Assembly (NCBI GenBank): GCA_046563655.1
Contig: CM102287.1
Span: 4,402,001 to 4,466,000 of the forward strand
From: Yuukianura sp. NJ FZ-2021
Taxonomy: Eukaryota
Direction of reading: 5' to 3'
Length of the DNA: 64,000 nt
Positions 1-64,000 of this stretch are shown piece after piece. How positions within the stretch are numbered: the stretch's first letter is position 1; every line of letters starts with the position of its first letter. Below the pieces are notes generated by a model. That model ran no database searches and was not told the DNA's origin. It saw only the letters and a program-made list of their open reading frames with translations. Position numbers and translations under genes: made by a program.

Positions 1-1412
1 TAATACATCGGCTACCACGGCTCCTCAGCCGTTTGGATCCACCACGACTCCAGCATTTGGATCCACAGTGCCAGCTTTTGGTTCCAGTGGAACTGCACCG
101 GCGTTTGGTACTCCAAATACTGGATTTAACTTTGGAGCTCAATCTCAAACAACGTCCAGTGCTGCCGCTGCCGGATCTACGACTGCAGGTTGGTTAATGT
201 TCTCAATTCAATTACCAGTTGATCCTCGCATCGTCGCATCTAAGTGAGAACTATTTTTATTTATCTATTTTTTTACTTTTTACAGTAACAAACAATACTT
301 CAGGATTTGGCGGGGGTATGCAACAATCGCAGTCAAATTTCGGCGGAGTAATGCAACAAACCCAGTCTCAGTCATCCCCGTTTGGAACTAATGTCAATAC
401 CACCACAACAACACCAGCAGGATTTAATTTTACTTCTACACAACCGACTACTGTTTCTACTGCGTCAGGATTTGGAACTTCAGTTCCAGCATTTGGTTCA
501 ACTACTCCAGCACCTGCGTTTGGTTCAACTACAACACCAGCACCAGCGTTTGGTTCAACTACAACACCAGCATTTGGTTCAACTACAGCACCAGCATTTG
601 GTTCAACTACAGCACCAACATTTGGAGGTGCAACAACGGCGCCTACGTTTGGGGCTCAAAACACCGGAGGATTTAACTTTGGAGCTCAGGCTTCGACAAC
701 CACTGGCCAAACAGCAGCCACGTCCTTGACGTCAGGTACTGAGCGAAATCTTGAATCCATTTGCTTCGTAATTTTGCTCTGATTAAGTTCATAATTGTAT
801 ATTATGTTTGTCTTTTCAGCATCAACCTTCGGAACTGGAACGAGTTCACCAGCACCAGCGTTTGGAAGTAATTCTACAACGGCTGGAACTGGGTCAACTT
901 TTGGTTTCACATCTACACCAACTACTTTCGCTTCTACAACTTCCCAGCCGTTTGGTTCTTCAACTCCAGCCTTTGGATCCACGGTGCCAGCGTTTGGTAC
1001 CACTTCACCGACACCGGCTTTTGGAGCTCCAAGTCCGAGCACAGGATTTAACTTTGGATCTCCAGCTCCAGTAACTTCTGCCACCACGGGTCCTACTTTT
1101 GGTGGATCATTTGGAGCACCACAACCACAAGCTACTACTGGATTCAATTTTGGTAGCCAAGCCACCTCCACGCCGCCAGCATTTGGTGCATCAAATCAAC
1201 AAGCTCCTTCAGCACCCTTTCAATTTGGAGCAACGGCAAACGTACCACAAGGGAGCCCAGGTTTGTAACTTTTTTTGTTGAAATTTTTTCATTAATTTAA
1301 TTATTTGTCTTTTCAAGCAGGATTTGCAGCGCAACAGCCGCAAATGTTTACGGTTGGCGGATCTTCTCCGTCAACTCGGCGTCCAATGGGTCGTGGACGA
1401 AGGTATCGCTAG
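1..1412 (+). CDS. FG-repeat nucleoporin, C-terminal part (Nup153/POM121-type); 5'-partial; exons <1-188, 286-735, 820-1260, 1321-1412
   Basis: All three introns are GT-AG and phase 1, giving a continuous frame. The protein is S/T/P/G-rich with many PAFG, FNFG and TFG motifs. It ends ...PQMFTVGGSSPSTRRPMGRGRRYR* (TAG 1410-1412), a basic tail like those of Nup153 and POM121. The last acceptor is a NAGNAG (AAGCAG 1315-1320). Confidence 0.85.
487..650 (+). repeat. Coding tandem repeat of 24-30 bp units encoding PAFGSTT(T/A)
   Basis: Repeated ccagcatttggttcaactac(a/t) units inside nucleoporin exon 286-735. Confidence 0.85.
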
Positions 1413-1719
1413 ACGAACCTAAAATCGTAAACTGCAATGACAGACAGAAGACAAAAAATTGAATGAATTAAAAATTGAAGACTGTAAGCTCACAAGTTGA
1501 AACGCTGTCGTCATCAGTTAAGTAATTAACTTAAATACCTGAGAATATTGCTTTCTCTTGTTCATAGGATTTCATTTTATGAATTGATTTCCTCAAAAAC
1601 TACTGCTGTGCTGTAGCAAGCAGAGAAGAAATGGTGAATTAATTTACAAATCCATTTATTAACGTCTTTGTTTTTTAAGATTTATTCTAAAAAGGAAAAA
1701 AATGTTCTAAATTTGAAGT

Positions 1720-1725
1720 AATAAA
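1720..1725 (+). terminator. Candidate poly(A) signal of the nucleoporin gene
   Basis: AATAAA about 310 nt after the stop codon, followed by T-rich sequence. Confidence 0.5.
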
Positions 1726-2190
1726 CTTTATGTCCATTACTTCTCATTTCGATTTTCTCATGAAAAGAGTTTATTAATAAGCAAAAAATTCCAATTTTCT
1801 CCTTCGATGACTCAAAGGAGAAAGGGACAAGTAAAGTTCACATTTACTTTTCTTGGAGAGTGAACGAAGGAGAAATGAGGGTTGTTCGCTTGTAAATATT
1901 TTACCCGGGTTTCAGTTGATTAGGATTTGGCGAGTGGAAATTCGAAATAGTTTTTTTTTGTCTAGAAGACACAAATTAATGGTTCAAGTGAAGTGGGAGA
2001 ACCCGGCCCACTATCACCGTATGAAATATGCAAGTGAACGCGTAGTGTATAGATTTTTTGGTGGATCTAAATTGGATTTTAGTTTGAGTGTAGCAGGAAA
2101 CAGCAAATGGCAAAAGTAGTGGATTGGAATGGACAGGACCAACGGGCTGCTCAACTTTCTCCCATTTAGAACGCTGGAATAGCGCTGGAA

Positions 2191-2352
2191 GTGAATTTGA
2201 ATTCAGTTGGACTCGGAGAAAGTTGCTGGAAGCGACTGACTGCTCATCCGTTTTGGTATTGGTTGCTTCAGGGCAGCTTTACTGGAAACTACTACAGGAA
2301 AACAAGAAAAAATCAAGCAATCTCTGCAGACCACTCTTGTTCCAGAAAACAG
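2191..2352 (+). other. Candidate 5' (probably non-coding) exon of Hyperkinetic; start position uncertain
   Basis: Good donor CAG|GTACGT at 2353. The frame compatible with exon 7621 has an upstream TGA and no ATG. Confidence 0.3.
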
Positions 2353-5300
2353 GTACGTTTTTGCTCGTCTTTTCATCTTGTTTATTACTTTACGTTTTTT
2401 TCTGGTTCAGGTTGAGGTAGGGGAACTTTCACTTTAATGGATTCTCTTTTACTACGTTTCGGTTGTACTGCTGACCTCTACTCTAAAGTTTACCTTATCC
2501 TTTATTTTGCGCTTTGGTTCAAAAAAAGTGAAAAGGAAATACACTTGGCACACGTCCTGACAGTGAGAACAGATTTAGGAGATCATAAAAACTCACAAAA
2601 ACTAGGGCTTTTTGTGGAAGTGGACTAATTTTTGCGCATTTTTCCTGCAGAGATCAACTCAACTTTCACTTTTTTCACTTATTGTTTTCAACATTCGAAG
2701 AAAGTCAGGGGAAGGAGCGTTTTTGTTTTTTGGAAGTTACGATTTTGTTTTATGCAAGATTCGAACTTACTGTTTCAATGTTATGTTGAAGTGGTATTAT
2801 GTTAGGCTAAGTTATGTTTTGTGGCGAAAGGTATGCTTTATGTTAGGTTAGCTTGTTTTGTTATGTAAGTTATGTTCGTGTTGGGCTAGCTTATGTTTTA
2901 TGTAAGTGATGTTTATGGTAGGTTTTTACGAGGTATTGGATATGGGAATATTTGGATCGACCGAGGATTTTGATTCTTTGAGGTTCCGGCTTTGGTTGGC
3001 ATCATGCCGTCACTTATCGATTCCCATTTGTAAATGATATGTGACTTGGAATTTTGTTAAAGTGATGCATTATAGTCGCGCAGTGCCGCAGGTGAAGTCC
3101 ATCACACAGCACTAGCAATCTAAGGTTAGAAAGAAAGTCTAATGTTTTAGCCTAGGTTTACAATAGTGCAGAATGACCAGAGTCCAGGAAGGAATGTGAG
3201 CAATTTGTCCGAGTTGATTGGGACACGGAGAAAGGGACGGCAGAGCTCCGTCTTGCCGGACAAGCGACACACGTTCTAGTGCTGGAAGCCATTTCCCATC
3301 CTGTCTCCATTTGGGACACTTTTGTCCTAGTGTTGGTCCCAGATTGACAAAACCTCTTTTTTTTTCTTGGTGAACTTCTTTTTCCAGAAGAGAAAGTTCG
3401 ATTGTGGATGGTGAAAGTGCTTATTATTCCAACGGCGTGTCCACTTTTTCCCTATGGTTTGAAGTGTTTTTGTGGCCTTGAGGCAAAAGAAAGTTCAATT
3501 GGTTCCGGTTATCTAAAATTCTGCTCATAATTTATCGAATTTTAGACCCAAAACTTTCTACTTTCTCTTAAAAGTTAACTAAATTTTCCCTAACATTTCA
3601 AGCGTTTGAAGTTTCTTGCAGATACATTTATGGTGAAAGTGGGAATTCCAAATGTTCAAAGTGGGAATTGGAGGTCAATGGCCTCAATTTTGGTTTTAGT
3701 ATTTGACCCCTGAAAGGTGTTGACCTCTGACCTCGTAGTTGTTAAGGTTAGGTTTTTGTGTGGAAAGTTGTAAAGGAAATTTGTATATTTGGTATTTGGA
3801 GAAAGTGGAAGTGGTTTGAGTTCTTCTTTCGCTTTGCCGCACCTGAACTAGTTCGTGTGCCTGCATTGCAGTACTATGGGAAAGTTAGGTTAGGGCAGGC
3901 TTTCCCTTGCGAAACCGAACTTTCTCCTCCTATTCTCTCCTTGTTGTTGATTCAGAGAGTAATTGGAGTCTTCTGGAATGGGCCATTCCATGGTACTCAG
4001 AATTCTTCCTGTAGCTAAGGGCTGTGTTGAAAGGAGTCAAAACAAACCATACGATTCCTCCCTTGTGACACTCCGCTTTTTAATTAAAGTTGAAAAACAG
4101 TACTACTCGTTTTACTGGAATTAGAAACACCTTGTTCCTTTGAAAGTTTTCAGAGTTCCTAATTTCTAAAATTTTGAAAACATTGGAAATTTGGAAAACG
4201 GAAATTCTGAGTGGAGCTGTTTTGCATTTCAAGTCCCTTTGAGTTGTTAATAGAATCTGTCTTTTGGCGAAGGAATTTGCTCTTCTCTTTGTTGGGATCG
4301 TTAGGTTATGAATTATTAATTGAGCTTGGATTTGATTAGGTTTTTCTTGAGAAACTAACCTATTCTAGGCATATTCATGTTAGGTTGGACAAATTTATTT
4401 CAGGACGACAAAGTGTCACGCTGGAGCAAAGTTATGGAGTGACGGAGTACTATTGCTGAAGTTGGCTATGTTAAATTTTTTTTCCTTAGTTTGAATTTCG
4501 AAAATTCTTCAAAATTGTAACAAGACAGGAGGAGCAGATGCTTCTGCCGGAGTTTTGATTTTCTCTAACAAAGGAGTTGGACAGAAAGGAAGCCGGAATT
4601 GTTCCGAGTTTGTTACGGATTCAATGGGAAAGCGGGAAATTCCACTTTTGCAAAAACGAAAGGCTTATTCTGGAAGGATTCTGAGATTTTGTGAAAGGGA
4701 AAGTCAAGGTGTGGTTCATAAATTATGTAGTAAATGGCACAGACAGGATTTGGCTAACTTTGTCTCCTAAATTTTCATGTCTTCTCGCTTCGTTTTTTAA
4801 AACAAAGTTTTTAAATTTTATTTTCTCCAGTTTTTTAAGAATTTTGAAATGAATGTGGTAGGCAGTGGCCAAGAAATTAAGAGGCTGTGAGTGAAATTAG
4901 TTCCAAGTGGTTCTAAACTGAAACTTATGGTTACTGCCAGTACTTCAATGTTACCCTAGCAGAGCTTAAATAAGCTCCTCTCCTACTTCGGGTGAAGAAT
5001 GGAGATGAGACTTCGTGCCAACATTTTTGGAAAAGTCCTTAAACGAGCAAATGATAAGAGAGAAAAGAAGCACCGCGGCGATACGGCCGCTGCGGTCCTT
5101 CTTGAAGTTCGCAGCGGTGGGAGAAAGCTTGTTCCAGGCTTACGTCCTGCTGGGGAGCTGTTGTAAAAACCCGGTTTTGAGCTCAAAAGTAGTCTTCATT
5201 TACAGGGGAACAGTGACGGTGGTGCACTTGCACCTTTGCCTCCACATTTCAAAATTTCAGTGAAAGGGAAAATTTTGAAAAATTTACGATTTACTACTGC

Positions 5301-7666
5301 ACTTGGTTGAGAACCACACGTTCTCCAGGTGAGTTCTGACCTCGTGACACCAGAATTCAGAAAAAGTTTTGGAATTTTTAAAATTTCGGAGAAAGCAAAC
5401 TTTCTTTTCCAGTAGGGTAGTTCTGCTCTTTGTTTTTTCTTCCACGAATGCTATTCTTCAATCAAATTTGAAAAGCTTTTTAAAGAAAGAACTTTCAAAC
5501 TTTCCTTTTTCAAAGAAAAACTTTTGTTTTATTTCTGTTCCTTTGTGGAAATTTACTTTTATCGATTCACGGTATGCAAAATGAGAGTGAAAATTTAAAA
5601 CAGGAGAGCGCAAATTTTGTACAAAATTGGAAATTTAATAAGTTGCAAAGCGAAAGGCATGTGAAGTTCGGGCAATGCAATTTAGGTTAAGATTAGCTTA
5701 AGTTAGGCTGAATTTTCCTTACTATTGTATAATTTTCGTATTTTAATGACAATTGTAAGCGTACATCAGTAGCATCTGTTGATGTCACGGTTGATGGGAT
5801 TAGTGGTTTACGTGGTTTCGCAATAAGGTTTCCTTTATCCTCCTGCTGGTGCTGAAGGTGTCAGATTTCAATTAGTTTTGTGTTGTCGGAGTTGTTTCTC
5901 AAAGTTTTCCGCCGAAAGAGCTGAAGTGAAAGTTTGTTCTGTTCTCTTCCTGGACAAGTTAAAAAAAAGTGTAGCTAGAAAATGGATTCTGGATTCAATG
6001 TCCCGGATCCGCAACTTTTTAGAAAAAGCGGAACCAAAATGGAATTTGTACCGAATTTCTTTGTTTGATGATAAGGGGGAAGTTGAGTAGAAAGTGGCGT
6101 TGTGGGATGTTTAGTTATTTTCTCCATTTCAGTTCAGTGAATTCCACTTTCGCCAATTTCTGGCACAATTCCCTGGGATGCGGATGGAGAAAACTCCTGT
6201 TTTTAGTCTCCCCTTTTTAGATAACAGAATAATGGGTTTATAACACGCTGTTTACAAGACATTGCATTTCCTCCCTCTCACTCTCTACTTTTATTTTTCC
6301 AAAATTGTTGGAAAATATCTTTTCTAAACAGCCGCAGAGCTTGGGACCGCAGCAGCATTGCGTCTTTTCCTGGTTAGAAAAGCTTGAAACAAAAAAATTG
6401 GTCGCAACGCAGCCTTTAGCGCCAGTGAAATTTTTTTCTGGATTCAAAATTAGTAAAAATTTGTTTGTAAACGAGATGAGGAATACCACATATCCGACAA
6501 TTTCAACGGCAAATTCGGATAACGCGCCATTGTGGCGTTAAAGTTTAAAAAATTTGAAGTTTAATTAAAGTTAGAAGTGGGTAGCTGCATGCAATTTGAT
6601 AATTCGGACTTCACTGTAAAGTTAGGGGATTTTTCCGTTTTTTTTAAAGCGATCTGATAGAACGGGAAATTTATGGTACTGCAGCGTCTGGTCGCTGGAA
6701 GTGGTTTGATGGCCCACCTAGGAATTTTATGGCACGTTATGTCAAAGACCTCGTGACAAAACGACTTCGTACGTCGTTTCAATTCGTCATTTGCATTAAA
6801 CTAACTTCATGTTAGTTTCAGAGGATACTTTCGAAAAGTGAAAGTTATTCAGGCAAGAAATTTTTTGAGAAAGATTTTTTTGGAAGCATTTTTTCCTGTT
6901 TTGGCATAAGGAACACTTCATGCTCATTCAAATTTTTCTTTCTGGAAGGGGGATCTCCATTTCTTTTTACAAACTGCCCAAAAGGATTTTGGTTTGGATC
7001 CACTTCCGGTTGAGAATTCGGACTGGATTTGTAACTGCGAGATATTTTCTTGGACAGGCGTCATTTGAGTTGGAGACAGACTGAGAAATGCCTTGAACTT
7101 GAGTGGAATTGAAAAGTGGCCAAGAGTGGTCTACTGCCAAAAGGAAGCTGCTTATGATTCTTAACTCCACCCGGGTTTTGGTTGAGATTCAAGTAGTTCA
7201 CTTAAGTACGTTTTGAAGAAGCCCCAGGATTTGTCTTTGAGATCCCAAGATTAGTTACTCAGTTGAGACCCACTCCAGTTGTGTCAATAGTAGTCAATTT
7301 CCCTCACAACCAATTACGCTCAAACTGCGTTCAGAACACTTTTTAGAACAAAAACACTGCTAAAACTTGAAATGGACAGAAATGATCCGCAAAAGCCACA
7401 TAAACTGATCGAGATCTGCAGAAAAGTGAATTTTTGACCCCAGTTGTGAAAGGAATAATTTTCTGGGTGGCGTCATGGACAGGTAGTTCACCCAGTACTT
7501 TTTTAAACTCGGTTATGAAACTAAATAGCGCGACTTTAAACCACAAGTCAAATTATATACCACCTAGTCTGAATTTTTTTTAAATATATTTTAAAATGTT
7601 CCGTATTTTGTTTCACCTAGAACTTCAGCGACGCCGCCGCAAGTAGTATGCCCCGACGAAATCCAC

Positions 7667-10600
7667 ATGGAACAACTGTACCTCCGAGCCTCTTCCGACA
7701 CGACGGTTGATTCAGACTATGTCAACGGAACGCTCGGCATGACCCCGCAACCCTCACCGCTCCCCAATATCTCCCGCAGTCCAGTTCCTGGAATCACATA
7801 CCGAAACCTCGGGAAAAGTGGCCTCAAAGTGTCCAACTTAGGCCTAGCAACATGGATGCTTGGAGCCGAGACTCCAGAAACACTGGAGAGTGTAGTGACC
7901 TTGGCCTACGACAGTGGAATCAATGTCTTTGACTTGTCTGAAGCCTACTCTGGCACAGCATGTGAAACTGAACTTGGGAAAATACTCAAACGACGCAACT
8001 GGAGAAGAACGTCCTACGTGATTCTAGTCAAAATTTATTGGACTTCAAAGTAAGGAGGCTGTGATTTCATTTCCGATCACTTTAGTGAAGCAGAACGTTG
8101 TGTAGAGGGCGGAAAGAAGCTTAGACTGGCAGGCCGTGTAATGGAAAAAGAGATTTAAAAAAAAGACGGAAATTCAATTTAAAATATTGTCACTCTGCCA
8201 ATTGTGTTAAGATGAGTTAAAGACTCGCTATTCAACTCAACACGTGGAATTTTAGTTCTTTTTTTCGTAACGCTGCGGGAGAAAAACACATTTCTTTCTT
8301 CAAAGAAAAAATTTATTTCGAAAAAAGTTTCAAAGTACTTACGATCCAAAGTAGCACAAATTTTGCGTTGCTGCACTTTGAAACTTTTTCGCTATTTTGT
8401 TGAAGTGACAAGTTGACACATTTGTCACGAATAAACATGCAGGAATAGTTACACTATTGAAAAGTTTTGGCAGTTGTTTTGAAAACATTCTTGAACAAAC
8501 AACAAACAGAATTTTTGGAAATGATTTAAATTATTTTATGATGATGTTTTGTGGTTTTTAGGTGTGAAGAAAGGGCCTTGTCTCGGAAGTACATTGTGGA
8601 CTCTGTAAAGAAGTCATTGGAACGCCTGGACTTGGACTTTATTGACGTTGTGATCATTCATAGAGCAGATTCCATGTGCCCAATGGAAGGTTAGTTCAAG
8701 AGTACTTCAACACTTCAATTGAACACTTCAATTTTATTAAACCATTTCAAAAGAGAGAAAGAATTTGGAAATTGAGTAATTTGACCTTTGACTTCTATTG
8801 CAGAAATTGTGCGAGCTATGACCCATGTGATAAGTAACGGTTGGGCAATGTACTGGGGAACAAGCAAATGGACACCCGTCGAAATCATGGAAGCGTAAGA
8901 AGCTACTTAATTTCAACTTTTATTGAACTTGTAAACTGCAAAAAAATTCGAAATGAAAATTGAGTTCAAAAATGGAAATGGGAATGAGTTGACAAAAATT
9001 TTATGAACTTTCTTTTAATGTTTTCTGTTACTTTTTTTTAATAAAGAAACGTGTATGCAAGTATTGAAGTTGATTTTTTTTTAATTTTGCAGATATTCGA
9101 ATTGCAGACAGTTCAACTGCATCACACCAATCGTTGAACAGGCAGAGTATCATTTCTTCTGTCGCGACAAGGCTGAGCTGTACATGGCCGAACTCTACAG
9201 CAAAATTGGTACGGGGCTCTGGGGATTCTGGGCTTCAGGGGAAGCGGACTTTCTCCGCTTTCACTGTCATCCATCACCTTCACCTGCTGACCCGACTACT
9301 CCTTTCCAGAAAGTCCAAATCTCACATTTCACTGTACTTCCGCATCAATTTGAGCCTAATGCTTCCTTTATCCCGTCCCCACCAACCTTCTCCAGGAAGT
9401 CCACTGACAGTCCTTATCCACTGTCCAAAATAAAATGACCCCATGAGTCATGTCACTTCGGAACATGATCACTCCCTTGTCACCCGTTTTCTGTTTCACA
9501 CGATGTGTCACCTAACCTAAAACTTAGTCGTCTGGCTTCATTTGTCCCATTTCTATCTTAGCTTAACGTTTTCTTTAATAAAGTCAAAGATTATCCTGAA
9601 GACACCTTTGTGTTTCAGGAGTTGGACTGACGACATGGGCTCCTGTGACGATGAACTTCAACAAATTGTTTGGCGGAAAGACGCCTGAAGATGCTCTCAC
9701 TTTTACCTTTAGAACTTCATTCAGAGTAAGATTTTTTCCGAAAGTGAATAAATTTCTAATTAAAATTGTGTGAAATATAGTAGTTTAAAGTTTAAACCTG
9801 TATTTTTTAAAGTATTTTTTAAAATTCAAAATAATAATTTTTTTTAAACTAAAATTGAAATTTTGAAAACTCATATTCAAGAAATGTCTTTTGAATGGAT
9901 TAATCCATCAACTTTTGCATCCATTCAAATTCAGCTTGTTTTGCGTTAGTTTGAAGAATTTGCAGCGTCTCGAATTGGCAAAAACGCTGCGTCTTTAAGC
10001 GTGTTTGAATAGGGCAGAGATTCCGAGTGCAAGTGGGATTTGAGATAGGGTAATGTACGGAGCAAAAAGGGCTTCCCCCCTCGTCCTTTGTTGTGCCGCC
10101 GAGGCGAGTGCCGGGAAAAAAAAAATAAAAATTGAGAGTGGCAGGGAAACTTTTGGAGCCGTACGATCCCCTTGCAGCTCCTGACACTTTTCAGAAGACT
10201 CCTCAATTTCACCATGTATTTTTTCTCTCTCAGAAAAATACAAAATTTAAAAAATTTTAAAATTCATATCTCCAAAACGAAATGTGTTAGAGTTATTTCC
10301 CTTCGCGAATAAATTCAGAAAAATGTGCAGAATTTTGCAAGGTGGAAATTTTGCAACTTTTGCAAAAACTCCAAACCGTTGGAAATTCCTATCTCGTGAA
10401 CGGAATGCATTAGAGAGCTAGAGCTAATCTCTTCGCGAATACACTCAGAAAAATGCAGAATTTTGCAAAGAAGATAATAGCGCTGGGAAGCAATTTGTTC
10501 GTAAGATATGAATTTGCAAAGTTGTTTCGAATTTTGGAATATTTTGTATGGAGATAGTTTGAATGGATGAAAAAGTTGAGGGATTAATCCATTCAAAAGT

Positions 10601-12081
10601 GGCCGCTTCTTGGCTCAACTTTTTCAGTCTGATGGTGGACTGCTGTTGTACTGATGGTGTACTGATGCTGTGCTGATGTTGTACTGATCGAAGGAATGAA
10701 TCAAAAAATGGTTCTGCTTCTCAAGCAGAACCATATTTCCGTTTTTATAAATTTCTAAAAATTTCAACTTTGTTGCAATTTCTGTGACCCTTTAGTCCGG
10801 TTCACGTTGCAAAACAACATTTCGCATAATTTGGTCCAAAAATTTTGCAAAAAACGCACCATCAAAATTTTGATGAAATTTGAAAAAAATGCAAAGACTA
10901 TAGTCTTTGCTTTTTTTCAAAAATCACCCAAGAACTTTATGTTCCGATTTGACTGTTTTAAAAATTTTTTAAATACTTCATGTCACTCTGAACTTAAACG
11001 CGAAAAGATTAGCTCTCAAATGCATTCCATTCTCGAGATATTAAATTTTAAAGTTTCAGAATTTTTGCAAAATTTTCTAAATTTGCACGGTGCAAAATTC
11101 TGCACATTTTTCCGAATTTATTCGCGAAGAAATTAGCTCTCTAGCACATTTCGTTCTGGAGATATGAAATTTCAAAGTTTTTAAATTTTAAAATTTTCTG
11201 AGAGAGATTTTGCATGGTGAAGTTGAGGAGTCTTCTGAAAAGTGTCCGGAGCTGCAAGGGGATCGTACGGCTCCAAAAGTTTCCCTGCCACTCTCAATTT
11301 TTATTTCTTTTTCCCGGCACTCGCCTTGGCGGTACAACAAAGGACGAGGGGGGAAGCCCTTTTTGCTCCGTATATTCCCCTATCTCAAATCTCACAAAAT
11401 CCCTGTTGCACACAGAATCTCTGCCCTATCCAAACACGCTTAAAGACGCAGCGTTTTTGCACAGTGAGATGTAATTTAATTAATAAATTATTTCACATAT
11501 TTTGTCATTTGCAGAAGAAGTACTCATCCTCTTACAGTTGGAGCAACGATGATGAAGGAACATGTTCCAAAGAGGTAAAACATGAAATTATATTAATAGT
11601 TAAAAAATGATTGTAAAAAAGCGTCATTTTTGAAATACTAAATTGGAAAACTGCTTCTTCTCTTTTAAATTTTGTTTTTGGTGAATTTTAGGCTTGGGGA
11701 AGATCTCTCTCCGTTGAAGACGGAAGTAACCAGAAGCTGCTTCATCAGAAACGAATTTGCAAAGAAATCGGAACCATGGCAGAACGTCATGGATTTTCTC
11801 TAGCTCAATTGTCAATTGCTTGGTGCCTCAAGAATAGCGCAGTTCAGTCAACCCTAGTTGGACCAACGTCGACCCAGGAACTACTCACGTTCCTTCAAGC
11901 TCTACAGGTACTATCAGTATTTTTTGAAAATCAAGAAATTATGATTTTAACTTTAATGATTTTCTGATTTCAGCTTATTCCAAAATTGGGAAGTGCCGTT
12001 ATGTTGGAACTGGAGAAAATTCTGGACAATCGACCAGCTCGTCCTCCAGCCGTTTCTACTCTGTCCTTAAATCAAAGATGA
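7667..12081 (+). CDS. Hk: Voltage-gated K+ channel beta subunit (Hyperkinetic/KCNAB, AKR fold), 402 aa; exons 7667-8049 (acceptor before 7621), 8562-8689, 8804-8894, 9093-9208, 9619-9725, 11515-11574, 11692-11907, 11974-12081
   Basis: Kv-beta signature motifs [84 protein letters not shown]. Splice phases are consistent and the CDS totals 1209 nt. The frame stays open upstream of ATG 7667 to the acceptor, so a longer N-terminus is possible. Confidence 0.93.
9878..10612. repeat. ~50-bp inverted repeat pair (9878-9929 / 10558-10612), MITE-like termini
   Basis: cttttgaatggattaatccatcaacttttgcatccattcaaa is nearly the reverse complement of tttgaatggatgaaaaagttgagggattaatccattcaaaag. Confidence 0.75.
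9978..11460. mobile_element. Large foldback/inverted repeat in an Hk intron: arms ~460 bp (9978-10437 and 10999-11460), spacer ~560 bp
   Basis: The arms are reverse complements of each other. The ORF track shows near-identical spurious peptides on opposite strands (9946-10215 minus vs 11214-11474 plus). Confidence 0.85.
10628..10688. repeat. Short degenerate ~11-bp minisatellite (tgtactgatgg-like)
   Basis: ctgatggtggac tgctgttgta ctgatggtgta ctgatgctgtg ctgatgttgta ctgat. Confidence 0.6.
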
Positions 12082-12273
12082 CAATCAACTCCCGCTCCTT
12101 CGTCAAACGTCCTCCAAAGGTCAACTTCAAATACACAAAATGTCACAACGACTGAGGGAGCGGGAGCCTCCGGAACGCAGCCAGAAACCATAGAGTATGA
12201 ACGTCAACCGCATCAACATCAACGTGTTGCAAGTCACTGGAATAACAGAGTTGCTGTTTGTAAGATGCAGTGA
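12079..12273 (+). CDS. Hk: Predicted stop-codon readthrough extension of Hk (X + 63 aa: QSTPAPSSNVLQRSTSNTQNVTTTEGAGASGTQPETIEYERQPHQHQRVASHWNNRVAVCKMQ*)
   Basis: TGA-CAA-TCA context, a downstream stem-loop, and a frame open to TGA 12271-12273. Confidence 0.65.
12089..12166 (+). promoter_or_regulatory. RNA stem-loop 3' of the Hk stop codon (candidate readthrough stimulator)
   Basis: ctcccgctccttcgtc (12089-12104) pairs with gactgagggagcgggag (12150-12166): 16 bp with one G-U and one bulge. Confidence 0.7.
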
Positions 12274-12809
12274 AACTTACGTTTAACCTTAAGGACAACC
12301 AAGGTCAACGAAAAAACTTCCATAAAAATGAACACCTCAAACCCATATCCAAACAATCCAGAACGTCAACACCATCATAGTTGCTTGTATAAACAATGTT
12401 ACGTTTCGTTGAAATTTCCTACTTACTATAATGTGTTGAGTATTGTTGTTGAACGTTTTGACTTTGAAGAAGCTTCATTGTTGAACGTTTTTTTAAACAA
12501 AGGTGAATACAATTCAACATTAGCTTACACGCTTCACGCCTGTACCTTCTCGTTGATTTCATAAAATAAGGAGACGCAGACCCAGTTTGTTTTTAAATTA
12601 AAAGTTTAAACAAGTTGAATGAAAATTTGAGTTTGAATTTAAAATTTTGTTGTTTAAGATTTAATAGAAGTCAAAATTCTCCTGCTTGTTTTGAGGAGTC
12701 AGTTGAAGGGGATAACTCTACTAATATAATTTTTGTTCTAAACAATTTGTGGTACAGTTAAGCTTAATTAACTAATTAACTAAAATCCTAATTAAGTTTT
12801 AGGCTTGTT

Positions 12810-12886
12810 AATAAAAAATGATCAATCGGAAAAATTTTAAAGAAGTAAATTACGTACATTACAATCTATTTGATTCTCAAAATAAA
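12810..12886 (+). terminator. Candidate Hk poly(A) signals
   Basis: AATAAA at 12810-12815 and 12881-12886. Confidence 0.45.
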
Positions 12887-15258
12887 ACTTCCACTTTTCT
12901 GTTTTCTAAATTTATGTACACATGAATTTTTTAAAACATCAACTTAACTGTTTTTAAAAAACAAAATGAAAACCATCAAACACAAGAATTTTGTTCCATT
13001 TTTTGTTTGGCAACGCATTTTCCATTTTGTTCTTTGTCTGGAAGCACGTTTCTCATTTCATAAAGTTTTGGCACAGGAATTCACGTTCTTTTGAGCCTTA
13101 AATTAACTTAATTCTCTTTACATTTGATTAATTAAGTAATTAAGTTCTAACAATTAATTCTGGACAGGACGAAGGGAAGGAAAAAATGCACTGGAATGAA
13201 ATTTATGGAAAGTTAAAAGAATAGGCCGAATTTAAATGCATAGCTGAGGACGAGGAAGGTTTTGAATCTGCTAATTGTAAAATTGCGATTTTTGAAAATT
13301 GCAAATTACGAATTTTGAAACTTGCATTGCAAACTTTTGTTAAGCATGGAAAAAGTTACAGAGAGAAAAGAGAGGACGAGGCCTTTGAACGAGTAGAAGA
13401 GAGTGAAAGTGAACATTGTTAAATTTTGTAAATGTTAATTACAGTTAATTAGTAACACTTAATTTTTCCTTTGCTAATTAAATTGTAGTTAAGTTTCTTC
13501 TTAAAGTATTTTAGTACATTGTTATTTAAAATTACGACTCTGAAAAACGTCTGGCATCACATTCCTTGTAAGGACTATATTAACAATATTGTCTCAAGTT
13601 TTTTGCAATTTCCTCATCTTTGTTCAATTTTTCGAAAAAGTGCTGGGGGAGGGGAGGGAGGGGTGCCTTAAAATTCTAAAATAAAAATTTAAACTAAACT
13701 AACACCTAACTAACTAACGTAATTAATTTTTGCTTTTTAAAAATATGGTAACTCTTGATTTTGAACTAAAACTTTTCAAACACTAGAAAACAAAAAGCCA
13801 TGCAACATGCAAAAGTGTGCAGATTTTTCCAAAGAAAGTATTTTGCATTTGTACAAATTAAAACGAAAGGCCCATTGCAATCCGCTCATGATTGTTCGAT
13901 TTCTTAAAAACTTTTCAAAATTGCACTCTTGAACTAAAATGAGTATTTTGTTTTAAAAACTTTGTTCGCAAAATTTCAAAATTGACGAGAATTTCTGTTA
14001 AGTTCGTTATGATTTTTTGTATTGCCGCAATTGTATCATTTGTTCTCTGACTAGAACAGAAGAGTAGTGATTGCTCGGTAACTTTTTGACAAAAATCAGC
14101 AATTTTGTTGATTATAAAAGACTTAAAAGTTTTGTTCTAAAAAATGTCAAAATTAAAAATTTCGCTTTCAAAGTGCTCGTTGCTTTAAAAACTGAACTAA
14201 AAAAAAACCTCATTAAATACATCGATCATTGTCAATCTTCTAAAAGTTTTGGTTGGCACTAAAGAAGAACAAAGAAAAGTTGAAAAAGTGTTAGAAAAAA
14301 AAATTGAAAAACAAATGAAAAAGTGAGTTTTTGTGCAATTTTGTGCAGAAAGGGAGGAGCGAAGTCCCACGAAATGCATGAGGGTTCATCAGATCCTTGC
14401 TAAACTTTTTGAGTATTTTGGCAGGTACGTTTTGAAGAATGAGTTTGTTTTAAAACATTTCTTTTTAGAAAATAGCAAATCTAAAAAATTTGTTCTACAA
14501 AGAGAGCATTTTTTGACGTATGACGAGATTCAAACTTGTCCTAAGACCTTAGCGTTTTAAAAATTCAAAATTTGAAAAAACCAAAACCAAACCTTGTTCG
14601 TTGTTTAAAACTTCGATGCTTAAGAGAAAAGCAATTTCGTAATTTTCCTTAAAGTAGTTCGTTGTTTTGTAAACCTTTTTGGTCTGTCATGGTTAGACGA
14701 CCTTTCGTTGTACGTCATACGTTACACGCAATACGTTACACGTTTTACGCCCTACATTGTACGCATGCTTAACAGCAGTTCACGGACGACGCTTAATACA
14801 AATCCTTTGGCACAATTACAACACAAACTCTACCCTAATTTCTTAAAAATCTTGTTCTAAAAAGTCTATTTGAACAGTTTTTAAACTTTTGAAACAGTTG
14901 GGGAGTACGTGTTAGTCATTCTTTCGTGGAACAGAACAGGAATTGAAAGTTATAGGCAACAGGAAAGTTTGAATTTTCAAAACCTTCAAAATTTCAAAAT
15001 TCCTCTTGCCGATTCACTTCATCTCCCTTAAGTACCCACTTGGACTGGACGAGTATTTAGGCCTTGTAAACTTTACGTTCTGAGTTCCCTGCATCTTCTT
15101 CATTTTTGGCAAAATGCAGAAGTTAGGAATCAGGCTTAAGACTAATATTTAACTACCTTTCTTGCTTAATTAACTAAGAATTAATTAAGAAACGAAGGTG
15201 AAGAGAATAGTTAAGTAATAAAACCCATTCCATGACGCAGTCTCTGACTATAAAACGT

Positions 15259-18200
15259 TCAGTTTCGATTGTTCGGACTTGGTTTGCAGTACTGGTAGCG
15301 ATGGTTCATGTGCTGACTGTAGGAACCGGAATGGGAAAATCGCTTGCCACACTTATTGCACTGGAACGGTTTCTGCCCAGTATGCAGACGAAGGTGTTCA
15401 GTGAGATGGTGCTTGTGCTTGAAGGCCTTTTCGCAAGTGTTGCATTTGTAAGGTCGTTGACCTGCAAAGAAATTTTGAAATTCAAACAGTTCTCCAAAAA
15501 ACTAAGTACAATTTGAAATTTTCATGAATTTTAGAAAGTACCCGAATGCTCATATTTGTGGCGTGCAAGAGAGCTCTGTTTGTTGAACGTTTTTTCACAC
15601 TGATCGCAGGAGAATTGACCAATTTCTTCCGGTTGGCCGTTAGTCATGGGATTATTTGAAGGCGGAGACGTGAGCCCTGCCATTTGCTTGGGAGCCTTTC
15701 GCTTCTTGGTGGGTCTAGCCCCACCGAGGAACAGTGGATGGTGGTCCCCATTTTCACTCATTGTTCCCTGGGAGAGGAGACTCAGTGGAGAGTGGTTGAA
15801 TCCATTCGTTCCGTACTCGAGTGGACTGCTGGACGGCACTGGAATCAAGCTTGACAAACTCGGCGGCAGGATTGGGCCGAGAGAAACGGCTGGTGACGGG
15901 GTTCGGCCGTCGTAACCATTCGGCCGATGATTTTGGCTGCCGAAGAGAGAGACTGGTGACGGAGAATTCGGTGGCTGGGACAAGATTCGGGCTAGGCGCG
16001 AAGTTGAACTAGTGACCTGGATCGGTGACCCGGTCTTGCGATGTGGACTGCCTTCATTTACCAAGCGAAACAACGTTGGTGAGCTCATTGCAACGTTCGT
16101 CTGTGGGCTAGGGCTTGGTGACGCTTTCTAAAAGTAAAATTAAAATGCAGTCAGAAAAAGAAAAATCTTTAGTTTGATCTGTAGTGAGGCTTTATATCTT
16201 CAAAAAAGTTGAAAAATTTCTTCGTACCAAATTCAGTGGCTCATCGTCAGCATCAGAAACGTTAACGTCCGAGTCGACGTGACACGGTTCTGGTGAATTC
16301 GACGGTGTTGATTTTTTCGTCGAAAGATCCAGCGGTTGTTCTGAATGTCGCTTCAAGTCTTCCAGAGGGCTCAGTGGAGCCATTGACCAAGGTTGGATGG
16401 GCACAGGAAGAAGAGAATTGATCTTTTGACCTCCCTCTTGCTTGCTACTGAACAAATGAATCCCGCCATTGAGATTCGTCGACTGCGTCGGTCTTCCTTC
16501 ACGCCTGTCCCTTGCTCTCGAATTCTGGAACCAAACCTGCTGAGAAAAAGTACGAGGTGAGAAGTGTAGGCGGAGAAAGCATGAATCTTAGTAGTTTTTT
16601 TTAGGTAAGGTTAGGTGAACAGGAGAAAGTTCCTGGAAGGTGTACCTGAACCACTCGAAGAGGTAAGACCAACTGTTGAGCCAAAGCCAGAAGATGTTCT
16701 CGCCGTGGCCGTGGATCCAGACCGTAGTGGTGCCTGAGAACGCTCAGTTGTGATTCAGAAAACAACGAACGCACACGCACCTTCCTCCCCTCTTCACTAT
16801 TTTCACCTGACACGTTCGGCTCACCTGAAACAATAACGAAACTTTTCAAAATTTCAGTTTTCAAATTACTTTTTGAGTAAAAACTGTTTCAAAAAACAAA
16901 AATTCACCTAGGATCCAGTCTCCCATACCTGAGTCCCCTCCGTCGTTTTCCGAACTGGAGTGGCGCTCGGGTCCGTCTTCGTCACCACTCATAAACTGGT
17001 CACCACTGACCGCTCGAATTGCTTCACGTGACTTTTCTTCTTCAAGTCGTTGCTGCTTCTGCGTCATTTCCAGTCTGGCAGCGAGCCCTTCAATTCCATT
17101 TTTCTTCTTTCTGCGTTCCTCTTCTTCGTTACTCATTTTGACATTGTTGTTGTTATTCGGTTGCTCGAATTCCAGTCGTTCCTCGAGTGCCAGCTTTAAA
17201 GGAATCGGAGACGTTCGGTCATGTTCGTATCCATTTTTGAGGTGACGAGACTGCAGAAACTGACGTGTCACGGATGCATTTACGGTGTCCAGAATTCTCT
17301 GAACTTTGTCTCCAACGCTTTCGTCGTTTTCTTCGAGCTTTCTCTTGCGGCGGTCACTACGCCCGTCATCTGAAACGTCGCTTCTTGCTGGTGACCTTGA
17401 CCTGGATCTGGACCGTGACCTCACAGCTCCGTTGACCTTGCCATGTACTTCCATGTTCAGCAGTGGCCCTTCTTCTGAGTCGAGTGACCCCAAGTGACGG
17501 AATGGAGAGTTCTGAGAAAGTGAATTGAAGAAGTTGTTCATGTTGAGGACGTAGGGATTGGCTGCGAGAAATGGATGGAAGTTTACTGGACCTGTTCAAT
17601 AAAAAATTAAAATTTTGAAAAAAGTTCAAAAAAGCCAAAATCAGTTTTATTGTGCCAATGTCAAACCTGGGGGTAAGAATGGGGGTGAAGTTGCGGCCGG
17701 ATAGAGATGCGGTTCGTTGCTACTTGGACTGCTTGTGAAATTATTGTCAGGAGGGTCAGTGTTGACCTGCTGGGTCAACTTGGCTGAGAGAAGTGGATGA
17801 GTTCCAAATGGAATGGAGTCTGTAGTACTAAAGTTTCGATGTATTCCCTTCGATGCTGTTGAGTTATTCGTTGTTGACGTATTTGTGTTGATTGAACTGG
17901 GATTGGATCCTTCGAATCTGCGTTGTGGAGAGACTGCTGCAGTGGGGCCCTTGTCTCCACCCTTCGCACTCCCACGGTGGCTCAACTGCAAGACAAAAAG
18001 TGTTTTAATTAACCTCTTCTAAACGGAAGTTCGTGTCATGTCATTTTCCAAATCTTTCTACAAGATCTCCGACTTTCTCAAAACTTTTTCCTTCCGCCGA
18101 AACTTTCACACCCGAACTTTTCAACTTCGGGATCAAAATCTCAATCTCATTGTCACCTCCTTTCCCCAAAACTTTCACCAATTGAGAAAATATTAGCATT

Positions 18201-21200
18201 CTAAAGTGCCTTGAGGCTCTTTCAAAGACGTTGGCATTTTCAATTTAGGTTAGGCGTTATGGTTAACATTAGGCCACGGTAGCAATAGCTAATAATTTTG
18301 CGCAAGTTAAGCTATGTTAGTAATGCGATCCGCTTTTCCTCCCTGGGGTTATTAGATTTTAATACAAATTGGCAATTTGGTGCAAAATTTCAATCACGCT
18401 CTGAGTTTTTGAGAAAAAAATATTTCATTTTTTTAAAGATTATTTTGAAAATGTTTTCATGTTTACTCCGTGCCGTTAAAAGTTTCACATAATTTCGCAG
18501 CTTTGGGGCTACAAGATATGGTTAGGTAATTCGATGGGTGTACGGGAAATGTCGAACTTAATTTCAAAATTTTTTAACATTTTTTGAACCAAATTTTGAA
18601 AATTTGAAACTTTAAGCTTGAGAAGAGATATTGAAATGTTTTGAATTTTTTAACTTACTTTGAGGTTCATGATGAGACACTTTTTGGAAGTCATGTGAGA
18701 GGAATAGGAGCCGGAGTGAGAGAATCGTTTTCCACAGTTAGTACATTCAAATGGTTTTTCTCCAGAGTGAATTCGAACATGTTCCTGAAAAATTTTCAAA
18801 AAACGAACATTAATTAAACTTCAAATTTTCTTAACTTTTTGAAAAAAAGTAACTCAAACTAGCAAAATGTTAAAATATACAAAACTGAACATAAAGTGTA
18901 AAACATGCCAAAGTTTTCATGCTCAAGACTCGACAAATCCGAAAAGTAAAAGTATTTTTCGGTTCGATTCCAGCAGAGCTGAAGGCGAGAAATGAAGTCA
19001 TTGACTTCGCAACAACATGCAAAAGTCCCCGTTTCTCAGTTCAAATGTTCAAACAAACTTAAAATCGAAAATTGAGCACAGTTTAAGTTTCTAATTGAAA
19101 AACTTTTGGTAATCAACAAAACTAAAACTGCGAATGCCATCATCATCATCATCTAAAACTCAGGAGAAAGGTGAAATAAACAGCCAAATTCCATGCAAAA
19201 TTTAAAACATGCCAGGGAAGCAAAACTTTCACTTTTTCCGAAAGTGGTTCATGCAATTTTCAGCTGCCAATCAAAACACGGAGTAAATTAAAACTCAAAA
19301 GGAGACTAATCGTAAGTGTTGGGAGTTAAGAAAAAGTGAAACAAAATGCAGGTTTTCAAAATTCCAAGTGCAGAAAAATTGTGTTTTAGAGCAAATGGAA
19401 AAGATTTTCAAAATTTTAAGAAATTGTTGGGTGTGGCCTTTACTTTGAGGTGATGCTTAAATTTGAAGGCTTTGTCACAGTCCGGACACTAGAAGTAATC
19501 AGAACAACACTTTTCAAAATTTTGCTAAAAATCGCTCGAAACAAATTTCTGAAGATTTTTGTAATTCTTGATTTTGGAGGAGAATTTTTGAAAATTATGC
19601 AATTGATGTACCTTAAATTTGCGGAGACCCGCACTTTCGTCGTGACTAATCATGTGGCGCTGTAGTCGGTACACGTTGGCAAATTGTTTAAAACAAATTT
19701 TGCAGGACTGTGGAAGTGAAGGAAGTATGACAAATGTCGGAATCGAAATGTCGCCGAACAATCACCAAAATGTCGCCGCACCCCAGCAGAAGAACAAGAC
19801 AGAAAAAAGAGAACAGGAAAATACGAATTAGAATTCTGGTGAGGGTGAGACCTAATCGACGGAACGTGCAACAGCATTACTCAAGTCCTACCAGCTTATC
19901 TCCCTGCTCCCAGAAAACTTACGATTTCCACCGTTTCGGTGTTCCAATCAAACGGTAACAAATTCGAAACACGGTAGTGCGGATTTCAGAAATCAATAAA
20001 TTCAAAATTCTGAAAATTCAGTTTTGAAACTACTTTACCTGGCTTGGGACGGGGTGTGACACTTCGTGTTTTTCCAAGTCGTCTCTATGAGCAAAGGTGA
20101 GGCCACAGTGGTCACAGACGACGGGAACAGTCGAACCGTTGAGGAGACTTAACGGCTCGGAGTAAGGCGACGACGGGATACTGCCCGCGGGACTCGGCGA
20201 CACTTCATCCTTCAGACTGCTACTGCCCAAGTCCACACCCGACTCCGATCCACCTCCACCTTGGTTCACTACTGAATCTGCAATTTCGAGAAAAAAGAAA
20301 ACAATTTAAACCAAACGTCGTACTTTCAACCGTCTAAAGACTAAAAATCAACCTTTGGTGCAAAAAATTCCGTCGCACTTTTCATTTCAGTGTATGTTAA
20401 GTTTTAATCTTTACTAATTTTCCAATTTCCTGAACATCAGGCAGTGACCTCATCTTTTTCAACCATTTGCTCCTGTGATAAATCTGTTTTAAACACTCCT
20501 GAGTCTTTAGACCTCCAATCAGTCTTCCGCTCTTCTCAGAATTGAATTAAAAAACAACTTAACAAAAGAACCTCGTGGAAACCTTGCTTAAAAAGACGCA
20601 AGTTTTAAATCTTTTGTCTTATTTTTTGTTCTTACTTCGATAGGCTGTCCACACATGGGCCAAACGCCAAAGTCGCATAGAAAAAGCATTCGTGCCACTG
20701 TAGCAATCTAAACTCAGCATCCTCACAACCATGTCATTCTTCCGCAAAGTCACACAACATCAACCATGTCACGAATGTTTAGTCTCAAGTTCACTTTTTT
20801 TTCCAACAAAAATCACAATTAGCACAATCACAACTTTCTTAAGTCCTTTGAAAAATCCAATTTCCGTAGAATTAGGAATAGACTGAAAACTTAAAAAACA
20901 ACTTTTATCTGGTTCAGTGCCACTAGAAATTTCGTTTTATAGAATTCACAACTTTTTTCTTCAAGATTTAGTTTAGTTCAAATGCGTTGTCTTCAGAATT
21001 TAGATTATGCTTAGAACTTTTAGAATTTGATTTCGGATAAAATTAAAATTGTTCAAAGGTTCGGTTAGAGAGAGCGGTGGTGAAAGTCTGAGTCAATACG
21101 GGTGGTGAGAATGGTGAAAGTGAGGGGGTAGTTTTCACTATCGCTGAAACGCTGAACGCTGTTTTTGCTACCGATTCAGGCTGCGAGTGAAAGGAAACTG

Positions 21201-24200
21201 AACTGTCTCACTTTCACCACCACCACTCCCTTCCACAAAATCCAGTCGAGGATAACCGAGACGTGTCCCTTCTTCGCAGCAATTGTTGCGCCGTGGTGGT
21301 GGGCTTCACTTTCCACTCCATCCAATTACAAGGTTTCCCAGGAACTCAGAAACAGGCAAGGGAAAGTTGGACAGATGACACAGATGCCACCCCGTCTGCT
21401 TTGGAGCCACCTCAATTAGAGCCACCATTACCCACCAAACCACCAAAATCATTTTCCAATAGCCCCACCACCTACGTCACTCCTCCATTAAAACATTATC
21501 CACACATCCTCAATTCTGAAACTTTCTCTTTTGCTCGCCTCGTTCGTCAGCGTTCCGACGAAACGTCAACCCCAAGGCCCGTTGCTGATCGCATCAAAAT
21601 TCAGCGACAGTGATTAGGTTATAGGTTAGGCAAACTCAGGAGCTTAGATTATACGTTAGGTTAACTCAACTCTGGGCGAGATTAGGCTAACATAACTCTG
21701 AACCTAACGTGACATAAGGTTTGAACCTCAACAGGACTGCTGGAGAAAGCAATATTATTAAAAATCATGGAGATTAGACCAAGATTTGATATCCTTAATA
21801 ACAAAATCGATACGGAGGAGAAAGTTCTCAAACTTTTTCTTTCCAGCTTAAAGGGAAACGGCGGGAAGTCTTTTCTGGACGAGCGCGGGAAACTTTGAAT
21901 TTTCCAAATTTCCAAAATGGAACTGTCTCCCTCTCTTTTTAGCCTGAAATGGACTTTAGGAGCTTGGAAACCTTGTACTAACGATAGCTTTTGCCTCATT
22001 AGAAGTCCGTAGAATAGCCGCTTTCCACTTTCTAACTTCCTAGTTTTTCCCTGTTTTGTCTAATTGTTCCTTTTTGAATCTTCCCTCCAACGACCCATTT
22101 TCCCCTAGAGAACGACTTGGAGCTTTCTCTAGCTTTAAGTGAGACATACACAAAGTAAAAGCGTTTCAAATTCAAACACGTTTGAGCAGAACACCGGGCC
22201 GGAATTAAAAACAACGGATTTTTACTGGAGCTTCAAATGGCCCACTTCCTTATCATCATAAAAATAAAAAGTAATCTGCCCGACAAGACTAAAAGTCTTG
22301 TGAAACGACTCTGTTTCAAATTGTACTTTCTCTTCCAGAAATTACACAAATTCGGAACTTTCTCTTTTGACAAATGGGGGGCAGGGACTCATAAATCACA
22401 ACCCCAAAAACTACTAACAACAAAACACAAAATTTTGAACTTGGCTCACTTTCTGCTTGTTTCTTCCCCCGTGCTTTTCCCAGGTTAAGATGCAAACAGT
22501 CAAGTCAACCTTTAATTTCCCCAACTTTTAATCTTCCCAAAGCCCAAAGAACAACACAGGGAGACTAATAGTTCAGTTTTCCCAGTTATTAAACAAAAAG
22601 GGAGAAAACTAAATCGCCTCCAGCCACAATTTCCAACGCTAAACTTTTCTGTTGACTGTTGGGGGAAAACAGGGAAATGGCGGGAATACACAAAAATGAA
22701 ATCCGAAAGCCTAGTTTATTACGAAATTCGAAAGGTATGCCAGTGACCTCCACCTTTATTTCAGCTTCAGGGAAAGTTCTTTATGCATTTCCTCATAAAG
22801 TGAAAGTCGGGAACTTTTCATTAGAAAGTTATTTTGGCAGAGTCAGGAATTTCTGGGGATATTAAAAACCGAAAAGTTCCCGCGCTTCAAGCATCTCCTG
22901 GTCAGTTTTGAGTTTAGTTGATCAGTGGGAGGAAGAAGGAGTGGGGAAGGGGAAAGCCGGAGGAAAGTAAACTTTTTGGAAAGCGGGGGAAAATGATCAG
23001 AATTCAGGAAAAGCAACTTCACAATAACTCGCGTCCTAATTAATGGGATTCCATATTCATGTCCACGCCCGTGAGCCACCGTTCCCACTTCCCACCGCAC
23101 TTTTGAATTTTCCCGGGAGAGACTTAATTGAAAGTTGGGTTCAGGAAGCTAGCTTAGAGCTTTGAGCACGACCGACGATCGCTGCTTTAAACAAAGTTAA
23201 GCTAACAAAGGTGCTGGAAAAAACCTAGTCTCAGCAATTTTCTCAACACTAATTAACCCTTCTCTTTTTCCCTTGAAACTTCGATTTCACTTTACACTTT
23301 GATGGAACATGGGAATGTCGCAAAGAGGAAAATGTGGCTGGCGACATTTCATCCAGAACTGTCCCGAGGAAAGTTACTTTTTATGTACCTTGTCCAGGAA
23401 GTTGTGAGGATCCAATCTCTTAAAGGGGAGAGACGAACACTTGAAAGTTGGGAGATGATGGCCAAAGTATTCTATCACTTTCCTTCCACAGGAAACTACT
23501 TTCTCAAGGGCCTTTTCAGGGACATTTACTGAGCCCTTGCCCAAAAATCTCACAAAAATTCTTCAAATCGACTCAAAATCTTCCAAACATTCCTCAAATT
23601 CACCCAAAATCGCTAGAAACTCTTCAAATCGGATGAAAACCGCTAAGAAGTGTTCGAATCGCCTCAAAATAGTATACAAACTGTTGAAAAATTGTAAATG
23701 TTAAGTAGTAATCGACATAAAGCTTCCCAGAACTTTGTTATAGGAAACCCATTTTGATTTGTTACACTACAAGATTCTTTTAAACGAACTTCAACTGTTT
23801 CAAAATCTAGTTTTGAGTGAGACACTTTGAGTAACTGAATTGGTTCGTTTCGTAACGTCTGGAAAGTGTGAAAAGTGTGGTAATTAGTAACAATTCAATT
23901 AGAACCAATTAACGTCTTCAGACCCAATTTTCATCACCACCCAACAACTTCTTTTGGATCCTAATATCATTTCTACTCCAAAAATCTCTTCTTTGCTCAA
24001 AAAAACCAAGACTGTTACCCAATGCGCAGTAAACTCCAAAAAACAAAAGACAAACAACAAATAACCTATACAATTTCCCCCTAATAAAACTCACAAAAAA
24101 CGGACTTCTCTTAAACCGATGGTTGACGACGCTCAAAAATACAAAGTAATTCGCAGTTGTTGGAACTCAAGCATCTCATAGGTAAATTGGTCCTAGTACA

Positions 24201-27200
24201 AACGAAGAAGCCCAAGTAATTCGCAGTTCGGTAATTTCCTTAGTTCGTGTATTCCGTAGTTGGAACTCAATTACTTTGAGCAGTTCGGTGGACGCTTGCT
24301 TAGTTGCTCTTAAGTGGATTTATCCAAATTAGACTTTTGTCGCCCAAAGTTGGATCCAAATTAATAAAGAGACTTGAGACCAATTTGAGCCACGGAGAAA
24401 GTCAGTTCTGAGAGAGGGAGAGGAGAAAGTTGGTTGAAGTGGATTGGGAAGTTGTGGAATGGCCAAATCCAACGGAGTCTCAATATTTACTGCCAAACGG
24501 AGGGGAGCCTTCCAGAAAGTCCTTTGCGAGATATGAATGATCACCCAACTAAACTTTCTTTTACTTTCTCTTCTACACTTCTTCACTCCAAAATCTAGGC
24601 AAAGGGAGAAGGAGAGAATCGAGTGATATGGCAATAAAGGAAGGATTTGAAGCAACTTGTGTCTTCTCTCTCCTCCAAGTCGAATCAACAGTTTAAGCAA
24701 ACATAAAAAACTTTGTACTTTTCCCTCTATTCTTAAAAAGAATTCAAGTGCTAACATTTTCTTAGAAGAGATCCACAGTATGAAAGACTTCCACAAATCT
24801 TCATCCCCATAATGCCCACCAACCTCCATTAAACGGCGAAAACTTGGACAAAACTGACCAATTTCCAGCTATTCAGGTTCCACTGATCGGTTTTTCAAAC
24901 AAAAAAATGAAAAAAAAAATTTGAAATAGAGACTGCCAAGTCGAGAAGAAAGTTACGGAAAACTTCAATAACTTCAACAAAAAGAAACTTGAACAACTTA
25001 TACAAAACAGGAAAAAATATTTCACCGATTTTTGCGTGGTCGTGAAACTAAATTTCGGACGTGAAGTTTTTCCCGCGGTAAAAGAAAATCGCGTTTGTTT
25101 CGCGCCGTTTTGAGTTCGAAATGGTCAAAATATTGACTATGGGAAACCGTTGAAGTGTCGTGGGCCGTTTGGCCATAGAAAACGATCGTTTTTTGAGCAG
25201 CTCTTATGGTTTTGGTTCTCCACTCTGTTCAGTTATTGATGCCGTTGAAGCCCACAGGAATCGAACCTACAGATCCCATTTCCTCTCCTATCACACCCAA
25301 ACATTACACTTTCTCCGCAGTCCAGCTCCAGAGTCCAGCCAGGATATCGCTTTTCACACCTCCTTCCTCCCAACTCCCGTTTTTTTCTGGAAGAAAGCTG
25401 GAAAGCGGAAAGGGAGCTCCATTGAACGCCGTTCAAATGAAATTCTTTGAAGGTTTTCTCTTTTTTTCTACTTTCCCCTTGCCCGGATTTCCTCTAAGTG
25501 GATCAAACCAGGATTCCGAGGAGGAAGATGAGTGAGTAGACACCGGTCATCACCATTCCCATGATTACACTTCCCCTGTGTCTTCCTCACCTCTCTGACC
25601 AGGACACAGTGGACAGGAGATGAATGTTTCTTTCTTTTTTCCTTTCATTTCCCGCTGTTTTCCCACTTTTCTTCCATTCTTTTCCCGCACTTTCTCCTGG
25701 AGAAAGCAGAGTTGGTTCCAATTCCAATCAGGTTGATGGACTTCCATTCTTCTCATTTCCCATTCTTAGTCCATTACCCAAATTCCTGGACAAAAGCATC
25801 TTCCTTAACCCAATTCCACAAACAGCTAGGGGAAATGCTCAAAACGAACAGATTCGAGAATCGTTCAAGTGAAGAGCCAATTAAGCACATTCCAGAGTCT
25901 TCTCATTTCGAATTTCCCGCAGAATTTGAAAAATTAAAATTTGACTTTCACTCCGATTTAGAGTGAAAGTCAAGCGGAAAAAATCCAAACAATAGAAATA
26001 CCTTTCACTCTGATTGCCACGAATTTGCAACGAAAACAAATTTTCTCGGTAGAACTAATTAACCTACGTATTTTCCACTTGAAGCAGAATTTAAATTTCA
26101 GAATTTTCTTGCACGGCGCCAAAAAACTCCAACAAAAATTCCAGCGCTCGAAAGACTTCAGCGATTAGCAAAAATCCATTCCAGTGCTTAATTTCTAGGC
26201 GGAACACGAGCGTAAACGCAATAAGAAATTGGACCTAGCTAAATCGTGCTCGGACGGAACTGGTCAGTGCAGATAAGGCTAAAAAAGCACAGAGAAAGTG
26301 AAGCGGCTTCATTATTAACGCCCAGTTGATCCCGCACTGACCACGAAGAAACCGTTCAAAAATTTCACGTACAGTGCCCACCGCCGTACCTTGCAGGACG
26401 ATTGGACATGGACAGAGCAGAAGAGACATGAAAGTAAAAGTAAGAGCCCATTCCTCATAAAGGCAATGGACTGCATGACAGTATGGAAGACGAAAACCTT
26501 GGCAACAAGTCCACCGACTACCCATCTCATGTCCTTCCACCTCATAAAACCACCGGAATGGACGGATTCTGTACCGCCGCACCCTGAGGGGTGCGGGCAG
26601 CATAATTTTCTCCGAGCGCGGCAAAAGTCAAACGAAGATCACAAAACGGAGATGGCACAAGAGAAAGTTTGACGGATGAAGAGAAATAAAGGTAATTTGA
26701 AGGGAATGAATCCAGGCGCTTTGTTCCCTGTCACGCCTCTCTCTCAAAAGTTTTGATCTTCGTGCCCCCCAGTTTCTCAAAACCCGAAATTTCAAAAGTC
26801 TCTTTCCGAAAACCGAAATTTGGAACCTCACCTTTCAAAATCCCTGTCACCCTGCCTCCTCTTCTCTCATCTGTCACGCCCTCTTCCAAGATCAAGATCC
26901 AAGATGAGAAAATGTTAGGCTAACATGTTAGTATCATAATGATCTTGTCGAGATCATAACGAAGCCACTTGAGTCCAGATTTGCATCAAAGACTTCCCTG
27001 CAAAACTTCATCTCTCCTCATCACCCACCCAAGGAAAAGTGGAAACCATAAAATGAAAAGCACTTCCAACTCCCCACCCACGCTTTCCCCATTTTTAAAA
27101 GAAAAATCAAAATCAAAAACAACTTTAGGAGAAAAAAACGAGTAAGAGAGAGTCTAGACTCCAGGAAATCCGGGACTGAGAATATATAGGAGCAATAAAA

Positions 27201-30200
27201 ATTTGAATTTGACAATTTGGCTCCTAATTCTACCTGCCATGTTCACCCACGACGCTTATAAAACCTCCACCTGCCCGCCAAGCCAACTTTTGAATTTGCA
27301 AAACTGGCAAATTGCCAGTCGATTCATAAAAAAAATCTGAAAATGTAGTAAATCTTGGGCTTCCGGTGAAAAAAATTACACATCAAATCCGTAGTCACCC
27401 CAATAAAACTCATCTTTTATAAAAATCTAACCTGACCGAAATAGTTACTCCCTCCAACGTTTCCCGAAATGAAAATTTGGAAATAGTTACTCCCTCCAAC
27501 TTTTCCGAAAATCAAAATTCTGACATTAGGAATGTGTCAGGCCATATGAAATCACTTCCTGAGCATTCCCTTTCGTCTTCTCCTGATGTTTTGTACGGAA
27601 GTTATTTGAAGGGCGAGATCATTTGTTGGACAGTACGGATCCGGAAGTGAGGAGGGAGGAAATGCACGATATGTGCCCGTTACGATTCAGTTCGTAAGTG
27701 CAAGTCCATCAATCCTCAGTTCATTGTTATGCTCAATGCTTCCACAGAATCCATTCTTTTTCAAATCCACTCATCTGCAAAAGATCTTTTCCAAAACTTT
27801 TCCTTTCTCACAATAGAAAACAGACTTTCTCTCCAAAGCCAAGTCAAACGAAATAATCAGAAATCTTCCAATCCAATTAACTCTAACTTTTGTGAAAAGG
27901 TGAAAGTGAAAGTTCCAATCTCTTTATCCAGAGAACTGAAAGTGAAACCTCACCAATTCCAGCTCAGTATCATTTATTATGAAATTTGAATTTGTCATGG
28001 GAGGGAAAAAGGAGAAAGCAAATCCGTAAAGCTTCAACTTTTTTTTTGAATTCACCTCTCGCCCTTTTCAAAATGTCAAAGTTCTTTTTCAAAATAACAT
28101 TCAGACTGAAGCCAACAAAATTTTTCAAAAAAGAAAACCTTTCTTCCACCTTTCTCCTTCTCCCTGCTGTCAACTTCGTCTCACAAAAGAAATTTTGACA
28201 GAAGCCTTTTCCAAATACTCAAAACCTAAAAATAAATTTCAAAGTTCACTTTCACAATTCAGTGTCACTTCCCTTTCGCAATGTCGCCACCGCTTACTAA
28301 TTTAATACAAAATTCTCCCTCTTAAAACAACCAAGCTCAGTTCCGTAATTGCTCCCAACCAGATCTTGAAGCGTTTCATGTATAAAATTTTAGAGTTCGA
28401 TATTTCCAAATATTTCACGAAGGTAACCAATTGTTCCACTTTCACAATTCACTTTTCCATTACTTTTTTTCAAGCTCTAGTAGGTAGAGCTTCATAACTT
28501 TATGAAATATTTCAAAATGAGTTTAAGAAACCAAATTTTTGGAAAATTTAGGCCCAAGATGGTTTGAAATTTGAAAAAAGAAGCTCAAGTTCTAATGAAT
28601 GTAAATTCAGCGGCTGACGCCGGTTGGTTTTTCCTGTTTCAAATTTCTCGGCGGTGAAAGTGGATCGGATGTGCTTTTTAGGACTTTGAGTTCATTTTGG
28701 ATTTGCACCGAAGCTGAACATGAAGTTGGGGAATTAAAAGGGCGAAGGAAGAAGCAGACGGGAGTAAGGAGCGTTACTTGGGAAGAAAGAGAGCGGAAAT
28801 GGGGAAGAGTATCTTTTAGGTGGCGTAAACTAGTTGGATTTCCATAATAATGCCTTGTTACTCCCCGTCTTAACTTTCTCTACGGCCTTACTTTCTCTAG
28901 AGGATCAGGGTAATCACGGACACAGGGCATTTGCATCCACTCCCACCAAACAACCATGCTCCAGGACCCACGACGCCACCAGAGACACATCAACCCACCG
29001 CCAAAAACACACAACAACCAAATTACACTCTCCATTCTCAAGGAAAAAACTGATGCTCCACCACATAACACTTTCACCCCACTCTCCCACCACATCAAAT
29101 AACTTCAAACTCACATTTTCAGACCAATCTCCAAAGGTAAAGTAACGTTCAAACCTGAATCATATTATCCTAACCGTAAGCACATTACAAAAACCTACAG
29201 AAAAAAATTGGCGGTAGTGGGATTCGAACTCGTGATTCCCCGAAATGCTCAAATTTAAAGCACCGCGCCAGTGAGCAACAAACCAACTTTGTTTTTGTTT
29301 GGGAACGACAAAATTTGAATACCGAGTGAAAGAACGCCAAAATTTTAACTCAAGTTGATTTTTTTGATTTTAGAACTACTGCGTAGGTAGTTTAGAGTCA
29401 AAGTGAAAAATCTGGGAGTTGCTATGCTCCTGCTCCCCTTAAGATGATTCTGAGAAAGTAAAAAGAGAAAGTAAGTTTTGTTTTGTCCAATTTCCTTAAA
29501 AGAGACTTTGGAAAATGCCGTCCGTGTGGAATTGGAGTCAGTTTGGCCTAAGTTTGGTGCGTTTGGAGTTTTGTACAAAAGTACTGGAAGCAGTTCCTAA
29601 CTGAACTCTGGTTTTATGGCCTCCTTTGCCCAAATCCACTTCCCTCTTTGCATAGACCAAGGAAGGAGAGACATGCAGAGGAATAATGATGGCGGATCTG
29701 AGTCCATTCCTCTCCAACATTTCATTTTCATCTTCCACACACGTCTGCCCAACTCCCATTTCCCACTCCAAGGCTCAACCACTTCCACCAGATGAGATGA
29801 GTCCAGCAGTAGACCAAAGAGGCAATTCCACTCTCACCAAAAATAGAAACGACTTTGGAGAAAAAATCTACTTTGGATGTAACTTCGGAAGTAATACATG
29901 CCTTTTTGCGTAGAATTTTTGAATTTTTTGAGCTAAACTCAAACTTCTGAGAAAGTAGAGAAAGTTTTCACCCCAGGTGAATCTGAATCTACCCTGACAA
30001 GAGCTGAACGTGGGAGGATTCGATTCACCTGCGCAGGAAGCCTCCTCTCCCTCCACCTTCCAATCCAATCCCAACAGGTAGGTGGAGAAAGTAGGCCAAT
30101 TACAACCACCTACGCCTTTGGCGCAGAATCTTATGCGAATTTCACATCTCGTGCCAAAAATTTCAGAAAAAATGGATTTCGAAAAACATCTTTAAAAAAA

Positions 30201-30300
30201 AATTTAACAAACAACTTCCTTCAGATAGAACATGAGAAAGTTTCCACAAACTTTAAATTTGCTAATTAAAAAGTAAGATTTATTTACAAAATTTTGAACG

Positions 30301-30347
<47 letters not shown>

Positions 30348-33300
30348 ATACAAAATCTGAACAACATCATAAACTTCTTAGTTCAAAAAATTCAAAGGCA
30401 GCTTTAATCTTTCTTCTTTTTCGAAGAAACCAAAATCTACATACGATTTACTTCACTTTGGAAGTTATTAGGAAACTCCATTACATTTTCCTTTGAAACC
30501 CAAGTTTCACTCAAATCCAAATTATATTTACTTTTCCTCTTCAAACTCCCAACTTTCTCCAAAAGTTCTTAAAAGGCAAAGGTAATACTTCAACTTTCCA
30601 AAATTCAAAAACTTTCCCTCTAAGCTCCTGCTGTCCACTGCCCAGCAGCTCTTTGCAAGCACGACTACCTAACCAAAAAGAGAAAGTTTCAGCAAAACGC
30701 ACTACGTCACCAGAATTCACCCCGAAATCCCCCTCCATTTCACCAAAATAACTGCATTTCATATTCCGTGATCCAGTAAAGTAGAGTCGGAGAGAAAGTG
30801 CGACTTGGCCCAAACCCATTCATCATGCAAAGTGTCAAGTGACTACTAGTCGCTTCGCCTGTCCATTGTCATGTAGCCACCTGGGGCAGAGCACAAACCT
30901 ACCAAAATAACATAACTTCCAGCACAACCTTCCAGAACTTCCAGCAGCGATGCCCATCGCTGGAACCAGGTTGTGCCGAGTTATGGAATTTGGAAAACAA
31001 TGTTCCACCTCCAGTTGAGGCCCCATAAATCAACTCTCTCAAACCCTTTGTTCCACTTCCCAATTTCCCACTTACTTCCCCAATTCACACATACTTCCCC
31101 ACTTCCCAATTTCCCACCTCCACCTCTTTTGTTTCCCGTGATCCCACTGCGTGTCAGTTGAGCCCCCAAGTGGATTAAAACTTCTACCTTCCCTGCTCTC
31201 TCTTATCTCCGTACGTGTGAAACTCTGGAACTCTTTTCATTAAATTCCGCCAGAATACCCGGCACTTTCAAAATAGAGCAGGAGAGATGCCCGGGAGGAT
31301 TGTATGGTAGAATTATGCAGGGAGTTGCGTTTGATTCGAGTGATGATGGGGTAATAAAATGATCTAGATTTACCTTCACTTAAGCTCCACAACCACTTTC
31401 TCTCTCCTCCTGTATTCAGAGTAATAGAAAAGCCCCCTGCTCCAATAAATTTCAACTTCCCCTGCCTACTTTCCATATTGATCAGTGCAGTTTAGATACT
31501 CCAATCAACCAGGCCCAAAGACACATTGCCTCCATTCCACTCCCATCAAAGTCAGTTTTACGTTAGGCTAGTCTAGGTTTTACGTTAAACCTAACGGCAA
31601 GGTAGGACAGACGAGGAATCCAAGTTAAGACTTTATGGGGGCAACTAAACCTTTGACAGCTTTCCCCTGTCCTGAATTATGCGCACTTCCAAACTATTCA
31701 ATTAAAACGACATTCCTCCAAACGTTAACATTCACATCACATTCAAAATTTTCACAAAAAGTCTCCAATTTGGAAACAAACTTCAAAAAGTTTTTAGAAA
31801 TCACACAATTTCGGCAGAGTCTGAGTTTTTAACGGCTTCAAAGTGTTTACAAGTTTTGGAATTAAACCATTTTCAAAACGGAAATCCATAAAAATTGGAG
31901 ATTTTTTGATGTACCTGAATTTTTTTGAAGCTCGAAATGATTGTGAACATGAAATGATACTTCGCCTGACACTTCCGTTTTCTCCGCTTCCTTCTGAGAA
32001 GTGAAAGCGGCTTGTTGAATTAATGGGCGGAAGAGGCGGGAAGATGATCTCTGATTCGAAGTGCGTCTTTCCCTCCTGCCTAACCTTATGATGTATGTTC
32101 CTATTCCATTCGAATTTTGGATCCGGATGGATGTACAGAGTGAGCAATGAGGCATTACCTCTCTCCCTCTGCGTAGTCACCGGGCGTAGAAGGAAACACT
32201 TTGGGATATGCTGAGAAGGTAGCGAAAGGACAATGGGACTCCCTTTCACCTACGCTTTTCACCCTCTAGCTTTTCCGCGGCTTCATTCAAAATCGGAGGC
32301 TGGGAATGAGTCATATCGGAGGGGAAAGTCCTTTTGGAGAAACCAAAAGACCTCCCATTAATAAATCATGAGCAACATCGATCCTCAAACTACCTCTGCA
32401 GGACATCTACTACACGACAACTCCAAAGGAAAAGACACTCTTCAAGACAAATTTTACAAAAGTCTCAAAAACAAAATGCCCTCGAGGCTCCACTTTCCCT
32501 GTCAAAACTTTCTCTGCTCAAACTTCCAGAACAAAGTCTCACTTTTCCCCTGCTCGGATTCAGATACCTGAAACCCAGCTTCATCTTTTTTCAAAAGACG
32601 TAGCTTCATGTCCTCGTTTTTCAAAAAAGTAGCTTCACGTTCTCCTTTCTTAAAAAATGTACTAGCTTCATGTTCCACTTTCAAAAAAGTAGCAAGTTCA
32701 TGTTCATCTTTCTAAAAAAACACAGAGAAAGTTCCTCCATAAGCTTCATTTTCAAAAAAAGTAGTTCCATGATCCTGCTAGGTTGGGGATTGTTAGGTTC
32801 CGGAGGTAGTTGATGCATTGGGCGTATGGGGGTGGGGTAGAGGGTGGGTGGGGCGGTGGATAATAAAAAGTTAATGGTAGGAAAGGGGCATAGGAGCATA
32901 GAATTAAATTCCAGGGAGGCAGAGGAATCCAGGAGTGCATTAATGAGTTCGTCGGAAGAGGCAGGAGGCATAGGAGTAATTGTCCCATGACTTACAAACA
33001 CTTTCACTCAATTCAGCCCCACCGGCTCTCGCTCCACCGCTCCTTCCCTGGCAGTCGGAGTAGGAGACCATCAGGCTGCTTCCAGCATACACGGAACTCT
33101 GGAGTCCAGAGGGGGTCCGTCACGACTCACAGAAGAACTCTCTCCGTGTCACCGGCCCATTCTCAATGGCCTCCAAAACATACAAAGTACAGAGCGTTTT
33201 TTAGGTAAACCCACAACACACTTTTCCTGAGCCGAAAAAGTAGAGCAGTTACGATGGGAGAACCTTTAGAGCAAAAACGCCCCTAAACTCCCAGACAAGA

Positions 33301-36300
33301 AAAGTCGGGCGACGTTGTACTTTTGCTTTCACCAGGGATTTCATTTTTACACGCCACGCGACTCCAGCAGGAAGTTAGGAAAAGGACACACAAAAAATTG
33401 ATATCTTCCAAAAAATAAATCCTGGCTTAAATGGTCTGTATGATAATGCGCCCTCTGTCTTCTCCGCTAGAAATAACTCATCCTTTCCTAAATTTCAGGA
33501 AAACGCTAGCTTTTTCCTCAAAGGAAAAGCAACCAAGCAGTCCCACCTAAAAACCTTACTTGATGACTTTGGAGACAAAAGGCGAAAGTGAAAAGTTGAG
33601 AAATGGCGGGAAAGTGAAAGTTTCCAGGTGAAAGGAAAAGAAAAGGAGGGTGGATGATTTAGTGGCTCTTAATGCACAGGGAAATCAGACTTCCCGACTT
33701 CTAACAAGGTTCTTAAGTCTACTTTCTAAGAAGAGAACTTAGTAGTTGAGAAGAAAGTCTTTAGAAAAGTTAGTTTTACCATCGTACCTCTTTTTAGTTA
33801 CTCCCTCCACCTCATAGTTACTCCCTCCAGTTCCCTGAGTTCCCATCATAATAAAACTCTAATTTTATTGCCCAATTTCAGCCTCTCTTCACCTCCTCCT
33901 CTACTTTCAGCCGCGAGTCAAAAGTCGGCTAAATTCAACCAACATACAAACCGCGCCAAAATCCTTTTCAGGATTTTGAACTAGTTTTTGATATTTGAAC
34001 AAAATCCACGCCATTCAACAACCCTACGCAACCCCTCAAAAGTCAAACAGAAACACAGGTAAAATTTGCAAAACGTTGGAATTTCGAAAATTTGAAATAG
34101 AAATTTTGCAGCTAAATTCAAATTTTCAAAAGTTAAGGTTCGGGCAGGCGGAAGAGGGTATTTGGATTGAATAACCAAAGTTATCCGTGCTCAAAAAACA
34201 AAGTAAACTTTTCTTTTGGTAGGCACTCCATTTTCCAGCAAGGAAATAATAGGTTCCGAGGAAGTTAAAGTAGCCAGGAGAAAGTGAAAGCAAAAGTTGT
34301 GAAGGTAGCAAGAAAACCCGGGTTTTGCATAATGTTCTCCTGTTTTGCCCCGGAGCGCCAACTTTGTCCATTTATCATGGCGGGAGGGGGGCGGGAGAAA
34401 GTAAAGCTTCTTTGTGTAGAAAACTGGAAGTTCGTTTGAAAGTGGGGTTATGCCTACCTTTGGCCTCTGAATCTTCTCCAAATCCCAATTTGTCAAAAAC
34501 AAAAAAAGATCAGAAAAAAGAGCAAGTTTCCAGAAAAATTCTCAAAAAACCTTGTTTTAAACCTTCCGGTCTGAACCAAGTCTGTTTGAACATCTAACTG
34601 TACTAGAATTGTGTAATTTGGGTTTGTAACTGTTGAACAAAGTTTGTTAGTAGGTTGAGGAGGGGGCAATTGAGAAGTTGGATGGGAAGGGGGGTTGATG
34701 GTCACCCGGGGACCGTTTTGTCCGCCATTATTGTCTCGGAACTGCCTCGCACTCTGTCCCTTCTCTCGTCCTTTCATCGACTCCAATTGTGAATTACCCT
34801 ATGAAACATAACCTAACCGAATCCTAACATCATCAAACCCACAACCAGAGAGAAAGTTCCATTATTTAAGAAAGGAAAGTCGTCTTGGTCCTAGTGCCGA
34901 TTAGGCACAAGATAACATCAACCTTAACTTTCTCCTTCAACCATTTCCCGCCATTTCAACCCGCAACCACCAATTACACAACTACTTAAATCCAAAACCA
35001 ACCATACTTCTAACTTAACACAACAACAACTTCCTATTCTCTCCAAAAAATCAACATTTGATTCACTTCAATCACCAAACTTTTATAAAATTATTTTCTT
35101 CTTAGAACAAGAATAAAAAAGACCTTGGTGGAAATTGTAAGAATTTGAGAGGAAAAAGTTGGGCAAATTACAACATTTTGCACTTTCCTAAAAAATGAAA
35201 GCACTGCATTTTCTGGAAAAAAAAAGAAAAAGAAAAACTTTTCACAAAAAGTTTTCAATGATTTCAAAACAAGATCATTTCCGGAATTATCTTTAACTTG
35301 GAGCAATTTCGAGAGAAAACGAAACTAATTGTTTCTTTTGTGAAGAAAAGCGATGAAAAATTAGAGCTGTTTCGTTTTCGTTCCATTTTTTTCCTCGTGG
35401 AATTCCAGTTTTAACTTTTTTCTTGTAAAATTTCACTTTTCATTTTTTTCTTCTTCTAAAATTTCACTTTTTCATTTTTTTTTCTTGTAAAATTACCGCT
35501 TTTATTAATTGGTTAGATGAGATCAAGGAGAAGAGGGTTCATCTCATTTCTCTCAAAAATGGGCCGACAAAAAAGCGTTCCCTGTGAAAATTTGAATTAA
35601 GGCGCTTCTTTTTTTATTCCTTACTCTTTTGGAACGTAAGTGAAAGTGGAGATGAGGAAGTGCTTGCTCTCCTTATTCATCTCTAATTCACCAAAGTGCT
35701 TTATTGCCTCATCCTCTCCCTGTAGAATCCTACGAGCCAAAAGTACTTACCGCCTTCATCCCATTTTTTCCCTGCCTCATCTCCATACAAACCCCCTCCA
35801 TAATTCTATCCACTTTCCCCTTCATAATTTCCCCCACTTTTTCTTATGCTGGAAACAATCTTCATTTATTAGAACCTCTCAACACAAAAGTGGAGAAGAT
35901 GAGGTAACAGGGGAATCCAAAACACTCATCCAACACATAGTTAACAATAGACAGGCCATTTCTCCATAAAAATTCAAACTTTCTCCTTCCCGCCAATTGC
36001 AATTTAATTCAAACTTTCTCCCTCTCATACCGATTACTCACTTTCTTTCCAAATCACTACATCATCTTGATCTACTTACAAATCCACAACAAAACTTCAT
36101 AACTACACCGAACCTAACTTAATATGCTCTTATTTCGAATTTTCAATTCTCAATTTTCGAAAAACAGAAAAATTTTGAACTCATGTGAACACAACATACC
36201 ATGCTTTTTACCAAAACCAATTTGGGAAACGCAGTGACTGCAACCTATGTTTCCCCAAGGTACGATCCGGTTGACCCTGAAGTCTTCCTGTTCTGTTTCT

Positions 36301-39300
36301 GTTTTTAATCCGTTTTGCCTTACAATTTATGACCTTAGAAATCAAAGAAGTTTACCTAACTTTTACCTAACCTAAAGCCCAAGGTAAGAAAGTCAAAAAT
36401 CTAAAGAAATAGTAAAAGCCTTATTTTGTGTTCCTGTTTCCTCCCCAGTGACCCATCTCCAGTCGCAAGTTGAGGATAAATAGGCAATTACTCTGTCAAA
36501 TCTGTCCAGCCTACCCTAGCTCTAACTTTCCCACACTTTCTTCTTTTCCCGCCAGAAGAAATGGACTACGGAGGTCAGCTCCTGAGCAATCTGTTCTCAT
36601 TTCCAGCTTTAACGTAAAACGTTCCCACGTGAACTGCCTCTCCAATCACGATTTGGAACCAGAAGGATAGTCTAGATGGAGACAAATGATCTCTCCTCCT
36701 CCGGTCGGCCTGCAGACGTTTCCGACTGATCCGACGAAAAGGCTACCTGTTCCCTTCCCCTTCTGAAACGATCCAATATGGTGCCACTTCCCTCATTCAT
36801 CTCCTGTCCCCACTTTCTCGCTCTCCCATTCCTCATCTTCTAGGAAAGCGGACTCGATAGACACAACTATAAGTTAGCCCGGGAAACTACACTAACATTT
36901 GCCGCTTTTCATAGGAATCGACTGCCATTCTCCACATGAGCACCCTAGTTCTAATGGCTTTCCCGCTTTAATTACCTAAATGCTTCAGGAGTTACGTCTA
37001 CAACAAGAGTCGAACAATTTCCGAACGGAACTTTCACTTTCCAACTTACAAAGTGAAAATATGTTACCTTAGTTTTTTGAAATTCTTCGAATTTCAATTC
37101 AAACTGGGCTCTGAAAATTCAAAACTCGGCTAAGTCGTTTGGAAATTCTAAACGCCGTTTGGCTAAGTAAAGTTGCCTAGTTTCGAAAATTTAAAACTCG
37201 GAGAAAGTTAGTCGAAAAAAGGCGGGGAAAGTTGTGGATTGGAGAAAAAACACTCATGCTGTACTTGCTAGTGAAAACTAAATCGGGATTGAGAGGACTT
37301 ATGGAAATTGGGCGCGTGTGGAAGGGGAGCACCTGATAATGTGATTATGAGGGTGGGACCAGGCACCCACCCGCCCCACCTAGGTTAAGGTTTAGGTATT
37401 GAACTGCATGTGATGATGAGTCTGTAAAGCAGTGGAGCATTGGGTAGTTGATTAATGATGGAACCTGGGTTCCCTTGGATTTAAACTCCATTTTCCCGCA
37501 TCTTCCAATTGGAAACTCAGAAGGGAGAGAGACCCTGCAGGATAAATAGGATTAAAAAAGAAAGGAGATTTCCATTAAGGTTTACGCTACACGACACACG
37601 ACTCCCCCTGATTTCACCCACCACCGCCCCCTTATTCCCCGATGGTGCATAGAGCATGGACGGCCGTCCATGTCATGTGTCCGGACCTGTCCCAACCGTC
37701 CGTCCGCTGTGTCCTTTCCAGAAACTAAAACTGACTCCTGATCCACTTCTGCCCAAATTACGCACCTCATTGAATCCATACCCTTTCCTATCTTAAATTC
37801 CCTTAAGAGAAAGCTTCTGCGTCTGACACATGCATGGGAAATTGGACTCCGGTCGTGCGTTTTCACCCTGGACACAATTTACATTATTCAACTTTTCGTA
37901 ATTTCGAAAAAATTTGAATTTTGAAACAAGAACTAACCTAACATTGACAATTTTGGACGATTTGTAGGATGATTCTTGAAGCTTTTTACATCAAACTTTA
38001 AACATTTCAAAAACAAAATCGCAAATATAGTATAGCTATTCAACGTGGGAATTCAGCCTCAATTCTCGGAACTATTACTCCAGGAAAAGAATTGGATGAA
38101 ATTTATTACTTATAATACAGTTCTGTTGTGTTAGCTATTAAAAGCAAAATAAATCGCAAATCCTCAGGAAGTGATTTTTCCAGCGGCGTGGAATTCCGAT
38201 TTATTTTTTCAAAAAAGTTGAAAAAGTGAAATGAAAAAGTTAGCAATTTTTCATCTAATGAGTAAAAATAAAAGGTTTGAGTACAAAAGAACAATGAAAA
38301 AGTGGGCAGAATGGCACATGAAATTTTCTCTCCTTTTTGAAAAACTTCTTTTTTCTGCTTTTTTTTTGAAAAAAGTCAAAACTAAAATACAACAATAGGT
38401 TTCCAAAAAAATACAAAAGGAAGACAAGGAGAAGAGGAGCGTTATTGAATCATTTTTAAACCATTGAGTTTCCTTTTCTTTTCAAAGTGAAAGCACCAGC
38501 ATCCCTCCCTGTCAAATCCACGCTTTATTGCCTCCAAAACCTCAAAGTTCCCATCGTTCCACCTTTCACCGCCAAAATTCAAACCAAAATTCCGTCTTTG
38601 AGGTTTCTCCATTTCAAAAAAAAGAGAAAGAAAAGCATTGATCTTCAAAAAACATTCAAACCAAAGAAAATTCAAAATTTTCAAAAGGTAATTCAAAAGC
38701 AGTTTCCAAGAAATCAAAATTGGATCTTTGAAATTTTATGAGGCGTGAAAGGATCGTTCCCGCGCAACCAAAGTTTCCCGCCAAGAAATTTACCTTTCGC
38801 CTAGTTTCCGGTTGTTTCAGGAAGGAAATGATTATTAGGGAGATTCCACTCCTCAGCCCTGTGGCTTTCTCCTTAGCCACAAAAGAACCTCATCTCCACT
38901 TCAGCCTAGCGTTAGGTTAGCCTAACATTAGGCTAAACCTAACATTAAAAAGAGAATAAACCTAACTTAGGAGAGTAGTAAGAGTTCACTGGTGAGAGAA
39001 TCGGAAACCACAAAGATCTTCTTCCAACTTTTATTTTCAACTTTTAACCTTTTACTGGAGCCGAGAGGAGCTTAAAATCTTAGAAACCAAAGAGGTAAAA
39101 TTCATCTCCGTACAAAGCACGGAGCTTTCTAAGCGAATTGCTTTCTCTGACTTCTGGAACTGCTCCAACGCAGACAAGAACTTTCCAATGGCAGCAGGAG
39201 TTTCTCCAAGGCTAAGGCAAGGCCTTCAACTTTCCCTTTTCTTTCTTAATTAAATCTAGGCTTCTTTCTCTAGTCTTTAGAATCCATTGAATAATCATTC

Positions 39301-42300
39301 CCAAAGTTACCACAGCTCGGTCCAAGGAAAAAGGCCAGAAGGAGAAAGCAAGGGAACTTAAATGAACAAATCTCAACGGACTCAAAATAAACTCAAAGTC
39401 CCATTATGCTCTCCAAACTCTCTCAAAACTCATACAAACAATCAGATGGGGCTCAGGAGAACCTAAAAGAATACAAAAGAGCACCGCCAGAAAGTGAGAA
39501 AACCCACAAGGAAGTGAGAAAATCAGAGAAAAGTGAGGGAAATCTGAACAAAGTCAGGAAATCGCACGTTAGAACCCAAAAACCGATGGAAAAAGAAAAC
39601 CAAAATTCCAAAAATCGCAGAAATCACAAGAAATCAAAAATCTGAAATGGAGAAATCGAGAAAAATACTAAAAATCAAAAATCGCGAAAAACCCAAGAAA
39701 TCAAAAATCGAGTTGAGACAAATTGTGAGAATGAAAAAATCCAGAAAAGGAAAGAAAGCGGTTTGAGTCGATTGAATCTTTTGGTGAATCTTAATTCCAT
39801 ATGCCTCTAAATTCAAACGGTTTTCCTCTTATACTATTTAAATCTTCCCTCTCTAATTTTCTATTGTTTTGTGTGAATCCTATTGTCTCTTCTCCTTAAT
39901 CAACTCCTGCCACCCGCACTCCTTTCACCATCACCTCTTTACTTTAGTTTTAGAGAAAGCACTTGGGTATTCCGTAGGTTTAGTTAAGGAGGAAATGAAG
40001 CCTGGAAGTGAAAGTTAAGAAACGCAGGAGAGCGGGAGAGGTGGGTTTTCCGTACTGTCATCTTCCCACCTCCATTGTTTTACAATTCCAAAACTTCAAC
40101 GGAAGTTGTTCATCATTCCGCTCTTCCGCTCCTACCCTTCCGCTTACTATCTCGCATATGTTTTCAAAAAAAATTGAAAAAAAATAGTTATATTTCGACA
40201 TCGTTTTTAAAAAAAGAAACATACTAACGTTAAGAACCATCCCAACTTTTACAAGTTTGACAGGATCTACATTGACACTTTTCCGTTTCATTTTCAAGAT
40301 TAGGTTCATCAGATCAATTTTCCAATTTAATTTATCAAATTCTATCTTGTACTTGTTTTTCTTTTTGCCAAAAAATAAAAGCAAATTTGTGACTTAAAAA
40401 AACTGAAATGGAGTGGCTTTTCAAAAAATTGAGCATTTTTTTTTTCCAAAAAGTGAAAGTTGGTTTGTCTCCTTCGCTCGTTGTGCATTCCGAGCGCGTG
40501 GAAGGAGACAAGAGGGAAGCTGCTGGGACTTTGAGCTTTTCCCGCTCTTTTTTTTTGTGGAACGTGGAGAAGATGATGAAAGGTTGGCAAATTAATTATG
40601 GGGATAATTTTTTTCCATTCCGTGTGCCTCTCTCCTTCCCTCTGCGTCGCTCTCAGAACAGTGAGGAATGGAGCTTTTAATTAAATCCCATTATAAGATT
40701 CGTGCCAGAAAAATAGGTTCCTGATTAAAAAATTAGTTGGGCCAAGGACTGCTTTTGAGCCTTCAAAAAAGTAGTAAGGAGCGGGAGTAGAGAAAAAAAA
40801 GAAAAGAAAGCTCCGCTCCGTTTCTCCCTGTCGGACCAAGTGAACCGAGAAAAAAAGTGGAAGAAAGTGAGTAACGGAAATGAAGGAAACAAACGAGACT
40901 AAATTAGTCACTCACACTCAAAAGTCACCAGTCACTTTTTTCTTTAGTCTTTCGAAGCACAAATTACAAGGTTTTTTTTTAAATAGAAAGCGAGGGAAAG
41001 TTGAAACTCAGCTTTCCTTCCCCTTGGCCTCCTCATAATCACAGAAAGGCTAATTGACTATTTGTCCTTATTCAGTCACTCATTAACTCTCTTGGTTTTT
41101 CCTTGTGTAAAGACAATAGAAAATCGGAAGGAGGGGGAGGAGGAGGGGAATTGAAACTCTCAGAGTAAAAGTTTCAAGTTTGTGACTCGAACAAATTGGA
41201 CTTTCCGTTTTCTCCGTGAAACACGCAAAAGTGAAAACTAATCCAAAAATAGTTGAGAGACAGAGAGAAAAATTGACACTTTAGAACTAAATTTTCCACT
41301 CTCCTGCAACTCTCAGTTTGAAAAACTCAATTTTCCTCTTAATTTCATTTGTGGAATCTAAAACTTTAAAAAACACTTCTACATTACTCAGAAATTCAAA
41401 TTTTGGAAGCCAAAATTTCAAAAAATGCTCAGCAATCTTTGCGGAGCCTGATTTTCTTAAACCTGTCAATCTTTCAAAATTTCAAGTTTTTCTAAAAAGT
41501 ACTTTTCGAAATTTTGTTTGAAAAAGTGAAAATGCGAGTTTAGATGATATGGAAAGCGACAGAGCTGAACCTTGGCTCCGTCACTGTTTGGTGAGCATCA
41601 TGTCAACTGGAGTGAAAGTGTCGTTGTGCCGTTGAACCGAAAAGAAAATCAAATAAATTTCTCTCCATTTCTTTTCCTGTCACTCGATTTCTCGAGTGAA
41701 GGTTTCCGGAAAGCAGAAAGTTCTACAGGTTAAGGTTAACTTCTTTTCAAATTCCACCGCGCGCCAAACTTCAATTTAAAATACTTCACCAAACCTCAAA
41801 GAATAGCCATAAGAGGTAGAAAGGCCAAACTAATGCACCCCTCGTCATAGAGTTTTTATGAATAGGTTTAGATATGGAACCAATCAGGCTCTATGAGTCT
41901 GAATCCAACCGCCAATCAAATCGTACGAGTCTGAGTCCGTGTATCACCATATATCCGGTGATGGCGGGAAGAGAAATCACTCCACATTACACCTAAGCTA
42001 TACCAGCGGTCACCCCACTGAAAACCCCACTCATCCAAATCTCACGGCTTCGGTGAAACTCGTGAGGCCGAGTAAACATCGGAGAGGGGGGGAGCTGAGG
42101 GGAAGAGAAAGTTTTCATAAACACTTTTCTCCACCCTTTGGCCTTTCTACCTCTTATGGCTATTCTTTGACCAAACCTTAAATCAAAAACTTTCGAACTT
42201 TCTCCCCCCAAAAATCTCCTCGAGATGACCGCAACTTTTTGTCCGTAAAAACAAACAACTTTTCTCTCTCCTCGTAAACTACAGAGTAAGTAGCACCTTG

Positions 42301-42464
42301 GATCTCTTCGCAAGCCAATTTTATAAGGTTGTGAGTTCAAATCTTACCTTCGTCAATCGTGAGCGGACCAGAAGGAGATGGCGGTGAGTCTCGGAGGTCA
42401 TCAGAGGTCGTCGTCGTGGAAGGATCCAGAACTGGATGACTCTTGTGTTTGCCCAGCTCCGTTT
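15259..42464 (-). CDS. zfh1: Zinc-finger homeodomain protein zfh1/ZEB, 5'-partial (~959 aa visible); exons 42464-42348, 20277-20039, 19707-19612, 19488-19444, 18784-18659, 17985-17667, 17591-16929, 16824-16646, 16536-16228, 16127-15542, 15461-15259
   Basis: N-terminal C2H2 cluster ([80 protein letters not shown]). SBD-like [16 protein letters not shown], homeodomain (RKVRVRS...[15 protein letters not shown]) and CtBP motif PLDLS. C-terminal ZF cluster ending [19 protein letters not shown]. All introns are GT-AG with consistent phase; stop TGA at 15261-15259. Confidence 0.95.
27438..27522. repeat. 42-bp tandem duplication
   Basis: gaaatagttactccctccaac... occurs twice with period 42. Confidence 0.75.
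29209..29290 (-). pseudogene. Degenerate tRNA-derived fragment (tRNA pseudogene or SINE head)
   Basis: The minus strand reads ...ggcgcggtgctttaaatttgagcatttcggggaatcacgaGTTCGAATCCcactaccgCCA: a B box/T loop and a tRNA-Leu/Ser-like 3' end. The 5' acceptor stem and D arm are not intact. Confidence 0.5.
30303..30343. repeat. (AT)n microsatellite, ~20 units
   Basis: Perfect atatat run. Confidence 0.97.
32577..32770. repeat. Degenerate ~28-33 bp minisatellite, about 6 units
   Basis: Recurring agcttcatgt...tttcaaaaaagt. Confidence 0.75.
42348..42464 (-). CDS. zfh1: Distal 117-nt coding exon of zfh1 ([38 protein letters not shown])
   Basis: Acceptor gtctttttctAG and donor AAG|GTAAGA. The frame is open and phase 1-1, matching the phase-1 acceptor at 20277. 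GC is higher than in the flanks. Confidence 0.7.
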
Positions 42465-45400
42465 CTAGAAAAAGACACAAACAGACAAAGTAATTAGTTT
42501 GAGAGGATCCAGAAGATGATTGGACATCTTTTCATTAGCGCCTCCACTCATCTCCAAGGTGACACTTTTACTCCCCCTCCCCCAGAGTCATCTTATGTCA
42601 CCCCCCCCCCCTCCAGAAGTCATTTTGTACTGCCCAGATATGATCAGAAAAGAAACAGAAACAGTTTTTGAAGTTGGGGTGGTGGGTTTATGCGGGGCGA
42701 CGGGGCATTTGGCCTCTGTTTTTTGTGGAAGTGCAGGAGAAAGCACTTGAGCAAAAAGTCTTATCCCTTCACTCCCAATTCCTTTCCACTTATCAGACCA
42801 GGGCATCTAATATTTCTCTCCTCCCCACCCCCAAAAAGAAGCAGGGGACTGAGCAAATGACTTCCCCCGCCCCCATCCAACTACGAGAACCAGGGGAATG
42901 TCACATACTTTCTCCAGTTGGGCCCTCCTCCTCCCAGGGAAATGTGTGAGGGTATTTCAGTTGCAATGCACAGAAGAGCCAACACAAAGCCTGCATTAGG
43001 CCTAATTTATTGAGTCCAAGAAAAGCTTCATTTGCAAAAAAGCTTTTTCTTTTTTCTGCTCTCTGCTCATAGCCTTTCGTGAATTGGTTCAAATTGTGGA
43101 AATGGCTTATTTGACTACGGTAGGGAGTAGAACCTACAAGAAAGGAACCCTAATGCAATTGAGAATAGAGTGAGGAACACAATGGAACTTATGAAAAGAA
43201 AGCTCATCGTATCAGGTCTCTTAGCCCATTGGAAATGGCACAAAAGTTAGCTCAGATGAGACCATCTTTACATTATGCTTCAATCCCGCCCATGGTTGGG
43301 CTCTGAGTTTCAAACCGGTACGAGCCAATGCCAAACCGGTATTTATACACGTCCTTGGCATTATTAACAATCAGACCGGTAACGTCAGCTTCAAAAAACT
43401 TCAAAAAAACAAAAATCGGCAGAAATCACAACCGAACAAAAAATAATTTCAAAAAAGTTAGAAAGAAGCTAGGAATTTTGTACTTAGGTTAACTACATTT
43501 GCAGCAAGCCCAGAGACTTAGCAAAGGAAACCAAGAAAAAGAGTTTTTTTTATTTCATTTTTTTAAAATTATTTTTATAATTCTGTGTTTCAGTAAACTT
43601 TCGGAGAAACTTGAGTTTTGATTTTGCATTTTCGATATTCCTGTCGATTTGAAACCCACACCGTTTCGTTTTCGTTCTGGACTAGTGTCGATCCCTGTTC
43701 CCGTTGGCCTCGAGTTGAACAAATTTATGACACTGTACGTTGCCGCATACATTAGAAGCAGTAAGGAGATGGAGTGAAAGTCTCTTTATATGATTTTCAC
43801 TCCAGTGAGGAAGAGGAGGCTGAATTCCACCTCAGCTTCTCTCCTTACCTCCTCCCTACCTCCCTTAACTTTCAGATTGAATTTATTCTTTTATGAATTT
43901 TAAAACATTCATGCATGCATACGTGCTCCTCATAATAAAAATTCATTGGAAGCTCAGGGAAGGAGAATGATGCATTCTTATTTAGCCTTCAACCAACTGG
44001 AACGTAAAACTTCCTTTCTCTCTCCCCTACTCTCATCAAGAGAGAAACACAGAAAGCGCCGAAATTTAAATTCGAGCAACAAATAATCACAAATTCCAAA
44101 ATTCAAAGGATCGAACCGATAAGCTACAAAGTCAGAAGAAAAGTAAAAGGAGAAAGCAATAATCTCAAACTGGGTCAAACGAATTTTAACCAAGCGTAAA
44201 ACCTTTTGTCTACAAAAAACCAAAATACAAAAATCTCGACTAAAACTAGTCAAGGAAAAGAGTTTTTTGAACTTAAGAAGCCACTTTCGAAATTTCAGTA
44301 ATTTCAAATCTCCAAACCATAAGCAGTCAACCGAAAACCAATTCAGGCTAAATTCTTTGCTCAATTGCTGTAAATCTTTGACAAAAATTCGGAAAAAAAT
44401 CGTTTTCGCTTTTTAGAAGTTAGAATTCTGAGGAATAGAAGAAATCTAACCTAGCTTTTTTTGTCGTTTTTTCTGAACTTTGGGCGGAAACGTTTCTCTT
44501 TTTTTTTGTAACTTGGCGTGTGAAAGTCTTTCTAATTTGTTCGCATTTACTTTTGTTGGTTGAGAAAAGCAAAGGAAAAGACAGGAAGGAGAGCAGGAGA
44601 AAAGTCGGAGGAGCAAACAATGAATTTTTTGTTCCAGAGCTGGGCTGACAGGCTGTTGAATTCCAAACAGGAAGAAGAAAGAAGAAAAAGCACAAAGATC
44701 CGTGTGAAGCAAAAGAAGAAAAAAGCGGTATTTGCATGAGCGATTCTACAATCAAATAAATTGCACTTTTCCCGTTCCATGTCACACGACTAATCCCCAG
44801 CTACCCGCCTTTTTTTCTTCTCTTTCTCTCTGATTTCTTTCAGTCACCAATTGAACCTCCAATCTTCCCATTATCTTCACATTCCTCCCCAATTCCACTC
44901 AACCTGTCACTCAACACCCAAACCAATTTCAGAATTTCACAACACAAAAAACAACACCAGTTTCAAAATTTCAGAAAACTTTCTCTCAAAATCTCAAAAA
45001 ATCCTTTTCGAGATTTCTGTAAGACAGAATTTACAATCTCAGAATTTTACAGACGAAGATTAACTTGTGCACAGACGAAAAAAAGTGCTATACTGTACAC
45101 ACTTTTTTTTGGAGAGGCACAATATTGTGCACAGTGTACACTTAAGTTAGAGGAGCATCAAAAATCCAGATTGTGCTATCCGATTTCTATCTTTTGAGTT
45201 GAAATTTGAAAGATATGAGTTTCTGCAACCATTGCATTTTTATTTCCTCATTGTACAGAGGAAAGTTGAACATTAAATGGACTTGACGCCATTTTTATAG
45301 AATCCACTCTCCCTGCATATCAACAAAACAGAAGCATACCCCCTTCTAACCCTACAACCTCCAAACTATTATTTATTAAACGACCCAATTCCCTTTTCCA

Positions 45401-46679
45401 AAAAACATAAAAACACAAGGAAAAGAGAAAGCGATTTCGAAACATCTTGGAAAAATAATCCTTTCGATACGGATCCAATATCCTCCTCAAATGTAAATGT
45501 AATACACCCACAATCCAAATTGTCTAACACTGACCCCAAACCAGGCCACGTTTCACCAAAAACACCGAATTACAAAAATTTCCCCCTCAAAAGACAACTT
45601 TTTGGTCAAACTTTACAATTTTTCTCGAAATACACAACTTTTCAACAAGAATTCAAAATTTCTCCCTCAAATCCACACTTTACAATTTATGATACACGCT
45701 CTGCAAAAACTTGGAATTTGTGCATTTTTTTTTATATTTTGTGTTAAGTTTTTTAAAAAAGTGAATCATTGGCTGTTGGATTCATGAAGAGCCTATTTTC
45801 CCTTCAAGCAGATTCGTTCTCACCTGAATTTTGCATTAGGCGTAAGGTGGTTGGCTCCACCTGTTGATCTCTGAGTCTCCACCTCCACTTCAGTTTACAC
45901 ACTTCCCACTTAGCACAGCTTCCTACAGGTAACATCTACTCTGTTCCACCACTACAAACTCTCTGCCTCAAAATTTCAAATCTCAAACTCAAAATTTCAG
46001 AAATTACCGCTCCTGCTCTCCTTTGCCAAGAACATAAAGATGCTTGCCTTCCTTTGTCTCGTACAAGGTCAAAGGGCGGACAGGAGAGAGACACCACCTT
46101 ATCCCAAAGTACAGAAAAACAACGAAATCTCTGAGATCTGAAGGAGCCCTTAAGGGCCTAACCAAACAGCCAAAGGCCGAGATGACTCAGCGGAGGCCAA
46201 AGGTTGCAACTAACCCACCTACCCTTTCCAATCATCAACCTTCCATCTCTCCACCTAACGCTAGGCCAAAGCCTATGTTAAAGTTAGGCTAAACCCTAAC
46301 TTCAACTTAAACAAAAGGGACACAGAGGTCATCTTCCCATGATTACTCACTCTAAGGACCCGAAAAGAGACTTAAGGGCTCTCTCAGTGTCAGCAGGGAG
46401 TCAGAAGACATAAACACTTTTACAACCAAACAGAATCTTCGTTCTTCAAGGTTAGAACAATGGCCTCCTCACATCTTCACTCAAAATGGACGCCAACGTA
46501 TTAACAAAAGAGGAGCGAACATTGTACTTCAACCTTCTTCTTTTAAAATTTAGCGTTACAAAAAATGATACTGTAACCTTCCAAAGGTTTCTGTTCAAAG
46601 ACGCCAACGCCAAAATCCATGCTGCTACAACCAAAACTTCAGTTGGCTAGATTTTCATTTTCGGATTTTGAATTCTCTA

Positions 46680-47075
46680 ATTCTCACTCTCTCAACAAAA
46701 AATAAATTTTCAAAAACTAACTTCCATTTTTGAAGTCATTCTAGTATCATCAGTCAAACTGTAAAAACCTACATTTGGAAAAACGTAGGTCAAAAAAAGA
46801 AAAACAAACTGAACGGCATACAACCTTTGCAGAATAAAAATTTCTGAAACCGTTGCAACCCAGAGCTTTTCAATTTCCTAAATTTTGAGTTTCAGATTGT
46901 CGATTCTCACTTAACAAAACAGAAATGAATTTTCAAAAACTAACTTTCACTTTTGAAAACGAGAGAAATCTCTCAAGTAAACTGTAAAAATACATTTGGA
47001 AACATGTAGCTCAAAAACCGCAAAAAAATGAACGGTGTAGAACCTTTGCAAATGGAAAATTTCTGAAACCGCTGA
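46680..47075. repeat. Diverged ~220-bp tandem duplication
   Basis: Collinear shared blocks attttcaaaaactaact, aactgtaaaaa..tacatttggaaa, tgaacgg, aacctttgca and aaatttctgaaaccg. Confidence 0.75.
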
Positions 47076-50000
47076 AGAACGATGAACATTTTTTCAAACA
47101 ATTCAAAATGTTATTTTTGGGTTGAAAATTCTTATAGTTTGGACACGAAAAAGAGAGTTCTGATTGATCATGTTAAAGTTGAGACAGAAAATTTAGACGC
47201 TCGTGTGGAAAATTTTTAGTTTTCATAAAATTCTGCCTCTTGAGTGGAAAATTTCGAGTTTTGAGTTGAAATTTCTAGTTTTTGGGAAATGGAAGTTTAG
47301 TGAAGGTGTTGATGTTGGGTTTGAGTGATGTTAAGTGTTGAGTGTTTAGAGCCAGGTTTTCTTTTGAGTCTGAGAAGTGAGAGGTTGGTGAGACTTTGAG
47401 AGTTTGGAAAGTCATTGTTTGCTCTGAGAAAGTGAGAAAGTGGAGAGAGTCCTCCAGAACTCTCTTCGAAAGGCGCCAAAATTCCATTAACTTTCTTTGT
47501 CCAAGGATTTAAGATCTCAAAAGGCACCTGAATGGCAGATGGACGCAGAGACTGCTGGGAACTACTTCATTTCCTCCCTCAAGTGGAGGAAACAACGCCT
47601 TTTCTCCATTACCTCCGAGGTGCTCTCTCACCACTCTCTAAGTTCCAAATCTTGTTAGCACGGATCATGCCAGTTCTCCCCGAATGTCGCCAATGTCGCC
47701 AGTACAAGGAGAAAGTGTCGTCAGGGAAGCGGCAGGGGAAGGCTTTGTTCTTGTTCTGCTGGAAACAAGGCGGCAGGTGTCTTTGTTCTCTCCTCACAAT
47801 TACAACGGAACCTAAGTGCAATGACATGTCCACAACAAAATCACCTAAGTTAAAGAAACCTAACGTAATCCGAACTAACCTTGGCCTAACTTGAAGTACT
47901 GACAATCTAACGTAAATGCAACACAACCTGAACGTTTCAAACCGTCCGCGCAAAATTCTCCGCCGACAGTTCATCCACGACGTGAAGTCCTCCTAATTAT
48001 TTGCTTTAACTCCATTAACCTTTTCAACTTTTTTTTTGAAATTTTACTCTTCGAACTTTCCAAATTTAGTCGCGTACATCTACGTCGCACTCCTCACAAT
48101 TTTTTGATTTTTTTTCATGAAAAGTGAAATGCGAATGCCGTAAAATCTTTGGGTATTTTTTTTTCACGTTTTGACATTGCAAAAACACAACTTTGTGCAG
48201 TTTTTTGTTTTGTTTTCGTTAGACAAGTGGAACTACCTTCAGAGCATAATTTTGGCGGGAGACAGGAGAAACCCTAAGTTGTGTTACCTAAAACCTACTT
48301 TCTGCGCCGCAATTCCCTTTCTCCTAGTAACTTTCTCCATAAACTTCGTATTGACAAGGCTAAAGAGGAAATAGCGGCCGTAAGTTTGAGAGAGAGAGTT
48401 TGTTCTTCCAATAATTCACCACCACAAATCGCCACTTTAAGCCGGCTTATAAAAAACAACACAAATTCATCATCATTCATCTCCTAATCCGCTCAACACC
48501 AAAACCGTTCCTCTACTTTCTCCTTTCCCTCCCAGCAGTAGTACTCAATTCCCTTTTTTTTTTTCAAAATTTTACAGAAATTTAACAAAAAAGTTTAATT
48601 CCATTAAGCTTCCCTTCTCTCTTTTTTTGGAAACTATCCCAGGGTATATGAGAAAGTCAAAAACAATAGAATTTACAACGAAAGCTCCTTAATGACAAAC
48701 CGAGAAAAGAAAAAGTGTTACTTCTCTAGTGAGTTTAAGACGACAGACGAACGAACCAATCCCGTTCTTTATTTATATTTTACGACAGGATTAGCCATAA
48801 TTTCCGTTTCTTTTGTTTTATTTTTACACGCTTTTGTTTCACTCTCCCAAAAGTAAAACATAACACTCTCCAAAATATAAAAATAGTAAATAAAAATAAA
48901 ATTTACACTTGACAAAACACGAAACAGTGCTAATACGCAGCATTACAAAAATTATTCTCAAAATCCCACAAAATTAACATTTTCAAAAAAGAGAGCAGGA
49001 AGCTTTCCCCAAGGAAAGCCATTAGACTTTCTCTTTCTCTCCTTTTTACAAATGCACAAAGTTTCCGTTGCATACAAATGATGTTTCTCCTTGGCTAATT
49101 TTAATTGGAAACCACATTTGCATTTGGCCAAGGAAGAAGAAGTCGAAAAACCAAAAACCAAAAACTTTAGTTCCAAAACTGTTTTCATTTCAAGAAAATT
49201 TCGAAAGTAGAAACGGAGCTCTGCCAGGGACACGCCAGCGCAGCAACTGGCGACGGCACGTCTAAATTACAGTGAACAAAACTTTCACTTTTTTTTTTAC
49301 TTTCGTCCCCTCTCTGCTTAAACGTCTTCACTCCCTGAGCAGTTCTAATTAAAAGGAAGAGGGCGGGAAAGAGAAAAAAATCATCGAGATGTTCCACGTA
49401 ATTGAATTATTTCTTATGACTTTTTTCCCGCCCAAACACCATCTTCTTTATATAACATAGCATCTTGTGCTCCTAGCTCCATTCAACCTGATTGACATCC
49501 TCATAAGACTACCAAATTCAAATAAAAATCAACATTTTTCTCTGAACACAAGAGAAAAACCAGCAGCAGGAGTTGTGACAGGTTCTTTGTTGAGAAATTT
49601 TTTTCAGAAAAAAAATCCGGGGAAAGAACAATGGGTTTGGGTTGAAAAGAAAAAAGAAATTTCATAACCTGTCTCTCAATTTGGAATAAAAAGCTTTTGA
49701 CAGGCCCCTATGAAGAGTCAATTCGATTAACCTTTTGCATTATTCCAATTTTTCTGGAAAAGAGAAGAAAAACAACGAAATGTGAACATGCGCTTGTCAA
49801 AGTAAAAGTGAAAGCATATGAAAAATTCCAGAGTGAAAATCACATGAAAATCACAACTTAAGATTTAGTACCTTGGTTGGTGACAGGAACAAACAAACCA
49901 ACCACAAATCACTCAACTTTTGAACATTTCCATCTTCATGTTAAGGACGGGAGTGACAACAACGAAAATTCAAAAAAAAAATCTCATATCCAACATTCTT

Positions 50001-53000
50001 TCCTTTCAAAATTTTGAATATTCATTTATAATTTCAGTCCAACAAGGTCTCAGTTCGCACAGGTCGTTCTGAAGGACTCTAATACACAAAAAATTAAAAC
50101 CCTTTTAAGGACGGGTAAGAGGCAGCGTTTGTTTACGATTTGGTGTCAGCTATTGCCGTTAGTAACAAAGCAAAATCACTGCTCAAACTTGCAAAAGTCG
50201 GCACTGTTTCCAATGGTTGACAAACCAAAGTTTTTCGTAGGATAGTAATTCAAACAACCATGGGTTCAACAACAACTTTGTGCCCATGGAGACGGTTGAA
50301 TTCAGTGCCGATATTTGCAAATTATTGAATTATGTCAGAATTACATCTGTTTTGTCTTATAACTTTTTTACTATAAGACCTAAAAATGCGTTTAATATGT
50401 CTAAAAATCCGAAAGACCATGGCACATAAGTTATATTTACCAAATTCCCGAAGTTTTGTATCATAACAGGCTTAGAAAAAAATGAACGTTGTATGCAATT
50501 TTTAACCTCATTCCAGAACAAAAAGGCAAATTCTGAGAAATATAACTTATTCTACTGATAATAACGAATTTTTAGAGTCCTCGTACACATTTCTGCGTTA
50601 TTCCTGTGAATACTTATAGGGCCCTAAAGTTAATTAATTTGAGCCGAAACGAGACCCACCGTTGCCATGTGTGATTCCTTCTTAAGCTCTAATTTCTTTC
50701 CAAAAATTTGAAATCCAAAACTGAAAATTCTGGAATATTTTTTTATTTGTTTTCATGTTTTCATTTTCGATAAATTTTTCACTTGTATCTCTTTATTCCA
50801 AAATGCCATACTTTAGGTACTGTGTTTGCTAAAATCTGCTGCGCATGGCAGGACAAATTGTAACTTTTACATTTCTCAACGTAAGATTTACGGACGTAAA
50901 ATTTACGTCTGAAAACGTAAAAGTCAAGGAGAGTTCGGATGTCAAGCTTCAACTGAAGTTCGCTTCAGTCAAGGCAAGAGGTGTGCAATTAGGAGAAATC
51001 TCATAAAAGTTGATCCGCTGTCACCCGCGTTTCAGCTCCAAATTTGTCTTCCCTGTAACTGCACCCCTTAATTCCTACGTTCCCTCCTCACTTTCTTTTT
51101 AATGAATCCCACTTTCACTTTTGGTGCCTTAACTAAAACTACAGAAAGTTAAGGCTCCTTCCAGGAACTGCGGAATCCCTTAAGTCCCCCTCCTCATTCC
51201 CATTCCACTTTTCCTCTCCGTTTGACCCAAACCTTAAGACCCTATCAAATCAAGAACAGCTCAGGCGCAGCGATTCCAGCGCTCCCTCTCCTCTCCCTTA
51301 ATCGTACACATTCATTAGGCCTGGCTATAGTAAGTTAAAGTACAACTAAAGTACCACGAGAGCAGCTGAAACACAATGATCAATTAGGAGATATTTAATT
51401 ACAAAAGAACAATGGACAACTTTTCTCCCGGGAAAAAAAGAAACAAAGGCAACCGCCTAGCCCTAATTCTACCAATTTTTCACTTTGAGAATTAAATGTT
51501 TCGTAAAAGAAAAAGTTCAGAGCTGGTTTTTCGAAATGAGCTTTTTATGAGCCCAATTCTTTTTCTTTCTTTTTTTCATTACAACCTCCACTTACAGTTT
51601 CGCTTTTTTAAATTGTTTTTTCAATTTTCTTGTTCTTCTTTCTTTTTCTAGAAAAGTGGAAGTGTGCAATAAAACTTTTTTTAGGTTTTGAAAAATTTCC
51701 ACTTTAGTTTTTCAAAATTTGTACTTCCTGTAAAAAGGTGTCACCGTCAGCACACTGTGACCCAGATGGAATCAATTGGTACGGAAAAAAAAGTTTTCCT
51801 GTTGCCAAAAATACTAAAAAGTACAAGAGAGGAAAAACAGTTTTTGAAACATTTTTCCTCCTGGTTTTTTATTTGAACTTTTTTTGTTATGTTTTGGCAC
51901 TGGTGTGAGTGGAGTGTATCTCATGCGACTAAATGGCTCGACTTGCTTCTAAAAAAAATAAGACTCATCCTTGTCTTGATAAGTATGAAAGAGGATAATA
52001 AATTCAAGTGGGATGTTCCGTCGAGCCTCATTGGATTCAATGTATAACTATGACAAACATGTGTCATAATACCACTAGTGTAATAGTTACTCCCACCAAT
52101 GCTTAACCTTAACCGTAAGTGAACAGAATACTCAGCAGGAATTTCTGTGGAAAGCACCTGAAAGCTCTTAAAACCTTCAACAAACCGTTTTCGAAATTCT
52201 AAAATTTCTGTTTAAAAAATATTTTCTAAAAACTTTTTCAGTTTTTAAAACAATTTTCCACGGCTCAAATCTCGAGTGAAAAATGATTGAAATTAGAAAA
52301 ACAAGCCGACATGAGCACTAGACACAATTTAATAAAAATTCTCAAAATTCTAATCTTCCGTGAAATGGTTTTCGAATGTTTTCCAGACTTTGGTTTTGAG
52401 ATTTAAAAAAATGAAATATGAAATCAAAACAAGCAATAACTTCATTCACACAATTTTTGCTAGTTTCCCTACAAACGTAAGCTATACTGAGAACTTTAAA
52501 TTTTCTGTGAAAATCCCAAGTTTCAAAATTTTTAAAAACTGTGAGTGGCGCATTTGAAATTTGACTTTGAGCAAGTCGTTAGGGAGAAGGCAGACAACAA
52601 TGGACAGAGTAAGAAGTGTTGTTGACCAAGGGAAAAGACATTCGCTGTCTGGTTGTCCCTCCAGGAAGTTACTCCCGCCATTAGCCACTCCAAATTACAT
52701 TCTGGACTGGCCCCCAGCCAAATTCAACACAAACACCCAACATCAATTCCAAATCACTTTCACCCACTTTCCCCTTCACTCAACGTTTCCTTGGCCTGAC
52801 ACTCCCTTTCTCCCCCGCCCCTCTTCTTCCAGGTATTGTACTTCGGACGGACACTAATCTTAATTGATGCCCACACAAACCCCCCAACCCCCTGCAGTCT
52901 CCAATCCATCATCCCCCAACAACAATGAGACGGATTAGGGTGACAGCAATCCAGAAAAGGCAGCCGATTAATGATGGTCAGCGTGTCATTATGCCCATCA

Positions 53001-56000
53001 ACCCATCCAACTTTTCAACTTTCAACCTAACTTCAATTTTTAACTTAACTTTTCAACTTTAAACTCAAAACCTCAACAGCCAATTCAAATTCTCAACTTT
53101 GACAACCATCGAAAGGGAATACACAACTTTAGAATTATTTTTTAAGCACTGAAATTCGACATTAATTTTGAACTGGATTCTAACTTCTGAATTTCAACAC
53201 AACTCAAAATTCTTGTTCTGAAATTTCAATTCAACTCCAATTTTAAAAATTCAGTTGAAAATTTCCACATTTCGACTTCGGACTCCTATTTTTTGACTTT
53301 CCAACCCCCATTTTTCAAAATTCAACTCAAAATTTCGACTTTTGGAGTCTCTTACTCAATTCCTGGGCTTTCCAGCATGAGTAAGGCGAAATTCCGGGAA
53401 TGTAGAAAAAGCGGGAATCGTTTGATAGCGATCTGGAACTACAGTGGAAGAAAGTATGTTAAGGTTGAGACAAAATCCAATTTGGGCGGGAGTGTAAAAG
53501 GGGCAAGGATTGGAGATGAAATAAAAATAGTCATCTCATAATATGATAGGAAACTGAAAATAATAGTTCAACAGAATCCACTTCTGCTTCTACTTTCAGC
53601 CCTACTCTTCCTCTCATCATCCCAAATGGCAGAGGAATAGTCGCAAAGGCGACAGCCTGGCGACACAAAATCACAATACAACTCACATAGCACCAGAACA
53701 CCAAAAAAGTACAATTGGCACAAAATACTTTCTCCTTTTTCAGCGGGAACTTCAAAAGAAGGGAAAATTCAAAATTTCAAAAAATGCGTTTTTCCTATAG
53801 ATGCATTTCTTACAAACTCCGCTCAAATTTTCAGAAAATTAAACAACTAACTGCACTGTATTGATCCAGTTAAAAATCTCCGATCAGTTAAAAAGTACCG
53901 ATCTGCAGACCTTACTTGATTGAAATTTTTAGGCAAACCAGAACTTTTTTTGAAAATTTTAGTTTATTTTATTTTTTGAAAATATCATTTCAAAAGACGA
54001 AACAAAGTGTAACAAGATTTGAGCTGTTTCTTGGTACAGTTGTTCATGATAATCTCATAGTTTATGACTTTTCCTAGTTTTTGTACTAGAAGTGTATTGC
54101 TCTCCAAAGTGTCTTGCATTTATGACTCCAATCCTTTTGTCTTTTCCAAGGACAAAAGACACTTTCACTTTCAAATTTATACGCTCCAAAGCCTCACATC
54201 CTCTCAAGAGCCAAAATTCTCAGAAATTTCAAAATTTCCAAAATCCCCCGAAAATCCTACAGTTTTGATGATGACAAATGACTAAGTCCCCACGGTGGTG
54301 GTCAGTTTAGAACCAAAAGTGAAATCAATTCGCACGAAGAGAGAAGGAGAAGGTGGTGGGTTGATAAATTCTAAATGAAAGTAAACTGTTGCACTTCATC
54401 TTCAAAATTTCAAAAGTAGTGGAAGTGGAAGAAGATCAAATTATGAAAGTTTGGTAGAGAGAAAATTCTCAGGAGAGGAATTAGGAGAAAGTCTATTCCT
54501 TGGCAGGTTCTGCGTGCACATCATTCAAACTCAAAAGTTGCCGCCACGAGTTCAAAACCTTCTCCCTCCGCATCATTACTTCCATTTAACTCACTAATCA
54601 CCCGCCACATTTCTCACTCTCTAAACTTAACAAACGAAACCATCACCAACAATTTCCATATGAATCTCACCTTCTCTAAAATATTCCAAATTCTCACACA
54701 ATCCAAAAATCAACTTTCCAAAAATTTTCTTTTCAAAATTTACAAATTCAACCAAAAAATCACAACATAGCAGAAATTCGTTCTGGACCTCTAAAGAAAT
54801 TTAGAATTTTACTTAGAATTTGGAACTTCGCGTCTTTCAATTGAATCTCTGTAAACAAATAAGAATGATCTCAGAAAGTGCGAACATCGCTTTGCGCCCG
54901 TGAAATTTGGAATTTCCTTCCCCCTTTTTGGTGAAGTTGTCCCACCGGAAGACTTTTTTAGTTGGACCGTGAAAAGTGTTCAGGAGAAAAGTCCGAAAAG
55001 CTCCTTTTTCCATGTGACAAGAAGGAGTTAAAAGCTAGACTCCCATAAATTTCCAACTTCAAAAAAGATTAGAATCAGAGCCAACAAACCAACAACCAAG
55101 AACGTTCGCCCGCCAAGCTCAAAAACCATAAATTTCAAAGACATCCAAATGACGAATGTTATTTTTTGCAACGTACAAAGTCTCAACATCCACAAATCAG
55201 CTGCTTCACCGCCACTGTCTTCTTCTTAAACTGAACAGAGTGACAGAAACGGATATTAGACAAATCCTGTTTGACTTTCTTAGGTAACTGGCAGTCAGTT
55301 TCCAGCATCAACTTTCTCTTTTCAAAGAACCCGCCAAAAAAAGAGCGGGAAATATTTTAAATCATTCCGCCAAAGTTGACAAGAGCTACTCCTCCTCCTT
55401 CGCTCTGATTGAGGGCGGAGGGTTAGGTAAGAAAAGATCCAAGAATATTTAGAGGCTTCTTGGAAAAAAAATAATGGAGAAAGTACAGGAAAGAAAAAAA
55501 GTTTTCGTTTTTCCTGTTTTCGTTCCTTTTCCACATGAAAATTTGGAAAAAAGTATCAAGCTCATCCATCCAAACAGACGAAACAACAAAGTCGTGGAGG
55601 CGAACCTCCCGCGAGCTCCTCCAAAAAGCAAAAAAAGTTAGAAGAAAAGAAAACAATGAGATTTGGGCGTCCAGGAGACAATAGGATGCGACATGGGAGA
55701 CGCTCTCAAACGTAGAGAGAAAGACACAAGGCCACCACGACAAAAAAAAACAAAAAGAAAGTCGTTTTCTACTTTCACTTTCCAGAAAATTTGTTTGAAA
55801 AAAACGCGCCAGCAAAAAGAAAAACACACGGTAATAAATTACAGCCGAGAAGAAGGAGTCCTTAGGAAGCTCAACTTTCACTTTTTAACTTTCTCAATTT
55901 CGTTTTCTCAAAAAAGCGCCACCCACCCTCAGTAAAACTCCGCTTTTTCATTTGGACCCCCCGAAATCTTCAATTTGCTCAAATTTGCATCTCGGCCCCG

Positions 56001-58960
56001 CCCTTCCCACCAGCCCCACCTTCTGCCCCACCAGAACCCACGAAAAACAAATGGGCAATAAAGGAAGAAGAATCTGCAACTTTCTGGGATGAAACTTAGA
56101 CAAAAAGTTTCTAATTGCCGCCGTTCGGTTGCTCAATGCTGCCAGCACCGTGCTGGCTGCAGCTTCCGAAAATTCCAAATTAAGAAGATGACAACAAAGT
56201 TTTCTTTTTCGCGGGTGAAAGTTGTGCGGTGAAAGTTGGCGCCACTTTAAGTGGTGGTCAATTGAAGCAAGGGGAAAAAAGTAAGGAGACCCCATAATGT
56301 GCGAGCCAAAAGCTTTTGTGATGCTGGTACTACTGCCAGCACCGTGCTGGCAACATTCGACTAAAGTTGTGAGGGTTCGAACCAAGGTTCTGCCCAAAAA
56401 TAACTTCCGCCCTAAACTTAACTTGAGTAGAATCTAATATCAATTATTTGAAGCCCTCCCCTGCTGCTACTGGACAGACGGAAATTGCTCGAAGTAGCCT
56501 ACTCTACTTCCATTTCCACTAACCTAAAACCTAACTTGGTAAGGCTAAAACCTAACTGGTTAGGCTAAAACTTGGTTAGGATAGGGAGAGAAAGTGACCA
56601 AAGCCTAATCCCACTGTCCACTTTCAATCATTATCCCCCAACCTCTCATCATCCCATTATAAGCCACTCCAATCAAAATAATATACGTTTCAATTCCATT
56701 AACCAACATCATCCCAAACCGATTCACTTTCCACAAACTCACAAAACAAAAATTCGAACAATTGTAAGAAAAATTTACTTTGAACTTTTTTTTTGAAATA
56801 TGTTGAAACATTTGAAAAAAAAATTCTCACTCACAACGAAATTTTCTTTCTTGAACCAGCCAACTTTCCACAAAAAATAAGTGAGCACTCAGTTTAGAAA
56901 AACGCAACAATATTAGGTTGAAATTTTGAAATAACATTTTTTGATTTTGTTTTGATTTCACAAAGTTGTTGAACTTTCAAAAAGAAAACAATAAAAAAAA
57001 AACATTTTTCATTTTTGCTGAGTTTAGAAAAAGTGAGTTGGCAGTTTTTGATTAAAAGCGGCAAATGATTTAAGAGGGAAAACTCAATTGATGTTCTATT
57101 TACAAGCTGATACAAATATTGGCAGTACCGTAAAATTCCAACTTTTAGAAACGATTTGTAGTACCGTAAATGCGCAACTCACGCTAAATTATAAGTTATA
57201 CACCAGTTGATGTATTAAAAGATACTTTAGTATAGTTGAAGGATTTTCCCTTCCAGTTAGCTCTGAGTTTTTAGACTGATGGTGATGATGATCCTTTGAC
57301 TTCAATACGAGCCCAGTGGCTCTATTCGACCTTGTACGGTACTTGAAATAATGGTTTCAATCTAAAGGAAAAGAAGCGTTTTGAGACCAGGAGCAGAAAT
57401 CAATCTAAATTCGAAAAAACAAGGCAGGTCCATGGTCCAAACTTTCTCCTTGTGCTTACTATTAGTCTAGGGTTTAGGTTTTCCGTTAGGTTTAGCTTTT
57501 CAGTTAGGTTAAAGGCAGAAAGAGACATGGGAAATTGGGAATGAGGTTTTTACACGGCCCATTTCATTCAGCCGTAATTCCACTCCTTGTTTATTTAATC
57601 AAGATTTCGACATATTTATGGATCCGAAAGCATTCCGCCCACTTTCCCCTCTCCCACTGCTCCCTCAATCCTCTCCCGCAACAGATTGAGGTCGGTGGTT
57701 CGTCTCGCAGCTACGCCGAAAATTCAAAAAAGATATTCCGGGACTTCGAACACTACGCGCCCTCTGTCTCAACTTTCTCCAACTTTCACCAAAAACCTGT
57801 TCGAAATCTTTCCTTTAAAACGCGCCTTTTCTTTCGCTTCCTGCCTCAGTTTCTCTCCAACCTCCGAACAGAATGTAACCGCTCATGAATTTTACCAAAA
57901 CCACTTTCACCATATCACTTTCTCCAAAAAAAATTTAAACTAACCTATTTTTGCAAAAACAGTAAGAAATGTCTGAAAAATTCAACCGACATACGATTAC
58001 TTTTAGTGAAAAGTCTGAAATTTTTTTTTTAAATTTGTTCTAACTACCGGAAAATAGAAAGCGCTTCGTCGCTCGTTCTCTAAAAAAATCCTAACCTAAC
58101 ATAAAATCAGCTAACTACCCGAACTTTTTCTTTTCTTCTGCGCTTCTTCGTGAAACCAGAACTTAAATTCAAGGAGAAAGCTGCGATAAGAACTTGTTCG
58201 TTCATTAATGAAGGTGAGTTCATCTGCTTTGTCTCAAGTGGGGAAAGTGTGAGTTGAAAAGTAATCAGGAGCGGAGAGGAGGTGATTGGATCTCGAGAAT
58301 GAGAAAATGTCTCACCTTGTCCAATTTCCTTCCATTTCCAGTGAAATTGGAATTAAAAGTTAGTCTCATCTCCCCATCCCATCTTCCACAATTTCCTTCT
58401 ACCATCCTTTAGTCCATCTCATTTGCAATGAATCAGAGCCACTCCACGCAAACCCACCGAACCATCTCTAATCTCCCCTTCAACTCCAACTCTCTCTGGA
58501 CAGTGTCTCCTCACTCCAATTGTTTTCCTAAATTAAAACCTTCCCTACAAAATGTACAGAGTGTACACAATGTACAAAAGTGTACAGAATGTATAGTATA
58601 AAATAGGCTGGGAATCCAGTCCCTACACATCTCTCACCGCCATTCTTAATTCAAAAACAACCCTTCTTCCCGCTCTGCCTCCACAAAAAATAAACCTGAA
58701 ACAGACGAGCTCCAGGGGACGAAATCACAGAAACACACCGACTTCAACTTCAAACTTCAACAAAAAAAAAGTAGGGAAAAAAACGAGAAAAAAACAAAAC
58801 AAGGAACTTGAAGACGCCGCACCGTTTCAAAACTGGCGTGGGAAGATGAACCCAAATGCACATAAAATCATAAAAACAACAAAAACGATTCAAAATGTCC
58901 CTGGTTTCAATTTAGAACAAAAATTACAGCGTGGCTCAAAAGTAGATTTCCTATTGTATG

Positions 58961-59162
58961 TACAGTAGAGCCCAAATCTTTGTACAAAGAAAATTCTTCC
59001 AAAACACAGTCAAAATAATATCAATATGCGAATTAACCTGTTCCGTTTGCATTCAGTTTTTGGTTGAAACGTATACAGTGCTGTGCAAAAAAAAATTGTC
59101 AGAGAAAACAAGCAAACTTTTTCTTCCCTGTGTAAAATACAGCCCCTGTGCAGAAATATTTT
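58961..59162. mobile_element. Possible Tc1/mariner-pogo terminal remnants
   Basis: TA-CAGTAGAGCCC, TA-CAGTGCTGTGCAAAA and TA-CAGCCCCTGTGCAGAAA resemble ITm TIR starts. No matching opposite end was seen. Confidence 0.3.
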
Positions 59163-60358
59163 TAGACGGAACGCAGTTTCACGGATTTGAAAAATTGCAC
59201 TTTCTCCATTCTTTTGTAAACCCGGTTTCTCCATTTTTTAAACCAAGAATTCAGTTTCTTCGTTTTTTGAATGTTGGAGCTTTTCTCTGGAAGTAAGTAT
59301 AGAGTGTTCCCGTTGTTTTGCGTGGTTACGATCCTTTTTATCTTGGAAGCTGGGCCTTGGGGAGCGGTTGAATTTGATGTTTGTGATGTTGGAAGGCAGG
59401 AGTAAATGGTTGGTTGTGATTTGGTGTTGTGGACAGGGCGTGAGTTGGATTAGTGGTGACTGGAATGGTTCCTTTGTGGCTCTCCAGATCAGAATCACTC
59501 CAAACACTTTCCCCTGAGACACTTTCTCCCGCTCCAATCTCCTTTTGAATATTTCAAATACAACATTCAAACTCTGCCGCCTCTTTCTCCTAGGTAGGGA
59601 TCAACCTCCTACACACCTTCAATTATTCATCTACTGCAGTGCAGTTAGCAGGTGAAAGCACATGAAACACAATCCACATTTGCATTCTGACCAACATCAT
59701 CCTACTTCTGCGCTTTAGTCACTCCTCCTCCCTTTCATCTCTTTTCTCCTTTGTCCCATTCAACATCATGCACGTACGATCACCGACACAGGAAACCCAA
59801 ATTATGCAACACTTCCTCCCCAGTCACTTCAAAAGTACAGAGCGTCTCAAAAAAAAACTCATTTCGAAATTTTAAACAAAATAATTTTAAATAATTTTTC
59901 CACGTTCCGTGTTTTCTTAGTTTTGTACTACAAAATTTATGTCGTTTAGTCTTAAATTTCAAAAGCTACGAAAATTTTGAAATTTTAAAAACCGACATTG
60001 CTTTTGAACCGATGTGTACATTATCCCGTCTCCATCCGCACATTTCCTAACAAAGTTTGAAGATTCGAAAATTTTAAAATTCTGCTCAACATTCTGAGAT
60101 TTCTAAAACTCGCAACCGCAAATTTTCGTTTCGGTACGACATGTACCGGTTTGATTATTCCAGGAATCGTACCGGTTCGAAATTAGTTTTTCGGTACACA
60201 GTAACGGCTAGAGATTGAAATGAGTGGACCAATCAATACATCACGACAGAGGGGGACAGATGAGAGTGGTTCATTGGCTGACCAGTGTGTAGATGGAGTG
60301 TGGTTGCCCTAGAGACCGTGTGACAACGACACAAAGTATTACAGAAACTGGAGAAAGC

Positions 60359-60850
60359 CAAGGTAACTAAACATAAACAAACACGCGCTTTCTAAGGTAG
60401 TCTCACGAGGGGTTTTTTAATATTTTTTTGCGATATTTTTTGGTGGGGCGGATTGTTTGTTTTTTAAACATTCCTCTGACAACGTTTCCCTTCGGTCGGA
60501 GTACAAAATCTAATTCCTCCATTGTGACCATCCATTGTACCCAATCGTCGGGCATGTGGTTTACATTGATTTTAGGATTGGAAAATGGAGTAAACAAATT
60601 TTACGCTTATAACTACTACAAGTTCAATAGAACTGAATGACAAATTAGTTGATTTGCGTAAAATACTGAACGCGGGGTACAACTAACACATCATTGTTAC
60701 CTCAACCAACCTTTGCACGAATTTTATACAGTTTTATTTCCTTGGAAACCGAACAATCCGCCCCACCAAAAAATATCGCAAAAAAAAATTAAAAAACCGC
60801 TCGTGAGACTACCTTAGAAAGCGCGTGTTTGTTTATGTTTAGTTACCTTG
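60359..60850. mobile_element. 492-bp MITE with ~99-bp TIRs and an 8-bp TSD (P- or hAT-superfamily type)
   Basis: TIRs 60359-60457 and 60752-60850 (caaggtaactaaacataaacaaacacgcgctttctaaggtagtctcacgag...). The direct repeat GAGAAAGC flanks it at 60351-60358 and 60851-60858. Termini are CA...TG. Confidence 0.92.
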
Positions 60851-63621
60851 GAGAAAGCCTTCCAGAAGTTTCCCTAAGGCTTCTGCAGAGCGATGTGGGT
60901 CAAAGTGGTCTCCGAGGCCCAACTTTCGTCTAATCTGATTCCATTATTGGATCACATTTCAATGCAGATTTCAAAGCTACAGAGAGACTCCAACTTGGAA
61001 ATGAATCTAAATTGGACCCCGTCCAAAACCTATCCACGTCTCCTGGCCCCACCGCAGTTTGGCCCCACCGCACTTTGGAAAGGTAGTTCTATCTGATTCC
61101 CTTAAAGACCCACATTCTTTTCCTCCTCCCTGGGAAAAATGATCTCTGATTCTGAGATCTCAATTCCCCAGAATCCACTCTATATTTATGTATGACTCCT
61201 CAACTACGAAACCCATTTATTCAACTCAGCATCTCCAAGGGAAATGAACTGATTCCCCTCGCAGATAAACCCACAACCACCTTCCTCTCCCTCATCACTC
61301 AAAACACACGCCACTCAGCCTACGAACAATCAAAAAACTACGCCAAAATTATTCAAATTGCTTCAATGTACGAGAAAAGCAACGGCGGTTTCTAATTCTC
61401 AAAAAACGCCAAACAAAAGCCAAAACGAAAACATTTCAACTCGAAACAACTCCGCCAAAAACTGATTCAAAATTTGTAAAATTTCAAAATTTCAAAATAA
61501 ATTTACACATTTCTTAAACAAAATTCAACGAAAATGTCACACTACGATTGTTTCGATTCAAATATTTTCAAGAAACAAAATCCCTGTCCAAAATCCATAT
61601 TTTTAAAACGAAACACCAAATCGCCCAAATCAGTATTAAAAAAAAGCCGCTCAAAGCCGCCATTATTTTTTTTGTCTCGAGTACCGTTTCGTTCCGGTAC
61701 CGGAGTTGGTTCCGATCCATGGCTTTCCTTTCTCCAGTTACCTTTGCCTATGGGATATTATTGTAAAAAGGTAGTATATGATTGGATCAGAGTGGAATTT
61801 GGATGGAATGGACAGGAGGAAGAACATTGAAGGAAGCTTTTTGTAGTAGTAGCTTTGAAATGGGCAATGAAATCCAGTTGCCTTGTTCTTATTTGCTAGA
61901 GATGGACTCAATACTCTTCCATTTATCAGACACATTATGCAAAAGACCTCATCCTAAACTCTTCTTTCTCCGCACTTTCCCCAACAGAGGAGAAAGCGCG
62001 GGAAAGCCAAAGGCTGCAGAGAGCTTGTCTGAAGAAGCAACTGAAATGCAGACCACGTTCTGCCTTCCATTTCCATTCCGCTGTCTCTCTCATCAGAAAG
62101 AACAAAGGAAAAGGCAGCCCCACTTTCTTTCTACAGACACGAACTTACTATACACTTCGCTCTGCTCGGAATTTAAAGAAAACCAGGTAGGAAATCCAAT
62201 GACGAATTTTTATTTCCAGCCTCTTCTCTCACTTCGGAATTAAAACCCGAATCCAAAGTCGCACTCAAACGTACGTTTTTAAGGCCTAACCTGAAAACCT
62301 AACTTCCCTCCCTCTCTACGGACTCTTACAGCTTAACAATTGTAATTTATTCATGAAATTTGCCGGTGAGTGAGCAGAAGAGACGCTCTCTGATGACTTT
62401 CTCGACTTCACTTACTCGAATCCTCCCTCCCCACAATCAACCCCTACTTCCCCCGCCCCCAATTTCAAAATTATGTTTTGTGCAATTACCTTCTGACAAT
62501 TTCCCTCCTGTAACACGAGATTCACAGCGCCAGTTCCGTAAAACCAGAAACACTATCACAAACTTTCAAGTTATTCAACTTTTACCGTCTTTCAACTTTT
62601 GGATATTTTCAAATTTCAAAAAATTATCCGAATTTTCTAATCCACGTTCAGTAAAACCTTTGCCAAAAATCATGAAAACAGTTCAGAACTTTGATTTTGA
62701 CAGGAACTATAGCACCATTTAAAACGAGGTTTAACAACGGCGCTCAAGCACTCACAGCACTACTTTTTTCAAACTGAACTTTTGTTCTACTTTTTCCAAA
62801 AGTTCTAAATTTTCCGAATTTGGAAAAAGGTGTTGATGAGTCAGAGGAGTTGAAAAGACAAAAGAGGAAGGAACAATGAAGGTGACAACTACTCTCCTGT
62901 CTTATTTTGAACAGACTCCACTAAATTCTGGCTCAAAAGAATTAGAGAGTGAGTCACCCCGAAGAACAGAAAGACTCTCAATTGTTCCTTATCCACTCCA
63001 AGTCCACTTCCACAAACACTTCCCTCGGCCTAATCTAATTGTAGCTAAACCTAACAACACTTTGACCTCAAACTGACCTCCACACCCCACCATAGTCCCA
63101 CCTGATCCCCAGCCACACAAATTCCTAACGCCAACATTGCCAGCATAACCTAACATAGCTTCCAAATTACAACTTCTTTCTTTATTCTAACTTTCAACTT
63201 TTAGTTTTATTTCGACCCAAAAAAAACTTCCTTCTAGCTAAAACAAAGTACAAAAACTTTCATCAGCTTTTCATTTTTCCAATTCGCAAAATTTTTGAAG
63301 AAGCTTGAACGCCATTTTTATAAAATCATTTGTAAAAGATCTGAAATTATTTTTTACAATCAAGTTCAAACAGGGATTTCAATTCGCTAAAATTCACGAG
63401 AAAAAAAAAGTAAAGTTAACCTTAGTTTACTCACTGTCGATGCCTTGGAGATTGAATCTGTATGAAGTAACATTATGTTTGGTTAACCTGATTAGGCTAA
63501 GGTTAAGCTAATGTTATGCCATGCTTCATCAAATTGAACATGTTAGGTTATGGTAAAGAGATTGTCTATAAAAAATGCGACGCAGGTGACACTGGGAGCC
63601 TCACTTTGTCCGAAGCAGGTG

Positions 63622-63852
63622 AATTCGTAAACTCAATTTCGTAAACAGTCAACTCGTAAACACGCAATTCGTAAACCGTCAATTCGTAAACACCCTAATT
63701 CGTAAACATGCGAACTCGTAAACAACCAAATTCGTAAAACTCTCAATTCATAAACATGGCAATTCGTAAACAAGGGCAATTCCTAAACATCTCAATTCGT
63801 AAACAGTCAATTCATAAACGCAGTGAATTCGTAAACATTCGAATTCGTAAAC
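63622..63852. repeat. Array of ~15 AATTCGTAAAC cores with 3-6 nt variable linkers; probably a transposon subterminal repeat
   Basis: Period is about 15-16 bp; the core is conserved and the linkers vary. Confidence 0.85.
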
Positions 63853-64000
63853 TTCATACCAAAAAATATATATTTTTCCCCCGCAAATGAAATTTCAAAT
63901 TTTTGGAAATTTTTGACCTTTGAAAATTCTCCATAAGGTTACATGTTAATTTTTTTTTTTTGAAATTTTTTTTATTCAGTTTATGGATTTAATTGCAGCT

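What the first reader, a model, noticed from the sequence alone, without database searches (positions are those of the whole stretch)
12079..12273. Programmed stop-codon readthrough of Hyperkinetic (UGA-CAA-UCA plus 63-codon extension)
Seen: the Kv-beta C-terminus (...[13 protein letters not shown]) ends at TGA followed by CAA TCA. The same frame stays open for 63 codons to TGA 12271, with coding-like GC content that falls after the second stop. Known: UGA-C is the leakiest stop context, CAR-YYA is the tobamovirus-type readthrough signal (CAA-TCA matches exactly), and readthrough is abundant in insect and crustacean neural genes. Inference: a functional C-terminally extended Kv-beta isoform (466 aa versus 402 aa) that ordinary annotation would miss.
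Basis: partly seen in the sequence, partly recalled or inferred. Interest (0 to 1): 0.88.

Follow-up and report, generated by a model that had tools for sequence, protein, structure and literature searches.

The report
Leaky stop extends potassium-channel beta subunit
In a springtail-like animal the potassium-channel helper gene Hyperkinetic ends in a weak UGA stop followed by 63 more codons that related species have kept as protein, so some ribosomes probably read on and add a tail ending in a likely lipid-anchor signal, as was already predicted for the fruit-fly version of this gene.

Summary
An 8-exon, 402-codon Kv-beta/Hyperkinetic gene ends at TGA 12079-12081, followed by CAA TCA and 63 open codons to TGA 12271-12273.

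The open frame alone is weak evidence: 63 open codons arise by chance in about 2-5% of cases. The case rests on relatives.

- **DNA relatives.** Three metagenome contigs, one of them intronless, keep the block CAAAGA-TGA-CAR-TCA, an in-frame extension of 70-80 codons and the same tail.
- **Protein relatives.** Two further predicted proteins show the same layout.
- **Coding signal.** Synonymous sites are saturated (pS 0.65) while pN is 0.27. In the last 20 codons pS is 0.83 and pN 0.04 (p = 2e-7). The signal is specific to this frame.
- **Boundary.** Similarity ends at the second stop.
- **Rivals.** No SECIS match, no conserved ATG and no conserved splice donor.
- **RNA structure.** In 3 of 4 DNAs a stable stem begins 8-10 nt after the stop.
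- **Tail motif.** All six tails have Cys at the fourth-last position, which looks like a CaaX box. Farnesylation is inferred, not shown.

Readthrough is the best explanation (0.8). Drosophila Hk is already a predicted readthrough gene whose 3' stem-loop boosts readthrough in a reporter, so this is a new member of a known kind. No RNA or peptide data were available.

The parts
7667..12078 (+). Kv-beta / Hyperkinetic-like coding sequence of 402 codons in 8 exons: 7667-8049, 8562-8689, 8804-8894, 9093-9208, 9619-9725, 11515-11574, 11692-11907 and 11974-12078
   Evidence: tblastn of P0003 and P0004 on the window. Splice sites were read. The joined frame has a single stop, at its end, and gives 402 aa. 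Pfam Aldo_ket_red PF00248 matches exons 1 and 7. The best named hits are Folsomia candida Kv-beta-2 (78%) and Orchesella cincta (65%).
12073..12087 (+). Conserved 15-nt stop context CAAAGA-TGA-CAA-TCA
   Evidence: 14 of 15 positions are invariant in 4 of 4 DNA sequences. The only change is CAA to CAG in L005. Synonymous sites elsewhere are saturated.
12079..12081 (+). First, leaky stop codon TGA, followed by C
   Evidence: It is TGA in the window, L004, L001 and L005. P0096 and P0097 read W here, which I infer to be TGA.
12082..12087 (+). CAA TCA, a match to the CARYYA readthrough hexanucleotide
   Evidence: The motif and its activity 3' of UGA in human cells (about 15% in the OPRL1 context) are described in PMC4132726 (passages read).
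12089..12104 (+). 5' arm of a long-range RNA stem (+11 to +26, counting the U of UGA as +1)
   Evidence: It forms 16 bp with one bulge, duplex dG -31.5 kcal/mol, matched by 0 of 300 shuffles. The MFE z-score is -3.2.
12150..12166 (+). 3' arm of the same stem (+72 to +88)
   Evidence: The core CCGCUCC / GGAGCGG is kept in the window, L004 and L001.
12082..12270 (+). 63-codon readthrough extension, mostly rich in S/T/P/Q, with several conserved islands
12211..12270 (+). Most conserved block of the extension, the last 20 codons: HQHQRVASHWNNRVAVCKMQ
   Evidence: Window against L004: 9.0 synonymous differences of 10.8 sites, against 2.0 non-synonymous of 49.2 sites, Fisher p 1.9e-7. This part of the alignment is ungapped in all 6 sequences.
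12259..12270 (+). CaaX-like box CKMQ, with Cys at the fourth-last residue
   Evidence: Cys is at -4 in 6 of 6 sequences, although the extensions are 63 to 87 residues long. Lipid modification is inferred.
12271..12273 (+). Second stop, TGA, which ends the extension
   Evidence: It is TAA in L004 and L001 and TGA in L005. DNA similarity ends here.

Best explanation
The gene is a Kv-beta (Hyperkinetic) orthologue of a springtail-like hexapod. Its mRNA ends the 402-codon reading frame at UGA, in the context CAAAGA-UGA-CAA-UCA. A stable stem follows, with its 5' arm starting 8-10 nt after the stop.

A fraction of ribosomes decodes this UGA with a near-cognate tRNA and continues for 63 codons. The product is a 466-residue isoform.

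The added tail is a variable linker that looks disordered and carries short conserved islands. It ends in a conserved 20-residue block with Cys fixed at the fourth-last position.

Shown here:
- the sequence layout;
- its conservation;
- a protein-coding substitution pattern that ends at the second stop;
- the conserved stop context;
- the predicted stem in 3 of 4 species.

Inferred:
- that translation really continues, and at what rate;
- that the stem stimulates it;
- that the terminal box is farnesylated and tethers this cytoplasmic beta subunit to the membrane. I give this last step about 0.4.
For: 1. **Layout.** The layout is confirmed.

2. **Relatives.** L004, L001 and L005 came from one metagenome scan that gave 7 loci, 3 of which cover the C-terminus.
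   - Each has TGA, then CAA or CAG, then TCA.
   - Each has an in-frame extension of 70, 70 or 80 codons with no stop.
   - L001 holds the whole 400-codon CDS without introns, and the TGA and the extension are contiguous with it.
   - P0096 and P0097 show the same layout, with W at both stop positions.

3. **Coding signature**.
   - Window against L004, 63 codons: pS 0.65, pN 0.27, dN/dS 0.22, Fisher p 4.6e-6.
   - All 6 pairs give dN/dS 0.19-0.53.
   - Last 20 codons: pS 0.83, pN 0.04, p 1.9e-7.
   - The same alignment read in the two shifted frames gives pN/pS 1.09 and 1.33, against 0.41 in frame.
   - Differences by codon position are 22, 14 and 32 of 63.

4. **Boundary**. Alignment z-scores are 3.2-18.7 in the extension and 6.2-19.8 in its last 60 nt. 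They are -2.1 to 2.2 in the 150 nt after the second stop. The other two forward frames hold 1-9 stops in every species.

5. **Stop identity.** The first stop is TGA in 4 of 4 DNAs, while the second stop varies between TGA and TAA.

6. **Stem**. Duplex energy is -31.5 in the window (0 of 300 shuffles as good), -21.1 in L004 (2 of 300) and -22.7 in L001 (5 of 300).

7. **Precedent.**
   - PMC13170385 section 23 lists Drosophila Hk among genes predicted to read through from conserved coding sequence in the 3' UTR. Its stem-loop gave 4-5 times the readthrough of the dfr288 reporter.
   - PMC5100048 passages report that readthrough is abundant in Pancrustacea and that TGA followed by C is enriched in ancient cases.
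   - PMC4132726 passages report that CARYYA placed 3' of UGA is leaky in animal cells.
Against: - There is no direct evidence of translation. No RNA run was listed, and neither ribosome footprints nor peptides could be reached.
- Only four DNA sequences and two predicted proteins are available. None has a species name, and two of the contigs come from one sample.
- The codon alignment was built on the protein in the tested frame, which favours that frame. Its gapped middle part is uncertain. The ungapped last 20 codons and the shifted-frame control reduce this concern but do not remove it.
- L005 lacks the long-range stem (119 of 300 shuffles do as well). The stem is therefore either not essential or is replaced by something else in that lineage.
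- The three species that have the stem mostly share the same arm sequences, so covariation support is minimal.
- The extension found no match in two protein-library searches made with it alone.
- The Drosophila Hk extension could not be seen, so homology with it is untested.
- The CaaX reading rests on position and on recalled substrate rules. One tail ends in His, which is an unusual last residue for such a box.
Confidence: 0.8

Rival explanations
1. A-to-I RNA editing turns UGA into UGG (Trp) in some transcripts. The extension would then be translated from edited mRNA rather than by ribosomal readthrough.
For: It would also produce a conserved TGA in DNA with a selected in-frame extension. 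Assembled contigs such as L001 would not reveal partial editing. In the L001 fold the UGA is paired.
Against: The predicted stem starts at +11 to +14 and leaves the UGA unpaired in the window and L004. The L001 pairing is not conserved. The conserved CAR-UCA hexanucleotide matches a known readthrough context. Drosophila Hk is treated in print as a readthrough gene.
Confidence: 0.07
2. The UGA encodes selenocysteine.
For: The stop is UGA in 4 of 4 DNA sequences.
Against: No SECIS family appeared in the Rfam scans at E up to 10. These covered L001, L004 and L005 whole (5 matches, none SECIS) and window 11900-15500 (7 matches, none SECIS). No Cys lies beside the UGA, as a redox motif would have. 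The context matches a readthrough signal. The L001 and L005 contigs hold only about 250 and 420 nt after the second stop, so a distal SECIS there would not have been seen.
Confidence: 0.03
3. An alternative splice removes the stop codon, so the extension is an ordinary alternative coding end.
For: Anopheles gene models continue after ...STLALR with other sequence, most likely by splicing. GTAAGA at 12260 looks like a splice donor.
Against: L001 is intronless and keeps the TGA and the extension contiguous with the CDS. No GT in the 50 nt before the stop is conserved in position or resembles a donor in the window, L004 or L005 (read). The residues on both sides of the stop (NQR or TQR before it, QS after it) are conserved. 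The GTAAGA is GTAAAA in L004 and is simply the Cys-Lys codons.
Confidence: 0.04
4. The stretch is untranslated 3' UTR. The open frame is chance and the conservation reflects an RNA element.
For: 63 open codons arise by chance in 2-5% of cases. A strong RNA stem lies inside the stretch. No library protein contains the extension.
Against: The frame is open in 4 of 4 species despite length changes, and the indels come in whole codons. Synonymous changes dominate only in this frame. The most conserved part is the last 20 codons, which lie outside the stem, and conservation ends exactly at the second stop.
Confidence: 0.04
5. The downstream frame is translated on its own, by reinitiation or internal initiation.
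For: None specific.
Against: There is no conserved ATG. The window's extension has Met only at its second-last residue, and the Met residues of L001 and L005 do not align. Conservation runs right up to the stop, with QS as the first two codons in 6 of 6.
Confidence: 0.02

Closest known systems
Drosophila melanogaster Hyperkinetic (Hk), a predicted stop-codon readthrough gene
   Same: It is the same gene family (Kv-beta). Readthrough was predicted from conserved coding sequence after the stop. A stem-loop lies within about 60-80 nt after the stop and raised readthrough 4-5 fold over dfr288 in an S2 reporter (PMC13170385, sections 22-23).
   Different: This is a springtail-like animal. Homology of the two extensions, and whether the fly tail also ends in a Cys box, are therefore untested.
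Ancient TGA-C readthrough genes of Anopheles and Drosophila (Jungreis et al. 2016, PMC5100048)
   Same: The stop is TGA followed by C. The extension is under weaker purifying selection than the main ORF, and its length varies between lineages (passages read).
   Different: That work compares flies and mosquitoes. My one search combining readthrough, stop codon and Collembola found 1 paper, which is on mitogenomes.
Tobamovirus-type CARYYA readthrough signal
   Same: The hexanucleotide after the stop fits CARYYA in 4 of 4 sequences, as CAA UCA or CAG UCA. Its activity 3' of UGA in animal cells is documented (PMC4132726).
   Different: The viral cases use UAG and need no downstream structure. Here the stop is UGA and 3 of 4 sequences add a stem.
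Stem-loop-assisted readthrough of Drosophila dfr/vvl and headcase
   Same: A stable structure starts about 10 nt after the stop (dfr: +10 to +58; PMC13170385 abstract and section 22).
   Different: Here the stem closes a loop of about 45-65 nt instead of forming a compact hairpin, and it is absent in L005.
Readthrough extensions that add a targeting signal: Drosophila Syx17 (predicted farnesyltransferase signal) and fungal or mammalian PTS1 cases
   Same: A C-terminal sorting or lipidation signal exists only in the read-through isoform (PMC3840789, section 16 and Table 2).
   Different: The host protein is a potassium-channel beta subunit. The box is conserved across 6 sequences rather than predicted in one species.

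Membership tests
Kv-beta / Hyperkinetic (aldo-keto reductase-type potassium-channel beta subunit) | Aldo/keto reductase domain | tested here: met
   PF00248 matches exon 1 (E 5e-7) and exon 7 (E 6e-7), both above the curated cut-off.
Kv-beta / Hyperkinetic (aldo-keto reductase-type potassium-channel beta subunit) | Closest relatives are animal Kv-beta proteins, and the C-terminal ...RPP..STL... end is shared | tested here: met
   94 proteins scored E <= 1e-10, and the best named ones are arthropod Kv-beta-2. The C-terminal motif was found in 65 of the 95 stored proteins, 55 of which end 3 residues after it.
Programmed stop-codon readthrough (comparative definition) | In-frame open extension with a protein-coding substitution pattern that ends at the next stop | tested here: met
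Programmed stop-codon readthrough (comparative definition) | Conserved leaky stop codon and 3' context | tested here: met
   TGA-CAR-TCA in 4 of 4 DNA sequences, while the second stop varies.
Programmed stop-codon readthrough (comparative definition) | Other routes excluded (Sec, splicing, own start, editing) | tested here: inconclusive
   No SECIS was found. The intronless L001 keeps the stop. There is no conserved ATG. Editing cannot be excluded without reads.
Programmed stop-codon readthrough (comparative definition) | Ribosomes or peptides observed beyond the stop | not testable with these tools
   No RNA run was listed.
Structure-stimulated readthrough | Stable RNA structure starting about 8-10 nt after the stop | tested here: inconclusive
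   It is present and better than shuffles in the window, L004 and L001 and absent in L005. There is almost no covariation to test.
CaaX prenylation substrates | Cys exactly four residues from the C-terminus | tested here: met
   6 of 6 sequences: CKMQ twice, CKTH, CRMQ, CKMQ and CRMQ.
CaaX prenylation substrates | a2 and X residues accepted by farnesyl- or geranylgeranyltransferase | not tested
   No predictor was available here. That Met or Thr at a2 and Gln at X are accepted is recalled, and His at X is doubtful.
CaaX prenylation substrates | Isoprenoid attached to the protein | not testable with these tools
   This needs a biochemical assay.
Selenoprotein | SECIS element in the 3' UTR | tested here: not met
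   No SECIS family appeared at E <= 10 in the four loci or at gathering score in the whole window.

The most novel reading that the evidence does not exclude
Readthrough of Hyperkinetic is an ancient hexapod recoding switch, older than the split of springtails and insects. Its purpose would be to make a minor, farnesylated and membrane-tethered form of the otherwise cytoplasmic Kv-beta subunit. The same Cys-box tail would then lie hidden behind the stop in insects. A possible trace is the odd Cloeon dipterum model P0017, which ends ...KNVAFCSLQ. The tail might also be present in Drosophila Hk.
Probability: 0.25. Interest if true: 0.7.

Novelty: new member of a known kind. Interest (0 to 1): 0.5.

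Why it matters
Hundreds of insect genes are predicted to be read through, but very few extensions have a known function. This case offers a conserved and compact set of signals: UGA-CAR-UCA, a spacer and a stem. It also offers a tail whose one fixed feature is a Cys four residues from the end, which makes both the mechanism and the function directly testable.

If the tail is lipidated, readthrough would set how much of a potassium-channel beta subunit is anchored to the membrane. That would be a new way to tune excitability.

The finding also extends evidence for Hk readthrough from flies to an early-branching hexapod lineage. Ordinary annotation stops at the UGA: every springtail model seen here ends there.

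Tried and rejected
- **RNA evidence.** No RNA holder was listed for 11690-12600, so read laying could not be used.
- **Own genome.** No whole genome is held for this window.
- **Protein searches with the extension alone.** The word-index search of longer proteins gave 18 candidates and none scored. The full-library phmmer gave 1 hit, P0001 (E 6e-4). It is a repeat protein unrelated to Kv-beta and I judged it spurious.
- **Rfam.** There were 0 matches at gathering score over the window.
- **Splice donor at 12260.** GTAAGA was rejected as a donor: it is the Cys-Lys codons, it reads GTAAAA in L004, and conservation ends at the next codons.
- **Anopheles long isoforms.** These continue after ...ALR (7 of the 95 stored proteins). 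They show no visible likeness to the springtail tail and their Cys is not at -4.
- **Mayfly model P0017.** Its end resembles two islands of the extension, but hhalign against the 6-sequence profile aligned only 8 columns (E 0.42, probability 0.14%). It is a lead, not evidence.
- **Genome-contig scan with the tail motif.** Of 20 pattern matches, 1 passed tblastn. It lies in a Bacteroidales MAG, is surrounded by stops and is not at a protein end, so I treat it as chance.
- **DNA alignment for structure.** MAFFT did not put the 3' arms in register, so no RNAalifold or pair count was made. Stems were compared per sequence instead.
- **Literature that could not be seen.** The fly Hk stop, context and extension therefore remain unseen, and those supplements may bear on the novelty claim.
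- **Novelty searches.**
  - Readthrough + CaaX + stop codon found 25 papers. None of the 12 listed describes a readthrough-made CaaX box, judging by title or abstract start.
  - Hyperkinetic + prenylation found 10 papers, none relevant by title.
  - Stop codon readthrough + prenylation found 18 papers. Of these I read passages of Dunn 2013 only.
- **Earlier findings of this scan.** There were none for this genome, this sequence or these words.
Full report
**1. What is in the window**

The last exon of a Kv-beta gene reads ...[19 protein letters not shown] and ends at TGA 12079-12081. CAA TCA follows. The same frame runs for 63 sense codons (12082-12270) to TGA 12271-12273.

I rebuilt the gene from tblastn matches of two relatives and from the splice sites. 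It has eight exons between 7667 and 12081 and encodes 402 residues, with a single stop at the end.

Pfam finds the aldo/keto reductase domain in exons 1 and 7. The best named protein matches to a 90-residue piece of exon 1 are Folsomia candida Kv-beta-2 (78%) and Orchesella cincta (65%), ahead of insects at 65% or less. The animal is therefore probably a springtail or a close relative, and its own protein is not in the library.

GC is 0.47-0.49 over the extension and falls to 0.30-0.34 just after the second stop.

**2. Is the open frame more than chance?**

On its own it is not. The probability of 63 sense codons is 0.006 to 0.048, depending on the composition assumed. In the window, 5.3% of the 6207 stop-to-stop frames are at least this long. 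The stretch is poor in stops in other frames too. A genome would hold hundreds of such tails by chance, so the question had to be settled with relatives.

**3. Relatives**

No genome and no RNA run were available. Searches with the extension alone found nothing credible.

A scan of metagenome contigs with the relative P0004 gave 7 loci, and three of them cover the C-terminus.
- **L001** is the 1761-nt contig that encodes P0004 without any intron.
- **L005** is genomic and has the last intron.
- **L004** is a 14.5-kb genomic contig and is the closest to the window.

All three have ...CAA AGA TGA CAA/CAG TCA..., followed by 70, 80 and 70 sense codons in frame (L001, L005 and L004 in turn).

A profile search then found two predicted proteins from assembled reads, P0096 and P0097. 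They run ...STLALNQR-W-QSLAARP...SWNQRVPAC[KR]MQ-W-.... A W at both stop positions most simply means that the gene caller read TGA as Trp. This is an inference, because their DNA could not be fetched.

All six tails start with QS. All contain an R-S-x-S island and an [ST]-[IM]-[DE] island, both read. All end in H-x-x-RV-x-x-S-[WF]-N-x-RV-x-x-C-x-x-x.

**4. The extension evolves as protein**

I aligned the four DNA-derived extensions as protein and back-translated them.

Nei-Gojobori counts for the window against L004, over 63 codons:
- 28.8 synonymous differences on 44.0 sites (pS 0.65);
- 39.2 non-synonymous differences on 145.0 sites (pN 0.27);
- dN/dS 0.22, Fisher p 4.6e-6.

All six pairs give dN/dS between 0.19 and 0.53.

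In the ungapped last 20 codons the window and L004 differ at 9.0 of 10.8 synonymous sites but at only 2.0 of 49.2 non-synonymous sites (p 1.9e-7).

Reading the same nucleotide alignment one or two bases out of frame gives pN/pS of 1.09 and 1.33, against 0.41 in frame.

For comparison, the 35 codons of the canonical last exon give pS 0.80 and pN 0.13. The tail is thus under weaker but real constraint, as described for ancient readthrough regions (PMC5100048, passages).

Nucleotide similarity is far above shuffles in the extension (z 3.2-18.7) and in its last 60 nt (z 6.2-19.8). It vanishes in the 150 nt after the second stop (z -2.1 to 2.2). The other two forward frames carry 1-9 stops in every species.

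One caveat: the alignment was guided by the tested frame, and its gapped middle part is uncertain.

**5. The stop and its surroundings**

The 15-nt block CAAAGA-TGA-CAR-TCA is invariant at 14 of 15 positions in 4 of 4 DNAs, although synonymous sites nearby are saturated. The first stop is always TGA. The second stop is TGA or TAA.

The hexanucleotide fits CARYYA. According to Loughran et al. 2014 this motif gave about 15% readthrough when placed 3' of the OPRL1 UGA in human cells, and it works equally well with UGA and UAG (PMC4132726, passages).

Folding the 100 nt from the stop gives a long-range stem in three species.

| Sequence | 5' arm | 3' arm | Pairs | Duplex dG (kcal/mol) | Shuffles as good | MFE z |
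|---|---|---|---|---|---|---|
| Window | +11 to +26 | +72 to +88 | 16 bp, one bulge | -31.5 | 0 of 300 | -3.2 |
| L004 | +14 to +24 | +90 to +100 | 11 perfect | -21.1 | 2 of 300 | -2.7 |
| L001 | core +13 to +20 | core +71 to +78 | 8, plus an inner helix in the MFE fold | -22.7 | 5 of 300 | -2.0 |
| L005 | none | none | none | -14.2 | 119 of 300 | -0.6 |

The shared core CCGCUCC / GGAGCGG includes fourfold-degenerate codon positions, which points to constraint at the RNA level. Because the arms are nearly the same in the three species, there is almost no covariation to test.

**6. Rivals**

- **Selenocysteine.** No SECIS family turned up, even at E up to 10, in L001, L004 and L005 or in window 11900-15500. 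The short contigs would miss a distal element.
- **Splicing.** The intronless L001 keeps the TGA and the tail contiguous with the CDS. No donor-like GT is conserved before the stop (read). The GTAAGA at 12260 is just the Cys-Lys codons, and it reads GTAAAA in L004.
- **Own start.** There is no conserved ATG.
- **Variant code.** TGA also ends the tail in the window and L005, exactly at the conserved end, and the 402-codon CDS holds no internal TGA.
- **Editing of UGA to UGG.** This cannot be excluded without reads. However, the UGA is unpaired in the folds of the window and L004.

**7. What the tail may do**

The middle of the tail varies in length (63 to 87 residues in total) and in sequence. 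The end is fixed, and in 6 of 6 sequences the Cys lies exactly four residues before the stop: CKMQ, CKMQ, CKTH, CRMQ, CKMQ and CRMQ.

A cysteine held at that distance from the C-terminus while the rest of the tail changes length is the mark of a CaaX box. I recall that farnesyltransferase accepts Met or Thr at the third position and Gln at the last, and that farnesylated proteins with Lys at the second position exist (CENP-E, CENP-F). None of this was tested here, and His as the last residue is doubtful.

My reading, at about 0.4, is that the rare long isoform is prenylated. A flexible linker would then tether the cytoplasmic beta subunit to the membrane.

The idea that a readthrough tail can carry a prenylation signal is already in print as a prediction for one fly gene, Syx17 (PMC3840789, section 16 and Table 2).

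**8. Comparison with what is known**

Kansara et al. 2026 (PMC13170385; abstract and sections 22-23 read) list Drosophila Hk among genes predicted to read through from conserved coding sequence in the 3' UTR, citing Jungreis 2011. They show that the Hk stem-loop, moved into a dfr reporter, gives 4-5 times the readthrough of dfr288.

Jungreis et al. 2016 (PMC5100048, passages) report that readthrough is abundant across Pancrustacea and that TGA-C is enriched among ancient cases.

The present case is therefore a new member of a known kind: the same gene, the same type of signal and a new lineage.

What I did not find in print:
- readthrough in springtails (1 paper, off topic);
- a link between Hk and prenylation (10 papers, none relevant by title);
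- a conserved Cys box made by readthrough in a channel subunit (25 papers, 12 listed, none by title or abstract start).

Whether the two tails are homologous stays open.

One lead remains. The mayfly model P0017 leaves the normal C-terminus early and ends ...SMCPPGGA...KNVAFCSLQ, which resembles two islands of the springtail tail. A gene predictor may have spliced around a leaky stop. The profile comparison is not significant, however.

**9. Verdict**

My confidence in programmed UGA readthrough is 0.8.

The finding is solid but not surprising to a specialist, since the fly gene is already on the lists. Its value lies in the clean, conserved signal set and in a tail with a testable function.

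Noticed in passing
window 198-1268 (+): Two long open frames are rich in FG and S/T/A/P repeats (...FGSTTTPAPAFGSTT...). They look like an FG-repeat nucleoporin gene upstream of the Kv-beta gene.
   Followed up: no
window 15531-18018 (-): Large open frames on the minus strand hold a C2H2 zinc-finger stretch ([25 protein letters not shown]) and a homeobox-like [11 protein letters not shown]. This suggests a zinc-finger homeobox (zfh/ZEB-like) gene converging on the Kv-beta 3' end.
   Followed up: no
window 9978-10420 and 11010-11460: A set of nested inverted repeats (arms of 64-120 nt, 83-92% complementary) lies in the long intron between exons 5 and 6. It looks like a foldback or MITE-like insertion.
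   Followed up: partly
P0017 (Cloeon dipterum model): This alternative mayfly Kv-beta model drops ...VRPPMISTLALR and ends ...SMCPPGGA...KNVAFCSLQ, with Cys at -4. It may be a predictor's detour around a leaky stop. The likeness to the springtail tail is not significant.
   Followed up: partly
P0054, P0056, P0058, P0059, P0060, P0065, P0068 (Anopheles models): Seven Anopheles Kv-beta models continue after ...STLALR for 37-429 residues. Five share ESGVPCGAESPKEEDISMGEEQKESQK. These are probably alternative 3' exons and show no visible relation to the springtail tail.
   Followed up: partly
P0096 and P0097: These predicted proteins from assembled reads carry W at both positions where the relatives have stops. 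They also start inside an intron. The contigs were apparently translated with a TGA=Trp code, which is an artefact that happened to expose the extension.
   Followed up: partly
L008 3001-3039 (Bacteroidales MAG): HWNQRVAVC occurs by chance in a bacterial contig, among stop codons and away from any protein end.
   Followed up: yes
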